A stretch of DNA of 63,102 bases, filler included. It is 10 parts of 10 records of this genome, joined end to end, with 100 filler letters (N's around TTAATTAATTAA, not from the genome) between each part and the next. Parts side by side here need not be neighbours in the genome. Positions count along the whole stretch, not along the records: positions 26,435 to 45,253 come from SRR15195285_351; 9 more parts are not named here. One strand, 5' to 3'. Of the stretch, positions 1 to 63,102 are shown piece after piece. Position 1 is the stretch's first letter. The number at the start of each line of letters is the position of its first letter. A program made the position numbers and the translations under genes. Under the pieces are notes generated by a model. The model had not been told where the DNA came from. It searched no databases and saw only the letters and a list, made by a program, of their open reading frames with translations.

Positions 1-348
1 AGCGGCGTACGGACGCTGTCGTTCGGCGCTTTCCCTACTTGGAGACGGCGCTGCTCGTTCTTCGCTGCTGGGGAGTCGGTCGACCTGACTGAGGTGGGGT
101 TGTCACACTCGAGGGAGAGAGGGGGAGAAGGAGAGAGAGGTGGCTGAAGTGGATGGGTCGGGGGTACGGTTGATGCCTGGTGAGGGGGTGGCTGCTGGAG
201 AGACATTGGGCAGCTCGACGAAGCTACCGCCGCTGCGAACGACCGGCGGGGTGGTGCAGTCGCCCCTTCCCGCTTCTTCCGTGGAGCTGGCGGGGGTTGG
301 TACGGCGGCTGGTGGTGAGAGTGGGGGCGGAGTGATGTCTGAGACAGC
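1..348 (-). CDS. Possible partial exon of a low-complexity Ser/Pro-rich protein running off the contig end
   Basis: A minus-strand frame reads ...ECDNPTSVRSTDSPAAKNEQRRLQVGKAPNDSVRTP to position 1. A branch/acceptor-like CTGAC...CGCAG lies near 349-368. No recognisable domain. Confidence 0.3.
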
Positions 349-747
349 TGCGAAGTATCAGGTCAGTCCGGTGCGCCGTCTGCACGGCGCGCGCGAGCCA
401 CCGCGCCGTTCATTCGGCGCCGAAATGCAGACGACGTTGGACTGAGCCCGCGTGTGTGCTGCGCCCGCAGGATGATGCGGTGAAGCCGACCAGCATGCAG
501 CTGAACACAGCGGTGCGCCCCTTTTCTCCCCGCCCCGCCTCCCAACCGCTACCCCGTCCCTCCTGGCGGCGCACCGCCCTCCGCCCTCCCGGCGCGCGCA
601 CCGCACGCACACCCAGCATGGTGCCGCACGGCAGCCACCACGTGCTGACAGAACGCGTGTGCTCGTCAGGGATCGGATGAAACGACTGGGCTCGTCGGCA
701 CCCCCTCGCCGAAGAGCCCGGCAGGCTCGCAAGACCTGTTCAAGGCC

Positions 748-3306
748 ATGGACGAGCAGAAAAACAAGGTGTATTCAAACCCAGTTCTTGCTGCGCTGTG
801 CAAGATCTGGGGCTCATCGCTGCATCCTTACGGGCAGTTCCACAGTGTGTGGGACGTCATGATCCTCTGCCTGGTGTTCTTCTCGGCGGTGTGGGAGCCG
901 ATGAAGGCGGGCTTTTTTAGCGGCGAAATGTCGTGGTGGGAGTGGTGTATCGATATCACATTCTACGTCGACATCATTCTGGCGTTCTGGACTGGCTATG
1001 ACTGCGGATTCGAGATCGTTACGGATAAGCGGATGATTGCGAGTCGGTACTTGAAAGGCTGGTTTATTATTGACGCAGGCGCGACAATCGAGTGGGACCT
1101 GATCGTAGGGTTCCTGTTGCCTGCCACGAACACGTCAGTTGTGCGCCTGTGCAAGCTGATCAAGATCGCTCGCCTTGCCCGTGCGTCGCGGCTGATCAAC
1201 CGCCTGACAAGCACGTGGACGATCAACACCGCTTACATCGAGGCGATTAAGTTCTTCGTCTATGTTTTGATCTGCGCTCATATCTTGGCCTGCTTCTTCT
1301 TTATGTTTCCTGGGCTGGTCGGCGACAACGTCGACGAGAGCGTGTGTCGCTGCTACAGAAAAATTGGCGAACCCGGATACGGAGAGGACAACTGCGCCGA
1401 CCCGGCTGTGCAGTATGGCACGTGCACCAAGGCTGGGCAGGTTGTCGACCGCAACCAGGGACTGGGAACCAGCAAGACGTCCAGTGAGGAGAACGGGGCA
1501 CTGACGCACGACAACCTCATCACTGCCTACCCAGCCGGGAACTGGATAGAGGATCGACACTGCCCAGATGGTACCTGGGATCAAGTCGAATACGCCTGTA
1601 CTGATGGTACTCTGGACCAGGACGCTCTGCAAGTCGATCTGCAGACCGAGTGTACAGCTGCGGGCGGCGTGTGGTTGCCACCACCCCTCGTCGACACTTG
1701 GTTTGATTTCGTCCACAGCAAGCAGGCTGCCGGATACGACAAGAACGATATTTGTGCGGACGCTGGGTATGAAGAGGACGAGGACCCTGAGACTGGGCGC
1801 GTTCGCACTACATGTGAGAATATGTGCCTTGACCATGGGAATGTTTGGGAGCCCGCGCGCGGTGGCTCAGGCCCCTGGGCGGGCGACACAGAGGCATACT
1901 GCGGGGATATGCCGCACATCTTCTCGTGTTCCTGGCGCTTGATGCGAGGCGGCTCAGATGGGATGGTAGGTGACCTCCCACTGCCGACTTCGCAGTACCT
2001 CCAGTCTATGTACTGGTCGATGACTACGATGACTACGATTGGTTACGGCGATCGATTCCCGAACACTGAGGCCGAAACCGTCCTCTGCATGGTCTGTGAG
2101 ATCATTGGATTGTCGTTCTTCGCGTTGCTGCTGACGCAGATCAACAACCTCAATGATGTCCTTGGCAAAACAGTACAGGATTCAAATGACATCAAGAACG
2201 AGATTGTTGGCTTCATGAAGTACAACGATCTGCCGTTCTCATTGATTGAAGACGTCATCCACTACCTGAATTTCAAGGCCAGCTCCATTTCTGGTTTATA
2301 CTTCGAAGACGACGACCCACGTTTCGAGTCGTTGTCTGTCGAGCTGAAAAAGCTCCTCAAGATTCGGTTGCTCACACCGGCATTGCAGCGTGTCAAGATG
2401 TTCGGTTACTCGAAAGAAGACGAGAAGGAGAGGGAGCGGGTGCGGGTGATGTTTCAGAAGACCGACACTGACAACGGTGGTTTCTTGGACAAGGACGAGA
2501 TTCACGGCCTGACGAAGCGGCTGAAAATTGAATTCACGCCGGAGCAGCTCAATCAGGCCATGAACGAGATGGACCCAGACGGCAACAACGAGGTTGGCTT
2601 TGAGGAGTTTGAGTCGTGGTGGTTCCTTAAACGAAATGGGGTGAGGCGCCAAGCACCAGCGCCGATCCCTTTTCTACAGGAGTTAGCGGCAACCGTGGTG
2701 GTGTCGGCATGCTCTCCATCGGATCCAATCCTTGAATGTGGCGAGTACGGCACGCACTTGCACATAGTCTTAACTGGCTCAGCAGAAGTAGTACAACGCG
2801 ATCCACTGTGGCGCGAAGGAAAAACTGAACATGAGGTGATCCAGCGGAGCATCAGACATGACCACCGCGAGCCGGTGTTCGGTCTACCAGCGTTATTGGA
2901 ACGGCCTTCTGACCGGCAGGTACTAGCAAAGACCACCCAAGAGTGGTTCGCTCGGGCGTCAAAAACTGCGCCGGACGGATTTTGCGACATTGCCGTCATA
3001 GAGGGCTCTGTCGTCCGGGCTCTGGTCCAAGAGCACTGGAAGGAGGACGAGAATGACGGTACAAAGATCTGGCTCGCGGTTGCCAAGAACCAGTACCATT
3101 CGATCTGGCACGAGGAAGAGCTGGAGAATGCGCATAGGCGAGCAAGTGTCAGTGGCCTTGGGGCTAATATGAGCGAGGCCGAGAGAATTGCGGCACTTGA
3201 GAAGCGAGTAGACCAGTCGCTGGAGCAGCTGAGAAAGGAGGTGGATACCACTATCGGCGCCATAGGCTCCAAACTGGATGCGCTGATAGCTAATCAGGCG
3301 GGCTGA
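748..3306 (+). CDS. EAG/ERG/CNG-superfamily 6TM potassium channel with Cys-rich extracellular insert, EF-hand pair and cNMP-binding-like domain
   Basis: 852-aa single-exon ORF. S1-S3 (WDVMILCLVFFS...IASRYLKGWFIIDA), S4 (VRLCKLIKIARLARASRL), K+ filter TMTTIGYGD (GYGD at 2041-2052), C-linker, EF-hands DTDNGGFLDKDE and DPDGNNEVGFEE, CNBD-like GEYGTHLHIVLTGSAEVV...VFG, C-terminal coiled coil. Confidence 0.9.
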   Translation: MDEQKNKVYSNPVLAALCKIWGSSLHPYGQFHSVWDVMILCLVFFSAVWEPMKAGFFSGEMSWWEWCIDITFYVDIILAFWTGYDCGFEIVTDKRMIASRYLKGWFIIDAGATIEWDLIVGFLLPATNTSVVRLCKLIKIARLARASRLINRLTSTWTINTAYIEAIKFFVYVLICAHILACFFFMFPGLVGDNVDESVCRCYRKIGEPGYGEDNCADPAVQYGTCTKAGQVVDRNQGLGTSKTSSEENGALTHDNLITAYPAGNWIEDRHCPDGTWDQVEYACTDGTLDQDALQVDLQTECTAAGGVWLPPPLVDTWFDFVHSKQAAGYDKNDICADAGYEEDEDPETGRVRTTCENMCLDHGNVWEPARGGSGPWAGDTEAYCGDMPHIFSCSWRLMRGGSDGMVGDLPLPTSQYLQSMYWSMTTMTTIGYGDRFPNTEAETVLCMVCEIIGLSFFALLLTQINNLNDVLGKTVQDSNDIKNEIVGFMKYNDLPFSLIEDVIHYLNFKASSISGLYFEDDDPRFESLSVELKKLLKIRLLTPALQRVKMFGYSKEDEKERERVRVMFQKTDTDNGGFLDKDEIHGLTKRLKIEFTPEQLNQAMNEMDPDGNNEVGFEEFESWWFLKRNGVRRQAPAPIPFLQELAATVVVSACSPSDPILECGEYGTHLHIVLTGSAEVVQRDPLWREGKTEHEVIQRSIRHDHREPVFGLPALLERPSDRQVLAKTTQEWFARASKTAPDGFCDIAVIEGSVVRALVQEHWKEDENDGTKIWLAVAKNQYHSIWHEEELENAHRRASVSGLGANMSEAERIAALEKRVDQSLEQLRKEVDTTIGAIGSKLDALIANQAG

Positions 3307-3666
3307 GTCGCCGGCTTGCGGAGTGGCGGAACGGAACCTGCCAGGTAGGCAGGCTGTGCGAGCGGACGATTCGCAGCCACTGTTGTGACTTATTTGTGAA
3401 AAATCAAACACCATTGATTATTCCGTACAGCAGCAACTCAAGCGTCTCGTCAATAAGTGTCCTTTAGCTTCTCAAGGTCTTCCGCGTACCTAGCACTGCC
3501 TGAGCTGATATCGCTAAGAGCTAGATGACACGATGATATGTACTGCTCGGCGAGACCTCTCACGGCGCTGATGCCGCCCTTACTGTTGTGACGACATACC
3601 TGCGTAGTTGTGTGCTGCGGCCACCTGATCCCAATCCGGGTTGAGTGTTGGGCTAGTCTCTGTCTT

Positions 3667-4651
3667 TCACTTGTAGCCGAGGATCCTAACCACTGCCGGT
3701 GTCGACACGATCACGATCGGCAGTCGCAGAGGTTCAAGCATTTCATTGCACGCTATGGTCATTGCCACTGTGCCAAGCTGCTCAGCAAGTCAACGGCCAT
3801 CCGGTCGAGCGCGGGTCAGTCGAGCGCAGGCACGCAGGCACGCAGGCAGTGCGGCAGTGCGGCAGTGCGGCAGTGCTGCAGGTAGGCACGCAGGCACGCA
3901 GGCACGCAGGCGCAGGAGGGCAGCCACACGGAGACTCACAGTGGGATCGATATCTGGAAGACGTAAGGCTAGCTGTGTGCCCAGCAAGAGGTCCAGCTGC
4001 CCGATGACCTGTACCACATCTACTTCTCCGTACTACAGTGCGAGGAGCATAGTCAGCAGCGCGTGACCAGTCAGCGGACAGTTGGCTCCTCTAGAGGTGC
4101 AAAGGACCGCAAGGCTGCAATAATTGGAAGCGTGGTACAGGGCACGCACAGAAATGGCCGAGAAGATCCCCACGCCTGTCGCCAGCCATACTGCTGTCCA
4201 CCACACCATGAACGGCAGCCCGTAGTCTCGCCCCATCGCCTTGAACCGACCTCTAAGTGTGTACAGCTCGCCACTCAGCACTGCGCGTCTTCGCGTTAAA
4301 ATCTTTATCTCTCTATCTAGCTCATCTATGGCAGCCTCGCGTTGTGCCGCAGGCATGTTGTGCGCCTCCCTGCGCTCTCGCTCCTCCGTCTCTGACCGCG
4401 GCGATCCAAAACTGCATCCACCGCACCGGCACATAAGGTCAGGCCGTAGAGCAGGATGCGCGGTCTCCAGCGTCAGAGAAGGTCAGGACGCACATCGAAA
4501 ACGACCGCCTGTGGCACTGCACCATCACCACAGGAGACACCATTGCCTGCCTGCCGCCAAGTGACTGCCTGCAGCAGCCTCCTCGACGTACTACGGGCCG
4601 GTGCGCCCATGGCGACGACGGCCTGATCACCGCTGCCCTCACCCGCCACAT
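3667..4651 (-). CDS. FAM210/DUF1279-family mitochondrial membrane protein (4 exons)
   Basis: Spliced reading: Arg-rich presequence MWRVRAAVIRP... | ...FKAMGRDYGLPFMVWWTAVWLATGVGIFSAIS | YGEVDVVQVIG...DIDPT | LGTVAMTIACNEMLEPLRLPIVIVSTPAVVRILGYK*. Matches the DUF1279 pattern. Introns have GTGCGT/GTGAGT donors and AG acceptors. Confidence 0.8.
3825..3915. repeat. Tandem 8-mer repeats (GCAGGCAC)n and (GGCAGTGC)n within the last FAM210 intron
   Basis: Read directly: gcaggcac gcaggcac gcaggcagtgc ggcagtgc ggcagtgc ... gcaggcac gcaggcac. Confidence 0.85.
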
Positions 4652-5477
4652 CCCACCTGCTGCACTCCTCTCGCTGTGCTGTCTCAGACCGCCCACCTCG
4701 CTCCCAGCTCTCAACGCCACGTCACCACAGCGCAGCCTCACCAAGCCGTTACGCAACCGTTACGCAGCGCCCGTTCAACTCAGTTGATGAAGCCTATCGG
4801 ACCGCCTCTGCCCAACCGATCATTTCACAGCAGCCAAAAATTAACACCAATTTCGCGACTAATGCGCGAAAATTAGGCAGCGACTCGAGGCGGTGAGAGC
4901 GGCCCGGTCGAATCCTCAGTGATTTTCAGTAGGGTACCTTTTCGCAGTTTCAACGCACCATTTTCGCTGCGATCGACGATACCCTCAGATGTTGGAATCC
5001 CCAACAGACCCGACACTTGGGGACAGCTGTACACAGTACGGTACTACTAGTACTGAGGTAATGGTACCATTCATGAACAGCGCTACGTACTTCGTATCTA
5101 TGAATCCTACTGGTACAGTCGGGATGGTCAGCAAATCACTAGTCTGGCTCGCGAGCCGGCTTGAGGAAAACCGAGGCATGGCCCCCGCGCGCCAACGCGC
5201 TGTCCATCGTCTGATCGAGATGACGCCGGCGGAGGGCGGAGGGCCGGAGGCCACATCACCAAGAATTCATATGTTCAGGATTCTTTTATACCGTATATGA
5301 GCAGAATACGAATCAAAATTCTCATCAGAACTCTCGACCCGGGACCCACGTCCCGCGGGCGACCCGGACTTGTTGTGGATAGTAGTACATTTTCGGCTCG
5401 ACTTGATACATACCGGCGCGCGTCCGACGCGCGCCGCCCCCGGCGCCCGCCCGCACACCTACCTTAAATCACCCATC

Positions 5478-5577
5478 NNNNNNNNNNNNNNNNNNNNNNN
5501 NNNNNNNNNNNNNNNNNNNNNTTAATTAATTAANNNNNNNNNNNNNNNNNNNNNNNNNNNNNNNNNNNNNNNNNNNN
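5478..5577. other. Artificial contig linker
   Basis: 44 N + TTAATTAATTAA (stops in all six frames) + 44 N. Confidence 0.99.
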
Positions 5578-8067
5578 CATCACGCTGATAATGTTTGGGA
5601 ACATTCTACAGGTATACCATCATTTCAGTGTCAGTCTCAGTGCCGCTGACCTCCTGGGTGGATCGATGAGCCATGTAGCTCATGGTACTTGTTGATGCGC
5701 TAAGCGTCGTGTGGAAGAATGTTAAACAATCTCACAAAGTTCCGATTTGCGTGTGCAGTTCATTGCTATGATATGGTTTATCATGATGGGCTTCGGGACG
5801 GCGTTCATTCTACTGCACTTCGATGACCGTGATAACTTCTCTACCGGCATCGCGACGATATATCGGGTGTTCTGGAGTGGCACGCTCGGAGAGAGCTTTG
5901 ACACCACTGGCACTTCGCACATACAAGATAGATCGTTTTGACATGTCAAATGCTAGCTTTGCAAGGACGGACACAAGACCACACAGAACTGTCTCACACC
6001 TTGTTGGATGGAACAGGCGATGCCGAGACCAGTGTGATGTGCGCAGAGTCCGGACCCTTTCTTACAGGTAAGAGCACACCATTTCTGCGTCTTCTCAGAT
6101 GAGGCAACCTCTACCGATTGAATTGCCAAGTAATGTTTGGCAGCCAGCATTTCGTGTGCCACTCGACATATCTGGACTATCTTTGTTCCTAACATCTTCA
6201 CGGCATAATTCAGGCTTGACGGAGGCCAACTTTGAATGTCGTGACATCTTTTTTAAAGACTTTCTTATGAAGGTCTACATGTTCCTCATGTTAGTGGTCT
6301 TCATGAATCTTTTGTGCGTGTGCCCCTGTCACCGGCACCGTGGCTGTCATCACCTGCGCCTGCGAATAGGTCAACGTAGCATCACTAAAACTCTTCACCT
6401 TAAACAGCTGTCACGATCTGTGTGGCTGGCTGCAGGATCGCAATGTTGAGCAAGACATATGAAGACGTCGAGGCCAAGGCCTTTCTTCAGTGGAGACTAC
6501 TTCTTGCACAAACGACCATGGAATACTATGAAAATGTCCAGCATGTTAGCGAACTCGCGCCTTTCAATCTAGTCACAGTGCCATTTAGCCTGCTGATTGG
6601 ACTCCTACAGGTGCGCAGGCATCTCACACATATAGACTTCAGATATTTTGGCAGCGAGACTCCAGACAATTAGCAACTCTCCTTTTACACACAGGGATCT
6701 AAATCACTGTTTGCAGGTGTGCTGGCGTGTCCTCGAGTGGACACAAGACCCAGATCGTAGCGCATGTGCAAGCATATGTGGAGGGGTATTCCACAGATGC
6801 TTCAAGTACTGGTTTGACGAGCAGTCGAACGACGACGACTTTGACGAAAGCGGGCAGTCTGACACACTGTGGGCGCACTTCCGCCCGCCGTGGCGTAAGA
6901 TCCCAGGCGAAGTGGATGTGAGCTTCAAGTGAGTACCTTCAGGTTGCCATAACTGTAGTGCATCCGAAGTGCAGTCTCTAGTCTGCAGTCGGCTGCTTTG
7001 ATGAGCTCACCGTATATTGCCCCACTACAATGGCAGTATCAGCCAATCTTACCTACCTGCTAGGAATGTCTAGCTGGTAGTTGGTATACAGCTGTACCTG
7101 TTAGAGAGATTTTGTCCAAGCAGACCTCCTGCTGAAGATGCAACTTCTCTAAGCTGCCTTTTCATGCGTCTGTAGGTACGGTGGGCAGACGCTGGGTGGC
7201 GTGGAGACGTTGAGTCGGCGGTCATTGTACCTTGAAGAGGCTGTGGGGTACTTCCAGGAGGAATTGCGCAGTCTCTCAGAGCTCCATCCGCTGGAACAGG
7301 CGAGCAAGCCAGGCGAGGCAGCTATGTTCGTGAGCTACAATTCGCAGTAGCACTGTAGCACGACCAGCACCCCCATTGCAATTTGGGCAGCCAAACTCCC
7401 TACTGCACTCCTGATGCTAAGCATGGTTCCTTTGGCTTTGACAGGACGCGAGTGCGCAGCTATCTTACCGAGACAGCGACTCCCACCCTCGCGCATTTGG
7501 AGTACTTAAAGCCTGGCTCTCGACCGAACGCGGCGCCAAGCTCGCAGCGCCAGAGCGTGATCTGCTGGATGTGACACTGAAGAAGGCAACGCCACTGCAA
7601 CTGCGCACCGGCGGCGTCGCCGGGAATGGGATGTATGACGACGATATGCTTGACTCTGCGACGGATCCACAGGTTGGATTTGATATCGGCAGTGTGCCAG
7701 GACCGGTGTGCACCATGTACCTTTGACTTGTTGGGCAAAAGGACTTTGCTTAAGCTGAACCTGCCCGTGAATTCTGGCGTGTGTGCGATTTATGGAACGG
7801 TAGGGAGACAAGCGTCGATTCATTCCTATTAAGTTTGACGATCGTGCTTTGCACGTCATTGCCTCCAACGAACTGTACGAGATGCTAGAGGTGAAGCCCG
7901 AGGCGCGAGTTTTCTTCTCATCTGCCAACTTGCACAGTCGGTGGCTCGATACGATGGAGAACGACCGCACTAAGTCAGTGGACGGCGGGTTGCAGGCCAT
8001 TCTAGAACAAATTATGCTTCAAGGTGAGGCGCAGTCTGGGTCGGGTTTGTTCAGGCCCGGCCCATGA
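5578..8067 (+). CDS. TRP-like cation channel, 5'-partial and multi-exon (S5-pore-S6, TRP box, C-terminal tail)
   Basis: Exons encode FIAMIWFIMMGFGTAFILLH (S5), DFLMKVYMFLMLVVFMNLL | IAMLSKTYEDVEAKAFLQWRLLLAQ...ELAPFNLV (S6, TRP-box-like and PFNL motifs). Several short GT-AG introns. The 3' exon structure is uncertain. Confidence 0.7.
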
Positions 8068-8185
8068 TGCGGTTGCTAGGCACGTCATCAGGGCCGAGGT
8101 ATCATTCCAGTGTACGTGGAGAAAGGACCATTTTTCTGGGCAGCTTATTGATAATTATATGGATATTGCTCCACTCATCTACTTC

Positions 8186-10237
8186 TTACAGGTTGTTTTC
8201 CACAAATTGCAACGCAGCTGTGACGCCTGCAGCTGCGCTCTCTGAGTCCGTCTTGCCCTCCAGCCATGCGATCAGACTTGCGCCAACCGCTGCCACAACG
8301 GGGGGGCTCACCTGCCATGCCAGCAAGATCAGAACTCGAGATAGCTCAACACAGCAAACTAGATGACAGCACAGAGCATCATTGCGAAGAGTGGCAAAAA
8401 TACCGATCGCAATATGATGGCTAAAGTATGGATCTAGGTGCCAGGTACGCACTGCATTTCCTAGTTGGTGATAGAGCCGCCCTGGGTCAAGGCCATCCAG
8501 CACAAAGCTCTCAGGAAAGCCCTGCAGTCGCGCAACCTCGCGCGGCGTAAAAAATCGTGGCAGCTGGCGACCACATCTACTGCCTTGTACAACACTTCCA
8601 TCGTCGCTGCTGCTACTACCAACACCATTTGTAGTGGTAGCGGGTGATCTTGTTGGGGATAGCACGGGCACAAATTGAGAGTACAGTGCCCAGCCTCGCT
8701 TGTACGAAGAGCCGACTGTCTGTGCTTTGGCTCCCAGGTCCGCAACCCGCGCTGTGGGATGTTTCGAGTAGTAACTCGAACCTGAAATCTTTGCCCACCG
8801 ATGTTCATCTAGGGCAAGAGAAGCAGGGACTGTCTCCTCAGGTTCAAGAATGTCTCCTACAGTTCTGTTTAGATTCGGTAGCTCGGGCCATGGAAACTTG
8901 AAAATGGTGGATTCGTTTGTCTCTGTGACCCCTTCCGATGTTTGCGCTGCTGGTTTGACGCTGCAGGAGGTCGCTGATCCATCCGTTGTCTCTACCCCGG
9001 GACCACTACTGACAGAGACGTGTGCACCCTCTTGGACCAGCGCCAAGCTGGGTAGTCGCCGCCCGTGGACGAGGTCAGCTCGGACCGCGATGAAGTACAG
9101 TCGCTCCCGGTGTTGTGCTAACACTGTTGAGCTGTTGAGCAACGTGTAATCAACACAGTAGCCAATTGCCCTAATGCCTCTGATAATTGTAGCCAGAGTG
9201 TTGCCACCGTCAATGGTAAGTAAGCCGCGGACGTTCTCAAGAATTAACGCAGCCGGTCTGTACACACAATGGCACACACCAACAACGCATAAATCAGCAG
9301 CGTGATTGAACAACCGAGATGTTGCAGAAGACAGCTTGTTTGTTCTCAGGATGAACATATCGAGTTTGAGCTGCCGTACCGGGTAGCGTTGGCAATGCGC
9401 AGTACATGCCAGATTAAATTCCCTCTAGTTTCATCGTTAAGCCCCAGCCGACCATCTGATCCGCTATCTCTGCCGCCATGTCGCGCCCCCAGCTGTGAGA
9501 AGGACTGGCAGGGGAACCCAGCCGTGAGAATGTGATGGGGGGGCACGTCCATGGCACACAGTTCAGTCACATCCTGTCAACGAGACCAAAGTAACGAAAG
9601 AGTGAGCACTGAAAAGCTCCTGCATTGTGGCAACCGTAAGCGTAAGCGATATTTCCGTATGAGTTGTGTGGCCACCCTGGATGACTGATACCTGTCGCAG
9701 AACTTACGGATTGCACTGCAACGCCCTCCTCGGGAAAGTTCTTACGGACCGTAAGCTGGCAAAACCGATCCTGCTCAGCCATTAGCACGCATCGCCCACC
9801 GATCGACTCTAAGCCGAGCCGAAAGCCACCAATGCCCTGAGGACCAACGCAATAGAACACCGTACAGCGGACACGTGGTGAGTATCTTGCATAATCTGTA
9901 TGCTCTCTCTGCGCGAAACCAAATTGTCTTTCCTACCGCGAATAGCTCTGCAAAGACAAACCCACGCTTCTCGCCGTTGCCGTTCCCACTAGCGTTGGCA
10001 AGGTTCTGCTTCACCGAGCCTACCGGTGGCAGCGTAAACACGGGCGCCTCTTCGGGCGCAGAAGCAGACCGGGGAAACGCTTCTCCAAGCTCAACCTCAC
10101 AGGGGAGGCCAGGACTGAACCGCACACTGCCCTCGCGGAGCATCGTAGCTAAAAGTTGTCGCGCGGCAGTGCGGCGGTGCTCAGGACATTTCTGAGTGGC
10201 GGCAACCAGTAGCTGCTGCTGCTGCTGCTGCTGCTGC
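8186..10237 (-). CDS. DNA (cytosine-5)-methyltransferase, prokaryote-like catalytic domain, intron-containing, 5'-partial
   Basis: Motif I FAELFA|GIGGFRLG (split by intron 9837-9936), IV ILTAGFPCQSFS, VI ILENVRGL, VIII QHRERLYFIA, IX RFFTPREVARLQGFP, X LYHQLGNA|VSPPVV, all in order. Confidence 0.9.
10212..10237. repeat. (CTG/CAG)n microsatellite at contig end
   Basis: gctgctgctgctgctgctgctgctgc abuts the linker. Confidence 0.95.
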
Positions 10238-10337
10238 NNNNNNNNNNNNNNNNNNNNNNNNNNNNNNNNNNNNNNNNNNNNTTAATTAATTAANNNNNNN
10301 NNNNNNNNNNNNNNNNNNNNNNNNNNNNNNNNNNNNN
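10238..10337. other. Artificial contig linker
   Basis: 44 N + TTAATTAATTAA + 44 N. Confidence 0.99.
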
Positions 10338-10671
10338 TCCTTCAGTCCTACCCGAATGTACTGTACCTCTTCGGGAGACAGCTTCTACCGTGCGGTAACA
10401 AGAGAGAAGAGTACTAGATCTAGTACCCTGTACTAGTATGATCATTGATCTGATCCTCTCCCGATGAGACCGCGCGCGCGGGGGGAGCGCGCGCGCGGCG
10501 AGGGCGGCGGCGGGGCGCGCGCGCGGGAGAACCGCGGGCTGAGTTCCGAGGGGGGACTCTCAGGGGAGGGGGGCGGCGCATCCGGTGCGGGCGGAAAAGA
10601 GGCGGCGGTGGGCGCAGACCGGTTCAGGAGCAGAGCAGATCTTCGTGGTGCACACTCCTGACGTACACACC

Positions 10672-13600
10672 ATGGCGGAGCTTGCAGCGGCGCCATTATT
10701 TTGTGCTGTAGTGGCGCTGATGCTGGCTACAAGTACTGTGCACTGCCAGCACCTCACTGCGACGGTGGCCATCAATCGGCGCTTCGCTCTCGGCGGGGCG
10801 GGATCCCATGTACTTCTGTTTAAGCCAGCAGGTTCGCAGCTTGGCTCAGACCTGCCCGGTGCAGTACTTTTGCCTGATGTTCCGGGTGAATACATAGTCC
10901 GTAGTACAAGCAACGACACACAACACATCCAGGCAGTCGACCTCGCGAGATGGGCCGCAGACACGCTGCCGATCATGTCTGACCTGTTTGGCGCAAACAG
11001 TGTGCCTACAGACTCCGCGAGTGGCTCAGGCTTCTGGATCGATCAGCTCAGCGACGAGCATGCAGGTGGATGTGTGCTTGAAGAGCATCCCAGTTTCGGG
11101 CTGCGCATCTCGACTGGCGGTGAACCAGGGCCGTGCGGCCTACGAACCCGCGACGGTTGCCCGGACCTCGGCGCGGATCCAGCCACAATTGGTTGTGGTT
11201 TTGCCAGTGGGGCGACTAGTGTCAATCCGTTCAACGATCGCCTAATTGTCTCAGTTGGCAACGTCACTCTCGGCAATGCTGCTACTGTCGCAGCTTTGCG
11301 TCTAACGAGCAACGAGACGACACGTGGTGCAATCGAACTACGCTTCAACACTACCACTGCGACACTTCGATGGACCGCACATACCACCTTGTCCTCATCC
11401 ACCCAGTGGACGGAGCTGCAGAGTGCACAGCTTGGAGAATGCGGTGGGGTGATTACAAACATATCCTTGACAATGGCCATCAAGCAGGCACGACTGTCTT
11501 ACGCGTGCGATGGGGAGACCGTGTTCAATGGCACCTTGATCGACCATGGTATCGACTGGCGTGCCTTCGCCCCTACCAGCGCTGGCGAACTGAGCGTGTC
11601 CATTCGAGTCACACAGGGCCAGGCAACATTTCGGAGGTTTGAGGTGGCATCATTGCGCGGTCACGGCCACCTCCGCGCGCAGCTATTCCCCATCCGAAAT
11701 TTGAACGGAGGGCGGTCTCCCTTTCTTGGGCTCGCCCACTCATCACACCTTGCTGCTTTGGGCTACCTTGACGTCACAAAACAGCCGTTTTTAGCTGATA
11801 AAACTGGACAGCGCGACAGTACTGTTGCCCTGCAGGCGGCCATTGACTACTGTCGGCGCAATTACTTGACTGTGTTGTTGCCCTCGGGTCAATATCTAGT
11901 GTCCAAGACTCTTGTTGCAAAGCAGACAGAGCGGCTCGATGCTATCGACGGTACCAACAACTACTGGCAGCAGGCACGTTATGCTCCTAACCGCATCGTT
12001 GGCAGCAAGGTTGGGCCCAAGCCAACGATAGTGCTTGCTCCGAACTCATTTCCTGATGCGACAAGACCCTGGCCAGTTGTTTGGTTGTGGATGCAAAACA
12101 ACATAAACGTCACCGGGCCTTTCGACCCACCCTTCGATGGAACGCCTCAACCCAACGCAAACTGCAACCAGATCTTCCAGGGTATTGACATACGCATCGC
12201 CCAAGGTAATCCAGGTGCCATTGGTATTCGTGCTCGTGGCGCCCAAATGATGGTAGTACAGGACGTTACGATTTTTGCCGGAGATGGAATGGTCGGTTTG
12301 AGTGGAGGCAGTGGTTCGGGAGGGAGTCACTATGGCGTTCACGTTATTGGTGGACGGTATGGAGTTGACTTTACCACAGCTCAGCCCGGACCCGTGATAT
12401 CTGGGTTCACGCTGGAGAATCAGACATGTTCTGCCTTAGTGTATGCAGGTCTGCAGACTCTAACCGCTGTTGGCCTGAGCGTACGAGCGCTAGTGCCGAT
12501 GGCGCAACCTGCAATTGTCACCGGCTGTGACGCAGCGACGCACATGGTCCCGACTTGGGGAGACAAGTTGTTTCAACACGGCTGTGAATTGGTGCAGTTT
12601 GCAGACCCACTAACAGTTCAGCCGTGTCAACCACTAAACAGTGGCCCCCTTTCGCTCGTTGACTCGATTGTGGAGCTCGGGCTGTCCAGTCGGCAACCAG
12701 TCGCTATTGCAGCCGCTGCCTCGCTATATTTACGCAACGTCTTTGTAGGTGGTGCTGCGACTCTTGCTGATTTTCACTCTGGCGACACTCTGCCTTCACC
12801 AGGATTGCCATGGGCAGAAGTTCAAGAATACGCGAAAGGAATTGGACAGGCCACCACTGACCCTGAGCCCGAGCACACGAGCAGATTGTCATTCAGCAGC
12901 AGAGTGCACGTCTTTGCTGCGAGCGACCTTACACCAGTGTCTCGTGGCAACGTCAATGTGACAACCACAGAGCTCGTGGTTGGTATACGTACCAGGAACA
13001 TGGCTCCAAGCACAGATCTGGTCACCCAGCACCTCTACAGTGGCGTATCTGCTAGGCTGCTCCCATCGTTTGAGTCTACTAATGCTGTGTTTGCCACCGG
13101 TCCACGTAACCACTGTGGTGCGTCCTCAGACGGTATCACCGACAACGCACAGGCACTGCAAAAATGCGTCGATATTGCTGCTCACGAGTCACCCCCCGGA
13201 GTGGTTGTGCTGGGTAGAGGCATCTATCGTATCGGGCGGACGCTCGTCTTGCCACCAGGTGTATCGCTAGTAGGTGCAGGTTTGCATCTAACTTCACTCG
13301 TGCCGACCTCTGCGAATTTTCAGATAGACGCTGAGAGAACATCCCGTGGTGCTGGAACACCTTTGCTGCGTGTAACTGGGGGAGCTTCTGTAGTGACTGG
13401 GGTGAGCCTGACGCCTTGGGCACACTACGATACAGTGTCGGCTGTCGAGTGGGGTGCTGGAAAACAATCGCTGTGGATGCAGAACCATGTGAACCGGGTG
13501 CGTACCTTCCCAACGTGTTAGACATCGTTTGGTGGATTTCCTAACTTGGCTGACCATAAATGCTTTGGTTTGATAGATGCACGAGTGTGGTACAACTCAA

Positions 13601-14290
13601 GGAAATCCTCTGGCACATGCGACTAATTCAGCAAGTGAGGTGATTAGAGGTGCAAGTGTATCGACGATCATCCTTCCACCATGCAAGATACACACCAGGC
13701 TCGACGTTCCCCTGGCGCTTATCACTGGCGCTGGTGCATTCTACAACTTCTACCAAGAAGATGACATGGTGCACAATGCAGAGAGCTATCAAGGTCCCAA
13801 CTACCGTCACATTCTAGTGAACGATACAAGCAATGTCAGGTTCTATCACCTCAATCCCGAGCACTCTGTTGCCAACGCTAACGCCGAGTTTCGGAACTCG
13901 GTCAACATTTCTGTGTTTGGCACAAAGTCTGAAGGTCACTCCGCTACCATCTGGGTGCGTGACTGCGAAAATATCTTCCATTCTGGCCATGGTGGCGACG
14001 CTGCGCCGGAGAGCTGTGATCCTGCAACATGTGCAATCTGGAAACATTCGCCCTGCGCTTGCAACTGGACAACTGGGGTGCCGTCGCTATTTCGTGTTGA
14101 ACAGTGCAGGGGAAATTGTCGGTTTGGGAATCTGTGGAGCCAGACGACCACTGCGACAAGCTCGGTGTGGCTAGCTGCAGGCGAGACAGCAACGGCAACG
14201 ACTATGTGGGACCGGCCGGCAGTCGTGGCCACCAGCGATACACTAGACTGCGTGCTTAACAACCACATCATCCAGTGTGAGCATAAATAG
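10672..14290 (+). CDS. Secreted two-beta-helix (Pectate_lyase_3 / GH55-like) carbohydrate-active protein, 2 exons
   Basis: Signal peptide MAELAAAPLFCAVVALMLATSTVHC. Two beta-helix cap motifs: DVTKQPFLADKTGQRDSTVALQAAID...VLLPSGQYLVSKTL and GASSDGITDNAQALQKCVD...VVLGRGIYRIGRTLVLP. Phase-0 intron 13498-13576 joins ORF 13577-14290. Confidence 0.75.
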
Positions 14291-14519
14291 AGACGATGGC
14301 GTTCGGTACGTATTCAATTGTTCTCGAGGGGCATTATTTTGTCACAATTTAGTCCACACTTTAGCCTTAGTGCCACGCACCACAACATCCACCATCTGGT
14401 TCTTGTTGTGCTCAAGTTGTTGCGGCGAGTGACCTTGCCGCAAGGTTGATTGAAATCTGGGTGGAAACTATTAGGGCGGCCCCGTAGCCACACACCTACA
14501 CCCACCGATTTCCAGAATA

Positions 14520-14587
14520 TGGGTATTACCCAATACCCATACCCGCGGATTTCCGTACATACGGGTATTACCCATACCCATACCCGT
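14520..14587. repeat. Duplicated GGGTATTACCC(A)ATACCCATACCCG motif
   Basis: Two near-identical copies about 42 nt apart in non-coding DNA. Confidence 0.7.
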
Positions 14588-14767
14588 CTCACAAATCGAG
14601 GGGGGCCCCACCTCTGGTCACCGCATTTCAGCATGCATGCACCGCGAAGTGCCCAGGAGGAATTGTCCCACCCGACAAGAGTTCAGGACTGTCGAATCCA
14701 TTTCATCTGACTTCAATATCACAAAACATCAGTCGACATACAAGGTGGAAGACTGGAAGTGGATGCT

Positions 14768-14801
14768 ACACACAGGGCATACGACCGTATGCCCTGTGTG
14801 T
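14768..14801. repeat. Perfect 16-bp inverted repeat with 2-nt loop
   Basis: ACACACAGGGCATACG-ac-CGTATGCCCTGTGTGT. Confidence 0.95.
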
Positions 14802-14956
14802 TGCTGATGGGGTAGTGACGTGCATGGAACGGCACTGTTGTTCAGTGAATAGATCTTGTTAGCGGCGCATGCTAACCTTATTCTAGTCTTGAGTTAGACA
14901 CAACTCGATGTACCGGTCTCAGTCTACGGATGAACGCATGAGATCATTCCATGCTG

Positions 14957-14986
14957 ACATCGGTCATAAAGCTTTATGACCGATGT
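14957..14986. repeat. Perfect 30-bp palindrome ending at the contig end
   Basis: ACATCGGTCATAAAG|CTTTATGACCGATGT. Confidence 0.95.
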
Positions 14987-15086
14987 NNNNNNNNNNNNNN
15001 NNNNNNNNNNNNNNNNNNNNNNNNNNNNNNTTAATTAATTAANNNNNNNNNNNNNNNNNNNNNNNNNNNNNNNNNNNNNNNNNNNN
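14987..15086. other. Artificial contig linker
   Basis: 44 N + TTAATTAATTAA + 44 N. Confidence 0.99.
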
Positions 15087-15500
15087 CAGCAGCAGCAGCA
15101 GCAGCAGCAGCCAGAGGCTCTGTCTTGCCACGTGGGTGAGGAGCAAATCGAATCGGAGCCTCTGCTGACGCGCAAGAGTGTCTGTTCGGCTTGCCCAGCT
15201 GGGAAGTTTGATCACGATCGGGATCCTACATCCCCATGTCACAACTGCAGGACGGGTTTTACTTCTCCCGAAGGGTCGGTGTTGTGCCTACGCGCTCTGG
15301 AGAGCCCTTGCGAGACTGGCACGCAGCAGCTTCGGCCAACGCAACGGAACCACGATGGTGTCTGGCGGCCAGCCGAGTGCGAGCTCTGCGCGGCTGGACG
15401 ATGGGATCACGACCGTAGTGCCACGACCCCATGTGAAGCTTGCCGCAAGGGCTACTACTCTCCTGCTGGCTCCATTATCTGCATAGATGTTCCGACGTAA
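15087..15500 (+). CDS. Fragment of a Cys-rich surface protein (GCC2/GCC3, ephrin-receptor-like repeats), preceded by a CAG microsatellite
   Basis: Two copies of C..C.AG..DHD...T.PC..C..G..SP.GS..C (CSACPAGKFDHDRDPTSPCHNCRTGFTSPEGSVLC; CELCAAGRWDHDRSATTPCEACRKGYYSPAGSIIC). Confidence 0.65.
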   Translation, partial: QQQQQQQQPEALSCHVGEEQIESEPLLTRKSVCSACPAGKFDHDRDPTSPCHNCRTGFTSPEGSVLCLRALESPCETGTQQLRPTQRNHDGVWRPAECELCAAGRWDHDRSATTPCEACRKGYYSPAGSIICIDVPT

Positions 15501-15829
15501 GGAGGATCTGAAGGATTCCGCTGTTCGTATCGGCAGCCGACGTCCCGATCAACCTCAGCTACCCTGAGCAGCATAGACGAAGACAGCTCAGGGCTGCCGC
15601 CAGCAACCTAAAGGAAACGAGCGCCCAGTCTACGCTCTACCGCAGGTGAGTCATTGCGCCTCGGCACAATTGTAGTCGCGTGGGATGATACACGTAGGCA
15701 AACTAGACACCCACAATTAGAAAACTAATGGCCTCCTGCCTCCAGGTCTCATGAGGCGCGGCAGGTTCGGATGAATATACACGCCTTGGCACAACTATGG
15801 ACTGCACCAGTAACATTCACAGTTGTGCA

Positions 15830-18800
15830 GTTGTGCCAGCCAGAGCACGCTGCCGCCGAGATCATAGTTCCACTGTTGCGGGAGCAGTCGCTTGGTCCGC
15901 TGATGGTGCCACAATCTCCGGGGTGATACTCATCTCCTTCGGCTGCAGCTGCTCAGCTCGCGCAGCCATTACCTGTCAAGCGTTGACGTTCACGCGCATT
16001 CGTGGGCACCGCTCAGCACATACAGAAGCTGCTGCTGCGGTGGACCCGAGTAGATAATTATGCAACACACGGGACCTACCGCCTGTTGGACAGCCTCGCC
16101 TCGAACGAGCATTGCCACAAAGTCCGTCGCCTCGTGCAAGAATGGCTGCGGGGGCTGTGTGCACAAAGGCACGTACACGCACACGCACGTACCACACGTT
16201 GGTGACTCAGTTCACGTTGAAAACCTAGCTCGCCGGGCGTATGCAGGGCGTAGCGTTCGCACACACCTGCATGAGACCTTCCGCAAGGCCAGCCGCCAAG
16301 CTCTGCACCTCAAACCCGGGGCGCTCGGCCAGCTTCTTAGCGAGCGCGATGCATTTGTTGAACACCGCCTTGCTGGTTGGTGGCAAGATACCGACGAGCT
16401 TTACAGCACGCTGATAATCCAGCTGCATGCCACACTCGCCAGCAAGGGGCAGCAATACGCCCGGGAACACTGGACGGGGAAGCGACGCCAGGATTTGTAC
16501 CAGTGCACAGCCCACGGCAGGAGCGAACGTTGGAGGTAACCCACCCAGCGTTTGCCCAGACTCCAACACCGCGTGGACGGCCCCCACCTCCTGATCGGAT
16601 GCACTGCCATCAACCAAGAATTCTATGGTGCCACTCACGGACTCAACCGCCGGCTGTGTCCCTCCTGGCTGCCCGTAATCACACGCGATCAACCAGTCAG
16701 CAAGCTCTCGAATCACTGCTGGGCTCTGGCCCTCGCCCGCCGCCGCCCCCGGCTGGATGCCGGGAGCCACAACCGTGAAATCCACTGTGCTGCCCTCAGC
16801 TTGTCCCAGCGCGCTGACGATATCAGCCTTGCTGCTCACAGTAGAACTCCCGATTCGCACAATGCGACCTCCCTGCCCAATTCCAGCCTTCGCTGCCTCT
16901 ACATCAGCCGAGCTGAACGATGATACGATACCATCGTCAGCTATCACCATTCCGAAGCCCGAGTCCGCTTTTCGAAGTCTGAACATGTTCTCGGCACACG
17001 GATAAGGTAGATGCGAAAGGGAATCAAGCGACCGTCCAATCATCGACTTGCAATTATATCGACCGGTGACACGCAGCGGTAGCGCCATGGTGCTGCGCGG
17101 TTGCGCCGAGTGGTTGACACGTGCAGTCATGCAGAAGATAGACAGCTCCGCATCCATGAGCCCTCCGCATCGCCAGAGCGTATCCGCGCTTAAGTTGTCT
17201 ACAAGGGCTACCACTGTGATCGTCGACTCTGCACCAGGAAGCACCAGCCCGTGCACACCACGTAAGCTCAGCCAGCGCACGGACTGCGGTGGCGGCACCA
17301 CACAATAGTTGATCGGCACTGTGCCAACGTTCTTGACTGTGACAGTGCAGCGTGCTGTTTTTCCGTGTGCGAGCGTTCCTACATCTAACTCGCTGCTCGA
17401 CAGCTCGACGCTGCACGAGCTTTTCTCTGCGGCGAGAGCTTCTCGTTCGTTCTTGCGTAGTGCCTTCACGATGTGGTACTTTTTCGCAGGACAAACGGCA
17501 GCAATTCCGATGGCAAACTCCGCCATCACTGGCTTGTGTTCGCCCAAAGCTTCACCTGGGGCACTCCTGTAGGTACCTTTTGAATACACGATCTGTTCTC
17601 CTCGGTACAGTATACGCCCAGTCCAACCGGGAAGCTCATCACCAGCAGCGCCTGTGGTCTTGTAGTCTGCTGTCCCGGGCATAAAACGGTAGGTCGGGGC
17701 GAATCGAATTTCTGGCTCCCTCCAGCCGTCACCCGCAGCGAATACACGGCCACCATCCCGCTCAAGGGAAAGCTGGTCGCAGTTCAGCAGCGTGGAGGCT
17801 TCCGATGTCCGCAGCTTGTAGGCTTCCGCAGCGTCCCATTCTTCTTGAGTCAGCTTCTTTGAAGCCGGGGGTATCTCGCCGACATGGTCTTCTTCTCCTT
17901 CTTCATCTGTGAACTCGAAGAAAACCTCGTCCGGAATGCCGCCTGGCGGAATGCCCTCTGCGATACGATTCGCTTCCTCCTCTTCCAACCTCCTTTTCTC
18001 TGCACGGCGCGCCGCCTCAGCAATCCTGGCCTCTTCGGCAATGCGAGCTTCTTCTGCCAAGCGCGCCTCTTCGGCTAGACGCGCTTCCTCAGCAATCCGT
18101 GCGTCTTCGGCAAGACGAGCTTCTTCTTCAAGCCGAATCTTCTCAGCTGCTGCTGCCTTCTCGTCAGCCACAGCTTTCTCTACGGCCGCAATCTTCGCCG
18201 CTGCCTCCTCTTCAGTCGCACGCACGCGCTCCTCCATCTCAGCTTTCATCTCACTCTCCATTTCCACACGTGCAGCGGCCTGCTCTTCAGCTGCCTTCGC
18301 GGCTCGTTCAGCAGCCAAGGCTATCTCCGCCTGTGCTGCAGCTGCGTTCTCTTCGGCCAACATCCTCTTCTGCTCGGCCTCCAGTTTGGCGGCTTCTGCA
18401 GCCTCCGCCTGTACAGTTGCCGCTTTGGCTGCTTCCAGCTTGGCTGCTTCGATCTTCGCTATCGCTGCCTGCTCGGTTTCCGCTTTAAGGCTGCCCGCGT
18501 CGGCCTCAGCTTGGGCGATTTTTGCAAGTGACGCTGCTTTGGCTTCGGCAATCTTCTCCTCTAGCGCAATTGCGGCCATAGCCTCGTTTTCCATGGCTGC
18601 AATTTTCGCATCGCTCTGTGCTTCTACAGCTGCAAGCTGTGCCGCTGTCATCGCTTCCATATCAGCAACATTAGGCGAGGCGGCTCTAGTCGGCGATCCA
18701 TCTGTACTAGGCTGGGGTGCTGGCTCCAAATCCAGTGGTTGGACAGCAGGGTCCGGGCTACGGCTAGCGCTCCTCTTTTGCTGCATGGCCGCAGCCAACA

Positions 18801-21229
18801 CTTCATTCGTCCCACCGCCGACCAATTCTCGGTCAGCTTCAGGCTGAGTTTCCCAGCCAGCTGCCGCAGCGGCTACACTACCTGGTGTTGACGTAGAAGC
18901 AGACCGTTTTGTATCCAAATCGAGCAACAGTTTGATGACGGCTCCTTTGGGATCGTCATCCTCCATTGCGTCGTCAACCTTGTCTTCGCCAATGTCCTCT
19001 GCCTCACACAACTCGGTGAGCTCGGACATTTTCATGCTGTATAAATCCAGAGATGCAAATCGACTGGTTGGCGCTGGCTCTACCTTCGGCGCAACGAGCG
19101 CTTTCAACAGGTCGATGAGAGCATCCTTGGGTTTCGGTGCCTCCATCGCCTCGTCTACTGCGTCGCCATCGACGCCTTCTTTCAGCGCGAGCTTACGCAG
19201 CGCGCCTATCTTCATGCTCGGAAGCTCCGCAACAACAAAGTCTCCTCCACGGACTCGGGTGGACAGGCTCAAAGGCGCGTCTACTTCAACATCTATTTCT
19301 ACGGTCCCACCCTGCACACGGTCCGCCAAAGCGAGGGCGCTTGGCTCTTCCGGCGTCCCAAGAACCTGAACCGCTTGCATGATCCGGTCCAGTGTCAAGT
19401 CAATGCGGTATTGAAGGTCGCCTACCCAGATGACCCGTCGATCTTGTTGGTCTCCAGGAATCAAAGCGTCGGATAAAATTTTCACCTCTGCATTGCGCAT
19501 GGCACATTCTGCTTGGTTTGGCGAAAGCACTGCATTGACAAAAGTGAAGTTGGTCTCATGCAGCAGCAAGTGTACTGCCACTGCTTTGCCAGTGTCCTTT
19601 TTGAGCAACTCCGCATCAGCTTTCTGTACAGCAACGTTCGACACGTACGGCTCGTGCTTCTCAACGATAGCTACAAACAGCAACAAGCCGGTATGGTGTG
19701 CGGCTTGGACGAGTTTAAATCCAGTAAGTGTTGCAAGGATTGCATCTTCCCACATGCTCGCAAGAGAGGCCGAGTGAATCCCTGCACCCTGCAGGCCGAC
19801 AACTACCAAATCACTCTCTTGGCTTGCGCTCAACAAGTTCCCAAGGTCGGCCGAGGCGGCATCCCGCACGTCGCCAACATTCCAGCTCATGACGCGGGCA
19901 CGCACGCGACCGCGCTTTGTGTAATCTGGCCTGCGCAATACCAGCTGCTGCATCTCGGTCGGTGGCGCAGGCGTGGCGGTGCGTGCTGTCGGCCAGACAC
20001 GGACGCTACCGTCCTCGGCTGCCGTCCACATCTGTGATGCACGAGTTGGCGCGCACAGCAGCGTCACAGGTGTCGGTTGGTCGTTCGCCACAATGTTAAT
20101 TGCTTGCCTGGTGGCACCATCCAGAATGCGAGTCTCGGCGTTGACGTGCGCCACCCAGACGTGCGCACCGTCGGTCGACATAGATGTTATCGCGTGGTTT
20201 TCATACGGCATAAGCACTGTAACCTTCTCTCCAGTGTTTGCGTTGTATATGTGGATGGTAGAATCAGCAAAGCCGATCCAGAGCTCGTCGCCAACAATTA
20301 CAGTCGCCATGACATCAGACTCTGTGTTTGTAATCCATTGCTCTGGGTCGATGCGAGTGCCATCGCTAGCGTTCCAGCAGGCGAGGCCGGCCCTGCCATA
20401 GATTGCCCAGATCCGAGCGCCGTCTGGAGAAAGCAAGAGCGAGTCTACTTCCGTCGACGTGGATAAATGGTCTGGCTGCTCCAGTCTCTGCACGTGCGAT
20501 GCGCTGCGAAGATTCGCCAAGCTGTCGAAGCGTAGCAGCGCAATGTCCCCTCCTGACATGCCGGCCCACACTCTAAAGCTGCTACTTACCTCCGAGAAGG
20601 CAAGTGCAGTGATGCAATTGCCTGTATCAGACAAGTTGGCATCTATCGCAGCTTCGAGTTTCCCACTGACCACATCCACGGCGCATACATGTCCTGTGCT
20701 GCATCCCATCCAGAGCCGGCCGTTGGCTTCCATTGCACAGCCAACCGTGTTCGGGATTGCCTCCTGTTCTGCTAGACCCACCACCTCGAGCGCCTGTTTG
20801 GCAGCTTTGCTTCCCTTCTCCTTCGCTTTCTTGCTAGCTTTAGCTGGATCAAACCAGTCCTTCGTGTGCATGCGCTCCTGTTGCTCTGACATCCCGATGA
20901 TGTGTGTGAACCAATCTAGTTGCAGCTCATAATGCAACTGCAGAGACTCTGCATCTACCACAGAAATATGGCCCTTGCTGATCAGGGCCACAGCACCTAG
21001 TGTCGGGAGCTCCACAGCTGCGAAGATGCCTGCTCGAAACATCCACTGCGTGCAAGCTGCCATCTGGACGGCACCGGCACGCATCGGCCAGGGGCGCGGG
21101 ATGCAGGTGCCAACGTGTTTGTCAGAGAGGCCGAGCCGAGCCCAGGAGTCTTGCTGCATGTCGAGTGCAGACATGATACCACGGTTCTGCTGGATGAGTG
21201 CATTGCTAAATTCTCGCTCGTAGTCTGCG
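15830..21229 (-). CDS. OCRL/INPP5B-like protein: beta-propeller, split and degenerate inositol 5-phosphatase, ASH/MSP, PDZ-like and RhoGAP-like domains; 5'-partial
   Basis: 1649-aa ORF 16225-21174, open to the contig end. Motifs SWNVG, VIWVGDLQYRID, CDQL, EPEIRFAPTYRF, PGWTGRILY, GEHKPV; ASH-like LDVGTLAHG...VTVKNVG; RhoGAP-like LVQILASLPRPVFP. Small 3' exons continue towards ~15830 (approximate). Confidence 0.8.
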
Positions 21230-21329
21230 NNNNNNNNNNNNNNNNNNNNNNNNNNNNNNNNNNNNNNNNNNNNTTAATTAATTAANNNNNNNNNNNNNNN
21301 NNNNNNNNNNNNNNNNNNNNNNNNNNNNN
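21230..21329. other. Artificial contig linker
   Basis: 44 N + TTAATTAATTAA + 44 N. Confidence 0.99.
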
Positions 21330-21671
21330 CCTCCCTCCCTCCCTCCCTCCCCCCCCCCCTCTCTGTGTATATAGCGTTGTCACATACGGTTCATAGTTGG
21401 CGGAAGTAGTGGACTGTGTTCATCAGAACTCTGTGACTGTGTGTATTATAGCGCCACGTATCGCTGCAGTTCTTCAGTGTAATCCACCAGTCACTCCCGC
21501 CGCAACGAAAGGGTGGTTTTGTGTGGCTAGACATCGTCTCATATACTGTCTCACATACTGTGGTTTGGCGCAGAGTGTACTCTAGAGATCTAGTACGGGA
21601 CGGATCAGCTGGACTGTATCTGAGCCGGAGGGGCAGGTTGAAGGCGTGTACACAGCAGCAGGTGGCCAGCA

Positions 21672-23005
21672 GCATGCCGCGGGTCCACAGCGCGATCGGC
21701 TCGCTGAACAAGCCGGGCTTGCAGAGAGCTGCTGATGACTCGCGGCTGCCGGAGCTATTCGGGCCGACGGGTGTCGACTCGCGGAGCGTCGAGCCACCGG
21801 AGCCGCCGCCGCAGCCGAAGGTGAATTCGCCGCGCTCTGTGCGCGGTGCTGCTCGCCAGAGTGTCCGCCGCCGACCAGCGCCGCTGCTGCTGCAGCCGCC
21901 CACAGACGGTTCACGGCGAGTTCAGCCGAATCCGCCGTCGATACCGAGCTCGTCAAGCTCACCGTGGGAACAGCTACAGCACGGCGGCCAAGGGTGGATG
22001 TCGCATCGAACGCCGCGCCCATACAATGGACTGGCAGGTCCGAGCTCGCTGGGTGCGAAAATCTCGCACGACAGCGCGAGCTCACATTCATCGCCGCAGG
22101 CAGCTGGTACGTGTCCGCACTGCGAGAAGTTGAGGAGGCACTGCGAGAAGCTGCGAGCAGACTCCGACCAGTTGAAGCGGAGGCTGAGGAGTCAACGCGC
22201 AGATTTCGCTGTAGTAGACAAACAGCGGAGACGGCTGGACCAGAAACTGCTAGAAATGGAACGTGAGGCAGCCGCACGCGTTCTCGATGAAAAACAGCGT
22301 GACGCGATCCTTGGCGCTGTCGCAGCTGATGCAGCGCGCGCGGGGAAGGAGCGCCAGGAGATTTTCGGTACAGACCAACAAGTTTGCGACGAGAAAGTTT
22401 CAGTTGGCTCGCCGGTATCTCCGCGGACGACCGATCTCAACCCCTCGCCGTCTTTGCCATTGCCAGCATCAAGAGTTTCAAGCAATGGGTCCAACGCAGT
22501 CATCGTCCGGCCGGCTCCCTGTCCAGAAGGTGCGACGGAGCCAGAAAAGGCCTGGGTCGCAGCTTCGGAGATCGAAGGCTTTGTCATTGTCGCGGGCCCG
22601 GTTCTCCTTGGCGATGGCCACCCGTGGGGAAAGAAAAGATTGTCTGCGCCAATGTCAGCGCAGCGGCGAGTTGTGGCGCTCGCACAACGGGCTGCCGGGC
22701 TGTCACCGGTGTCAGCAACAAAGCACTTTCTGCTCGTGCGGCCACCAACAACTGGAGCAGTTGAGTTCGACGAGTTGACGCAGGCAATACCGCTGGCTGG
22801 CTGTGCTGTAGGTTGCACAGTCACTGCAGGCCACGCACAGTGTGGTAGGCTGCGAGTGCTGCCTTCGCCGTCCACAACTATGCAAATACCAGGAGGCACG
22901 TATGTTGAGGAACTGTGGCTCAGCTCTCTCAAACTTTCGGACATAGAGGCGCTGCAGGAAATGAAGGAGTGGGCAGCACTGCTACAACCGCTGACTTTCG
23001 AATGA
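21672..23005 (+). CDS. Hypothetical protein: Pro/Ser-rich N-terminus, coiled coil, possible PH-like C-terminal domain
   Basis: Long ORF (first ATG at MPRVHSA). Coiled coil CEKLRADSDQLKRRL...LLEMERE. C-terminal IEGFVIV...IPLAGCAV...EELWLSS...EMKEWAALL loosely fits a PH fold. Confidence 0.6.
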
Positions 23006-23090
23006 GAAAGCAAACGGCCGCTGCTTAAGCGATGCTAGGGTACGCCCTAAGTGCACGGGGTCATGAATTTCCGATAAAACTCCCACATCA

Positions 23091-26000
23091 TTAAGAGAAC
23101 TCTCTCGACTTCCACGCTAGCATCCGCTCCGTCTGTTCTTCCGACGCTGCAGTGCCCCCCGCCTTTGTACTGAACCGCTTTTTCATCGTTCTCTTGGTTA
23201 GCGCACTATGCATCTGGTGTATTCTCTCCAGCGTGTGTATCTGTAGGTCAAACTCCTCTGCAAACTCGTCTTGAAATCTCTTTGACAGGTGCAGCCAGCA
23301 CTTGCCGCCAAGGTGCTCTGCTGCTTCCATTGTGTTCGCCATGCCGCCGTGGTGCCCGTATCCACCGTCCTTCCAGATTTGTCTGGCTAAAGCTAATACC
23401 GATGTCGGAGGATTCGTTCCCCACGGACCGCTCGTTGAGCAAGATGTGCGAAGCATTGGCAGCATGTACAGTTGGTCGTCGTCTTCGAGAAGTCCATTGA
23501 CAGTTTGAACGTCGTCCTCGACAACAGCTTTCAGTAGCATTTTCTCCATCAGCAACTGCTTCACTGCGAGCAGCTCGTGCTGCTCTGCGGCCTTGAGACA
23601 AGCAACCTCATAAAGCGTTTTGTTAAAGTATTCCCGTGCAAAGTCTCTATCGTTGGTGTTGACCGTCTCGACCACACGCAACACGCCCGGCTCGGCACGC
23701 CATTTGTCAGAATCATCTTCCGCTTGTGACTCCAGGAGTCTCGGGATCGGAGCTCCAGTTTTATCGAGCGCGTCGGAAGGCTTTTCGGTCCGTTCCAGGA
23801 GCTTGCGCAAATTTTGAACGTCGTTGAGAAGGACAGCTGTGAAGAGCCCCTTGTTTGCCTTCTCGTCCTCTATCTTGATCAGGTTTTCGCGCGGCAGTAC
23901 CACACTGCGGCCAATTCGGTCGATCTTGACCTCGTAGCTGCCGTGCAGCCCACGAAGCGGGAGCTCGTACACGACATAACCAAGTCTGTCGTGCAGAGCC
24001 TTGACATCAGCCTTAATTGCACTAGTATCCCCGTGTAAGCCGGCAGTTGCGTTTACCCGAACACGCTCACCCTCGGCGAGCCGCCCAGTCTCAGAGCCGT
24101 CCCACCCTGGCGGGAGCTCTTTCAAGTCTAGCACCGGCACAGTGGTCTCGTACAGGTGCTTGATGATCTCAACGAGAGCGCTGCGTGGATCGATGCAGCG
24201 ATTATAGGATATCGCCTTTTTGACTGCCTTTCGGTCTGCGTCAATGTTCAATGCCTGGCGTATGAGCGCTTCGAGACTAAGCTTCCGCAGGTGAAAGCGA
24301 AGCTCATCGAACTTGTCCACAATCTTCAGCTGCACGTTGCCGTCTTCATCTTTGAGAGATGCCCATCCAACAATGCCCTTGCCATCATCACACTTCACCC
24401 ACACGTCAACCCTGAACTCGCCATTTTCAATCTCTGTTGATATCTCCACATGCTCTGTCGCGACTGCATCGACACCTTTTAGCAAGAACGAGATCTTTTT
24501 CGACTGGTGGTCACATTCTCCGCGTAGGTTCACTGCTTTCTGTGGATTGTACAAGTACGTGGACTCATCTATCAGCTCAAGTTGCAACTCCCCGTCGGGC
24601 GTAGCCACGCTGGCCCATCCACGCTCACTCTGGACTCGAATAGTACCATCCACCCGCACGCGATCAATGATCGAGATGACATCGCCCGCGTAAATGCCAG
24701 CAAGCAGCGTTTCTGACCCAAGGCCTTCCTCCTCGTGACATGGCGTGTTTTGCAGAGCTTTGTACTGAGCAATCACCTCTGGGTCGGACTGTTTAGCTAG
24801 AGAGGCTAGTGGATTGAGCTTGCTTAGCTTACCGCCTGCCTTCTTGTCTTTTTTCTTCTTTCTGATTTTCTTGGACCTTTTGGTTTTTTCCACTTCAAAC
24901 TGTGTACCTTCGTCCGATTTTGACGAATCAGCAGACAGGAGCATTGGATTGCTTTGGACGTGCCTGCCATCTTGAGAACCGCCTTCATCTGACGATTTTA
25001 GGGATGCAATTGACAAAGGCTCTCTCTCGAACGGAGCTGGTTCATCGGCATCTCCGGTGGGCGTCACAAGATGTGACGAGGATTCTTCCCTGGTGAGTGG
25101 GTTCGAAAACTTTTGGTAACTTTCCAAGTCTTCGTCGAAATCTCGCTCATTGGCTGATTGACCGAAAGCACCGAACGCCACCCTTTCACGGAGCTGCTTG
25201 TCACCGCTGGCCAAAATGGAATTCGTGAGCCTCGGAGGAGGAGGAGGTTCGAGCCTCGCGTCACGAAGGTCTGCTTGCGAATCGGGAGCGCCCAGTAAAT
25301 CTTCTGACTGTTCTCTCAACAGACGTGTGCGCTGCTTGAGAGTCAACGACTTTTCCTGTTTCCTCTTCGCACGCGCTTCCACTGCCTCCCCCCACGCAGC
25401 AATCTCCTTGCGCAGATCGTGGTTTGGCTCGCTCTCTCCAGTTTGCATTATCTCTCCTGTTACTGGAGACATACGTTTCTCCAGCTGTTGAACAGTCTGT
25501 CCGTGGTCGCTCCAGTACTCCAAGAAAGCATAACGCTCGTAGCTATACCCATCACAAGCAAGAACTGGGTCTGCCATCAGCTCCTTGGTCAACGGACAAT
25601 AGAACCGCGACGTGTCGGTCTCGTCCTCCTCCTCTTCGCTGTCTTGGTTGTCGTCAAGCGAAGACCCTCCTTGCATTGAGTCTTGGGACATGACCATGTC
25701 CATAGATGACAGCATTAGGTCGGAGCCGAGGAACATTGAGTGCGACGCATCACCGGAGTTACCACGTCCTTGAGTACCACCTTTTTTCCCGCCCTTCCGT
25801 TTCTTCCGAATCTCAGCCTTGAGGACGACGCCTTCGTCCACGACGGCATCACAGAATCTGTGCAGCGACTGCAGGTTACTCACCATTTCTGCGAAGGCGC
25901 GGTAGTTGATACAGCCGCCAGGGTAGTCAGAACATGGCATCTGGTCAAGGGCGCGCATAAGCACTTCCATCTGATTCCTCGATAAAGTCGATCGAGTGAG

Positions 26001-26334
26001 GTTTGCGAGTTCGATCAGGCCCTTCAGGAAATCGTTGGGATCTACTACTAGCCTGTTCTCCTTGGTACCCATGTGGCTGAATGTCGTCACCACTGTGGTC
26101 TGAGGCAACGAAAAGACAGCCCTAACCGCTGCAATGAGAGGCGCTTGATCAAGGTCCGAATCCGCGCTCTCGACATCCATCGACTTGCCCATGCTGTCTT
26201 TGGATTTCACCAACGCTTTCCGATTCTGCGACTGAAGAGTGTCCCTCTTTCTTATCGCTTCGGCGGTCCTGTGTCTTCTCTCACACTCTTCTTTCATCAT
26301 CGTGATCGTCTCGAACTCTTCCGTATCCAAGTCC
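23091..26334 (-). CDS. U-box multidomain protein (E3-ligase-like) with SH3b-like repeats, 5'-partial
   Basis: U-box FYCPLTKELMADPVLACDGYSYER...MSPVTGE...PNHDLRKEIAAW (~25390-25606). Two SH3b-like units ending GWAS(V/L). Ankyrin-like LFTAVLLNDVQNL and LLKAVVEDDVQTV. The frame is open to the linker. Confidence 0.8.
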
Positions 26335-26434
26335 NNNNNNNNNNNNNNNNNNNNNNNNNNNNNNNNNNNNNNNNNNNNTTAATTAATTAANNNNNNNNNN
26401 NNNNNNNNNNNNNNNNNNNNNNNNNNNNNNNNNN
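26335..26434. other. Artificial contig linker
   Basis: 44 N + TTAATTAATTAA + 44 N. Confidence 0.99.
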
Positions 26435-26698
26435 ATGTCGCGTTTTACCATTTTTATCCCATCGTCATCGAGCGCGCGTGGATCGACAGCGCGCGCCGGG
26501 GTGAGTATATACTAGATCTATCGAGTATACTCACCGGGGGCGCTACGCTGGGCGCCGGCGCCGTGGCGGTGGGGTACAGGTGTACTATACTCGGATCCGG
26601 GCGCTTCTGCGGCCACGCACTGCGTGGGTTTCGTGCAGCGCTGAGGTGCGTGCGACCCGAGAACTGACTGACTGACGAAGGCTCCGAAGGACCGTGAT

Positions 26699-28661
26699 AT
26701 GGCAGCAGCTCGGCTCGTCGTCACCGGGTTGCGCTGCATTCTACACCTACTGTTGTGGTGCACAGTCAGTGCGACCCTGGCAGCAGCGAGCTTTGCCTCC
26801 GCTGAATTGACCCTCCATGTGGCACCAGGAGACGGGGTCTTGAGTCGTGCACGCCAGCAAATCCATGAAGCTCGCATGCAGCTCGAAAGAGACACAGTAA
26901 ACAATGCGACGCGGCTACAATCCACCCCCAGTGGGAATGCGTCGCAACCCACACATCGTGTGCACCTCGCAGCACAGGTGCACCTCGCAGCTGGCACTTT
27001 CCGGCTGGACGAGACACTGGTCCTCGGTGCTCAGGATTCGCATACGACGTGGTTGGGCAGCGGCAACGGGAACACGATCATCGAGGTGGATCATGAATCG
27101 TCTGCAGCGATCCACCTGCACACTGCATCGAACGTCACATTGCACGGACTTAGTCTACGCCGGCGCCGTCTGGCCTCTACTAGCGTGGCAAGCCATACAA
27201 GTCCGGGAGTCTGTCAAATGTACAACGGGACAGGTGCCCTCCTGCGGATATTGAGCACGGAGCAGATAATCAAGTCCTGGCGACCAAAATTGCTGGGGGC
27301 GTAGCAGTACACGGCGGTTGGCGATTTGTACTTGACCGTCTCGACGTGTCGGGATCTGACCATGGGACACCGTCTGGCTGCTTGACATTTGCTGATGCTG
27401 GTATCTCGAGGTCACTGACTCCGTGCGGGCACACGATCTCCAATTCCCATATCCATGATTGCACCAACGCAGATGGAATTGGAATTGCCAACGTGACAGG
27501 TGCACTGATTACACACAACGAAGTGAGAAATGTGGGATGTGCTGGCATACGTGTAGATGGCAACGTCAAAGGGTACTCTACGGTGAGTCCAGCTGGCCAG
27601 GAAGAGATCGCAACGATATTATGTGCAATGCCTGATATGATTTCACATGGACAAACGCACACGCACGTAGGTGGGAGGAGTAAGTGCGATCAACAAGGTG
27701 TCTTACAACCGGTTTGAAGACTGGGCGCAAGGCACCGTAAAGTATGCCACTGACATGAGTGGCATCTATATGTGGTGTATGATACACTGCCCAGGGAACA
27801 CGTTCCTCTTCAATTATCTAGGCTCCAGTTCGACTAACGCCGGGCCATACGGTCACAAGGGAATTTACGTACGCGCAGCGCTGCCATGATTGTGGTTTGT
27901 AGTCGATAGAAACGTGGGTATAGGTAGCGCTAATGATCTACGTGCTGTACGTTGCGCAGCTTGATGACGGGCATTCCGGAAGCAACTTCACTGGAACAGT
28001 AACGAACGGTACTTTTATCCCAATCGAGATTAACGGCGGACATGCGAACACGTTTGACAGCATGCTGGTCATTGATACCCGGAAGGCAGGCCAAATCAAT
28101 TGTCCCGGAACTGTTCCGAATCACAAGCTTGGTAAGTATGGCTGGCAAACCTGTGACAACGATCCATTCGAGCAGTCAATTCTGTCAGCGAATCATTGGC
28201 AGCAGGAGCCATGGATTAGCGCCTTCCCATGGTATAAAGACTTCTGCACGATGGCATCATTCAACGGCAAGCCATGCGATCCCGAGGGCGCCTACAATTT
28301 CAGTAACACGAGCAACACACTATGCGCTGCGCTGCCAACGGGCAACGTGGTGAAGAATATCGCTTACGTCTTTGTGCAAACGCTTGCTTCATGGCCTGCG
28401 CGACGAGGATGCGTATTTCCTAATACCAGTGCGAGCGCTGGTTTCGGCTGCAAGAACATGGGATACGATTTCAGCTACGCAGTGCCTGACTTCAATTTCA
28501 TCGGAACCCAGGAGAATTTTGCCTCACGTGACCCAGGCTTCATCGGTGACCCTCTCGCTGGAAACTTTTCAATTGGCGACAAAGCCTCATTGCTATACGA
28601 GTTGCTGCCTTCGTTCATCCAAATCCCATTTGGCGAGATCGGTGTGCCATCGATTGAGTGA
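26699..28661 (+). CDS. Secreted right-handed parallel beta-helix protein, multi-exon
   Basis: Signal peptide; VHLAAGTFRLDETLVLGAQDS; beta-helix repeats HTISNSHIHD...GIGIANVTGALITHNEV; N.VSYNRF...DMSGIY; GIY|LDDGHSG; C-terminal IPFGEIG. Exons correspond to ORFs 26699-27304, 27346-27717, 27671-27889 and 27933-28661. Confidence 0.7.
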
Positions 28662-29206
28662 TGTAAGTAATGGAAGTCCAGTGGGGCTTTTCTGAAATTC
28701 GTCGGATGAACGCTCACTGTTCTACACGTGACTTGCTGCATTGCGTGGGTCGAGCACTCAAGCTGGACTCTGCTGCACCCAGACGTCAAACATCTCAATC
28801 GCTAAACGCTTTGCCTTGTTCGCTCGCCTGCGATTCAGCGTCCACCTTCTCCGTCTTGGCTGGATCTGGCGCTACCCGAAGCAGTAACTTACTTTCTATC
28901 TCTCCTTGCTGTATGGCCAAACCCAACGTACTTTTGCCAGCATCGGGGCCACTCGTCATGCGCAAGCAGCTTGAGCACCGACGGTTGCCTCGCACATGCA
29001 GCAAGCATTTTCGTTTGCTGATTGATCTCATAAACAAATAGGGCTCGAAGCGCTCAAGTGTCTAGTGATGCCATTGGTGTGGATCGCTGGAGACCAGACC
29101 CTCGCGCAAGCTATGGAGCGCGTGACGCACGCAATGCAACGCTGTTGTTGTTGGAAAAAGAGAGTATAATGTGCCTATGTTGATTCAGGTACATACCTAG
29201 GGTTGC

Positions 29207-29288
29207 GCGTGGGTGGTGCATTCGGGTGGCTGTAGCAGAGACTTTTGCTCCACAGTGAACAGCCGCCGTCAATAGCATCCATGCACGC
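29207..29288 (-). promoter_or_regulatory. Candidate non-canonical eukaryotic SECIS element
   Basis: Minus strand: GCGTG ca TGG a TGC tat [TGAC] GGCGGCTGT tcact GTGGAG caaaagt CTCTGC t ACAGCCACC [CGAA] t GCA CCA cc CACGC. This gives helix I, a UGAN/NGAN quartet, helix II and an apical mini-stem, about 35 nt after the TAG stop. Confidence 0.6.
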
Positions 29289-29321
29289 TAGAAAGTTGAT
29301 GCAAGAGGTCTAGATGATTGT

Positions 29322-30203
29322 CTAGGCGGAGACCGGCCGTGTCCCTGCGAAGTTGGCTGTACGTGTGGTCGTGGAGGTGCGAAAATCACCCCAGCCGAGC
29401 AGAACGACGTCCACGAAGCCTGCTGCGCCCATCATCCGAAGGTATTCTTCGGGCGTGACGCAGCCCTCAACTCAGCTGCTCCAGGACGAATCCGGCGCTG
29501 ACTCCGCGGACTGTCAGCTTGGTGGGGATGAACCCACCACCGACACGCACGTGGCTGGCTCGACGACAACGTCTGTCTGTTTGTCGACGAAAAGATTGAA
29601 GACGCCGTTGCTGATGGTGACGTCCGCCGCGGCTGCTGGCATGCGAGCAAAAGACGCAGCCTGGTCGATCGGGCTACAGATCAGATCACCACGCTCCAGT
29701 GGGCGCCTGTCACCAAATTTCTCGACCGTGGTGGCAGTACGGTCCAGCATGGCCTGCGTAATATCGATACCAACGAGCGTCCCACTTGGACCGACAAGCT
29801 TCGATGCGATGGCGAGATCGTGCCCCCCACCACAGCCGAGGTCTACCACACAACTCCCTTCACCTGGCAACGCTCCGAGTGGGGCTCCAAACACGAAGGG
29901 GCACCCACCACCACACGCAATTCCTAGCAGCTCGTCGACTGCCGCTGAGTCACTGATGCTGGCCACCTCGCGCAACCACTCTTCGGAATACCCCCAGGAC
30001 GTCGGGCGTTGGTTTGCCTCCTCTGAGGCGCTCTCCTGGGACCGATGGCTCTGTGCCATTGCCGAGTAGGAGCGTATCACGTCCAGATACTCAGGCTTCG
30101 CCAGGTCGATGTCCCCCTCGTTCCGCGCAGCCGTGCCGACGCCCAGCCCGGCTGCCACAGTGTTCAGCCGCGCCATGCGCCGCATCCCCGACCCAGCTGC
30201 CAC
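29322..30203 (-). CDS. Arsenite-methyltransferase (ArsM/AS3MT)-like SAM-dependent methyltransferase, probable selenoprotein with two in-frame UGA
   Basis: GIACGGGCPF, VVDLGCGGGHD, VGPSGTLVGIDITQAML, DVTISNGVFNL. The frame continues through TGA 29514-29516 and TGA 29472-29474 as ...PPS-U-QSAESAPDSSWSS-U-VEGCVTPEEYLRMMGAAGFVDV...GDFRTS...ANFAGTRP to TAG 29322-29324. The true start ATG is uncertain. Confidence 0.82.
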
Positions 30204-30703
30204 GGCAGCAACACGACGAGCGTATAGTGGTCAGCGCGTGGGCGCTAGCTCGAGCTCGCGCGCGCGCCGCGCCGGCTGCACGCCGTGTGCCTTTTTAGGG
30301 CATCGCGAAGCACGCGGCGCGGCCGCCCCCGCGATGCGCATGCACGAGACTAGAGCGCGAGCGGCGAGGCGCGTGTGTTCCGTGTGATTTAGCATTTACT
30401 CAGCATATATGCTGGTTCTAGTAGTAATACCGCCACTCCGGCGCTTGATCGTGTACACGGTAGATCAATGATATTATATAGTAGCACTGAATTAATAGAT
30501 CACCCGAGCTCGCGATGCCGCCGACCCCCGCGATTCAATCCCTTGGTTTGATTCGTCTGCCGGTATAGTACTGAGAACCCACTGAGAAATTGATGACCCC
30601 CCGCTGCCCTCCCCGACTCCACCGAATGGAAAAGCAAATGTATATATATTCATATGTAAATTGTAATTCTGAACCAGAGATTTTTGCGGCTCCTGGAAAA
30701 TGA

Positions 30704-30837
30704 GCTTCTCTGGCTGTTTTCGCGAAAGACACGGTAGGTAGCGGAGACTCTCCGCCGTACACCGTGTGTTTAGTGTGCTTCTCCGGCTGTTTCTGCGAAA
30801 GGCACGGTGGGTAGCGGGGAGTCTCCGCCGTGTACAC
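30704..30837. repeat. Imperfect tandem duplication (two ~60-nt units, period 73)
   Basis: gcttctctggctgttttcgcgaaagacacggtaggtagcggagactctccgccgtacac (30704-30762) versus gcttctccggctgtttctgcgaaaggcacggtgggtagcggggagtctccgccgtgtacac (30777-30837). Confidence 0.85.
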
Positions 30838-30909
30838 ACCAAGAGGGCTGCGGCTGCTTCGACTCCCCGCAACATCGGCGAAGTTGCGGTAGCCGCGCTA
30901 GAGCTGAAG

Positions 30910-33900
30910 ATGTTCGGCGGGAAGGAGAACAGCTCGGGCGGCGGGGGCGGCGGGGGCGGCTTCGGCGGGTTTAAGCTTGCGGAAGCTGGGCAGACGCCCA
31001 CCCCGAGCGCGCCCAAGGGCGGCGCTAAGGCGGGGGGCTTCTCGTTCGGGGCGCTGGGTGGCGGCGGCGGCGCTGACGTACCGGCGGCGCCGAAGGGTGG
31101 GTCCAAGGCCAGCGGCTTCTCGTTCGGAGCCTTGGGCGGCGGCGGCGGCGCGACTGCAGACAGCGCGAGCAGCGGGAAAGGGAATGGCCAGGCTGGGGGC
31201 GCGCCGCCGTCCGCGCCCAAGGGAGGAATGCCCAGTGCCGGCTTCTCGCTGTCCGGTGGCGAGAAGATTTCGGCGCCAGCCGCGAAGGCTACGGCGCCAG
31301 CAGCGAAGCCCAGCGGGGTCCCCTTTGCGTCAGCTCTCACGGCCAGCCAGCCGAAAAAGGGTGATGATGCGGCGGCCAAGAAGGTCGGCTTCGCGCTGCA
31401 GCCCGCTGCGAGCACAGCAGTGACCAAATTCGCTACTGCGGCTGCGAGCGGCTCCCCGGACTTGCCAGACGCACCAGACGTCGTGAGCGGCGACGCGCAG
31501 TTGGGTTCCAGTTCAAATCGCGATGTTTTGCACGGTCTGCGAGGGCCAGACTTTGCGTCGCTGCTCTCGACCCCAGCGGTCAAGCGGCGGCTGGAATTGC
31601 TGACCTCGATGTACTGTGGGCCGCCTGTGGTCACACAGGACCAAGAACTGGTCACGCGAACGGCGACGCCGCGCACTGCTGACATGCGGCAGAAGAAATT
31701 GCTGTATGCACACTTGATTTCGGAGGCCGCGCGGAAAAAGGTGGAGCCGGCTTCGGACGGCCGAGACGACAGCTGGATCGACCAGGTCAGCTTCATGACG
31801 AACCTGCACCAGAAGCAGGCATTCCAAATCTGGCAGCTCTTCCGCGAGACGATCGTGGAAGCAGATCACGCGGCCACACGTCCGTCTGGAAGTCGCGACT
31901 TTCATCTAACGCGGGCCGTCATGCCCTCGACGGTCGAAGAGCTTGGTGCTATCAAGGACCCTAAGGTGGCACAAGGCAGCCATCAGACTGCCCGTGACAT
32001 TCTCGAGTTCTACTTCAGCGAGCGCCTGGACATTATTCGCTGCGCGATCGTTGCACTAGCCCCAGGGACGTCGCGCCAGGATGCTCTTCAGTCTGCCGGC
32101 CTCAGTCCCCGGAAGATGCTGCATGCTGCGCTGTTTACCCTTGCTGAGACAGCTGGGGATCGCGCGGGTATGCGTGGAGGGCCGGGCGCGCGCGAGCAGC
32201 TGCTCGCCCGATGGCCGCACGTCGGAGAGCGGCATCTAGTTGAGCCGGTGGAGCGAGGGCTGCGTCTACCACTGTGTGCTCACGATCGGACCCGTGTGGA
32301 TCCGCAGCTCCGGGAACGGGAGCCGCGCCAGCAGGAGGAGGAGCATCTGCTACTGCTGCAGCTGGTCTTGCAGGCTCTGACAGCGGACGCGACGGACGCA
32401 ACCGATCGGCATCCCCACCAAGACCTAGACATGCTTTTCGAAATGTTTGAGCACTCTAAGTGGCGCGCATTGCCGCCGCACAGGAAGGCATTTGGTGTGA
32501 TGCTGCGGTGCTTCGTTGTCATGCAGTGGTTTTGCGTCGACAGTGCGGCCGGCGAGCAGTCCAGACTGCGCGGCTCTGGTGTTGGCAGCCGCGGTATTGC
32601 TCAGAGGATCGACGAAAGCGTCGAACGTTTTGCTCAGCTGCGCCTAGATCAGCTCATGGCTGGTGCAGAGCGAGAGTTCTGCCACGATGCGGTGCCCGCT
32701 ATGGCCAGCCTTAGCTGGGCCTTGAGTGCGCTGCAGCAAATGGTGAAGGCAAAACATCTGATAGATAGCTTCACCGTAGAGGGCGAGTTTGACATCCGCG
32801 AGCATGACGAGCGTGGTTTCGGCCGTACGAACTTTGCTACGCTGGATGACCAGACTAAACGGCAGAAGCAGATGCGGCGTCCGCTAACATCAGAAGAGTC
32901 GCAGCTCATAAAAGATGCGATCATTGCTGGGGTGACAGAGGATCACCTTCGCGAAGAGGATTTATTGTCGTACGATAATGGTGGCGAGTGGCCATGCCCG
33001 AACCCGAAGCGGAAAATCAAAATGGAACTGCTCGGCCTGTATGAGGACTTTGACCGTTACTTCGCGAAGAGTATGCAGCAGGCCACCAGCCTAGACGCAG
33101 AGTACGTGCTGCACGAGCTCGTTGAGCTCGCGGACGAGTGTGAGGATGAAGCACTTCCAGTTGGATTTTTTAAGGATACCCTGTGGCGCAGCGTGCTGGG
33201 ATGGACCGACCCAGACGTCGTCCTCGTTGACCGCCAAGCGAATTTTCTAAAGCTGATCCCACGAATCATTCAGAACTCGCAGAGCCCGGTCGGCCGTGGA
33301 CCGATGGACCTGCATCACGTAGACTGCAGCTGCGAGCGCGTAGGAGCAGAGCTGCAGGTGGCCGTCGGTGGTCTTCTTGCAATCATTGACGGCAGCGAAG
33401 ACCAATCGAAAAGAGACTCATCAAGGAGTGCCTCGCGGTTTCTGCACTTCGTGCGCTACACGCTGGAGAACTTCGCGAAAGCAAGCAACAAGTTTGCATC
33501 GCTTTTGACAGGGATGGCGTCCGGGTCGAACCAGGCTCCGATCGTTGTTAAAGACCTATTATGCACGGTGGATGTTCCCGTTGCAGGACCGGCAAGTGCG
33601 GCAGGGATTGCAGTCGGTCGTCAGCGCACATGTGTGCTTACTCCACAGGGGGGCGGTACTGCGCCTTTACGGGTGCTGGTAGTTCACACAGTGATATACT
33701 GCTGTGAGCGTTTGCGCTCGGCCGACCCGACGACTCCGGAGCATTCAAACTCTGTATCAACGCTAAGGGCATGGCTGCAGCTGTTGGTCGCCGTGCTCGG
33801 CGACAGTAAACGCCCTGAGAATGGTTCGACCGACGACTGGGTTGCGTTCTTAGACGAGGTGGCAGCGACTCATTACTGGGAGAGGTATCACCTCGATCTA

Positions 33901-36900
33901 CTTGCCCACCTGGTACCGACTGCTTCCGCCGATCCCCCGTATCTCATCTCTACGGCGCGAACTGGTGCAGGAGTGGGAGTCGCCCTGTGCGCGGCCATCT
34001 TGCGTGCACTATCGACGATTCGCAGCGCAAAGTCCTGGGACGTGGATGGCCTGGAGACAGCTACGGCTTGCGTAGAGGTGTTGGGCATAGCAGCTGCAAA
34101 TGGCTCAGGTCATCTTGCCTTCCACTCGCCAAACGATTCGCATGGCGCACGGTTCATCTTGTCGACACTGGAAAGCATCGACACTCACTGCGCGAAGGCC
34201 GCGACAGTGACAGTGCCATCACTAGCCTGGCGTCTGCAGAAGCAGCGTGGTAGATTCGCTATTGCCTGCCTAGACTTCATGTCTCTGCTACTGTCTCATT
34301 TGCAATGTCGAACTGCAGCATGGAATCTCGTCGCCGAACCAGAGGACTGCGTGCGACTTGTCTCACACTTTGCGGCACAACTTGCCAGCGGCCTATCGCA
34401 CAACGTTCTCGACCAGGAACGCTGGAAGGTGGCAGAGGGTTGTGCCACTGTTCTTGCACAATGCCTTGATACTGCAGTTGTTTCTACGACGGCGTCTGCA
34501 GGAATCTCTGGAATCGCAGACAGTCAGGCAAGGCTTACCGTCCTGCACAGGATTCTGCTTCCGCATGCAGAAGATTCAGCCATACTCGACTTCCTGCTAG
34601 AGGTGATCGCACAAAGCCTACGGTGGAGCCACCTTCTGGCACGGCAGGCGCGCCGGAAGGCGTTGATGGCAATGCAGCGCGTCATCGCGCGGACCCTAGA
34701 CCTGCTCCGGGCTGCTTTGTCTACTCCGGTGGATTTTCTACATCGTCATGATTTGTATCCAATGTCAGGCACCACTCTTGCTCGGCGCTTGTTCTTGATG
34801 CGAGTTAATGTGTCTGGGCCCACTAATGACCAGAATACTTCCTTGGTTGACGAGATTGCAGAGCTATGTTCCTGGAACTGTGACGGCTCCGAAACTGGTC
34901 GTGATGTGGTGCTTTCAGCGACTCGCACCATGACCGTTCTCTGCCGGCTGCTGGGTAGCCCAGACTTCGGTTGTGGAGAGACGCCTACGTCAGCGGCCAA
35001 TCATCAGAAGGCAAAAGCAAATGGGAGCCACTCCGTCGTTGGGGACACAGCTCTGCGTGGCTCCGCTACCCGTGCTATGGATGGTGGTGACCAAAAAGGG
35101 CACGCCAACCGCCCCGTGTCATGGTCGATTGTAGCGGCAGTTGGTGGTGCACGTGCCTGCCAGACATTCGTTTCGATTGCAGAGAAACGACTGTCGGAGT
35201 TCAGCATGCAGCCCGAAAGCGAGGAGCTGTACCTCGCGACGCTTGACCTGGTAGACGCTGCGATTACCTCTCGTGACGGGCTAGCAGACTTCTACGTTTC
35301 GCCGCGCTGCATGACGCTCGTGTGGGATGCGAAGCAGAACGAATCTTTGGAAAAGAAAGATGTACGGGCTGTAGTAGCGAAACTCCTTCATGCTCCCGAC
35401 CTACCAGTCCTGGAGAACGATCGCGGATGCAAAGTGGTGGAATCGGATAGAGCGAACGAGGTCGAACTAGCCTTTGCAACGCCGAGCCACTTCGCACATG
35501 CAGAGCGCATTTTCGGTTCGTTTGGACAGTACAAGCGCAGCATTGAGTTCAAGCGCGGCTCACGCGTCGTCAAATTTAGTGGTGAAGGCCTGAAGGTATG
35601 GCCAAAGCCTGCAGGGTTCTTGCAAGAGCTGCTAGGACAGTTGTCAAAGAGTCGCAGTGACAGTGACGCCACTTGCCAGCGATATGCTTCAGGCCTTGAG
35701 CTGCTGTTCAATATTCTGCAGCATTACTGTGACTATCCGCCTGTCGTGGCAGTGGTGCTGCGGCGAGACTTGCTGAAAAACATCCTGCCCGACCGCAAGG
35801 CTCCGGCGCGCCGTGCAGTCTCTGTCCATGCGATGGCTCTGGCCTGGCGGGTGGCTGGACAGTGCCTCGGAATTGCAGCCTCATGCAAGAAGGACGAAGC
35901 CACCAAAGCAAATGCGAGGTGGCTTCATGAAGATATCGAGACTTTCTTCCAGAAAACTCTCGAGCAATCGGTAGATGATATGTTTGCAATCGACAGGTCA
36001 CCACAGCGATCACTTCAAGACCGCCTCCAGTCCTTTGGGGTGGCCGCAGCTTCATTCAGATCAGTGCGTGCGATGACTTCTTCGGTCGTCCTGAACCCAC
36101 AGTTTGACACTCGGCAAGTGCTGGGACACATGTCTTTCGCTGCGCGCAGTCGTTTTTGGAACGTGCAACGCGAACCGACAGAACGCGAGCTGCTCAACCA
36201 GCTGTGGCGGCTGCGTGCAGACATGCTTGCCTTGTCTGCGGACGCTCTGTGTTACGGATACGGAGATCCACCATTGGATGGGACGCAAGCTCAGGCGGAG
36301 GGTCTGGTTTGGGCAGGAGATGATGAGTACGACCAGTATTTTTTCCAACTATCGGGTCCCATCTTGACTCACTATGAGTTTCGTGATGAAGGCGACCTTC
36401 GCACGATGCGCGGTGATACGAAAACGCACTTTCACCTTGGCGGCAGTAAGATTGTGCGAGAGACTGTCTTTTCGGTTAGTGCAGATCACAGCAGCTACCG
36501 TATCGAGTTAGAGCTTGCAGCTGGTGGGCAAATAACGTTGGAACTACACCCACGCCCACGTCAGGCATCAGGGTGGGAAGTCGCCAAAGACTCGATGCGC
36601 CGTGCAGTGCAAGATGGGATTGCATACCCCTGTCTGTACATGAAAGAGCTCACGGGCAACACTGCCACAACGGCGATTGTCATCGGAGGGGATGCATCAC
36701 ATGACGCAGTAGCTGAGGAGGAACGGAATCTTGCGGTTAAGATGTGCGCCGAGTTAGAAGGGATTGCAGGCCCACTGCTGCGTCCTTGCGCAAGAAGAAT
36801 CTTTTGCATGCAAACGGTGGCGTTGCAAGGCCACAGCGCTCTGACACAAATGGGCAGCGTTACTGTGCAAGCGTCGACTGCTTCGCAACTAGTGGCTAAC

Positions 36901-39900
36901 GTGCTCGCAAAGCTATCAACCCGTGTTTATCTGCACAGAAGCTGCCCTGGAACGGACGAGGAGATTCGAACGCAATTTCGAAAGTACGGGCGAGTGCGTC
37001 GGGCAGACCTGTGCGAAAGCAACGGCATTCGGTGGGTTCAGTACGATAATTTCGACTCGGCGGAGCGTGCCCGCTCAGCGAATGAGCAATTTGTGGACGG
37101 ACAGCGGATCAAAGCAGCCCGCTGTATGCCGCAAGGCGCGTCTGCCTTCATGCGTCGCAAAGGCTCTGGCGAGTTTTCTCTGCTCGCACAACTTGATGCT
37201 GACGTGGACGATGAGCATTTAATGCTCAGGCATGAGCCAGACTCACGAACAGACTACGCACGCTTTCTCGGCCTGCGATGTGGAAAGCAATTCTTTGCGC
37301 GTCTCACGCCGCAGGAGCATGAGAACGCATCGGAGCTGCTTCGCGCGATGTTTGCGATATGCATCGCGCTGACCATCAAATCTGACGAGGCTCTTCGTCA
37401 GTTAGGGGTGTTCCAGACTCGGCTTGCAACTGCTGTCTCCTCGATGGTTGGAGTGCATGTCCACATAGGTGGATCCATTCCCGTTGGTGTGCGAGCAAAA
37501 CTTATGAGGGCGTTGCAGCGAGGAATGCTAGCGGTCACACGTCGGCCGCCAAACGGGCAAGGGTATGTGTCGAGGCTAGAGGCATCCGCATTGCTTCTGG
37601 CCTTTCTGCTCAAATGCCGCAGCGATGGTCGCAAATCGGAGGGGCCGCTAGGTGAGCTGACTGTCTACATTCGTGAGTCAGGTTCGTTGCAATCTGAATC
37701 ACTACAGGCTAGGCTTGGTCGAATGTTTGATACCATCGACTCCGACGCATCTGGAGAGGTGGACACTAAAGAGGGCAAAGATTTTTTGGTTTCGCAAGGC
37801 GTGCCCTCCGCGCAGGCCGACCAGGTATGGACCAAGCTTCTCGCTGAGGCTGATTCCAACGGCGATGGGAAACTCGACAAGCAGGAGTGGGTGAGTGGAT
37901 TCTTCAACATTCAGGCTGGAATTCAGGGCCAAACCTTGGCATCGTCCCTGGATGAGATTCTGTTCCGGCCCAGCTCCGTACGCCACCGCTTCGACAAGTT
38001 GTTTGACAAGATCGACGTGGACAAATCTGGAACGATTGATGAACGCGAGGCGAAACAGTTCTTCTCTCGAGAAGGTGTACCGCCTGCTTTCCTTGAGCAG
38101 TTCTGGCAAGAAGTACTGGAGAAGGCTGACATTGACTCCGATGGGCACATCTCACGAGAGGAGTGGGGTTCTGTTGGCGCAGAAGTTTTTATCTCTGCCA
38201 AACGTGCAGGTCGTGTTAGTTTTGCATCATCGATCGTGGACATGACCATGTTGCTGAAGCAATGTACGACTTCGCGCTTCTTGGTTGCGAAGATTGACGA
38301 CAGCAAGATCCAGGGGGCGATCGAGGACGTTGATCAAGTTGATACTAGCGTGTATCGAGAATGCCTTTATGGTCTGACGGATCTGAACGCACCTGCCCGA
38401 ATTTTCCGCAACATGCCGTCGATTGGCATCGTTGTTCACGATCCACACAAGGTACCAGGTTTGCTAGCCGGGATGTTTCTCGAGTCGGTCAACGGTGTGC
38501 CGGTCGAAAAACTCGGCAGCTTCGATGATGTGATCGTACGGATCAAGACAGCTCAAAAGCCAGTGCGGTTGTCGATGCAAGTCCCAGAGCACGCGTCAGC
38601 ACGCATCGAGATCAGCAACCGAGTTGTCGATATGAGCCTTCCCACCTGGCGTTTCTCCGATTCCGCTAAGCTGCGTATGAGCAGGCTGTTTGACGCCATC
38701 GACTCAGATGGATCTGGGGAATTGGATGTAAACGAGTGGAAAGCTTTCCTAACCGAGCAACGCGTTGACCCTGCCAAACATGAGAAGAACTGGAACACAC
38801 TCATGGCCGAAGTTGACAAAGATGGTGATGGCAAGGTCAGTAAGGGCGAGTTCACAGAAGGTTGGCTGCGGCTGTTCGGGTGGAAAGCTGCAGCAAGAGA
38901 TGTCGAAGGTGTGTTTCGTGGGACAGCGATCGCCGATCGACCCGATGAGCTTGTCATGCTGAAGACGGCCAAGCTAACGCAGCTCGACATGGCCGGGACG
39001 CACGTCGGCGGGAGTGACACAGATGAAGATGTGGCGGGGAAGCAGTCAACAATGGCACAGGCATTGGTTCTGTGCAAGTCGTTGTTCGAGGCATCTGGTG
39101 TGACTCCTGGGGGAGTGCAGCATTGGGCGCTTGCGCGCGCAGCTCTAGCGAACCTTCTGACTATTTCCAATGAGCTTGCGAATATGGTAATGCGTGATCA
39201 GGACGGCACACACTCGCACGTATGTGGCCGAGGCACAGGGAGCGACGGGGCTGTTGTCAATGAGAGCGACGCCCGTGCTGCATTAGTTGAGCGGCTGCTG
39301 GTTAAAGAATGGGGCGAACGACTGGGATGTGACCCGTACGAGGCATCAATGCTGATCTGTGGCACCCTGCCGTCGATCTGCGCGTCGCTCAAGCATCTGC
39401 ACGTTGTTGCTGAAGACTTGGCACAATCTCCACTCAACGATCATAGCCTGCGTGAGCAGATGGAGCACGCTTTCCGCTCTCGGCGCAACATCAGCGTTGA
39501 TATCCCCAGCAGCCATCCGATGTCCGCTGCAGAGCAGCGCCCTCCACGAAAATTTACGATCTGTCCTTGTGTGCGAGGAGGGGTGGCGCAAGACGAGCGG
39601 GGGGTATTCCTGGTTGGCGATGGCCAGGCGGCGTTCGTACCCGAGTCCGGGTCTGCTTCAACAGTGGTGTTGCTTCACAACGTCACCGTCAAGACCTCCG
39701 GAGCACGTGGGCTAACATTGTCTCTGGACCGAAGAGGGGTGGCAGCTGGCGTGGTCCTGGAAGTGGGCGAACTTTTGCATCACCATGACACGCTTCAGAC
39801 AGTAGTAACATTGCGTGATGAGGCTGTGGCCAGGCATGAGGTGTGGGAGCTTGCGTTGACTACGCTGGCGGCACTTGTTCGCCAGGCTGTCGACAAACCA

Positions 39901-42900
39901 GCTGTGGTAGCGTCGCTTGTACGCTTTGACTTGGTGAGGCTGTTGTGCGCTCGACTTGCAGTGCTGCAACGCCCAGAGGTTGTGGTGCACGGCGATAAAT
40001 CCAACGAAGAGCAGCCCGACGCTTGGGGTGCATTGCCCTCCGCGCAGCTGGGAGCTGCAACTATCCGCCGTTCGGAGGCCGATACACGACTTGCTCTGCA
40101 GATCATGGACGCCCTGATCGCGATCGCAGACGTGTCCACAGGCGAGCACAGCGTGGTGCAGCTGTTGGTAGCATCTGAGGCTATTCCAGTGCTGACCGAG
40201 TTTGTGTTCGATGACGAGGAGCTCGCGGCGGCTTACGAGCCGGACGGTCGACGTGCCAGCTCACACATCTTATGGTGTCGTATTCTACGGTTCGTGTCCA
40301 CGCTCCTGCGCATCTTCCTGTCCGAGCTGCCGTACAGAGGCAACAGCACGCTAATTGCGCAGTTGATGGCGTTCATAAGTTCGCACCAGAGCCGCCTTGG
40401 CCTGCAGTGGAGTGACGCTGAGGTTGTACGTTCGATCGCATCGACGGACGCATCTGCGTTGCCCAAAGCTATTTGGCTCAGTGGTGGTGGCGTGAGAGCA
40501 GGTCGGACCTGCCCAGCTGTGGGTCTGGCGAAGCTTGGCGGGACACGCACCCTCAACATGGCCAGTGCACTGATCGCCCTACGATCACGAGGCTTAACAG
40601 AGGCGTGGCTGGAAGAGATCGAGGCAGTGTCAAGATTGCTGACAGTGGTGGGCAACTCTGCATCTGTATGGAAGTCTACGCACGCAGAAATCCTGCCTGC
40701 GCTGGTACAGCGCCTGATGGACACTGTGCGAGTGTGCACACTTGTGCTGCAGACAGATCCAGTTCGTGATGTTGCGAAATCGGCTACTGGTGAAGGTACA
40801 GAACTGGCCCCGTTGCGGAATGAAGAAGGTGGCACGTTCGGCCGAGCACAAAATGCTGCGAACGGTGGCATCCAATCCGGATCGCGCCAGTCGAGCTCTG
40901 GCAGTGACGGAGGTTGGGGCGCCAGGCAGTCCCGGAATGCCTCGCGCCGACCGTCACGTCATCGGTCGCGTCAGGAGCGGCAAGGTTCGAAGGCAAAGGA
41001 CTCTGAGTCCGAGCCGGCCGCGGAACTGAGCGCTGAGGAAAGTGCAGCCTCCTCGGGAGTGCACACATCCGACCTCTTCACACGACATTACGGGCAGGAC
41101 GAGCGCCTCTGTACGCCACAGGTATGGCATACTGCGTCTGGTGCACAATCCAGTGCAGGTGCGGGTACACCAGCTGAGCAGAAAGCTCTCGCCATTACAG
41201 TGAACCAGGGCTTCCTCACAGTGATCAAAAGTGCAACACACTGCTTACGTGCTCTCTCGCCCGCACCGCTGCCCGGCCGTGCCGTCGGTGCTGCAGGGAT
41301 CTTCTCGCTTCCTTGCTCGTCGCGACCAGATCTTCCGCCGATCCGTGACCTGCAACAGCAGATCGAACGATTTGCAGAGCGTCGCTGCGTGTCGCTACTA
41401 CGTGAGCAGGCGCGACCGATGGCGTGCTATCATCAGGGATCTGACGATTCACTCTACCGAGCTGTTGCCTTCCAGTTGAATGCTGAGATTGTCGAAGACA
41501 GCAACAGTGCCACCGGTGCAGCGGAACAGGAGCACGCTTCGGGTCCATCAGATGTCCCGTGGTGGCTAATGGCAGATAACGACCCTGAAGAGGTGATTGA
41601 GAAAGTTGGGATGGTGCTCGGTTTGCTGCAAATCTTTGACAAAGCAGACGTCGATGGATCCGGCCGCCTGGACGAAGGGGAATGTAAGGATCTGCTTGAA
41701 GCGATGTTCGATGACGACCGTCGAGAGGTCATCGACGAAGCCTGGACGAGATTGCTGAAACGCGTGTCTAAGTCCAGCAGCGCTCCAGTCAGAGGAAAAT
41801 CGCAGATCTCGAAGGACGAATGGGTTCACGTATGGATGCCACCGGCGAATCCTGCAGAGGATTGGGTTCCTCTGCGGCCATACGTGCAGCTAGGAGGGCC
41901 AATCGCTGGAGCGACTGCTTCTGGGCGTGCGGCCGAGCTGCAAAGCATATTCCGGTTAAAAGGCGTTGATGTGTACCAAGAGCTTTTCGACGAGCTTGCG
42001 AAGGCGGCGCAAGTACGGAGCAGCGGAAGTGGAAAGTCTGTGGATGCTATGGATTCAGCCCACATTGACAAGCTCCCTCGCGCCCTGGACCTCGACCGCG
42101 TGCTAGGCAAGGACGACGTGGAGAAAGTCCGTAAAGATCTGAAGCTCGCCGGCGGAGGGCAGCTTACAGCGGCAGCTTGGCGTGCGTGGCTGCAGGGCAG
42201 CACTGATTCAGTAAAGCGTATCATGCGGCTGAAGAATGAGCGGCTCGCTGACGATGAGCTTTTTGACGTGGTCGACCAGATGCGCAACGACCACGGTCGT
42301 TTTGGAATATCGGTGCGTGCCGCACCAACAGTAATGTGTCCACGTGTCCAGTTCGGAGTTGCCTGTGACCTTAAAAGCTTTCTTTTGTGTCGAACTGAGC
42401 AGAAGGAGATGACTTTCAGTGATGTTTCCTACAACGCGCGCGACGACGCTAACATCTTGCTTGCCATCGCCTACGCGTAAGTGTGCTCCACAGGCCCACT
42501 TGTAGCTGTGATTTGTCAAGCCCATCAATGCTGACGTTTCGTCGTGCCGCGGCTTGCATAGGTATAATCGGCCTGTACATGTGCTCCAGTATTCGTCTCG
42601 CCCAATTTTCAACTCTGACGAGCATGTCCCCCAGACCCAAGAAGATTGGTGCAGGAGAACGGATCAGGCAGCTCGCAGCAACGGCCTTGCGCGCGGCACC
42701 GACTGGACTACTGTGCAGCTTAACTCCCGTGGCAAGGAACGGCATCCAATTCGGCTCTCGTTGCACCTTTTCGGCAGATCGCGGTACGCTGCTGTGCTGC
42801 AGGCCAAGGCGGCACCATCGGCAGCTACCGGGCAGGACGACCCCCGCGTTGTGCGACTGCTCGAGGTGGACGGTGCACCTGCGCAGACGTCAGTGCAGCT

Positions 42901-43850
42901 ACGTCACTGGTTGGACAGCTGGTGGCAGATAGAGGATAGCGCGCTGTGGTGTCTCATTGGGCATGTAGGCCAGCTAGTCACGTCTGCCAGCGCGGGTGAG
43001 ACGGCGGCACGACAAGCAGCGGGCGCGGCAAGACGTGAGAGGTTAGCTGCAGAAGCGAGACTGTATACCGAGCAGACACGCCTACAGGCAGGCCTCGACC
43101 CAGATGCAGCCGAGCAAGAGCAGGTAAATCGTCAGAATCCCTCCAGCACTACCTCGAACACACTTGGCTGACGACATGTACCGTGCGTTCTATCCAGGTC
43201 CTGGAACGTGCTTTAGAGGTGGCGCAACAGGCTGAACTTTCGGCTGCACGAGCGGCTGTCGCACTGGCGCCATGGTAAACACCGCATGCGTAGATGCCTT
43301 TCGGGCTTTGCACGGCGGCTTACAGAACCGGCTGTATGTGCGCAGGATGGTTGACCACCGTGGCATGCTAGATGATCTTGCCGCATTGCTCCGAGCGCTG
43401 CCTCCGTCCCGAGCTGTGCGCAAGGAGACCCGGCGCATGGAGCAGCAGGCCGGGCTTGGAGGCGCGGCACTGGTGAGGGTACATGCACAGGCATTCGTCT
43501 GCCGCTCGTACAGGCCCGCCAAACTGCGCAGAGTTAGTCGCCTTTGCAAACAATCCAGTCCTTCGTTTACAGATGTGCCTTTCATGTGCAGGGGGCAAAC
43601 GGCCAATGGGTGGGGGCGGATGGCTCGGACCCGCTGGACCGAATGCTGGCTGCGCTGACGCCGGCAGTACAGCAACTGGCACACATCGTATGCTTCATGC
43701 CCGTCAACATGTCTACCTTCATACTTGCATGCGTGGCACTAATGCCATCGACGTGCTGCCACAGGCATCAAAGGCTTGCGAGACGACGGCAGTACAAGCC
43801 AGGCGACGAGATCAAGGAGGCTCGTCGGGCGTAGCTGGTAGCGGAAAACA
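30910..43850 (+). CDS. Giant Nup188-like alpha-solenoid protein with N-terminal FG repeats and inserted PH-, RRM-, EF-hand-, PDZ- and OTU-like domains
   Basis: ATG 30910 (MFGGKEN), GGFSFG repeats, Nup188-like QVSFMTNLHQKQAFQIW...ILEFYFSERLDIIRC. An ~11.5-kb open frame runs to 42480, followed by GT-AG spliced exons (ORFs 42554-43171, 43272-43658). The 3' end is approximate. Confidence 0.7.
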
Positions 43851-44523
43851 GTTCCTGGGGCAAATTACCGCAGCGGTGCGCACCATCCTGATCGTGTTGT
43901 CTGCCGTTTCAGCAGCTGCAGCGTGCAACCGCTGGGCAAAGCTGCTGAGGGACACGCGTGGGTGCTCTTGTGATTTTAGGGCTACGGCGATGACACGGGC
44001 CGGTTCTAGACTCGTGTGCTATCATGACAGTTATACAGTCGGTTTGTGCAGTCGACTGGTAGTTCCACGCCAATTATTTGCAGTGGCAGTGGGAACGGCT
44101 CTGAAGACTGTCATCAGAACTGCAGACTATCCAGCTTGATAATGACGCACATGGATTGGGCGCTACTGGCCGAGAGGTGAATGTATGACCAACCGTGTGA
44201 TGCCTGTGCACGTGATAATTCGGTTCATGAATGGTCAGTACAACCAGTGTCTTGGCAGTCTCTTCATGTCGACTGTGTGCGTCGTCGGGTGCTCAATTCT
44301 GTTTCAACAGCGGAAGTGTCCTGTGCCTTGCGCTCCACCAACGCTCGAGCACTGGTAGCAGCAACGTGGAATTTGCACAGGCATCTGGCAGTGCAGGACA
44401 CAGTCCTGGTGGGCGCTGCGCGGCAGCCCCATGGGCGCTGCGCCCATTAAGCGCTCCCGTTAGGCTGCTGCCAGCCGACGCGCGCCGGTCGTGTACTCGT
44501 AGGCATGAGAGCAGTCACTAGAT

Positions 44524-45060
44524 CTAGCTATTCTTCGTTGCGGCAGAAGACGGCGTCGCCGGTGTGACCTTGACCGGCGTTCTCCACCACTCAAGGCCAT
44601 GTGTGGCCTGGCCTTTTCTGCGTGCCACTAGCGGTTGTGTTGGTTGCGCGCCGGTAGGTGGAGCGGGTGCCGGTGCGTGCTGTTGAACAGGTGGGTTCGG
44701 CGCTACTGCCGCGACGCGCAGCCTGAATCTACCACGCTCGTGCTCAATGAATGCAGGCTTGCGCAGAGCGCCGGTGAGAGCTTGATCAGGGATATCGCCC
44801 GCGTAGAACGATTCGATGTAGCTCTTGATCGCGCCCTTGGTTGACCCTTTTTCATCCTTGAGCGCGAAGACCGCGCGGGACGCCAACATCGCGACCTCTT
44901 CCAGCGTCGGGCCGGCAAAACTACCGACAGCTGCCCTCCCAATGCTCGGCGGTCCGGGCGGTGAGAGCGGCCTTCGCGCGCTTGCACTGTCGCTGAGCGC
45001 ACGAAGGTGGCTGGATCGTTTGACTTTGATCACCGACGGAGTTGACGCACGCGCCTCCAT
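44524..45060 (-). CDS. Linker histone H1/H5 globular (H15) domain protein
   Basis: MLASRAVFALKDEKGSTKGAIKSYIESFY...ALTGALRK...GRFRL matches the H15 winged helix. It lacks the long Lys-rich tail of canonical H1. Confidence 0.7.
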   Translation of the reverse strand: MEARASTPSVIKVKRSSHLRALSDSASARRPLSPPGPPSIGRAAVGSFAGPTLEEVAMLASRAVFALKDEKGSTKGAIKSYIESFYAGDIPDQALTGALRKPAFIEHERGRFRLRVAAVAPNPPVQQHAPAPAPPTGAQPTQPLVARRKGQATHGLEWWRTPVKVTPATPSSAATKNS

Positions 45061-45253
45061 CGATGGCCGCAACTACTGTACGAACTAGCTGCCGGCGCGC
45101 GCGCACTAGGCGCCGCATGCACGCCGGCCGCGCGCTGCGCGAACGCGCGGCCGGCGATAAGCTTACTAGTAAGTTACGATACTGTACTCGGCGAAGGCCA
45201 GATCGGACGCACCCCCGCAGGAGTGCCAACAGTCTCGTTCACGCGCCGGGGTG

Positions 45254-45353
45254 NNNNNNNNNNNNNNNNNNNNNNNNNNNNNNNNNNNNNNNNNNNNTTA
45301 ATTAATTAANNNNNNNNNNNNNNNNNNNNNNNNNNNNNNNNNNNNNNNNNNNN
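45254..45353. other. Artificial contig linker
   Basis: 44 N + TTAATTAATTAA + 44 N. Confidence 0.99.
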
Positions 45354-45575
45354 TTTCGTATACACAATCTGGCCACTTATCCGGGCTGCACCCCGCGGCC
45401 GATCTGAGTGTCACGCGGCTCCCATTTTCGCGGCATGGCAATGCATGCTGTGCGGCGCGATGCGACTCGCGCCCGGCCGGCGGCGCGCCGCGGTATCGTA
45501 TCGTAGCCTGGAAGGCGGGACTGCGGAGGTCAAGGACGGACTGCCTGGCGGGGCTCCGTCCGTCGGTCCCGGCCG

Positions 45576-48395
45576 ATGATGGTGGCGGTGACAGTGCCGT
45601 TCGCGCTGATAGTACATGCGCTAGTACTGTCGACAGTCACTGCCTTGCCTCCACAGCTCGAGGTATTCCCTGTGACCACTGCCGCCCAGCCACTTGTGAC
45701 TCGCAGTCTCCGCTTCACGATCACACGCGATGTTAACGACAACCGAACACAGTACCTGCTCCTGGAAATGACACCATTTCTCCAATTGATCTTGCCATTC
45801 ATTGTACACTCGTCTGACATCCGAGAGCTATTGGTCGGTCGGAGTAGGTACTTTCTGCTCGAGACCGTGCACGGCAGTGCGACAGGCAACAGTAGCGAGT
45901 ACCCCGCCCTGTCCACGTGGGTGTGCGCGGCCGACGGTGCAGCGTTAACTGAACTGGTGGCACCGATTGTTGGAACCACTGGCAATGGTCCGTTCCCAGC
46001 CATTCACGCGGTAGGTTCCGTCCAGATCCGTGCAACAGCGTATGCAGAGAAGGGAGGCCCTCCGCTCGACCGTTCGAACAACAGCACGGTGTTTTATGAC
46101 TTGTCGTATACGACACTTGCGCACGAATTGCACATCCGGACGCTGGACCACAATCGCGTCACACTGACTGCAGTCCCGACTAACCAGGTCTTGGCGAAAC
46201 AGACGAAGTCGTGGACATGGGATCACTTTGTGCCGAGTCATAGCAGGGGCGATGTTTCGTGGCTCCCTGGACAGATTGATGGCGCATACAAACAGAACCA
46301 TAGCAATCAGTACACGTTTCAGTTCGGTGTCCCGGGCGTATACTTCGTAGGCCTCGTGTACAGCAGCAACGCTTTCGACTTGCACGCGACACGTGCGGCA
46401 CCGAGTATTTATGATGGGCAGTTTTCTCAGCCCGCGCCGACCGCATCGCTGCACCCGGGTGGCCCGCAAGTCTTTGAGCCAATCGCATTTGTAGTGCCGC
46501 ATTTCAATGGGACGGTGCCGGTGATGCCTGTTTCTGACTTTCGCGGTCGTGTCGTTCAACTGCAATCTATCATGGGCGACCTTGAGCTGTGTATCCCACA
46601 CCGACGACTGACAGTGCTTGGCGGCCCACCTGCTGCTGGAGTAATCTATCTGCCACTATGTCCCGCATACCCAGCGCATCTTACCACTAAACACATGGCT
46701 TTGAGATCACCCACCTCGAAGCTGACCGTGTTGCCATCTCGAAGCTACGAGAATGGAGCCTTGGAGCAGAATGTTTCAAAGCTATCCACTGGCCGAGGCG
46801 CGCTATGGTTGATCAGTAGCTCTAGCTCGAGTTCTTCCGCTGATACATTCTCGCGATTCATGGAACTTACACTGAATGCGCCTGCAACCCTCATCGGCTC
46901 CACGTTTGCGATCCAGTTGGCCATCTTTGACGGGGTGGCGCCACCACCGGACCATAGTTCCGCCTGGCAGACAGTGGAGCTGAGTGTGGTTGCTTGGCCA
47001 GATGTGCAATCACCAAAGCATCTGGTAACAGCAATAACGGATGCCCCGACGCGAAGCCTGAACTACCTTTTTCACCTGGATGGTTCCGCGAGTAGCGTGA
47101 TTGATATTTACCGGCGGCTGGGTATGAGTGTCCTGCCGACGAGCAATGGAAATCTGATCGATCCCAGAACACCTGGTGGCAACTACAAAACGGGCCAGAA
47201 ATTCTACTTCCCTGCGAATAGAACAGGGCACGAGTGGGATGGTTTGAAGTACGGTATTGAACACGACACTTTTGGAAATGGTTTCAACGGGGAAGGTTTT
47301 TTCTGCCTTGCTACTGCCAAAACAGGCGGTGTCGGCTGTCCGGTGAACCAGTCGTGGTTGCCAGCAGGCCTATCGGATGATCAGATTGCATTGGAACTGC
47401 GGAAGTGGGAAAATGCTGTCGAGTTTTGGAATATGACAGGACTTTTAGATATCAGCTACGACGGCTTTTTGCTGAATCGGTCTTTCGAAAATTTGCGCTT
47501 AGTTACATCCATGGTACAACCAGACTACATCATTACTGACGCGGAACATTTCCCGCCGCTAGACAGCTACTACGATACGATCAGTCTTTCTGCAAACGCG
47601 AAGGCTCGACAACGCCCAGCTGAATCTGATTGTGCATTGGCAGCCCGCATTGCGGAAGAATTTTTGTCTATCTGGATGCAGTCTCTTAACTCAGCAGTCA
47701 ATTGCTTTTATGGTGACACTCCAGAAGGTGGTCATGGATCACACGGTCCTTGGGATGCGAGCATGCTCGCAAAGTACGGCGAGCAGATAGTTCCGCAGTT
47801 TGGCCTGTACAACGCACAAGCCTCGTACCCGATTGATGAATTTGCAAAGTGGATCAGGTTGAACAAACAAGCACACCAAAAACGCGGCCTGCACGGTATG
47901 ATCCCCTGGGTGACCACTGGCTTCGATGGTGTGTTTTCTGACGAACAGGTGTTCGAACAGGCTGTGCATCTCTTCGCGGGAGGCGCAACCGGTTTCAATG
48001 TATTTTCCGACGCGACAGATGGAGACTGGGACTCTTGGGGTACTCTATTAGCTTTTGTGCGCGCGACCGAGCTCGTGCTACCGTACGAAGAAATTGTAGC
48101 GTTCGGTGATGTTGCTTACTTTGATCTCGAATATGAAGCTGGTGGTGGTGGTGAGAGCGACCAGAACGTGCGAGCAGCAAGTGCCATGAAGTACCAAGGT
48201 CAGTATTTAATCGCGTTGTCACCACATGAGAAAGCCAGCCCAATGCACGTGCAGGTCAATATCTCTAGTTCCAAAGGATTTGTGCTGCACAACCTAATAA
48301 CAGGCGAGCGTATGCCAGTTCCCGCTGGTGACAAGGCTTTGTTTCAAGTGCAGAGCGATACTGTGGCTCTTATGTCGTTGCAAGCTAAGATATAG
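45576..48395 (+). CDS. Secreted 939-aa hypothetical protein, possibly with a glycoside-hydrolase-like TIM barrel in the C-terminal half
   Basis: Signal peptide (MMVAVTVPFALIVHALVLSTVTA), single exon, beta-rich N-half. PDYIITDAEHF, MIPWVTTG and HLFAGGATGFNVF are GH-barrel-like. Family not recognised. Confidence 0.65.
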   Translation: MMVAVTVPFALIVHALVLSTVTALPPQLEVFPVTTAAQPLVTRSLRFTITRDVNDNRTQYLLLEMTPFLQLILPFIVHSSDIRELLVGRSRYFLLETVHGSATGNSSEYPALSTWVCAADGAALTELVAPIVGTTGNGPFPAIHAVGSVQIRATAYAEKGGPPLDRSNNSTVFYDLSYTTLAHELHIRTLDHNRVTLTAVPTNQVLAKQTKSWTWDHFVPSHSRGDVSWLPGQIDGAYKQNHSNQYTFQFGVPGVYFVGLVYSSNAFDLHATRAAPSIYDGQFSQPAPTASLHPGGPQVFEPIAFVVPHFNGTVPVMPVSDFRGRVVQLQSIMGDLELCIPHRRLTVLGGPPAAGVIYLPLCPAYPAHLTTKHMALRSPTSKLTVLPSRSYENGALEQNVSKLSTGRGALWLISSSSSSSSADTFSRFMELTLNAPATLIGSTFAIQLAIFDGVAPPPDHSSAWQTVELSVVAWPDVQSPKHLVTAITDAPTRSLNYLFHLDGSASSVIDIYRRLGMSVLPTSNGNLIDPRTPGGNYKTGQKFYFPANRTGHEWDGLKYGIEHDTFGNGFNGEGFFCLATAKTGGVGCPVNQSWLPAGLSDDQIALELRKWENAVEFWNMTGLLDISYDGFLLNRSFENLRLVTSMVQPDYIITDAEHFPPLDSYYDTISLSANAKARQRPAESDCALAARIAEEFLSIWMQSLNSAVNCFYGDTPEGGHGSHGPWDASMLAKYGEQIVPQFGLYNAQASYPIDEFAKWIRLNKQAHQKRGLHGMIPWVTTGFDGVFSDEQVFEQAVHLFAGGATGFNVFSDATDGDWDSWGTLLAFVRATELVLPYEEIVAFGDVAYFDLEYEAGGGGESDQNVRAASAMKYQGQYLIALSPHEKASPMHVQVNISSSKGFVLHNLITGERMPVPAGDKALFQVQSDTVALMSLQAKI

Positions 48396-48615
48396 CAACG
48401 AAGAGAGTGCTAGCAAGCGACGGCACTGTATCACAGGGTTGAATGTCAATGTGCAGAATGCTCCGAGGTTGCCGAATCTGAGTAGTGGAGATCTGATATA
48501 CATAGTCTGCGCGCTTTAAGGAAATTCGAGAAGGTTACGGTTGAGAAGGAGGCGAATCGATCGTACATCGAATGTTTTTTGTAGCATTGTTGTCTACTGA
48601 GCGTGCACCTACTGC

Positions 48616-49005
48616 TCACAAACGGGCACCGTGACCGTCTGCTTGAGAAGCACTGATCTCTTGGTGCAACCTGGGCAAATCCGCTTGGAGTCCCTCCCAG
48701 TCTCGCCACGGATGTAGGAGCGTCTCCACAGCGCTGTCGTCGAACTCCTTGTAACCAGCGCGGTTCCCGTTGGTCACTCGAAAGTATAGCTGGTAGCGAG
48801 GAGTGTCAGTGGCGCCCTCATTGCGAGTCGCGTTGTGTGGCACGTGATACAGCGCCACTACTGCATCACCTGGGCTCAGCAAGACCTCCGTCGGCTTTGG
48901 CCAGCATTTCCCATCGGCTGTGTACTCTGTGCTGCATCAACGCCTAGGGTCGTGCTGCGTCGATCGGGTTCTCACAATGCTGACCGACGGAGCGTGAAAT
49001 CCATC
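48616..49005 (-). CDS. 3' fragment of a PhyH-like 2OG-Fe(II) dioxygenase
   Basis: LLSPGDAVVALYHVPHNATRN...RYQLYFRV fits the C-terminal PGD...H...N...R motif of PhyH-type enzymes. Truncated by the linker. Confidence 0.55.
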
Positions 49006-49105
49006 NNNNNNNNNNNNNNNNNNNNNNNNNNNNNNNNNNNNNNNNNNNNTTAATTAATTAANNNNNNNNNNNNNNNNNNNNNNNNNNNNNNNNNNNNNNN
49101 NNNNN
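49006..49105. other. Artificial contig linker
   Basis: 44 N + TTAATTAATTAA + 44 N. Confidence 0.99.
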
Positions 49106-49507
49106 GTACTGTGAGTATTCTGTGAATTCCTAATACATGTATACGCCACGTTAAAGGCAACGCCCAGCGGCTGACCGCCGCTCAACATCGAACATGGCCA
49201 GCAGTCTGACCGGCGCGGCCGCGTGGCGCAGTAAATCCGGTGAAGCGCGTACTTCAGTTACCCGCGCGGGGGTGATTTCTCACCGCTTGGCGAAGCGCGC
49301 ACGAGCCGGTGAACGATTGCTGGGCATGCGGCTTGCGTGTCTCATCAGTGTTGACATCATCACTCATCAACCCTCGCTCATGCCGCCGGAGAGCGGAGCT
49401 GCTGGTTTGGAAGGACCCATGCAGCAGGTTCCCGAGGTTGAGATGGCACCGGCGTCGGACAGTGGGCGTTCGAATAGCGCTCTACTAGCACCACCAGCGA
49501 GCGTGGC

Positions 49508-49681
49508 GGTCCACCGTCCAGGTGGGCACGGAAGCGAGCAGCGACGTGTTGAACTGACTGGCCGTCAGGTATCAGGCTGGGAGTTGGAATGGCGCTCTAC
49601 ATGTACTACTAGCGAGCGTGGTCCACCATCCAGGTGGGCGCGGAAGCGAGCAGCGGCGTGTTGAACTGACTGGCCGTCAGG
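49508..49681. repeat. ~62-bp direct repeat (3 mismatches)
   Basis: ggtccaccgtccaggtgggcacggaagcgagcagcgacgtgttgaactgactggccgtcagg at 49508-49569 and a near-identical copy at 49620-49681. Confidence 0.9.
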
Positions 49682-49717
49682 CCGTGGAACTGGTGACACG
49701 GCGCGAAGACGAGCGCG

Positions 49718-50755
49718 ATGGGCGATGCCACCGGCTACATGTACTCGGATGGTTCCATTGTTGCCACTACTGCGGGCAGTGCGAGCGGTGAGCCAGGGAT
49801 TGACTGGCGCTGGTGGGTGGGGGTCGGGCTGGGCCTGGGTGCAACGCTGCTCGCCACGCTTTCCAAAATCGCCATGAAGCACGCGCACAATGTCACAGCT
49901 GCTGCAGGCAAGCCCACGCGCTGGAGCCGCTGCTACTTGGCGCTTGGCCTAGCTTTGTTGGCGCTGAATCCGCCGATGGATGTTGCAGCCTTTGCATTCG
50001 CTCCGCAATCAGTTGTTGCTGCAACAGCCGGTAGCGCCTCTGTTTTCAACCTGATGCTCGCACCGTGCACGCTGCGAGAAAGTCCTTCGCGGTGGGACGT
50101 GTTCGGCGCGGTGCTGGTCACTGTCGGCTGCATTGGAGTAGGCATCTACAGCGACAAGACGCCTGAGGACTATTCGTATAGCGAACTGATGGGATTCTTC
50201 GCGGAACCGACTTTCGTGAAGTTCAGCGTTGGCGTAGTGCTTTGGATTGCGCTGCTGTCAAGTGGGTGCATCCTTACGGTCGAGGGCAAAATCGCAATGC
50301 TGATGCAAAAGATGGCCTGGGGCGCAATCAGTGGGAGCGTCGGTGGGTTCTATGTGTTTCTAAAATGCAGTGTGAGCTGGGTCGGAGGAGACGGCTGGGC
50401 AGCATGGGGCCACTGGCAAGCATGGCTAGTGCTCATCGGTGCAATCGCAACAGCAGTTGGCGGAGTCTGGTTGCTGAACGAAGGTCTACGGCGATACGAC
50501 GCGCTGTTCATCGCACCAACATACCAAGCCATGCTCGTCGTCATGGGCAGCGTCTCAGGGTTGGTCTTCTTTGGCGAGGCACACGAGCATGCCTGGGGAT
50601 ATGCTTGGAGCCTCGTTGTGATTGTGCTCGGAAGCATGACCTGCGTACTGTCACCGCCGTCGGCCGCCGACCAACATGAAAAGGTCCCTCTCTCAAGCGT
50701 ACGCGTGCCAGACGATAGCGAGTTCTCAACGTCGTCGGTGCAGGCGCGTGTGTGA
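49718..50755 (+). CDS. NIPA/DUF803 family Mg2+ transporter (DMT superfamily)
   Basis: About 9 hydrophobic segments; AAFAFAPQSVVAA, FNLMLAP..LRE, LLNEGLRRYDALFIAPTYQ, SGLVFFGE. There may be an upstream exon from ~49380. Confidence 0.85.
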   Translation: MGDATGYMYSDGSIVATTAGSASGEPGIDWRWWVGVGLGLGATLLATLSKIAMKHAHNVTAAAGKPTRWSRCYLALGLALLALNPPMDVAAFAFAPQSVVAATAGSASVFNLMLAPCTLRESPSRWDVFGAVLVTVGCIGVGIYSDKTPEDYSYSELMGFFAEPTFVKFSVGVVLWIALLSSGCILTVEGKIAMLMQKMAWGAISGSVGGFYVFLKCSVSWVGGDGWAAWGHWQAWLVLIGAIATAVGGVWLLNEGLRRYDALFIAPTYQAMLVVMGSVSGLVFFGEAHEHAWGYAWSLVVIVLGSMTCVLSPPSAADQHEKVPLSSVRVPDDSEFSTSSVQARV

Positions 50756-51643
50756 GCACCCGTGTGGCGCTCAATTAGACCCGATGCCAATTGGATGTGT
50801 TAGAACGTTGAGACAAACCTTTTTTCTTCTTCTATAAATGCCACTTGAGACACCGGAGTTCCTGTTGATCTTGACACCAGGCATTAGGCCATTTTCTCCA
50901 CACCCACTGGCCAGCATGATTGATTGATTGTGGCACTCTGACTATGACTCAGATGCGAATCTTGGGCGACCGATGTCCTGTGTACTCCCAATCAAGCTCA
51001 GGCAGTCTGTGGAAAAGCCAACGGGCCCCATTGGTTCCTGGTTTTTCAAGTGAAGACAAACCCCGACGATTACGATCACCTTGAGGAGATGATCGACTTC
51101 TATGCAAAGCTCTCCATAGCGAACCCAGCGACAGCTGCGTATAGCAAGGATTTGCTAACGGATGACTTTGCAACAGGTTGCATTCTGCTGTTTTCGGCAT
51201 AGTTGGGGAACTGACACCGACGATAGAGGCGCTGCTTGCGGTGCCAGACCATCCACTGTGGCCGCTCTGTACCGTGTGGTCGTGAGTGCAGGCAGCCCTT
51301 TCCCCTCTGCGTATGTGCTACCGATGCAGCTGGTGACTGAGCCTTGATCGTGCGCGCGTACAGTGCTTGGGTGATCAAGTGCATGGAGAAGTTGGACTGT
51401 GGGGGCGAGCGGAAAGGTTGCCAGCAGGAGTTGAGGAGGGCACGCCGCCTGAATAAAGGACAAAGGGTGCCAGGTGTCCTTGTAGTGCTCAGCCACTGAA
51501 ACTGTATGGGCATAGCAGGCCGTGCCAACATGAATCCACTTCATTCCACCGCTTGGGGGCGCGCGAACCAGATCTGAGTCTAAGCGAGCTCGCCCGATCT
51601 CGTAGCCGTGTTCCACCATTCCTGTGGGTGTGCCCCAGCACCC

Positions 51644-52698
51644 TCATCGACCGCTTCCTCCAGGCAAGGCCTCGCCAGCTTTCTTAATTCCTGATCGTTT
51701 TCGGGTTACACCACCCTCTGACTCCTCGATCGAGGCGCGCGTCTCTCCATCCGCACCAGTCCGGATTGTCTTCGTCACTCGCTTGCCGTTTTCGATCACG
51801 GTCTCGGTCCGCTCCGACACACCACCACTCGACGACGAGGATGAAGATGACGAGAACGACGAGAACGACGACGACGACGACGAGAAGGAGAAGCTGCTGG
51901 AAAAGGAGCCCCCTCTTCCTCCACCCGCGCCCAATCCTCCGCCCATTCCGCTCATCATTTCATGCAGCGCGCCAAATCCTCCCCCCATGGGAGCACCGGC
52001 GTTCCGGCGACGCAGCCTGTCATGAAGGCTGCCTTGCCCGCCCAATCCGTGCCTCGTGGAGGACTCGGGCACTTGCCGCAGGTACGCTTGCATTTCTCAG
52101 CGAGCTGTGCGTTGTTGCAGAACTGCTTGGCTTCGGCGCAGCGGTAATTCTGACCCTTCTCGTCCGTGGCAACGATGCCGCTCTCATCCTCGCACTTCTG
52201 CACGGCTCCACTCGGGGCCGCACCGTCTTCGAGAACGACCTCCTCTACAAAATTGTCACCGAAGAATTCCTCAAAGTTTTCAAACGGATCCTTGCCGTCG
52301 AAGGCGTCCTTGAAGATGTCCTGCGCACTTCGACCGAAGTTGAATCCGAACGGACTGCCGCCTCCGCGGGGCTGCTGCTGCTGGTTCTCCGGTTTGAGCG
52401 CATCCTTGCCACCCGCGTCGTACTTCACTCGCGCGTCTTCGTTGCTCAGGACTTCGTACGCCTCGGCTATGATTTTGAAGTTCGCCTCGGCCTCCGGGGC
52501 CTTGTTTTTGTCCGGGTGCCAGTGCATGGCGAGCTTTCTGTAGTGCTTTTTCACTTGCGACGCCTCGCAGTCACGCGGCACGCCCAGCACGTGGTAATAG
52601 TCATCGCTCGTCACGTCGTGCTCCTCGACCGGCCCCGCCAGTACCGCAGCACTGGCAGCCAGCGCCAGCACCAGCAGCCTCAGCAGCAGCGCCAACAT
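51644..52698 (-). CDS. Signal-peptide DnaJ (DNAJB6/B9-like) co-chaperone with ShKT domain; apparent frameshift near 52030-52070
   Basis: MLALLLRLLVLALAASAAVLA; J-domain DYYHVLG...HWHPDKN...AEAYEVLS; ShKT CED...C...FC...KCKRTCGKC. The G/F-rich, Ser-rich and SERTETVIENGKRVTKT DNAJB6-type tail lies in a different frame (ORF 51644-52093). Confidence 0.8.
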
Positions 52699-53568
52699 GG
52701 TACGTAGCGGTCTCCTTACGTGTGTACGCCACACCGGCAGGTACCTGCCGACGCAGTGGGCCCGGCGCCACCGTACGTCACGGCAGCAGGCCGGGCCGCA
52801 GCCGCTGCAGCCCTCCAGCGGGAGGCGGAGCAAGTGCAGTGCAGTGCAGAGGGGGCTGCAGGGCTCGGGTGCGTCTACGTAGCTACGGGCGCGGCACCGC
52901 CATCATCGACGCCGCTCGTCCTTGCCGGGCACGGGCGCCTCTTCGCTCTTGCACCGGCGGCGCGGCAGTGCCCCCAGCTGCCGACCGACCAATTACAACA
53001 GACCGACCAATTAACTGCGACTGCCTGCTGGGGCTGATCTCCGGAAATGTGCATATCGTTTCACCTACCGAGGTAAAAAAAGACATCATTTTTTTGAAAA
53101 TCGTCAAAATGGCACGAAACTGAAACCACGCTACCACTGCCCCCCCAGGACCATAGAGCCACCTTTATTTCGAACACATCTAGCTGAGGGTGCTCTTGTA
53201 GCGCTTCTAGCGGCGCTCAAACCGCCTTTTTTTCGCACCTTAGGGCTGGCACGCCCAGCTCCTCACAGAGCATACATGTTATTTGCCGACAGCAGTGACT
53301 GAGATCTGCGCCGTAGCCGGGCGCATTGCAGCCGACCACGACGGGCCGGCCAGCACGGCCGAGGCAGTTCCAGCATAGTTGAGTCAGCAACAGAGTTAAG
53401 AGTGGACTTTGGAGGGGGGTGGACGCGCACATTAGAACATTGGGCACGCACAGGGTGACGATGAGAATCAGAGACGCAAAAGCGCAGCTCTCTCTGATCA
53501 CCAAATGGTTGCAGGACGCGTGGGGCGCCACCGCAGGATGTTTCTCCCTCCAGCTTCACCTGACCCTG

Positions 53569-53668
53569 NNNNNNNNNNNNNNNNNNNNNNNNNNNNNNNN
53601 NNNNNNNNNNNNTTAATTAATTAANNNNNNNNNNNNNNNNNNNNNNNNNNNNNNNNNNNNNNNNNNNN
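53569..53668. other. Artificial contig linker
   Basis: 44 N + TTAATTAATTAA + 44 N. Confidence 0.99.
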
Positions 53669-54167
53669 ATTCAGCAATTCGACCCAAACACTCAGTACTG
53701 TATAGTAGGGAATCCGCGGAGTCCGGACAACGGATCGTCGGGCCCTGAGGCGCCAGGCAGGCAGCACACCCGACACCGCCCGAGAGCATCGAGCATGCAC
53801 ATTGCACTGGAGGCAGCAGCACAACCGGACATGAAATGCAAATTCTTGAATTGATTGAGCAAATTCTTCCATTCAAGTATAAATGCAGGGGTAGAGCGCA
53901 GCGCACCCGGCGGTAGGCTCGCGGGTGCCGGCCCAGGGTGCCCGGCCGGGGGTGCATGGCCGCGCTGCGGTACAGCGCCGCCGGTGCACAACCGCCACTC
54001 ATACTAGTACATACATTCGCAGCGCGCAAGAGGAGGATGGCCTGCGCTGGCTGATCCAGAGGGCTCGTTGGCTGCTAGAGAACTGCTCAGCAGGAGGACT
54101 CCGCGGGGGGCGAGGGACGCCGGCTGATACTGGCTGGAGTGCGTCCGGCAGGAGATTTCGGGTTGTG

Positions 54168-55713
54168 ATGTTCGCTGGGGCTTCGCCGGCTTCTCGGTGC
54201 TTGGTGCGTCGCCAGTTCGTCTTGTCGGGCACGGAGCAGCATGCAGCGTTGTTGTGAGATGTTGTGGTGCTGGCTGAGTAGAGCGCTGTGCTTTTCGACA
54301 GGGAGCTGTGGGCCGTGGACTTTGTGCACGGCCATTGCTGCGCCAGCGCACGGTCGGCCAGGCACAAAGTGCGTGGCGCAGCATCTCGATTAGTGCCACG
54401 AGCGACTCATCGTCGTCAGCAGCCACAGATGCCTCAGCCACGCACGCAACGATGCACGGGAGCGTCCCAGAGATGGCGGCAACGGACTGTGGTGGCATCC
54501 ATGCCACTACATACGCCAACGAAATCGCGCAGGTTGCCGCTGACGTGACGGCGGGAGGTGGGGCGGCAGCGGCTGAGGCACTGCCCTCTGTTGAGCTCGT
54601 GACGGAGGCGATGCCGTACTTCCGGCCGTACTCTCCGGCTACGATTATGTGCAACACTCTGGAGGCTGTGCACATAACGACTGGGCTGCCCTGGTGGGCC
54701 ACGGTTGCGGTCTGTACGCTCACCGCGCGCGCATGTTTGCTGCCGGTGATCATCTACACCATGAAGAACGGAGCCAAGATGGCACTCATGAAGCCGGAGA
54801 TGGACGCCGTACAAGCGCGTTTCAAAGCAGAGCAGCGCACCGACCCAACCGCACAGGCACGGTTCCAACGGGACGCGCAGGCGCTGATGACAAAGTATGA
54901 CGTTCACCCTATGAGAATGCTCCTCGGCCCTCTATCCCAGGCACCGATCTTCATCTCGTTCTTCATGGCGACGCGCAGGCTTGCTGAATTTAACCCCACG
55001 GTCGCTGAGGAGACTCTCTTTTGGATACCGAACGTTGCGGAGGCGGACCCTCTGTATGTTCTGCCTGTGTGTGCTTCGATCACGATGCTTACCATCGCGC
55101 AACTCGGTGGTGATACCGGCAATGATGCGCAGAAAGAGCAGATGGAGAAATTCAAGAAAGTAATGTCGATCGCTGCAGTCGGCGTGTTTCCGCTGACATA
55201 CTGGATGCCATCTTTGACGTTCTGCTACTGGATCTCCTCCAATACGTTCTCCTGCTTCCAGGTCCCGATGATGAAGAAGCCTGCCGTGAAGAAGCTGTTT
55301 GGCATTCCGATTGTCCCAACGGGGGATCCAGGTACGCGTCACTGCACCGACAAGTAGCCAGTCGCTACGCATCTTGGCGCCTAGATGCGTAATGCCTGTC
55401 TACATGTCAGCCATGTCTTTTGAATCTACGTCACTGTCGCTCTAACAATGCATGGGCGTGGCTACTAGCAGACGCAGCGACGAAACCTGTCACTGCTGCA
55501 GAGGTCAACGTGCCGGGGCAAGCCTCCGCCCCCAAGTATGCGCACCCTGGATCATTCAAGTCCGCGAGCCCGGGCTCCGCCAGCGAAGAGCAGGACAGCC
55601 CGGTGCTTGACGCCGAGTTCACCGAGGTCAAGAGCAGTGGTAACGAGAGTGGTGAGAAGAAGGTTGTGCGGAGGCGGAGACGGCATTCGAAGGGGAGAGG
55701 GAAGCGTCGGTGA
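54168..55713 (+). CDS. OXA1: Mitochondrial inner-membrane insertase OXA1 (YidC/Oxa1/Alb3 family), 3 exons
   Basis: LEAVHITTGLPWWATVAVCTLTARACLLP, QAPIFISFFMATR, DPLYVLP, YWISSNTFS. ATG 54168, intron 54204-54301 (GTGCGT..AG, phase 0), second intron ~55332-55471, basic C-terminal tail. Confidence 0.88.
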
Positions 55714-55742
55714 TATAATGGTAGCTTCAGTGCTAGTATCAC

Positions 55743-56819
55743 TCAGAGCGCATTTGCAGCGGCCTCCATCTCTCTCATCAGGTCCTCAGGGCTCATTGCC
55801 GCAAGCCGTAGACCCTTCTCAGCCTCTGTCACCCCGCGCCGCGCCTCCAGTGCGTCATCGTCCGCTGTACACAGAGCCAGATACCGTTCCTTCGCCTCGG
55901 CATACTCGCCTTGCACCATCAGCTCGCCAGCTGCTGACATCACAGCCGCGACCTCAGCCTGCCGAGCCAGCGCATCAGCAGCCTCGCGTAGGAATATCTC
56001 CAGCTCAGCCTCACTCATCGCCACAAGGGTGTCTGTCCACTTGGCCGGCTCGAGTCCTTGGTCTCGGTAGACAGAGCATACATGCTCCGCTACTTCTGCC
56101 GAACAGCCCTTCATCGTCAGAAACGATACTGCTCGTTCCTGCCCGTCACCGTCCCCCCAGGTCGTGCGGCTCCCGTTCGCTTCTCGCTTCAGAAGCTGCC
56201 CGCCGCTGGGGTTGCGTAGAGAAGTCCACCCTCGCCCTGCTATTCTGATCCGGACCTGACCATTGCACACGCGCACCTCCGCCGCCGTCACCTGCTCACC
56301 CTCCTCTACTGTGCCCACGCGCTCGCTGAGCTTGTCCATGCCAGACCGCAGCACAGACTTCTTGAGGCATCTGTACACCACGCCGGAGCCAGCGAGCTGC
56401 TCCGACAGGGCCGGTGCTCGTTCATAATTCTGGTCTTCGACCAGCAGGCGTGAGCCGTCCTTCGCGGTTAGGGACACCCAGCCCTCGGCACAGCGAACAC
56501 GGGTCTGTCCTCGATCGTTGACTTTCGTCTCGAGCACTTCTATGACGTCGCCGATCCGCAGAAATCCTAGCTTTTTGGACTCCGACTCAAAGCCAGCGCG
56601 CACCTTTGGCGGCCCGCGGACAACGTGTAGCAGCAGTGGGCCTCTCGAGGCTCCGCCACCGCCCGAGGCGCGGCTCGCTGCCGACTGCAGCTGCGCCGTG
56701 TGCACAACCGCCGCCTGGCGCTTTGTGTCCACGATCACCGACCCACCCGCACCCGCGTCCGCCTTGTCTGCGCGCAGCTGCTGCAGCAAACTCACCGCGC
56801 CGCCGGCCTCTTGCACCAT
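55743..56819 (-). CDS. Protein with two SH3b-like domains and a C-terminal TPR-like helix pair
   Basis: VRAGFESESKKLGFLRIGDVIEVLETK...RVRCAEGWVSL and LRSGMDKLSERVGTVEEGEQV...RIAGRGWTSL; TPR-like AGELMVQGEYAEAKERY. The start may lie upstream. Confidence 0.7.
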   Translation of the reverse strand: MVQEAGGAVSLLQQLRADKADAGAGGSVIVDTKRQAAVVHTAQLQSAASRASGGGGASRGPLLLHVVRGPPKVRAGFESESKKLGFLRIGDVIEVLETKVNDRGQTRVRCAEGWVSLTAKDGSRLLVEDQNYERAPALSEQLAGSGVVYRCLKKSVLRSGMDKLSERVGTVEEGEQVTAAEVRVCNGQVRIRIAGRGWTSLRNPSGGQLLKREANGSRTTWGDGDGQERAVSFLTMKGCSAEVAEHVCSVYRDQGLEPAKWTDTLVAMSEAELEIFLREAADALARQAEVAAVMSAAGELMVQGEYAEAKERYLALCTADDDALEARRGVTEAEKGLRLAAMSPEDLMREMEAAANAL

Positions 56820-57415
56820 CCCTTCCCGCCGTGATCAAAGACCGCACGCTCCTCTTGAGAGAGAGGGGGGGGGGTGTTGGGTGGGTGGGGTGCTGCCGAC
56901 TGCGTCTCCCCGCCGTCGTCGCGATATCGGGCGGCCCAGCCTACTACTACTGTCCAACGGCGGCTAGTACGCGTGGACTCTTCCCGGGTTGTGCTCGAAT
57001 CCTGATAATACTTAATAGGGTCCTGCTCGGGAAATGCCGCGCACGGTACTCATCCTGGGCAACCAACCATGCAACTTGCACTTACCGTAGTTCCTACTAT
57101 GAATATAATACTAGTAGTAGATGCATCCGGCCGTAGGAATTCCTCTCCGGGCAAGTAGAATCCGCATTATACAATTATGAGTATCTAAATGTGGTATATT
57201 ATCACGCGCTCCCGCGCGCGCGCGGTCTCCCGCGTGCGGCCGCGCGCCCCGTCGCCACATACCTAGCTCAGGACGCCGCGCGCCACCTACAGCTCGGTAA
57301 GCTCGCGGCGTCCTGCGGCGGCGCGACGGACACGCCAAGATGCGACGCCTCGCGAGAGCTCAGGGCGCAACCCGTTGAGGGACAGGGAACCGCCTAATCA
57401 TCAATCGCGCGCAGT

Positions 57416-58778
57416 ATGGACACGGATTACGCTGGTGATTGGTGCGCCCCGGCGATTGCTGCACACATCGGGTCGACGATGCTCGTGAACCAGTGGACTT
57501 CCGAGGACGGAATGCCGTGGGCGCAGGCCCTGAACGGTCTGCGTGGCGTGCAGGCGCAGCTCGAGCAGCCGGCTGCGCAGACAGGAGACGACCCGCTGGC
57601 GTTCGCGGCGGCAATAGTGCTGCATCTGATCGACCAGGCCGATCGGGAGCTGGCTGGCTCAGCGGTGGTGGCCTCGTGGGACCGGTGGCGGTACAAGACT
57701 GTGATCTACGAGCTGCTGAAGTCCGGAGTAATAGGCTCGGTGACCGCCGGCAACACACAGCCGCACCAGGGGACGGCCACGGCAGACCAAAGGCTTCCAT
57801 GGTCAATTGCGAAGCGTCAACTCTGGAACTTGTCGGCCGAGCCACAAGCGCGGCAACACCTGGCCACGCTCATGTCTAAGGCCATGAGGCCAGCGAGCGA
57901 GCAAGCGGGCTGGCCGGCTAGCCCACTGTTTCTCAACCAGCGAACACTTCTGCTGGCCGCGCGAGCTGGCTGTATCACCACTGTAGACTTGGCGGGCGGC
58001 GTTGCCCAGGCGACGGGGCACATCAAGGCGCTACTTGGCAATCCATGCAGGCCGCACGGCGGGGAGCTCGCTCTGCTCGACCACTTCAAGCTACCTTCAG
58101 AGCTGTTTCGGTTTGAGCTCGAGGCGATTTTGCTACGCGCGCTGCAGGAGAAGCGTGGAGGGAAGGTCGCGGTACAAAAAGAGGACCAGAGAGGGACGAC
58201 TCCGTGTCCGCGCCAGCAGCAGTGGCAGACGCCTGACCCTGGACTAGAGCCCGAGATGGAGCCGGAGCCAGCGGTCGACGTTGCAGAAGATACCGAGGTG
58301 TCCACAATGACCAGGGTACACAAGCTGACAGGACAGCAAGAGCCAGAACGCTCGCTACGACTCGAACTGCTTCAATGCTTCAAAAAGGGTGGGAAGAAGC
58401 AGCAGCTAATTGCGGGTGTACGACTGGTCGCTGGTTATCTGCGACCAGGGGATGTTCTGGCGGCAACTTCAGATCAAGCCGACAGCCCTGGACCTGTGCT
58501 ACTTGGACCAGTTGCGTCGATACAGCTAGATGGTGAGATACTTGAGGAGGCTACGGAGGGAATGGAATTCGCAGTGTCCGTTGGCGACGGGAAGAAGGGT
58601 TGCCCGGCAAAGTTTGGCGTAGCGTTCACACTTGAGGCGGATCTAGTTCTTGCGCCGCCGAGTCTGCTGTCAAATACTGTGGCTGCCTGTCATACGGCTG
58701 GTGGCAGTTCCAAGAAACAGCAGCGGGTTCAGGAAATGAAAAAGAAGAAGCGGCAGCAGCAGCAGCAGCAGCAGCAGC
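57416..58778 (+). CDS. Hypothetical protein with eIF5B/IF2 domain-IV-like beta-barrel; 3'-partial, ending in polyQ
   Basis: CFKKGG...LIAGVRLVAGYLRPGD...LGPVASIQLDGEILEEATEGMEFAVSV...KFGVAF resembles eIF5B domain IV. No GTPase motifs upstream. Confidence 0.55.
58753..58778. repeat. (CAG)n microsatellite at contig end
   Basis: gcagcagcagcagcagcagcagcagc abuts the linker. Confidence 0.95.
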
Positions 58779-58878
58779 NNNNNNNNNNNNNNNNNNNNNN
58801 NNNNNNNNNNNNNNNNNNNNNNTTAATTAATTAANNNNNNNNNNNNNNNNNNNNNNNNNNNNNNNNNNNNNNNNNNNN
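58779..58878. other. Artificial contig linker
   Basis: 44 N + TTAATTAATTAA + 44 N. Confidence 0.99.
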
Positions 58879-59465
58879 GAGGTCGGAATCCCGCTGGTGA
58901 GTCTTGACCGTACTATTCATAGTAGCAGGTGTACACTAGGAACTTCCTACTAGTACCCAGGTACTAATCTAGTACACGTACACTATCATGTACAATTCAT
59001 TGTATTCAGGCACAACTTAGAGTAAAGGTGTACGGTAACACATGGACTACTCATTGACAGTACCAGTGTACACTACTAGTACTATTCGAATGCTATTGAT
59101 ACCCCACTGGGCATGTGTATTCATCATTCTAGCTAGCTAGTGTACTATACGATAGCTAGTACACGTGACACGTACAGTACTCAGTAGCATACACCCCACC
59201 CTCTGTCAAGTGTTAACATCAAGAGAACATTCGTGCCAAGACACAACGAACGCCAGGTCGTCGGCGTCGCATGCGCCGCGCGGCGCCCATGCATGGTGCA
59301 CCAGGTGCAGCGCGCTAGCATGCGTCCACGCGCTCGCGGCCGGTGGCGCACAAGCGGCGAGTACTCGCGTGCTGGTAGGCGCCCTCTAGCTAGAGAGAAT
59401 AGTAGTACACGGAGGGTGCTCGCTGGCTGGAGGCTGCACGGTCAGCACCACTGCACGGACAGACA

Positions 59466-59624
59466 CAGCAGAGTGTAGATCGCAGCAGGGACAGCGTGCG
59501 CGCACGAGCCGGCGCCGGCACGTAGAGAAGAAGAACCGTGGGCCGTTGACGCGTCATTTGGAGCGTGAACCACTCACGGGCAGATCCAGCAGAGTGTAGA
59601 TCGCAGCAAGGACAGTGTGCGCAC
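59466..59624. repeat. ~38-bp direct repeat upstream of the channel gene
   Basis: cagcagagtgtagatcgcagcagggacagcgtgcgc (59466) versus cagcagagtgtagatcgcagcaaggacagtgtgcgc (59587). Confidence 0.85.
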
Positions 59625-59720
59625 AGCCCGAGGATGGCGCCTAGACATCTGATGCTACTGACGCGTTGATCACTGCTCCTTGGCCCTGGTGGCGAAGCTT
59701 TACATAGCGGCACCAGTGCA

Positions 59721-61400
59721 ATGAGCGAGGACATGCAGGCAGAAAACAGGAGGCTGAAGGCGAGCCTCAACGAAGCGGAGGCTAGACTTCGTGCTATTGA
59801 GAATCCAGATGGTGAGCTGACGCTCGCGTCTCTCGCAGCAAAGCTAGAGAGTATGAGCTCCAAGATGGACGAACAGACCGAGCGGTTTGAAGCGAGGATC
59901 GAAGAATTGTTGGGCAAAGATGGAGCAAGAGGCCCGCCGCCGTCTGCCGTGCCACTCGCGGAGACACTGTACGAGATGGAAGGCGTGGGAATGACAGAGG
60001 ACCAAGTTCGTGAGGCGAAGGAGTTGTTCGATCTGTACGACGAGGACGCAAGTGGAACCATCGATGCAGACGAGCTGATCAACGTGCTACGTCTTCTTGG
60101 GGAGAATCCATCAATCACCGAAGTGGACGCCATGATCAAAGAGGTGGACAAGAACCAAAATGGTGACCTGAATCTCAACGAATTCTTGACCGTCTACTAT
60201 CAAACTGTGCAGAAGCAAGCAGAGGAAAGCGGTATTGATCCGTCATCAAGTACGACTTCAGCAGCCTCTGACAGGCGAAAGCTGGCTGACATTTCGTTTT
60301 ATGGGGTTGGTGCGTTGATGAGATGGGTCAAACACGACGGCCACAAAGTAGGCGGCGATGTCGCAGGGGATGCTGTACCTGCTGTGCGGCGGGTGGCGCG
60401 GCAAATGTTGATCTCAAAGCCCATTGAGAGTCTCTTCTACTTTTGCATTGTGCTGTCTGCGGCTAACTCCGGGCTCCAAACCTACCCAGAGTACGAGCAC
60501 ACCAATCCAGTCGTATATCTGGGTCATTTCACAAACACAATGTTCGCCGTGGAGTGCGGCATCAAGTTGATCGCTGACAGCAGCTCGCTCGGGTGTTTGT
60601 GTGGCTTTTTCAAAGACCCGTGGAACTCGTTCGACATTGTAGTGCTGACTGCGTTGCTGGTGCTCACGCCACTGACGGCAGACGGTACGGGGGTTGGTGC
60701 GGTACGGGTGCTCCGAATTTTGCGATTGCTTCGTGCATTGCGAGTCTTACGTGCTGCGCGGGTTTTCCCACAGCTCACGCTTGTACTGGAGACCTTGATC
60801 CGGTCGATAGCAAGCGTCTTCTATATTCTGGCGTTCCTGACGCTCGTCGCGTACATCTTTGCCATCGTGGGAGTGACTTTGTTCGGCCAGAATGACCCAT
60901 TCCACTTCGGTACGCTCGGCCGTGCCATTACCACCTTATTTCGTGTGGCCACACGCGGAGGTTGGGGGAGGGTGATGTACTTCCAGCTCTATGGCTGCGA
61001 TGGTTTCGGCAATGGCTACGCAACATATGTCAGCGAAACAGCAACACATATCACTGAGAAATCCCTGGCGCGCGGCGACGGCAGTATGGACTGCGTACAT
61101 GAGGCATTCCCCATTTTCGGGCGAGCGTACTTTGCGATCTACATCTTTGTCGCAGCGATGCTGCTGTTGAACCTATTCGTCGGAGTCATCACCGACTCAA
61201 TGATGAAAATGCAGGCTGAAATGGAAGAGAAACAAAGCGAAGAGAAGGCTTGGATGGTTGCAACACGCCTGAAGGTTGCGGATGGAGGGTATTCTCCACG
61301 ACGAGATGGTACAACGCCTGACAACGGAAGCAATACAATGTTTGACAGTGAGCAGCCCGCGACCAGATTCAGCAATCCGATCGCCGGTGCCACAGAGTGA
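59721..61400 (+). CDS. Single-domain voltage-gated cation channel (BacNav/EukCat-like) with N-terminal calmodulin-like EF-hand pair
   Basis: EF-hands DEDASGTIDADE and DKNQNGDLNLNE; FFKDPWNSFD; S4 VRVLRILRLLRALRVLRAARV; FGQNDPFHFGTL...TLFRVATRGGW; S6 LNLFVGVI. Single exon, 559 aa. Confidence 0.9.
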   Translation: MSEDMQAENRRLKASLNEAEARLRAIENPDGELTLASLAAKLESMSSKMDEQTERFEARIEELLGKDGARGPPPSAVPLAETLYEMEGVGMTEDQVREAKELFDLYDEDASGTIDADELINVLRLLGENPSITEVDAMIKEVDKNQNGDLNLNEFLTVYYQTVQKQAEESGIDPSSSTTSAASDRRKLADISFYGVGALMRWVKHDGHKVGGDVAGDAVPAVRRVARQMLISKPIESLFYFCIVLSAANSGLQTYPEYEHTNPVVYLGHFTNTMFAVECGIKLIADSSSLGCLCGFFKDPWNSFDIVVLTALLVLTPLTADGTGVGAVRVLRILRLLRALRVLRAARVFPQLTLVLETLIRSIASVFYILAFLTLVAYIFAIVGVTLFGQNDPFHFGTLGRAITTLFRVATRGGWGRVMYFQLYGCDGFGNGYATYVSETATHITEKSLARGDGSMDCVHEAFPIFGRAYFAIYIFVAAMLLLNLFVGVITDSMMKMQAEMEEKQSEEKAWMVATRLKVADGGYSPRRDGTTPDNGSNTMFDSEQPATRFSNPIAGATE

Positions 61401-61585
61401 TGAGGCTGTCATTAATCGAATCAATGAGTTCGCTGGAATGGAAACGATGCCCGGTGTGCTACGGCGAGGACTGTTGACGCCTGCTCGAGGGCTACCGCGC
61501 CCTCATGAGATCCTCAATTTCATCGATCAGAAGACCGAGTTAGCCACCAGTGGCAATTTTAAAATCTATCCAATGAGCATTAGAT

Positions 61586-63102
61586 CTAGTGCTTTGCAGC
61601 AGCTTGTTCAGCCGTCTTCCGCAACGCTCTCTCCTTCTTGCTTTGACTTTGGCCCTCACACGATAGCGCGTTCACGACCACTCCCGCAGCATGAAGTCCT
61701 ATGAACGCCAAAACGTGAGGATAGTTCTATACCATTTTCACATGGACTGTAACTACTAGCGAGACAACTACGCACCGAACGCTGCCGGTATAAAGGAGCA
61801 TGTGCCATAAAATGATGCCTTGTGTTTGGATCTGTCAGGGGTCAGCTCAAACGCACCTACCATACCAAGCACACCAGAGGCCTCATGAGTTTAAAGCACA
61901 GAAATGATTGCAGACCACAAAGTCCTCCCTTGCACCATAACGGACGAGAATCTTCAGATTGGTTGCGCAACCGGTCACTGATTATACCTGTTTTCGGGAA
62001 CTCTTCTGAAGTAATGATTGTGACTCCACCGACAATGCCGTACCTGCATGTGTGGCCCAACAAAACAGAGCTGTGATTGTTGCCGCGATTCGCTGTGTAA
62101 AGCTTTACAAATTAGGCAGTCACGCACTGTTTTTCCAGCATCTTCCTGACAGTTGCGCCCAGTTTCTGCGAACCCAGCAGTGACAATACAAGTATTCCAA
62201 TGAGTAAACTGAGGTTGTCGTACGCTGCTGGTATGTGCTGCGGTGAGCTCAGGCCAGACACAGAAAGCACAACGTCAACATAGAGCGAGCAGACGACGCC
62301 ACAAGTATCTAAGATTGCCCTCATGCACCTCGTGTGGAATTGGTCCAGCGGCGCTGCGGTTGCCGGCACGCTTCGCATTTCGGATCGCAGTGCGGTCCCA
62401 CTGCATCAGGGATAGATCTGTGACAATGACCTTCGCTGGGTCAAGCCGTCCGCCAGCGCCCATGGAAGACACCACGCGGATTCGATGCTTTAGTGCGGCC
62501 CGGATCAACTCGACCTGACACAGCCAATGATAAGAAGACGTATTCGGATGTTTTCCATAGTTGTGCGTAGGTATGGAGCATCAGTTAGATTTTTACATAT
62601 CTGCGCGCCATGGCAACAGAAAGCTAAGTGAAACGCACCTTTGGCTGAAGAGAATCAATGGCATCGACGACAAAGTCAAAAGGCTCCGAGGCAACCAGGG
62701 CATCTACTTGTGCTGGATCCGCCGGCACAAACTCTTGCCGAGCGGTGACATGGCAACTCGGATTGATGTCGCGAATCCTCTCCGCTAACACAGCGGACTT
62801 TGGCTGGCCTTCCGTAGATGTCAGCGCGACGAGCTGCCGGTTCCGGTTGGTCGGGTCGACGTTGTCGCCGTCGACAATTGTGATGTGGCCTATCCCTGCC
62901 CGTGCGAGAAACTCTGCTGTGTATCCACCCACGCCACCCAAGCCAACGAGAAGCACCCGTGAGTTCGCTAGTCTCCCCATAGCATCCTCTCCGAGCAGCA
63001 GCGTGGAACGGCCGAGCCAGGCTGGCACTGACCCAGCTACGTCGTTGATCGGCTGAGCGCCGTGAGTGGGTAGCTGCTGCTGCTGCTGTTGCTGCTGCTG
63101 CT
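61586..63102 (-). CDS. tcdA: tRNA threonylcarbamoyladenosine dehydratase (TcdA/CsdL, ThiF/E1-like family), multi-exon, 5'-partial
   Basis: RSTLLLG...VLLVGLGGVGGYTAEFLARAGIG.ITIVDGD.V..TNRNRQL; FVVDAIDSLQPK | VELI...VVSSMGAGGRLDP; SFYGTCSFIPAAFG | LHAAGVVV...; stop TAG 61586-61588. The contig ends in a CTG repeat. Confidence 0.88.

Follow-up and report, generated by a model that had tools for sequence, protein, structure and literature searches.

A putative ArsM-like methyltransferase gene with two in-frame UGA codons, probably decoded as selenocysteine, from an uncultured and most likely picozoan marine protist

The window, which is the whole stretch of DNA analyzed here (63,102 nucleotides, filler included), contained a minus-strand reading frame for an ArsM-like class I S-adenosylmethionine (SAM) methyltransferase that was interrupted by two TGA codons. 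The frame started with a GTG at 30203 (the first ATG was at 30185, and the public model P0179 used an alternative start, the ATG at 30176), reached a TGA at 29516-29514, passed through 13 sense codons to a second TGA at 29474-29472, and then stayed open for 49 sense codons before it closed with a TAG at 29324-29322. A preliminary description of this DNA had proposed a frame that reads through two TGAs to the TAG at 29322, and our translation of the minus strand confirmed it; the residues that it gave around the second TGA, SWSS-U-VEGCVTPEEYLRMMGAAGFVDV, were found as written. The coordinates of the gene and its features are shown in Table 1.

Divergent from the methyltransferase gene, an uninterrupted 3904-codon ORF with Gly/Ala-rich N-terminal repeats was located on the plus strand (30766-42480), and the two shared a 580-nt intergenic region. 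In the upstream intergenic segment 30196-30391, DNA run X1 carried a variant in which 67 other letters took the place of a 59-nt stretch and which also had several substitutions and small indels; this indicates strain variation in the promoter region.

Table 1. Features of the methyltransferase locus, in window coordinates
Feature	Position	Strand	Description
Read-through CDS, ArsM-like class I SAM methyltransferase	29322..30185	-	287 residues from ATG 30185, two proposed Sec
SAM-binding motif I, VVDLGCGGG	29823..29849	-	Pfam region; columns invariant in alignments A1 and A2
C-G-G-G-C pair (Cys97, Cys101)	29901..29915	-	Invariant in the 8 eukaryotic sequences of A2; aligned in A1
ISNG motif	29604..29615	-	Gly at the third catalytic Cys of canonical ArsM (ISNC)
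Junction of 54-nt in-frame deletion	29577..29578	-	18 residues lost (AGFDAAFYCTKPGGHFLL in P0002), KPGG helix-strand core segment
First in-frame TGA	29514..29516	-	Residue 230 of P0001 (window product); proposed extra Sec, loop before C4 motif
Second in-frame TGA	29472..29474	-	Residue 244 of P0001; predicted Sec at the ArsM Cys224 column; motif U-V-E-G (UxxG)
49 codons after second TGA	29325..29471	-	C-terminal part of the fold: AGFVDV helix/strand and final strands
Candidate non-canonical SECIS, 82-nt extended hairpin	29207..29288	-	Starts 34 nt after the TAG

Both TGAs were present, with 0 differences, in a contig of DNA run X1 (record 2, 28990-29577) and in a contig of RNA-library run X10 (record 9, 29395-29545), and these matching contigs ruled out a sequencing error at the TGAs. 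It had been suggested that reads might show TGC or TGG at these sites; the contigs of X1 and X10 showed TGA at both. A contig of DNA run X4, which came from another study, covered 29166-29525 with 1 unlisted difference near the contig end; thus, X4 vouched for the second TGA only.

Conservation past the UGAs had been proposed as a check on the read-through frame, and it was observed. When the 49 codons after the second TGA were used alone as a BLASTP query, they matched P0006 from Chrysophaeum taylorii with an E value of 1e-13 and 50% identity, and they matched the bacterial-type protein P0014 with an E value of 1e-5. The GC3 value was 0.68 upstream of the first TGA and 0.71 between that codon and the TAG; in the 3' UTR, it dropped to 0.51. 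Given these E values and GC3 values, it is unlikely that the frame continues by chance. A search for short C-terminal fragments (query residues 225-293) among shorter proteins yielded no candidate.

Searches for domains and solved structures placed the predicted protein near the arsenite methyltransferases. Pfam returned only generic class I SAM methyltransferase domains (Methyltransf_31/25/11, residues 112-210). The best PDB match was CmArsM (4kw7 / 4fr0, E value of 4e-11), and the matches to 4kw7, 4fr0, and 5evj spanned E values of 4e-11 to 4e-8; the proposed ArsM/AS3MT-like identity was upheld in that the best solved relatives are arsenite methyltransferases. The second U aligned with the C of YGEC-LGG in 4kw7 and with the Cys of P0012, P0014, and P0015 in alignment A1. 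In other words, the second UGA fell exactly on the Cys224 column, in a U-x-x-G motif, which agreed with the earlier assignment to the last catalytic Cys. The reported Gly in place of the ISNC cysteine was also found (ISNG, 29615-29604). This cysteine, which we take to be Cys174 in CmArsM residue numbers, was absent from the window product and from all 8 eukaryotic relatives in alignment A2, each of which had ISNG; because it is missing, the substrate of the enzyme may differ from arsenite. Cys97 of the CGGGC pair aligned with the SCGN cysteine of ISNC-type ArsM homologues in A1.

The top NCBIfam models, with bit scores and cut-offs, were NF041537 (91/510), NF047649 (87/460), NF008823 (74.6/263), and NF041536 (70.8/575). 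All of these scores were far under the curated cut-offs, and thus the protein is ArsM-like but not a canonical ArsM. The matches to the selenoprotein models covered profile positions of about 56-252 only. Two eukaryote-type Cys forms of the ISNG branch, P0013 and P0053, were fused to N-terminal EF-hand calcium-binding domains.

The position of the second TGA is a known Sec position of the family. Published catalogues have included Sec-containing ArsM-like methyltransferases since 2007-2008. Specifically, they credit Ostreococcus and Thalassiosira with a methyltransferase selenoprotein (PMC2375036), report selenoproteins of the arsM type from both prokaryotes and eukaryotes (PMC2398784), and list "MT" among the algal selenoprotein families (PMC7539508) and an "arsenite S-adenosylmethyltransferase, PRK11873/NF008823" with UxxG and 1 Sec in prokaryotes (PMC13188914). 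The statement that Sec-containing ArsM-like enzymes are known is therefore borne out for bacteria and algae (PMC2375036, PMC2398784, PMC13188914).

DNA of relatives was collected in a metagenome scan with generic patterns, which gave at least 80 loci; those listed (L001-L080) were all bacterial-type and 25-44% identical, and none came from a close eukaryotic relative. A total of 64 methyltransferase domains were read from the DNA of these 80 listed loci, with TGA shown as U; 5 domains were too short, and 2 were without the motif. Among the matches listed, the column of the last catalytic Cys (C4) was occupied by TGA in 31 of the 39 ISNG-type bacterial domains and by Cys in the remaining 8, whereas the ISNC-type bacterial domains had Cys in 18 of 18 cases and TGA in none of the 18; the loci were picked with a pattern that contained SNGV, so G-type domains were over-sampled and it is the contrast between the two types that counts. 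This strict association between ISNG and TGA suggests that Sec use goes together with the loss of the third catalytic Cys, and, within the matches listed, it supplies a simple annotation rule for the family.

Predicted proteins showed a corresponding pattern of ends. Among 177 predicted homologues, which were assigned to classes by regular expression with one or two loose assignments (e.g., P0041 and P0062), 33 of the 64 G-type proteins ended 30-75 residues after motif III, compared to 1 of the 91 C-type proteins. Of these 33 G-type proteins, 15 stopped immediately short of the C4 column; the last residues were W-x-x in 11 of them and GDxx[ST][ST] in the other 4. A Cys at the C4 column was scored in 22 G-type homologues, including P0041, which was probably a loose regex match. 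Gene models of this family are systematically truncated, as more than half of the predicted proteins of the G type break off within the loop or at it. The public model of P0006 from C. taylorii joined ...DVCEVPRQ straight to ANVVAGCVSPDEY, so that both the loop and the C4 residue were missing; this model was apparently spliced around an in-frame TGA, which would make P0006 a mis-annotated selenoprotein. Taken with the alignments, the DNA of the bacterial relatives makes a predicted Sec at the second UGA strongly supported.

Because both TGAs aligned with Cys columns, a code in which UGA means Cys would also explain the alignments, and UGA might stand for a standard amino acid (Cys or Trp) in this lineage through a code change or through near-cognate read-through. 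However, the window contained TGA-free ORFs of 3912, 1682, and 1095 codons, and 7 of its 17 long ORFs ended in TGA. These findings ruled out a genome-wide reassignment of UGA and also spoke against a standard amino acid at the two sites, as did the TGA in the same column of at least 31 bacterial genes of the ISNG branch, a column that is catalogued as a Sec position (PMC13188914). We consider it highly improbable that UGA is read as Cys or Trp here.

In the case of the first TGA, the evidence came from the ends of predicted proteins and from a cysteine in the loop. The predicted proteins P0002, P0003, P0004, and P0009 and their cluster mates P0180-P0182 (61-93% identity) ended in ...PS at the window's first TGA. 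The proteins in the P0035/P0183 cluster (10 members, 57% identity, contigs of 682-2804 nt) ended in ...GSS at the same place, and one of these members carried the source name Picozoa sp. COSAG04. We infer, from the predicted proteins and not from their DNA, that the stop in these relatives is a TGA and that the downstream frame is kept. Of 35 more distant G-type relatives, 25 had a Cys in the loop, 6-19 residues ahead of the C4 column (9 of the 14 proteins that ended before C4 and 16 of the 21 with Cys at C4), and the first U of the window product was at offset 14 upstream of C4. A loop TGA was found in 0 of the 57 bacterial domains read from metagenome DNA, among the matches listed, which is in line with the earlier remark that two Sec residues would be unusual for this family. 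The first TGA is most simply explained if the loop cysteine was converted to Sec within a picozoan clade, and it seems likely that the first UGA is decoded as Sec. Thus, the proposal that both UGAs encode Sec held with different force at its two sites; for the second site, it had the strong support of the TGA/Cys column, and for the first site, the relatives' ends and the loop Cys made it likely.

The first TGA could instead be removed by a very short in-frame intron, which would leave the second UGA alone as Sec. By plain reading of the sequence, a 27-nt GT...CAG stretch that could serve as such a GT...AG intron spans the first TGA, and single-Sec forms dominate among the relatives. However, a length of 27 nt is far below that of an ordinary spliceosomal intron. 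In addition, record 9 of X10 was unbroken over 29395-29545 with 0 differences, and gene calls on many of the relatives' contigs, several of which were about 1-3 kb and were likely to be transcripts, stopped at exactly this codon. We therefore view a mini-intron at the first TGA as quite unlikely. The same contig answered the earlier call for a splicing check, since it crossed both TGAs unspliced, with the qualification that an RNA library may hold DNA.

RNA-library contigs were found at 29196-29382 (X10 record 8), 29395-29545 (X10 record 9), and 29729-29938 (X10) and at 29622-29774 (X18), and 29546-29621 was without RNA-library cover. Such contigs cannot prove transcription; the libraries may contain DNA.

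The preliminary description had called the locus a hidden gene and had made no mention of a deletion, but the copy in the window was not intact. Between FVDKQ and TDVVVEP, P0001 was without 18 core residues that are present in each of the 13 other members of alignment A1; the gap was unique to P0001 among the 14 sequences. Within the core that runs from motif I through KPGG, motif I was present and the KPGG segment was missing. The public model P0179 corresponded to residues 10-229 of P0001, with the deletion included. Record 2 of X1 was identical to the window over 588 nt (28990-29577) and then continued for 63 nt, the first 30 of which, when reverse-complemented, read CTKPGGHFLL in frame. 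Since this environmental contig was undeleted and otherwise identical, the natural population holds an undeleted gene. The window's 29577/29578 junction was bridged by no contig in the four runs (X1, X4, X10, and X18), which reflected a lack of cover and was not a disproof of the junction. Judging from these sequences, the gene is probably intact in nature, and the window's deletion probably reflects either an amplification or assembly artefact or a defective allele. With this deletion, the assembly's copy is unfit as a reference sequence.

The N-terminal presequence (30100-30185, minus strand) was about 10 residues shorter than in P0002-P0004 and did not have the NKPIRWRP segment. Unlike the 54-nt deletion, this shorter N terminus is genuine, since it was seen in record 5 of X1 (29852-30225, no gaps).

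An Rfam search for a SECIS element gave no match at an E value of ≤10 in 231 nt, in 3 kb, or in the whole window, and no tRNA, including tRNA-Sec, was found in the 63-kb window. The 3' UTR did contain an unusually stable candidate hairpin, with a K-turn-compatible UUGA (29272-29269) opposite a GA (29223-29222) and a helix II of 9 positions. The upper part consisted of an internal loop (UCACU), a 7-bp upper helix, and an AAAA loop. The predicted minimum free energy was -33.3 kcal/mol (z score of -3.12), and 1 of 200 shuffles was as good. No other loose K-turn match occurred within the initial 500 nt of the 3' UTR (across the window, the loose pattern had a background of 0.21 per kb and strand), and the candidate was located inside record 8 of X10 (29196-29382). 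It was without canonical SECIS features, having UUGA rather than AUGA and no AA at the expected distance. A second loose K-turn hairpin (28789-28757) was dropped; it was 530 nt away and had a 4-nt loop. Another loose K-turn match, which started at the second UGA codon (CUGAG...GGAC; 29410-29475, minus strand), was probably due to chance.

The locus might instead be a pseudogene or a defective allele, with the first TGA acting as a genuine stop or the entire gene in decay; the open frame beyond that codon would then be a remnant. Such a reading would fit the absence of the 18 fold-core residues from the window copy, of a canonical SECIS from the Rfam searches (231 nt to the whole window), and of a tRNA-Sec from the window. 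Decay is harder to reconcile with a stop that recurs at the same codon in relatives that are 57-93% identical and well conserved upstream of it, or with 63 downstream codons that are open, have coding-like GC3, and match a homologue at 1e-13. Furthermore, the 54-nt segment was present in the environmental contig that was identical to the window over 588 nt. The confinement of the RNA-library contigs to 29196-29938, with none in the flanks, was a weak hint in the same direction. On balance, we regard a pseudogene as unlikely, although less so than the mini-intron.

We conclude that the locus is probably a picozoan nuclear gene for an ArsM-like (UxxG) methyltransferase in which both UGAs are decoded as Sec, the loop Sec is lineage-specific, and the deletion in the window is an artefact or a defective allele. 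The host is an uncultured marine protist, most likely a picozoan.

With both UGAs read as Sec, Sec244 would be the Sec that is usual for the family, in the position of ArsM's last catalytic Cys, and Sec230 would have arisen from the loop cysteine by a change specific to this lineage. In the ISNG branch, the loop cysteine may take over the role of the third catalytic Cys, which has been lost. The two selenols could then hold a soft metalloid next to SAM, the conserved CGGGC pair acting as their redox partner, and a methyl group would be transferred from SAM to the bound metalloid, for which arsenite is the best guess by homology. In a more specific version, the Sec230/Sec244 pair would replace the Cys174/Cys224 dithiol of ArsM and form a metalloid site with a diselenol/diselenide switch, which would have arisen in Picozoa by recent Cys-to-Sec change and would be served by a non-canonical SECIS (UUGA, no AA). 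We put this version forward tentatively, as it is doubtful that all of its parts are correct.

A second active-site thiol that has turned into Sec would point to which two residues act together in the ISNG branch. Relatives with Cys/Cys, Cys/Sec, and Sec/Sec all exist and form a natural Cys-to-Sec series for enzymology; in the excerpts of the literature that were examined, we found no biochemical study of Sec-containing ArsM-like methyltransferases. The gene is also indirect evidence for selenocysteine use in Picozoa, a lineage of heterotrophs that is uncultured. A literature search that combined Picozoa with selenoprotein found no described selenoprotein of Picozoa.

The family and the second Sec were known, and the proposed two-Sec form with the first Sec in the loop is new. 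The window protein shared several features with the published Sec-containing ArsM-like (UxxG) family: an ArsM-type class I SAM methyltransferase with UGA at the last catalytic Cys, the U-x-x-G motif, Gly at the ISNC position, Cys-containing homologues, and occurrence in marine eukaryotes. It differed from the published single-Sec form in the extra UGA, which is in the loop 14 codons upstream, and in its host lineage, Picozoa.

More than one Sec per protein is found in the bacterial ArsM-domain selenoproteins NF041537 (ArsM/AhpD), NF047649 (MTase/UXPK-star), and NF041536 (ArsM/DUF2284), as listed in PMC13188914. The UxxG in the methyltransferase domain is common to these families and the window protein. 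However, judging by their names and by the motifs in the table of that source (PMC13188914), the bacterial families carry an added C-terminal domain or tail, whereas the window protein is without such an extension. Its second Sec would lie inside the methyltransferase domain.

In the case of canonical CmArsM/AS3MT (4kw7, 4fr0, and 5evj), motif I, the motif III region, and the C-terminal AGF helix all aligned with the window protein. In contrast to these enzymes, the window protein has a predicted Sec at the Cys224 column and Gly at the ISNC cysteine, is without the long C-terminal domain, and has the CGGGC pair and the proposed loop Sec.
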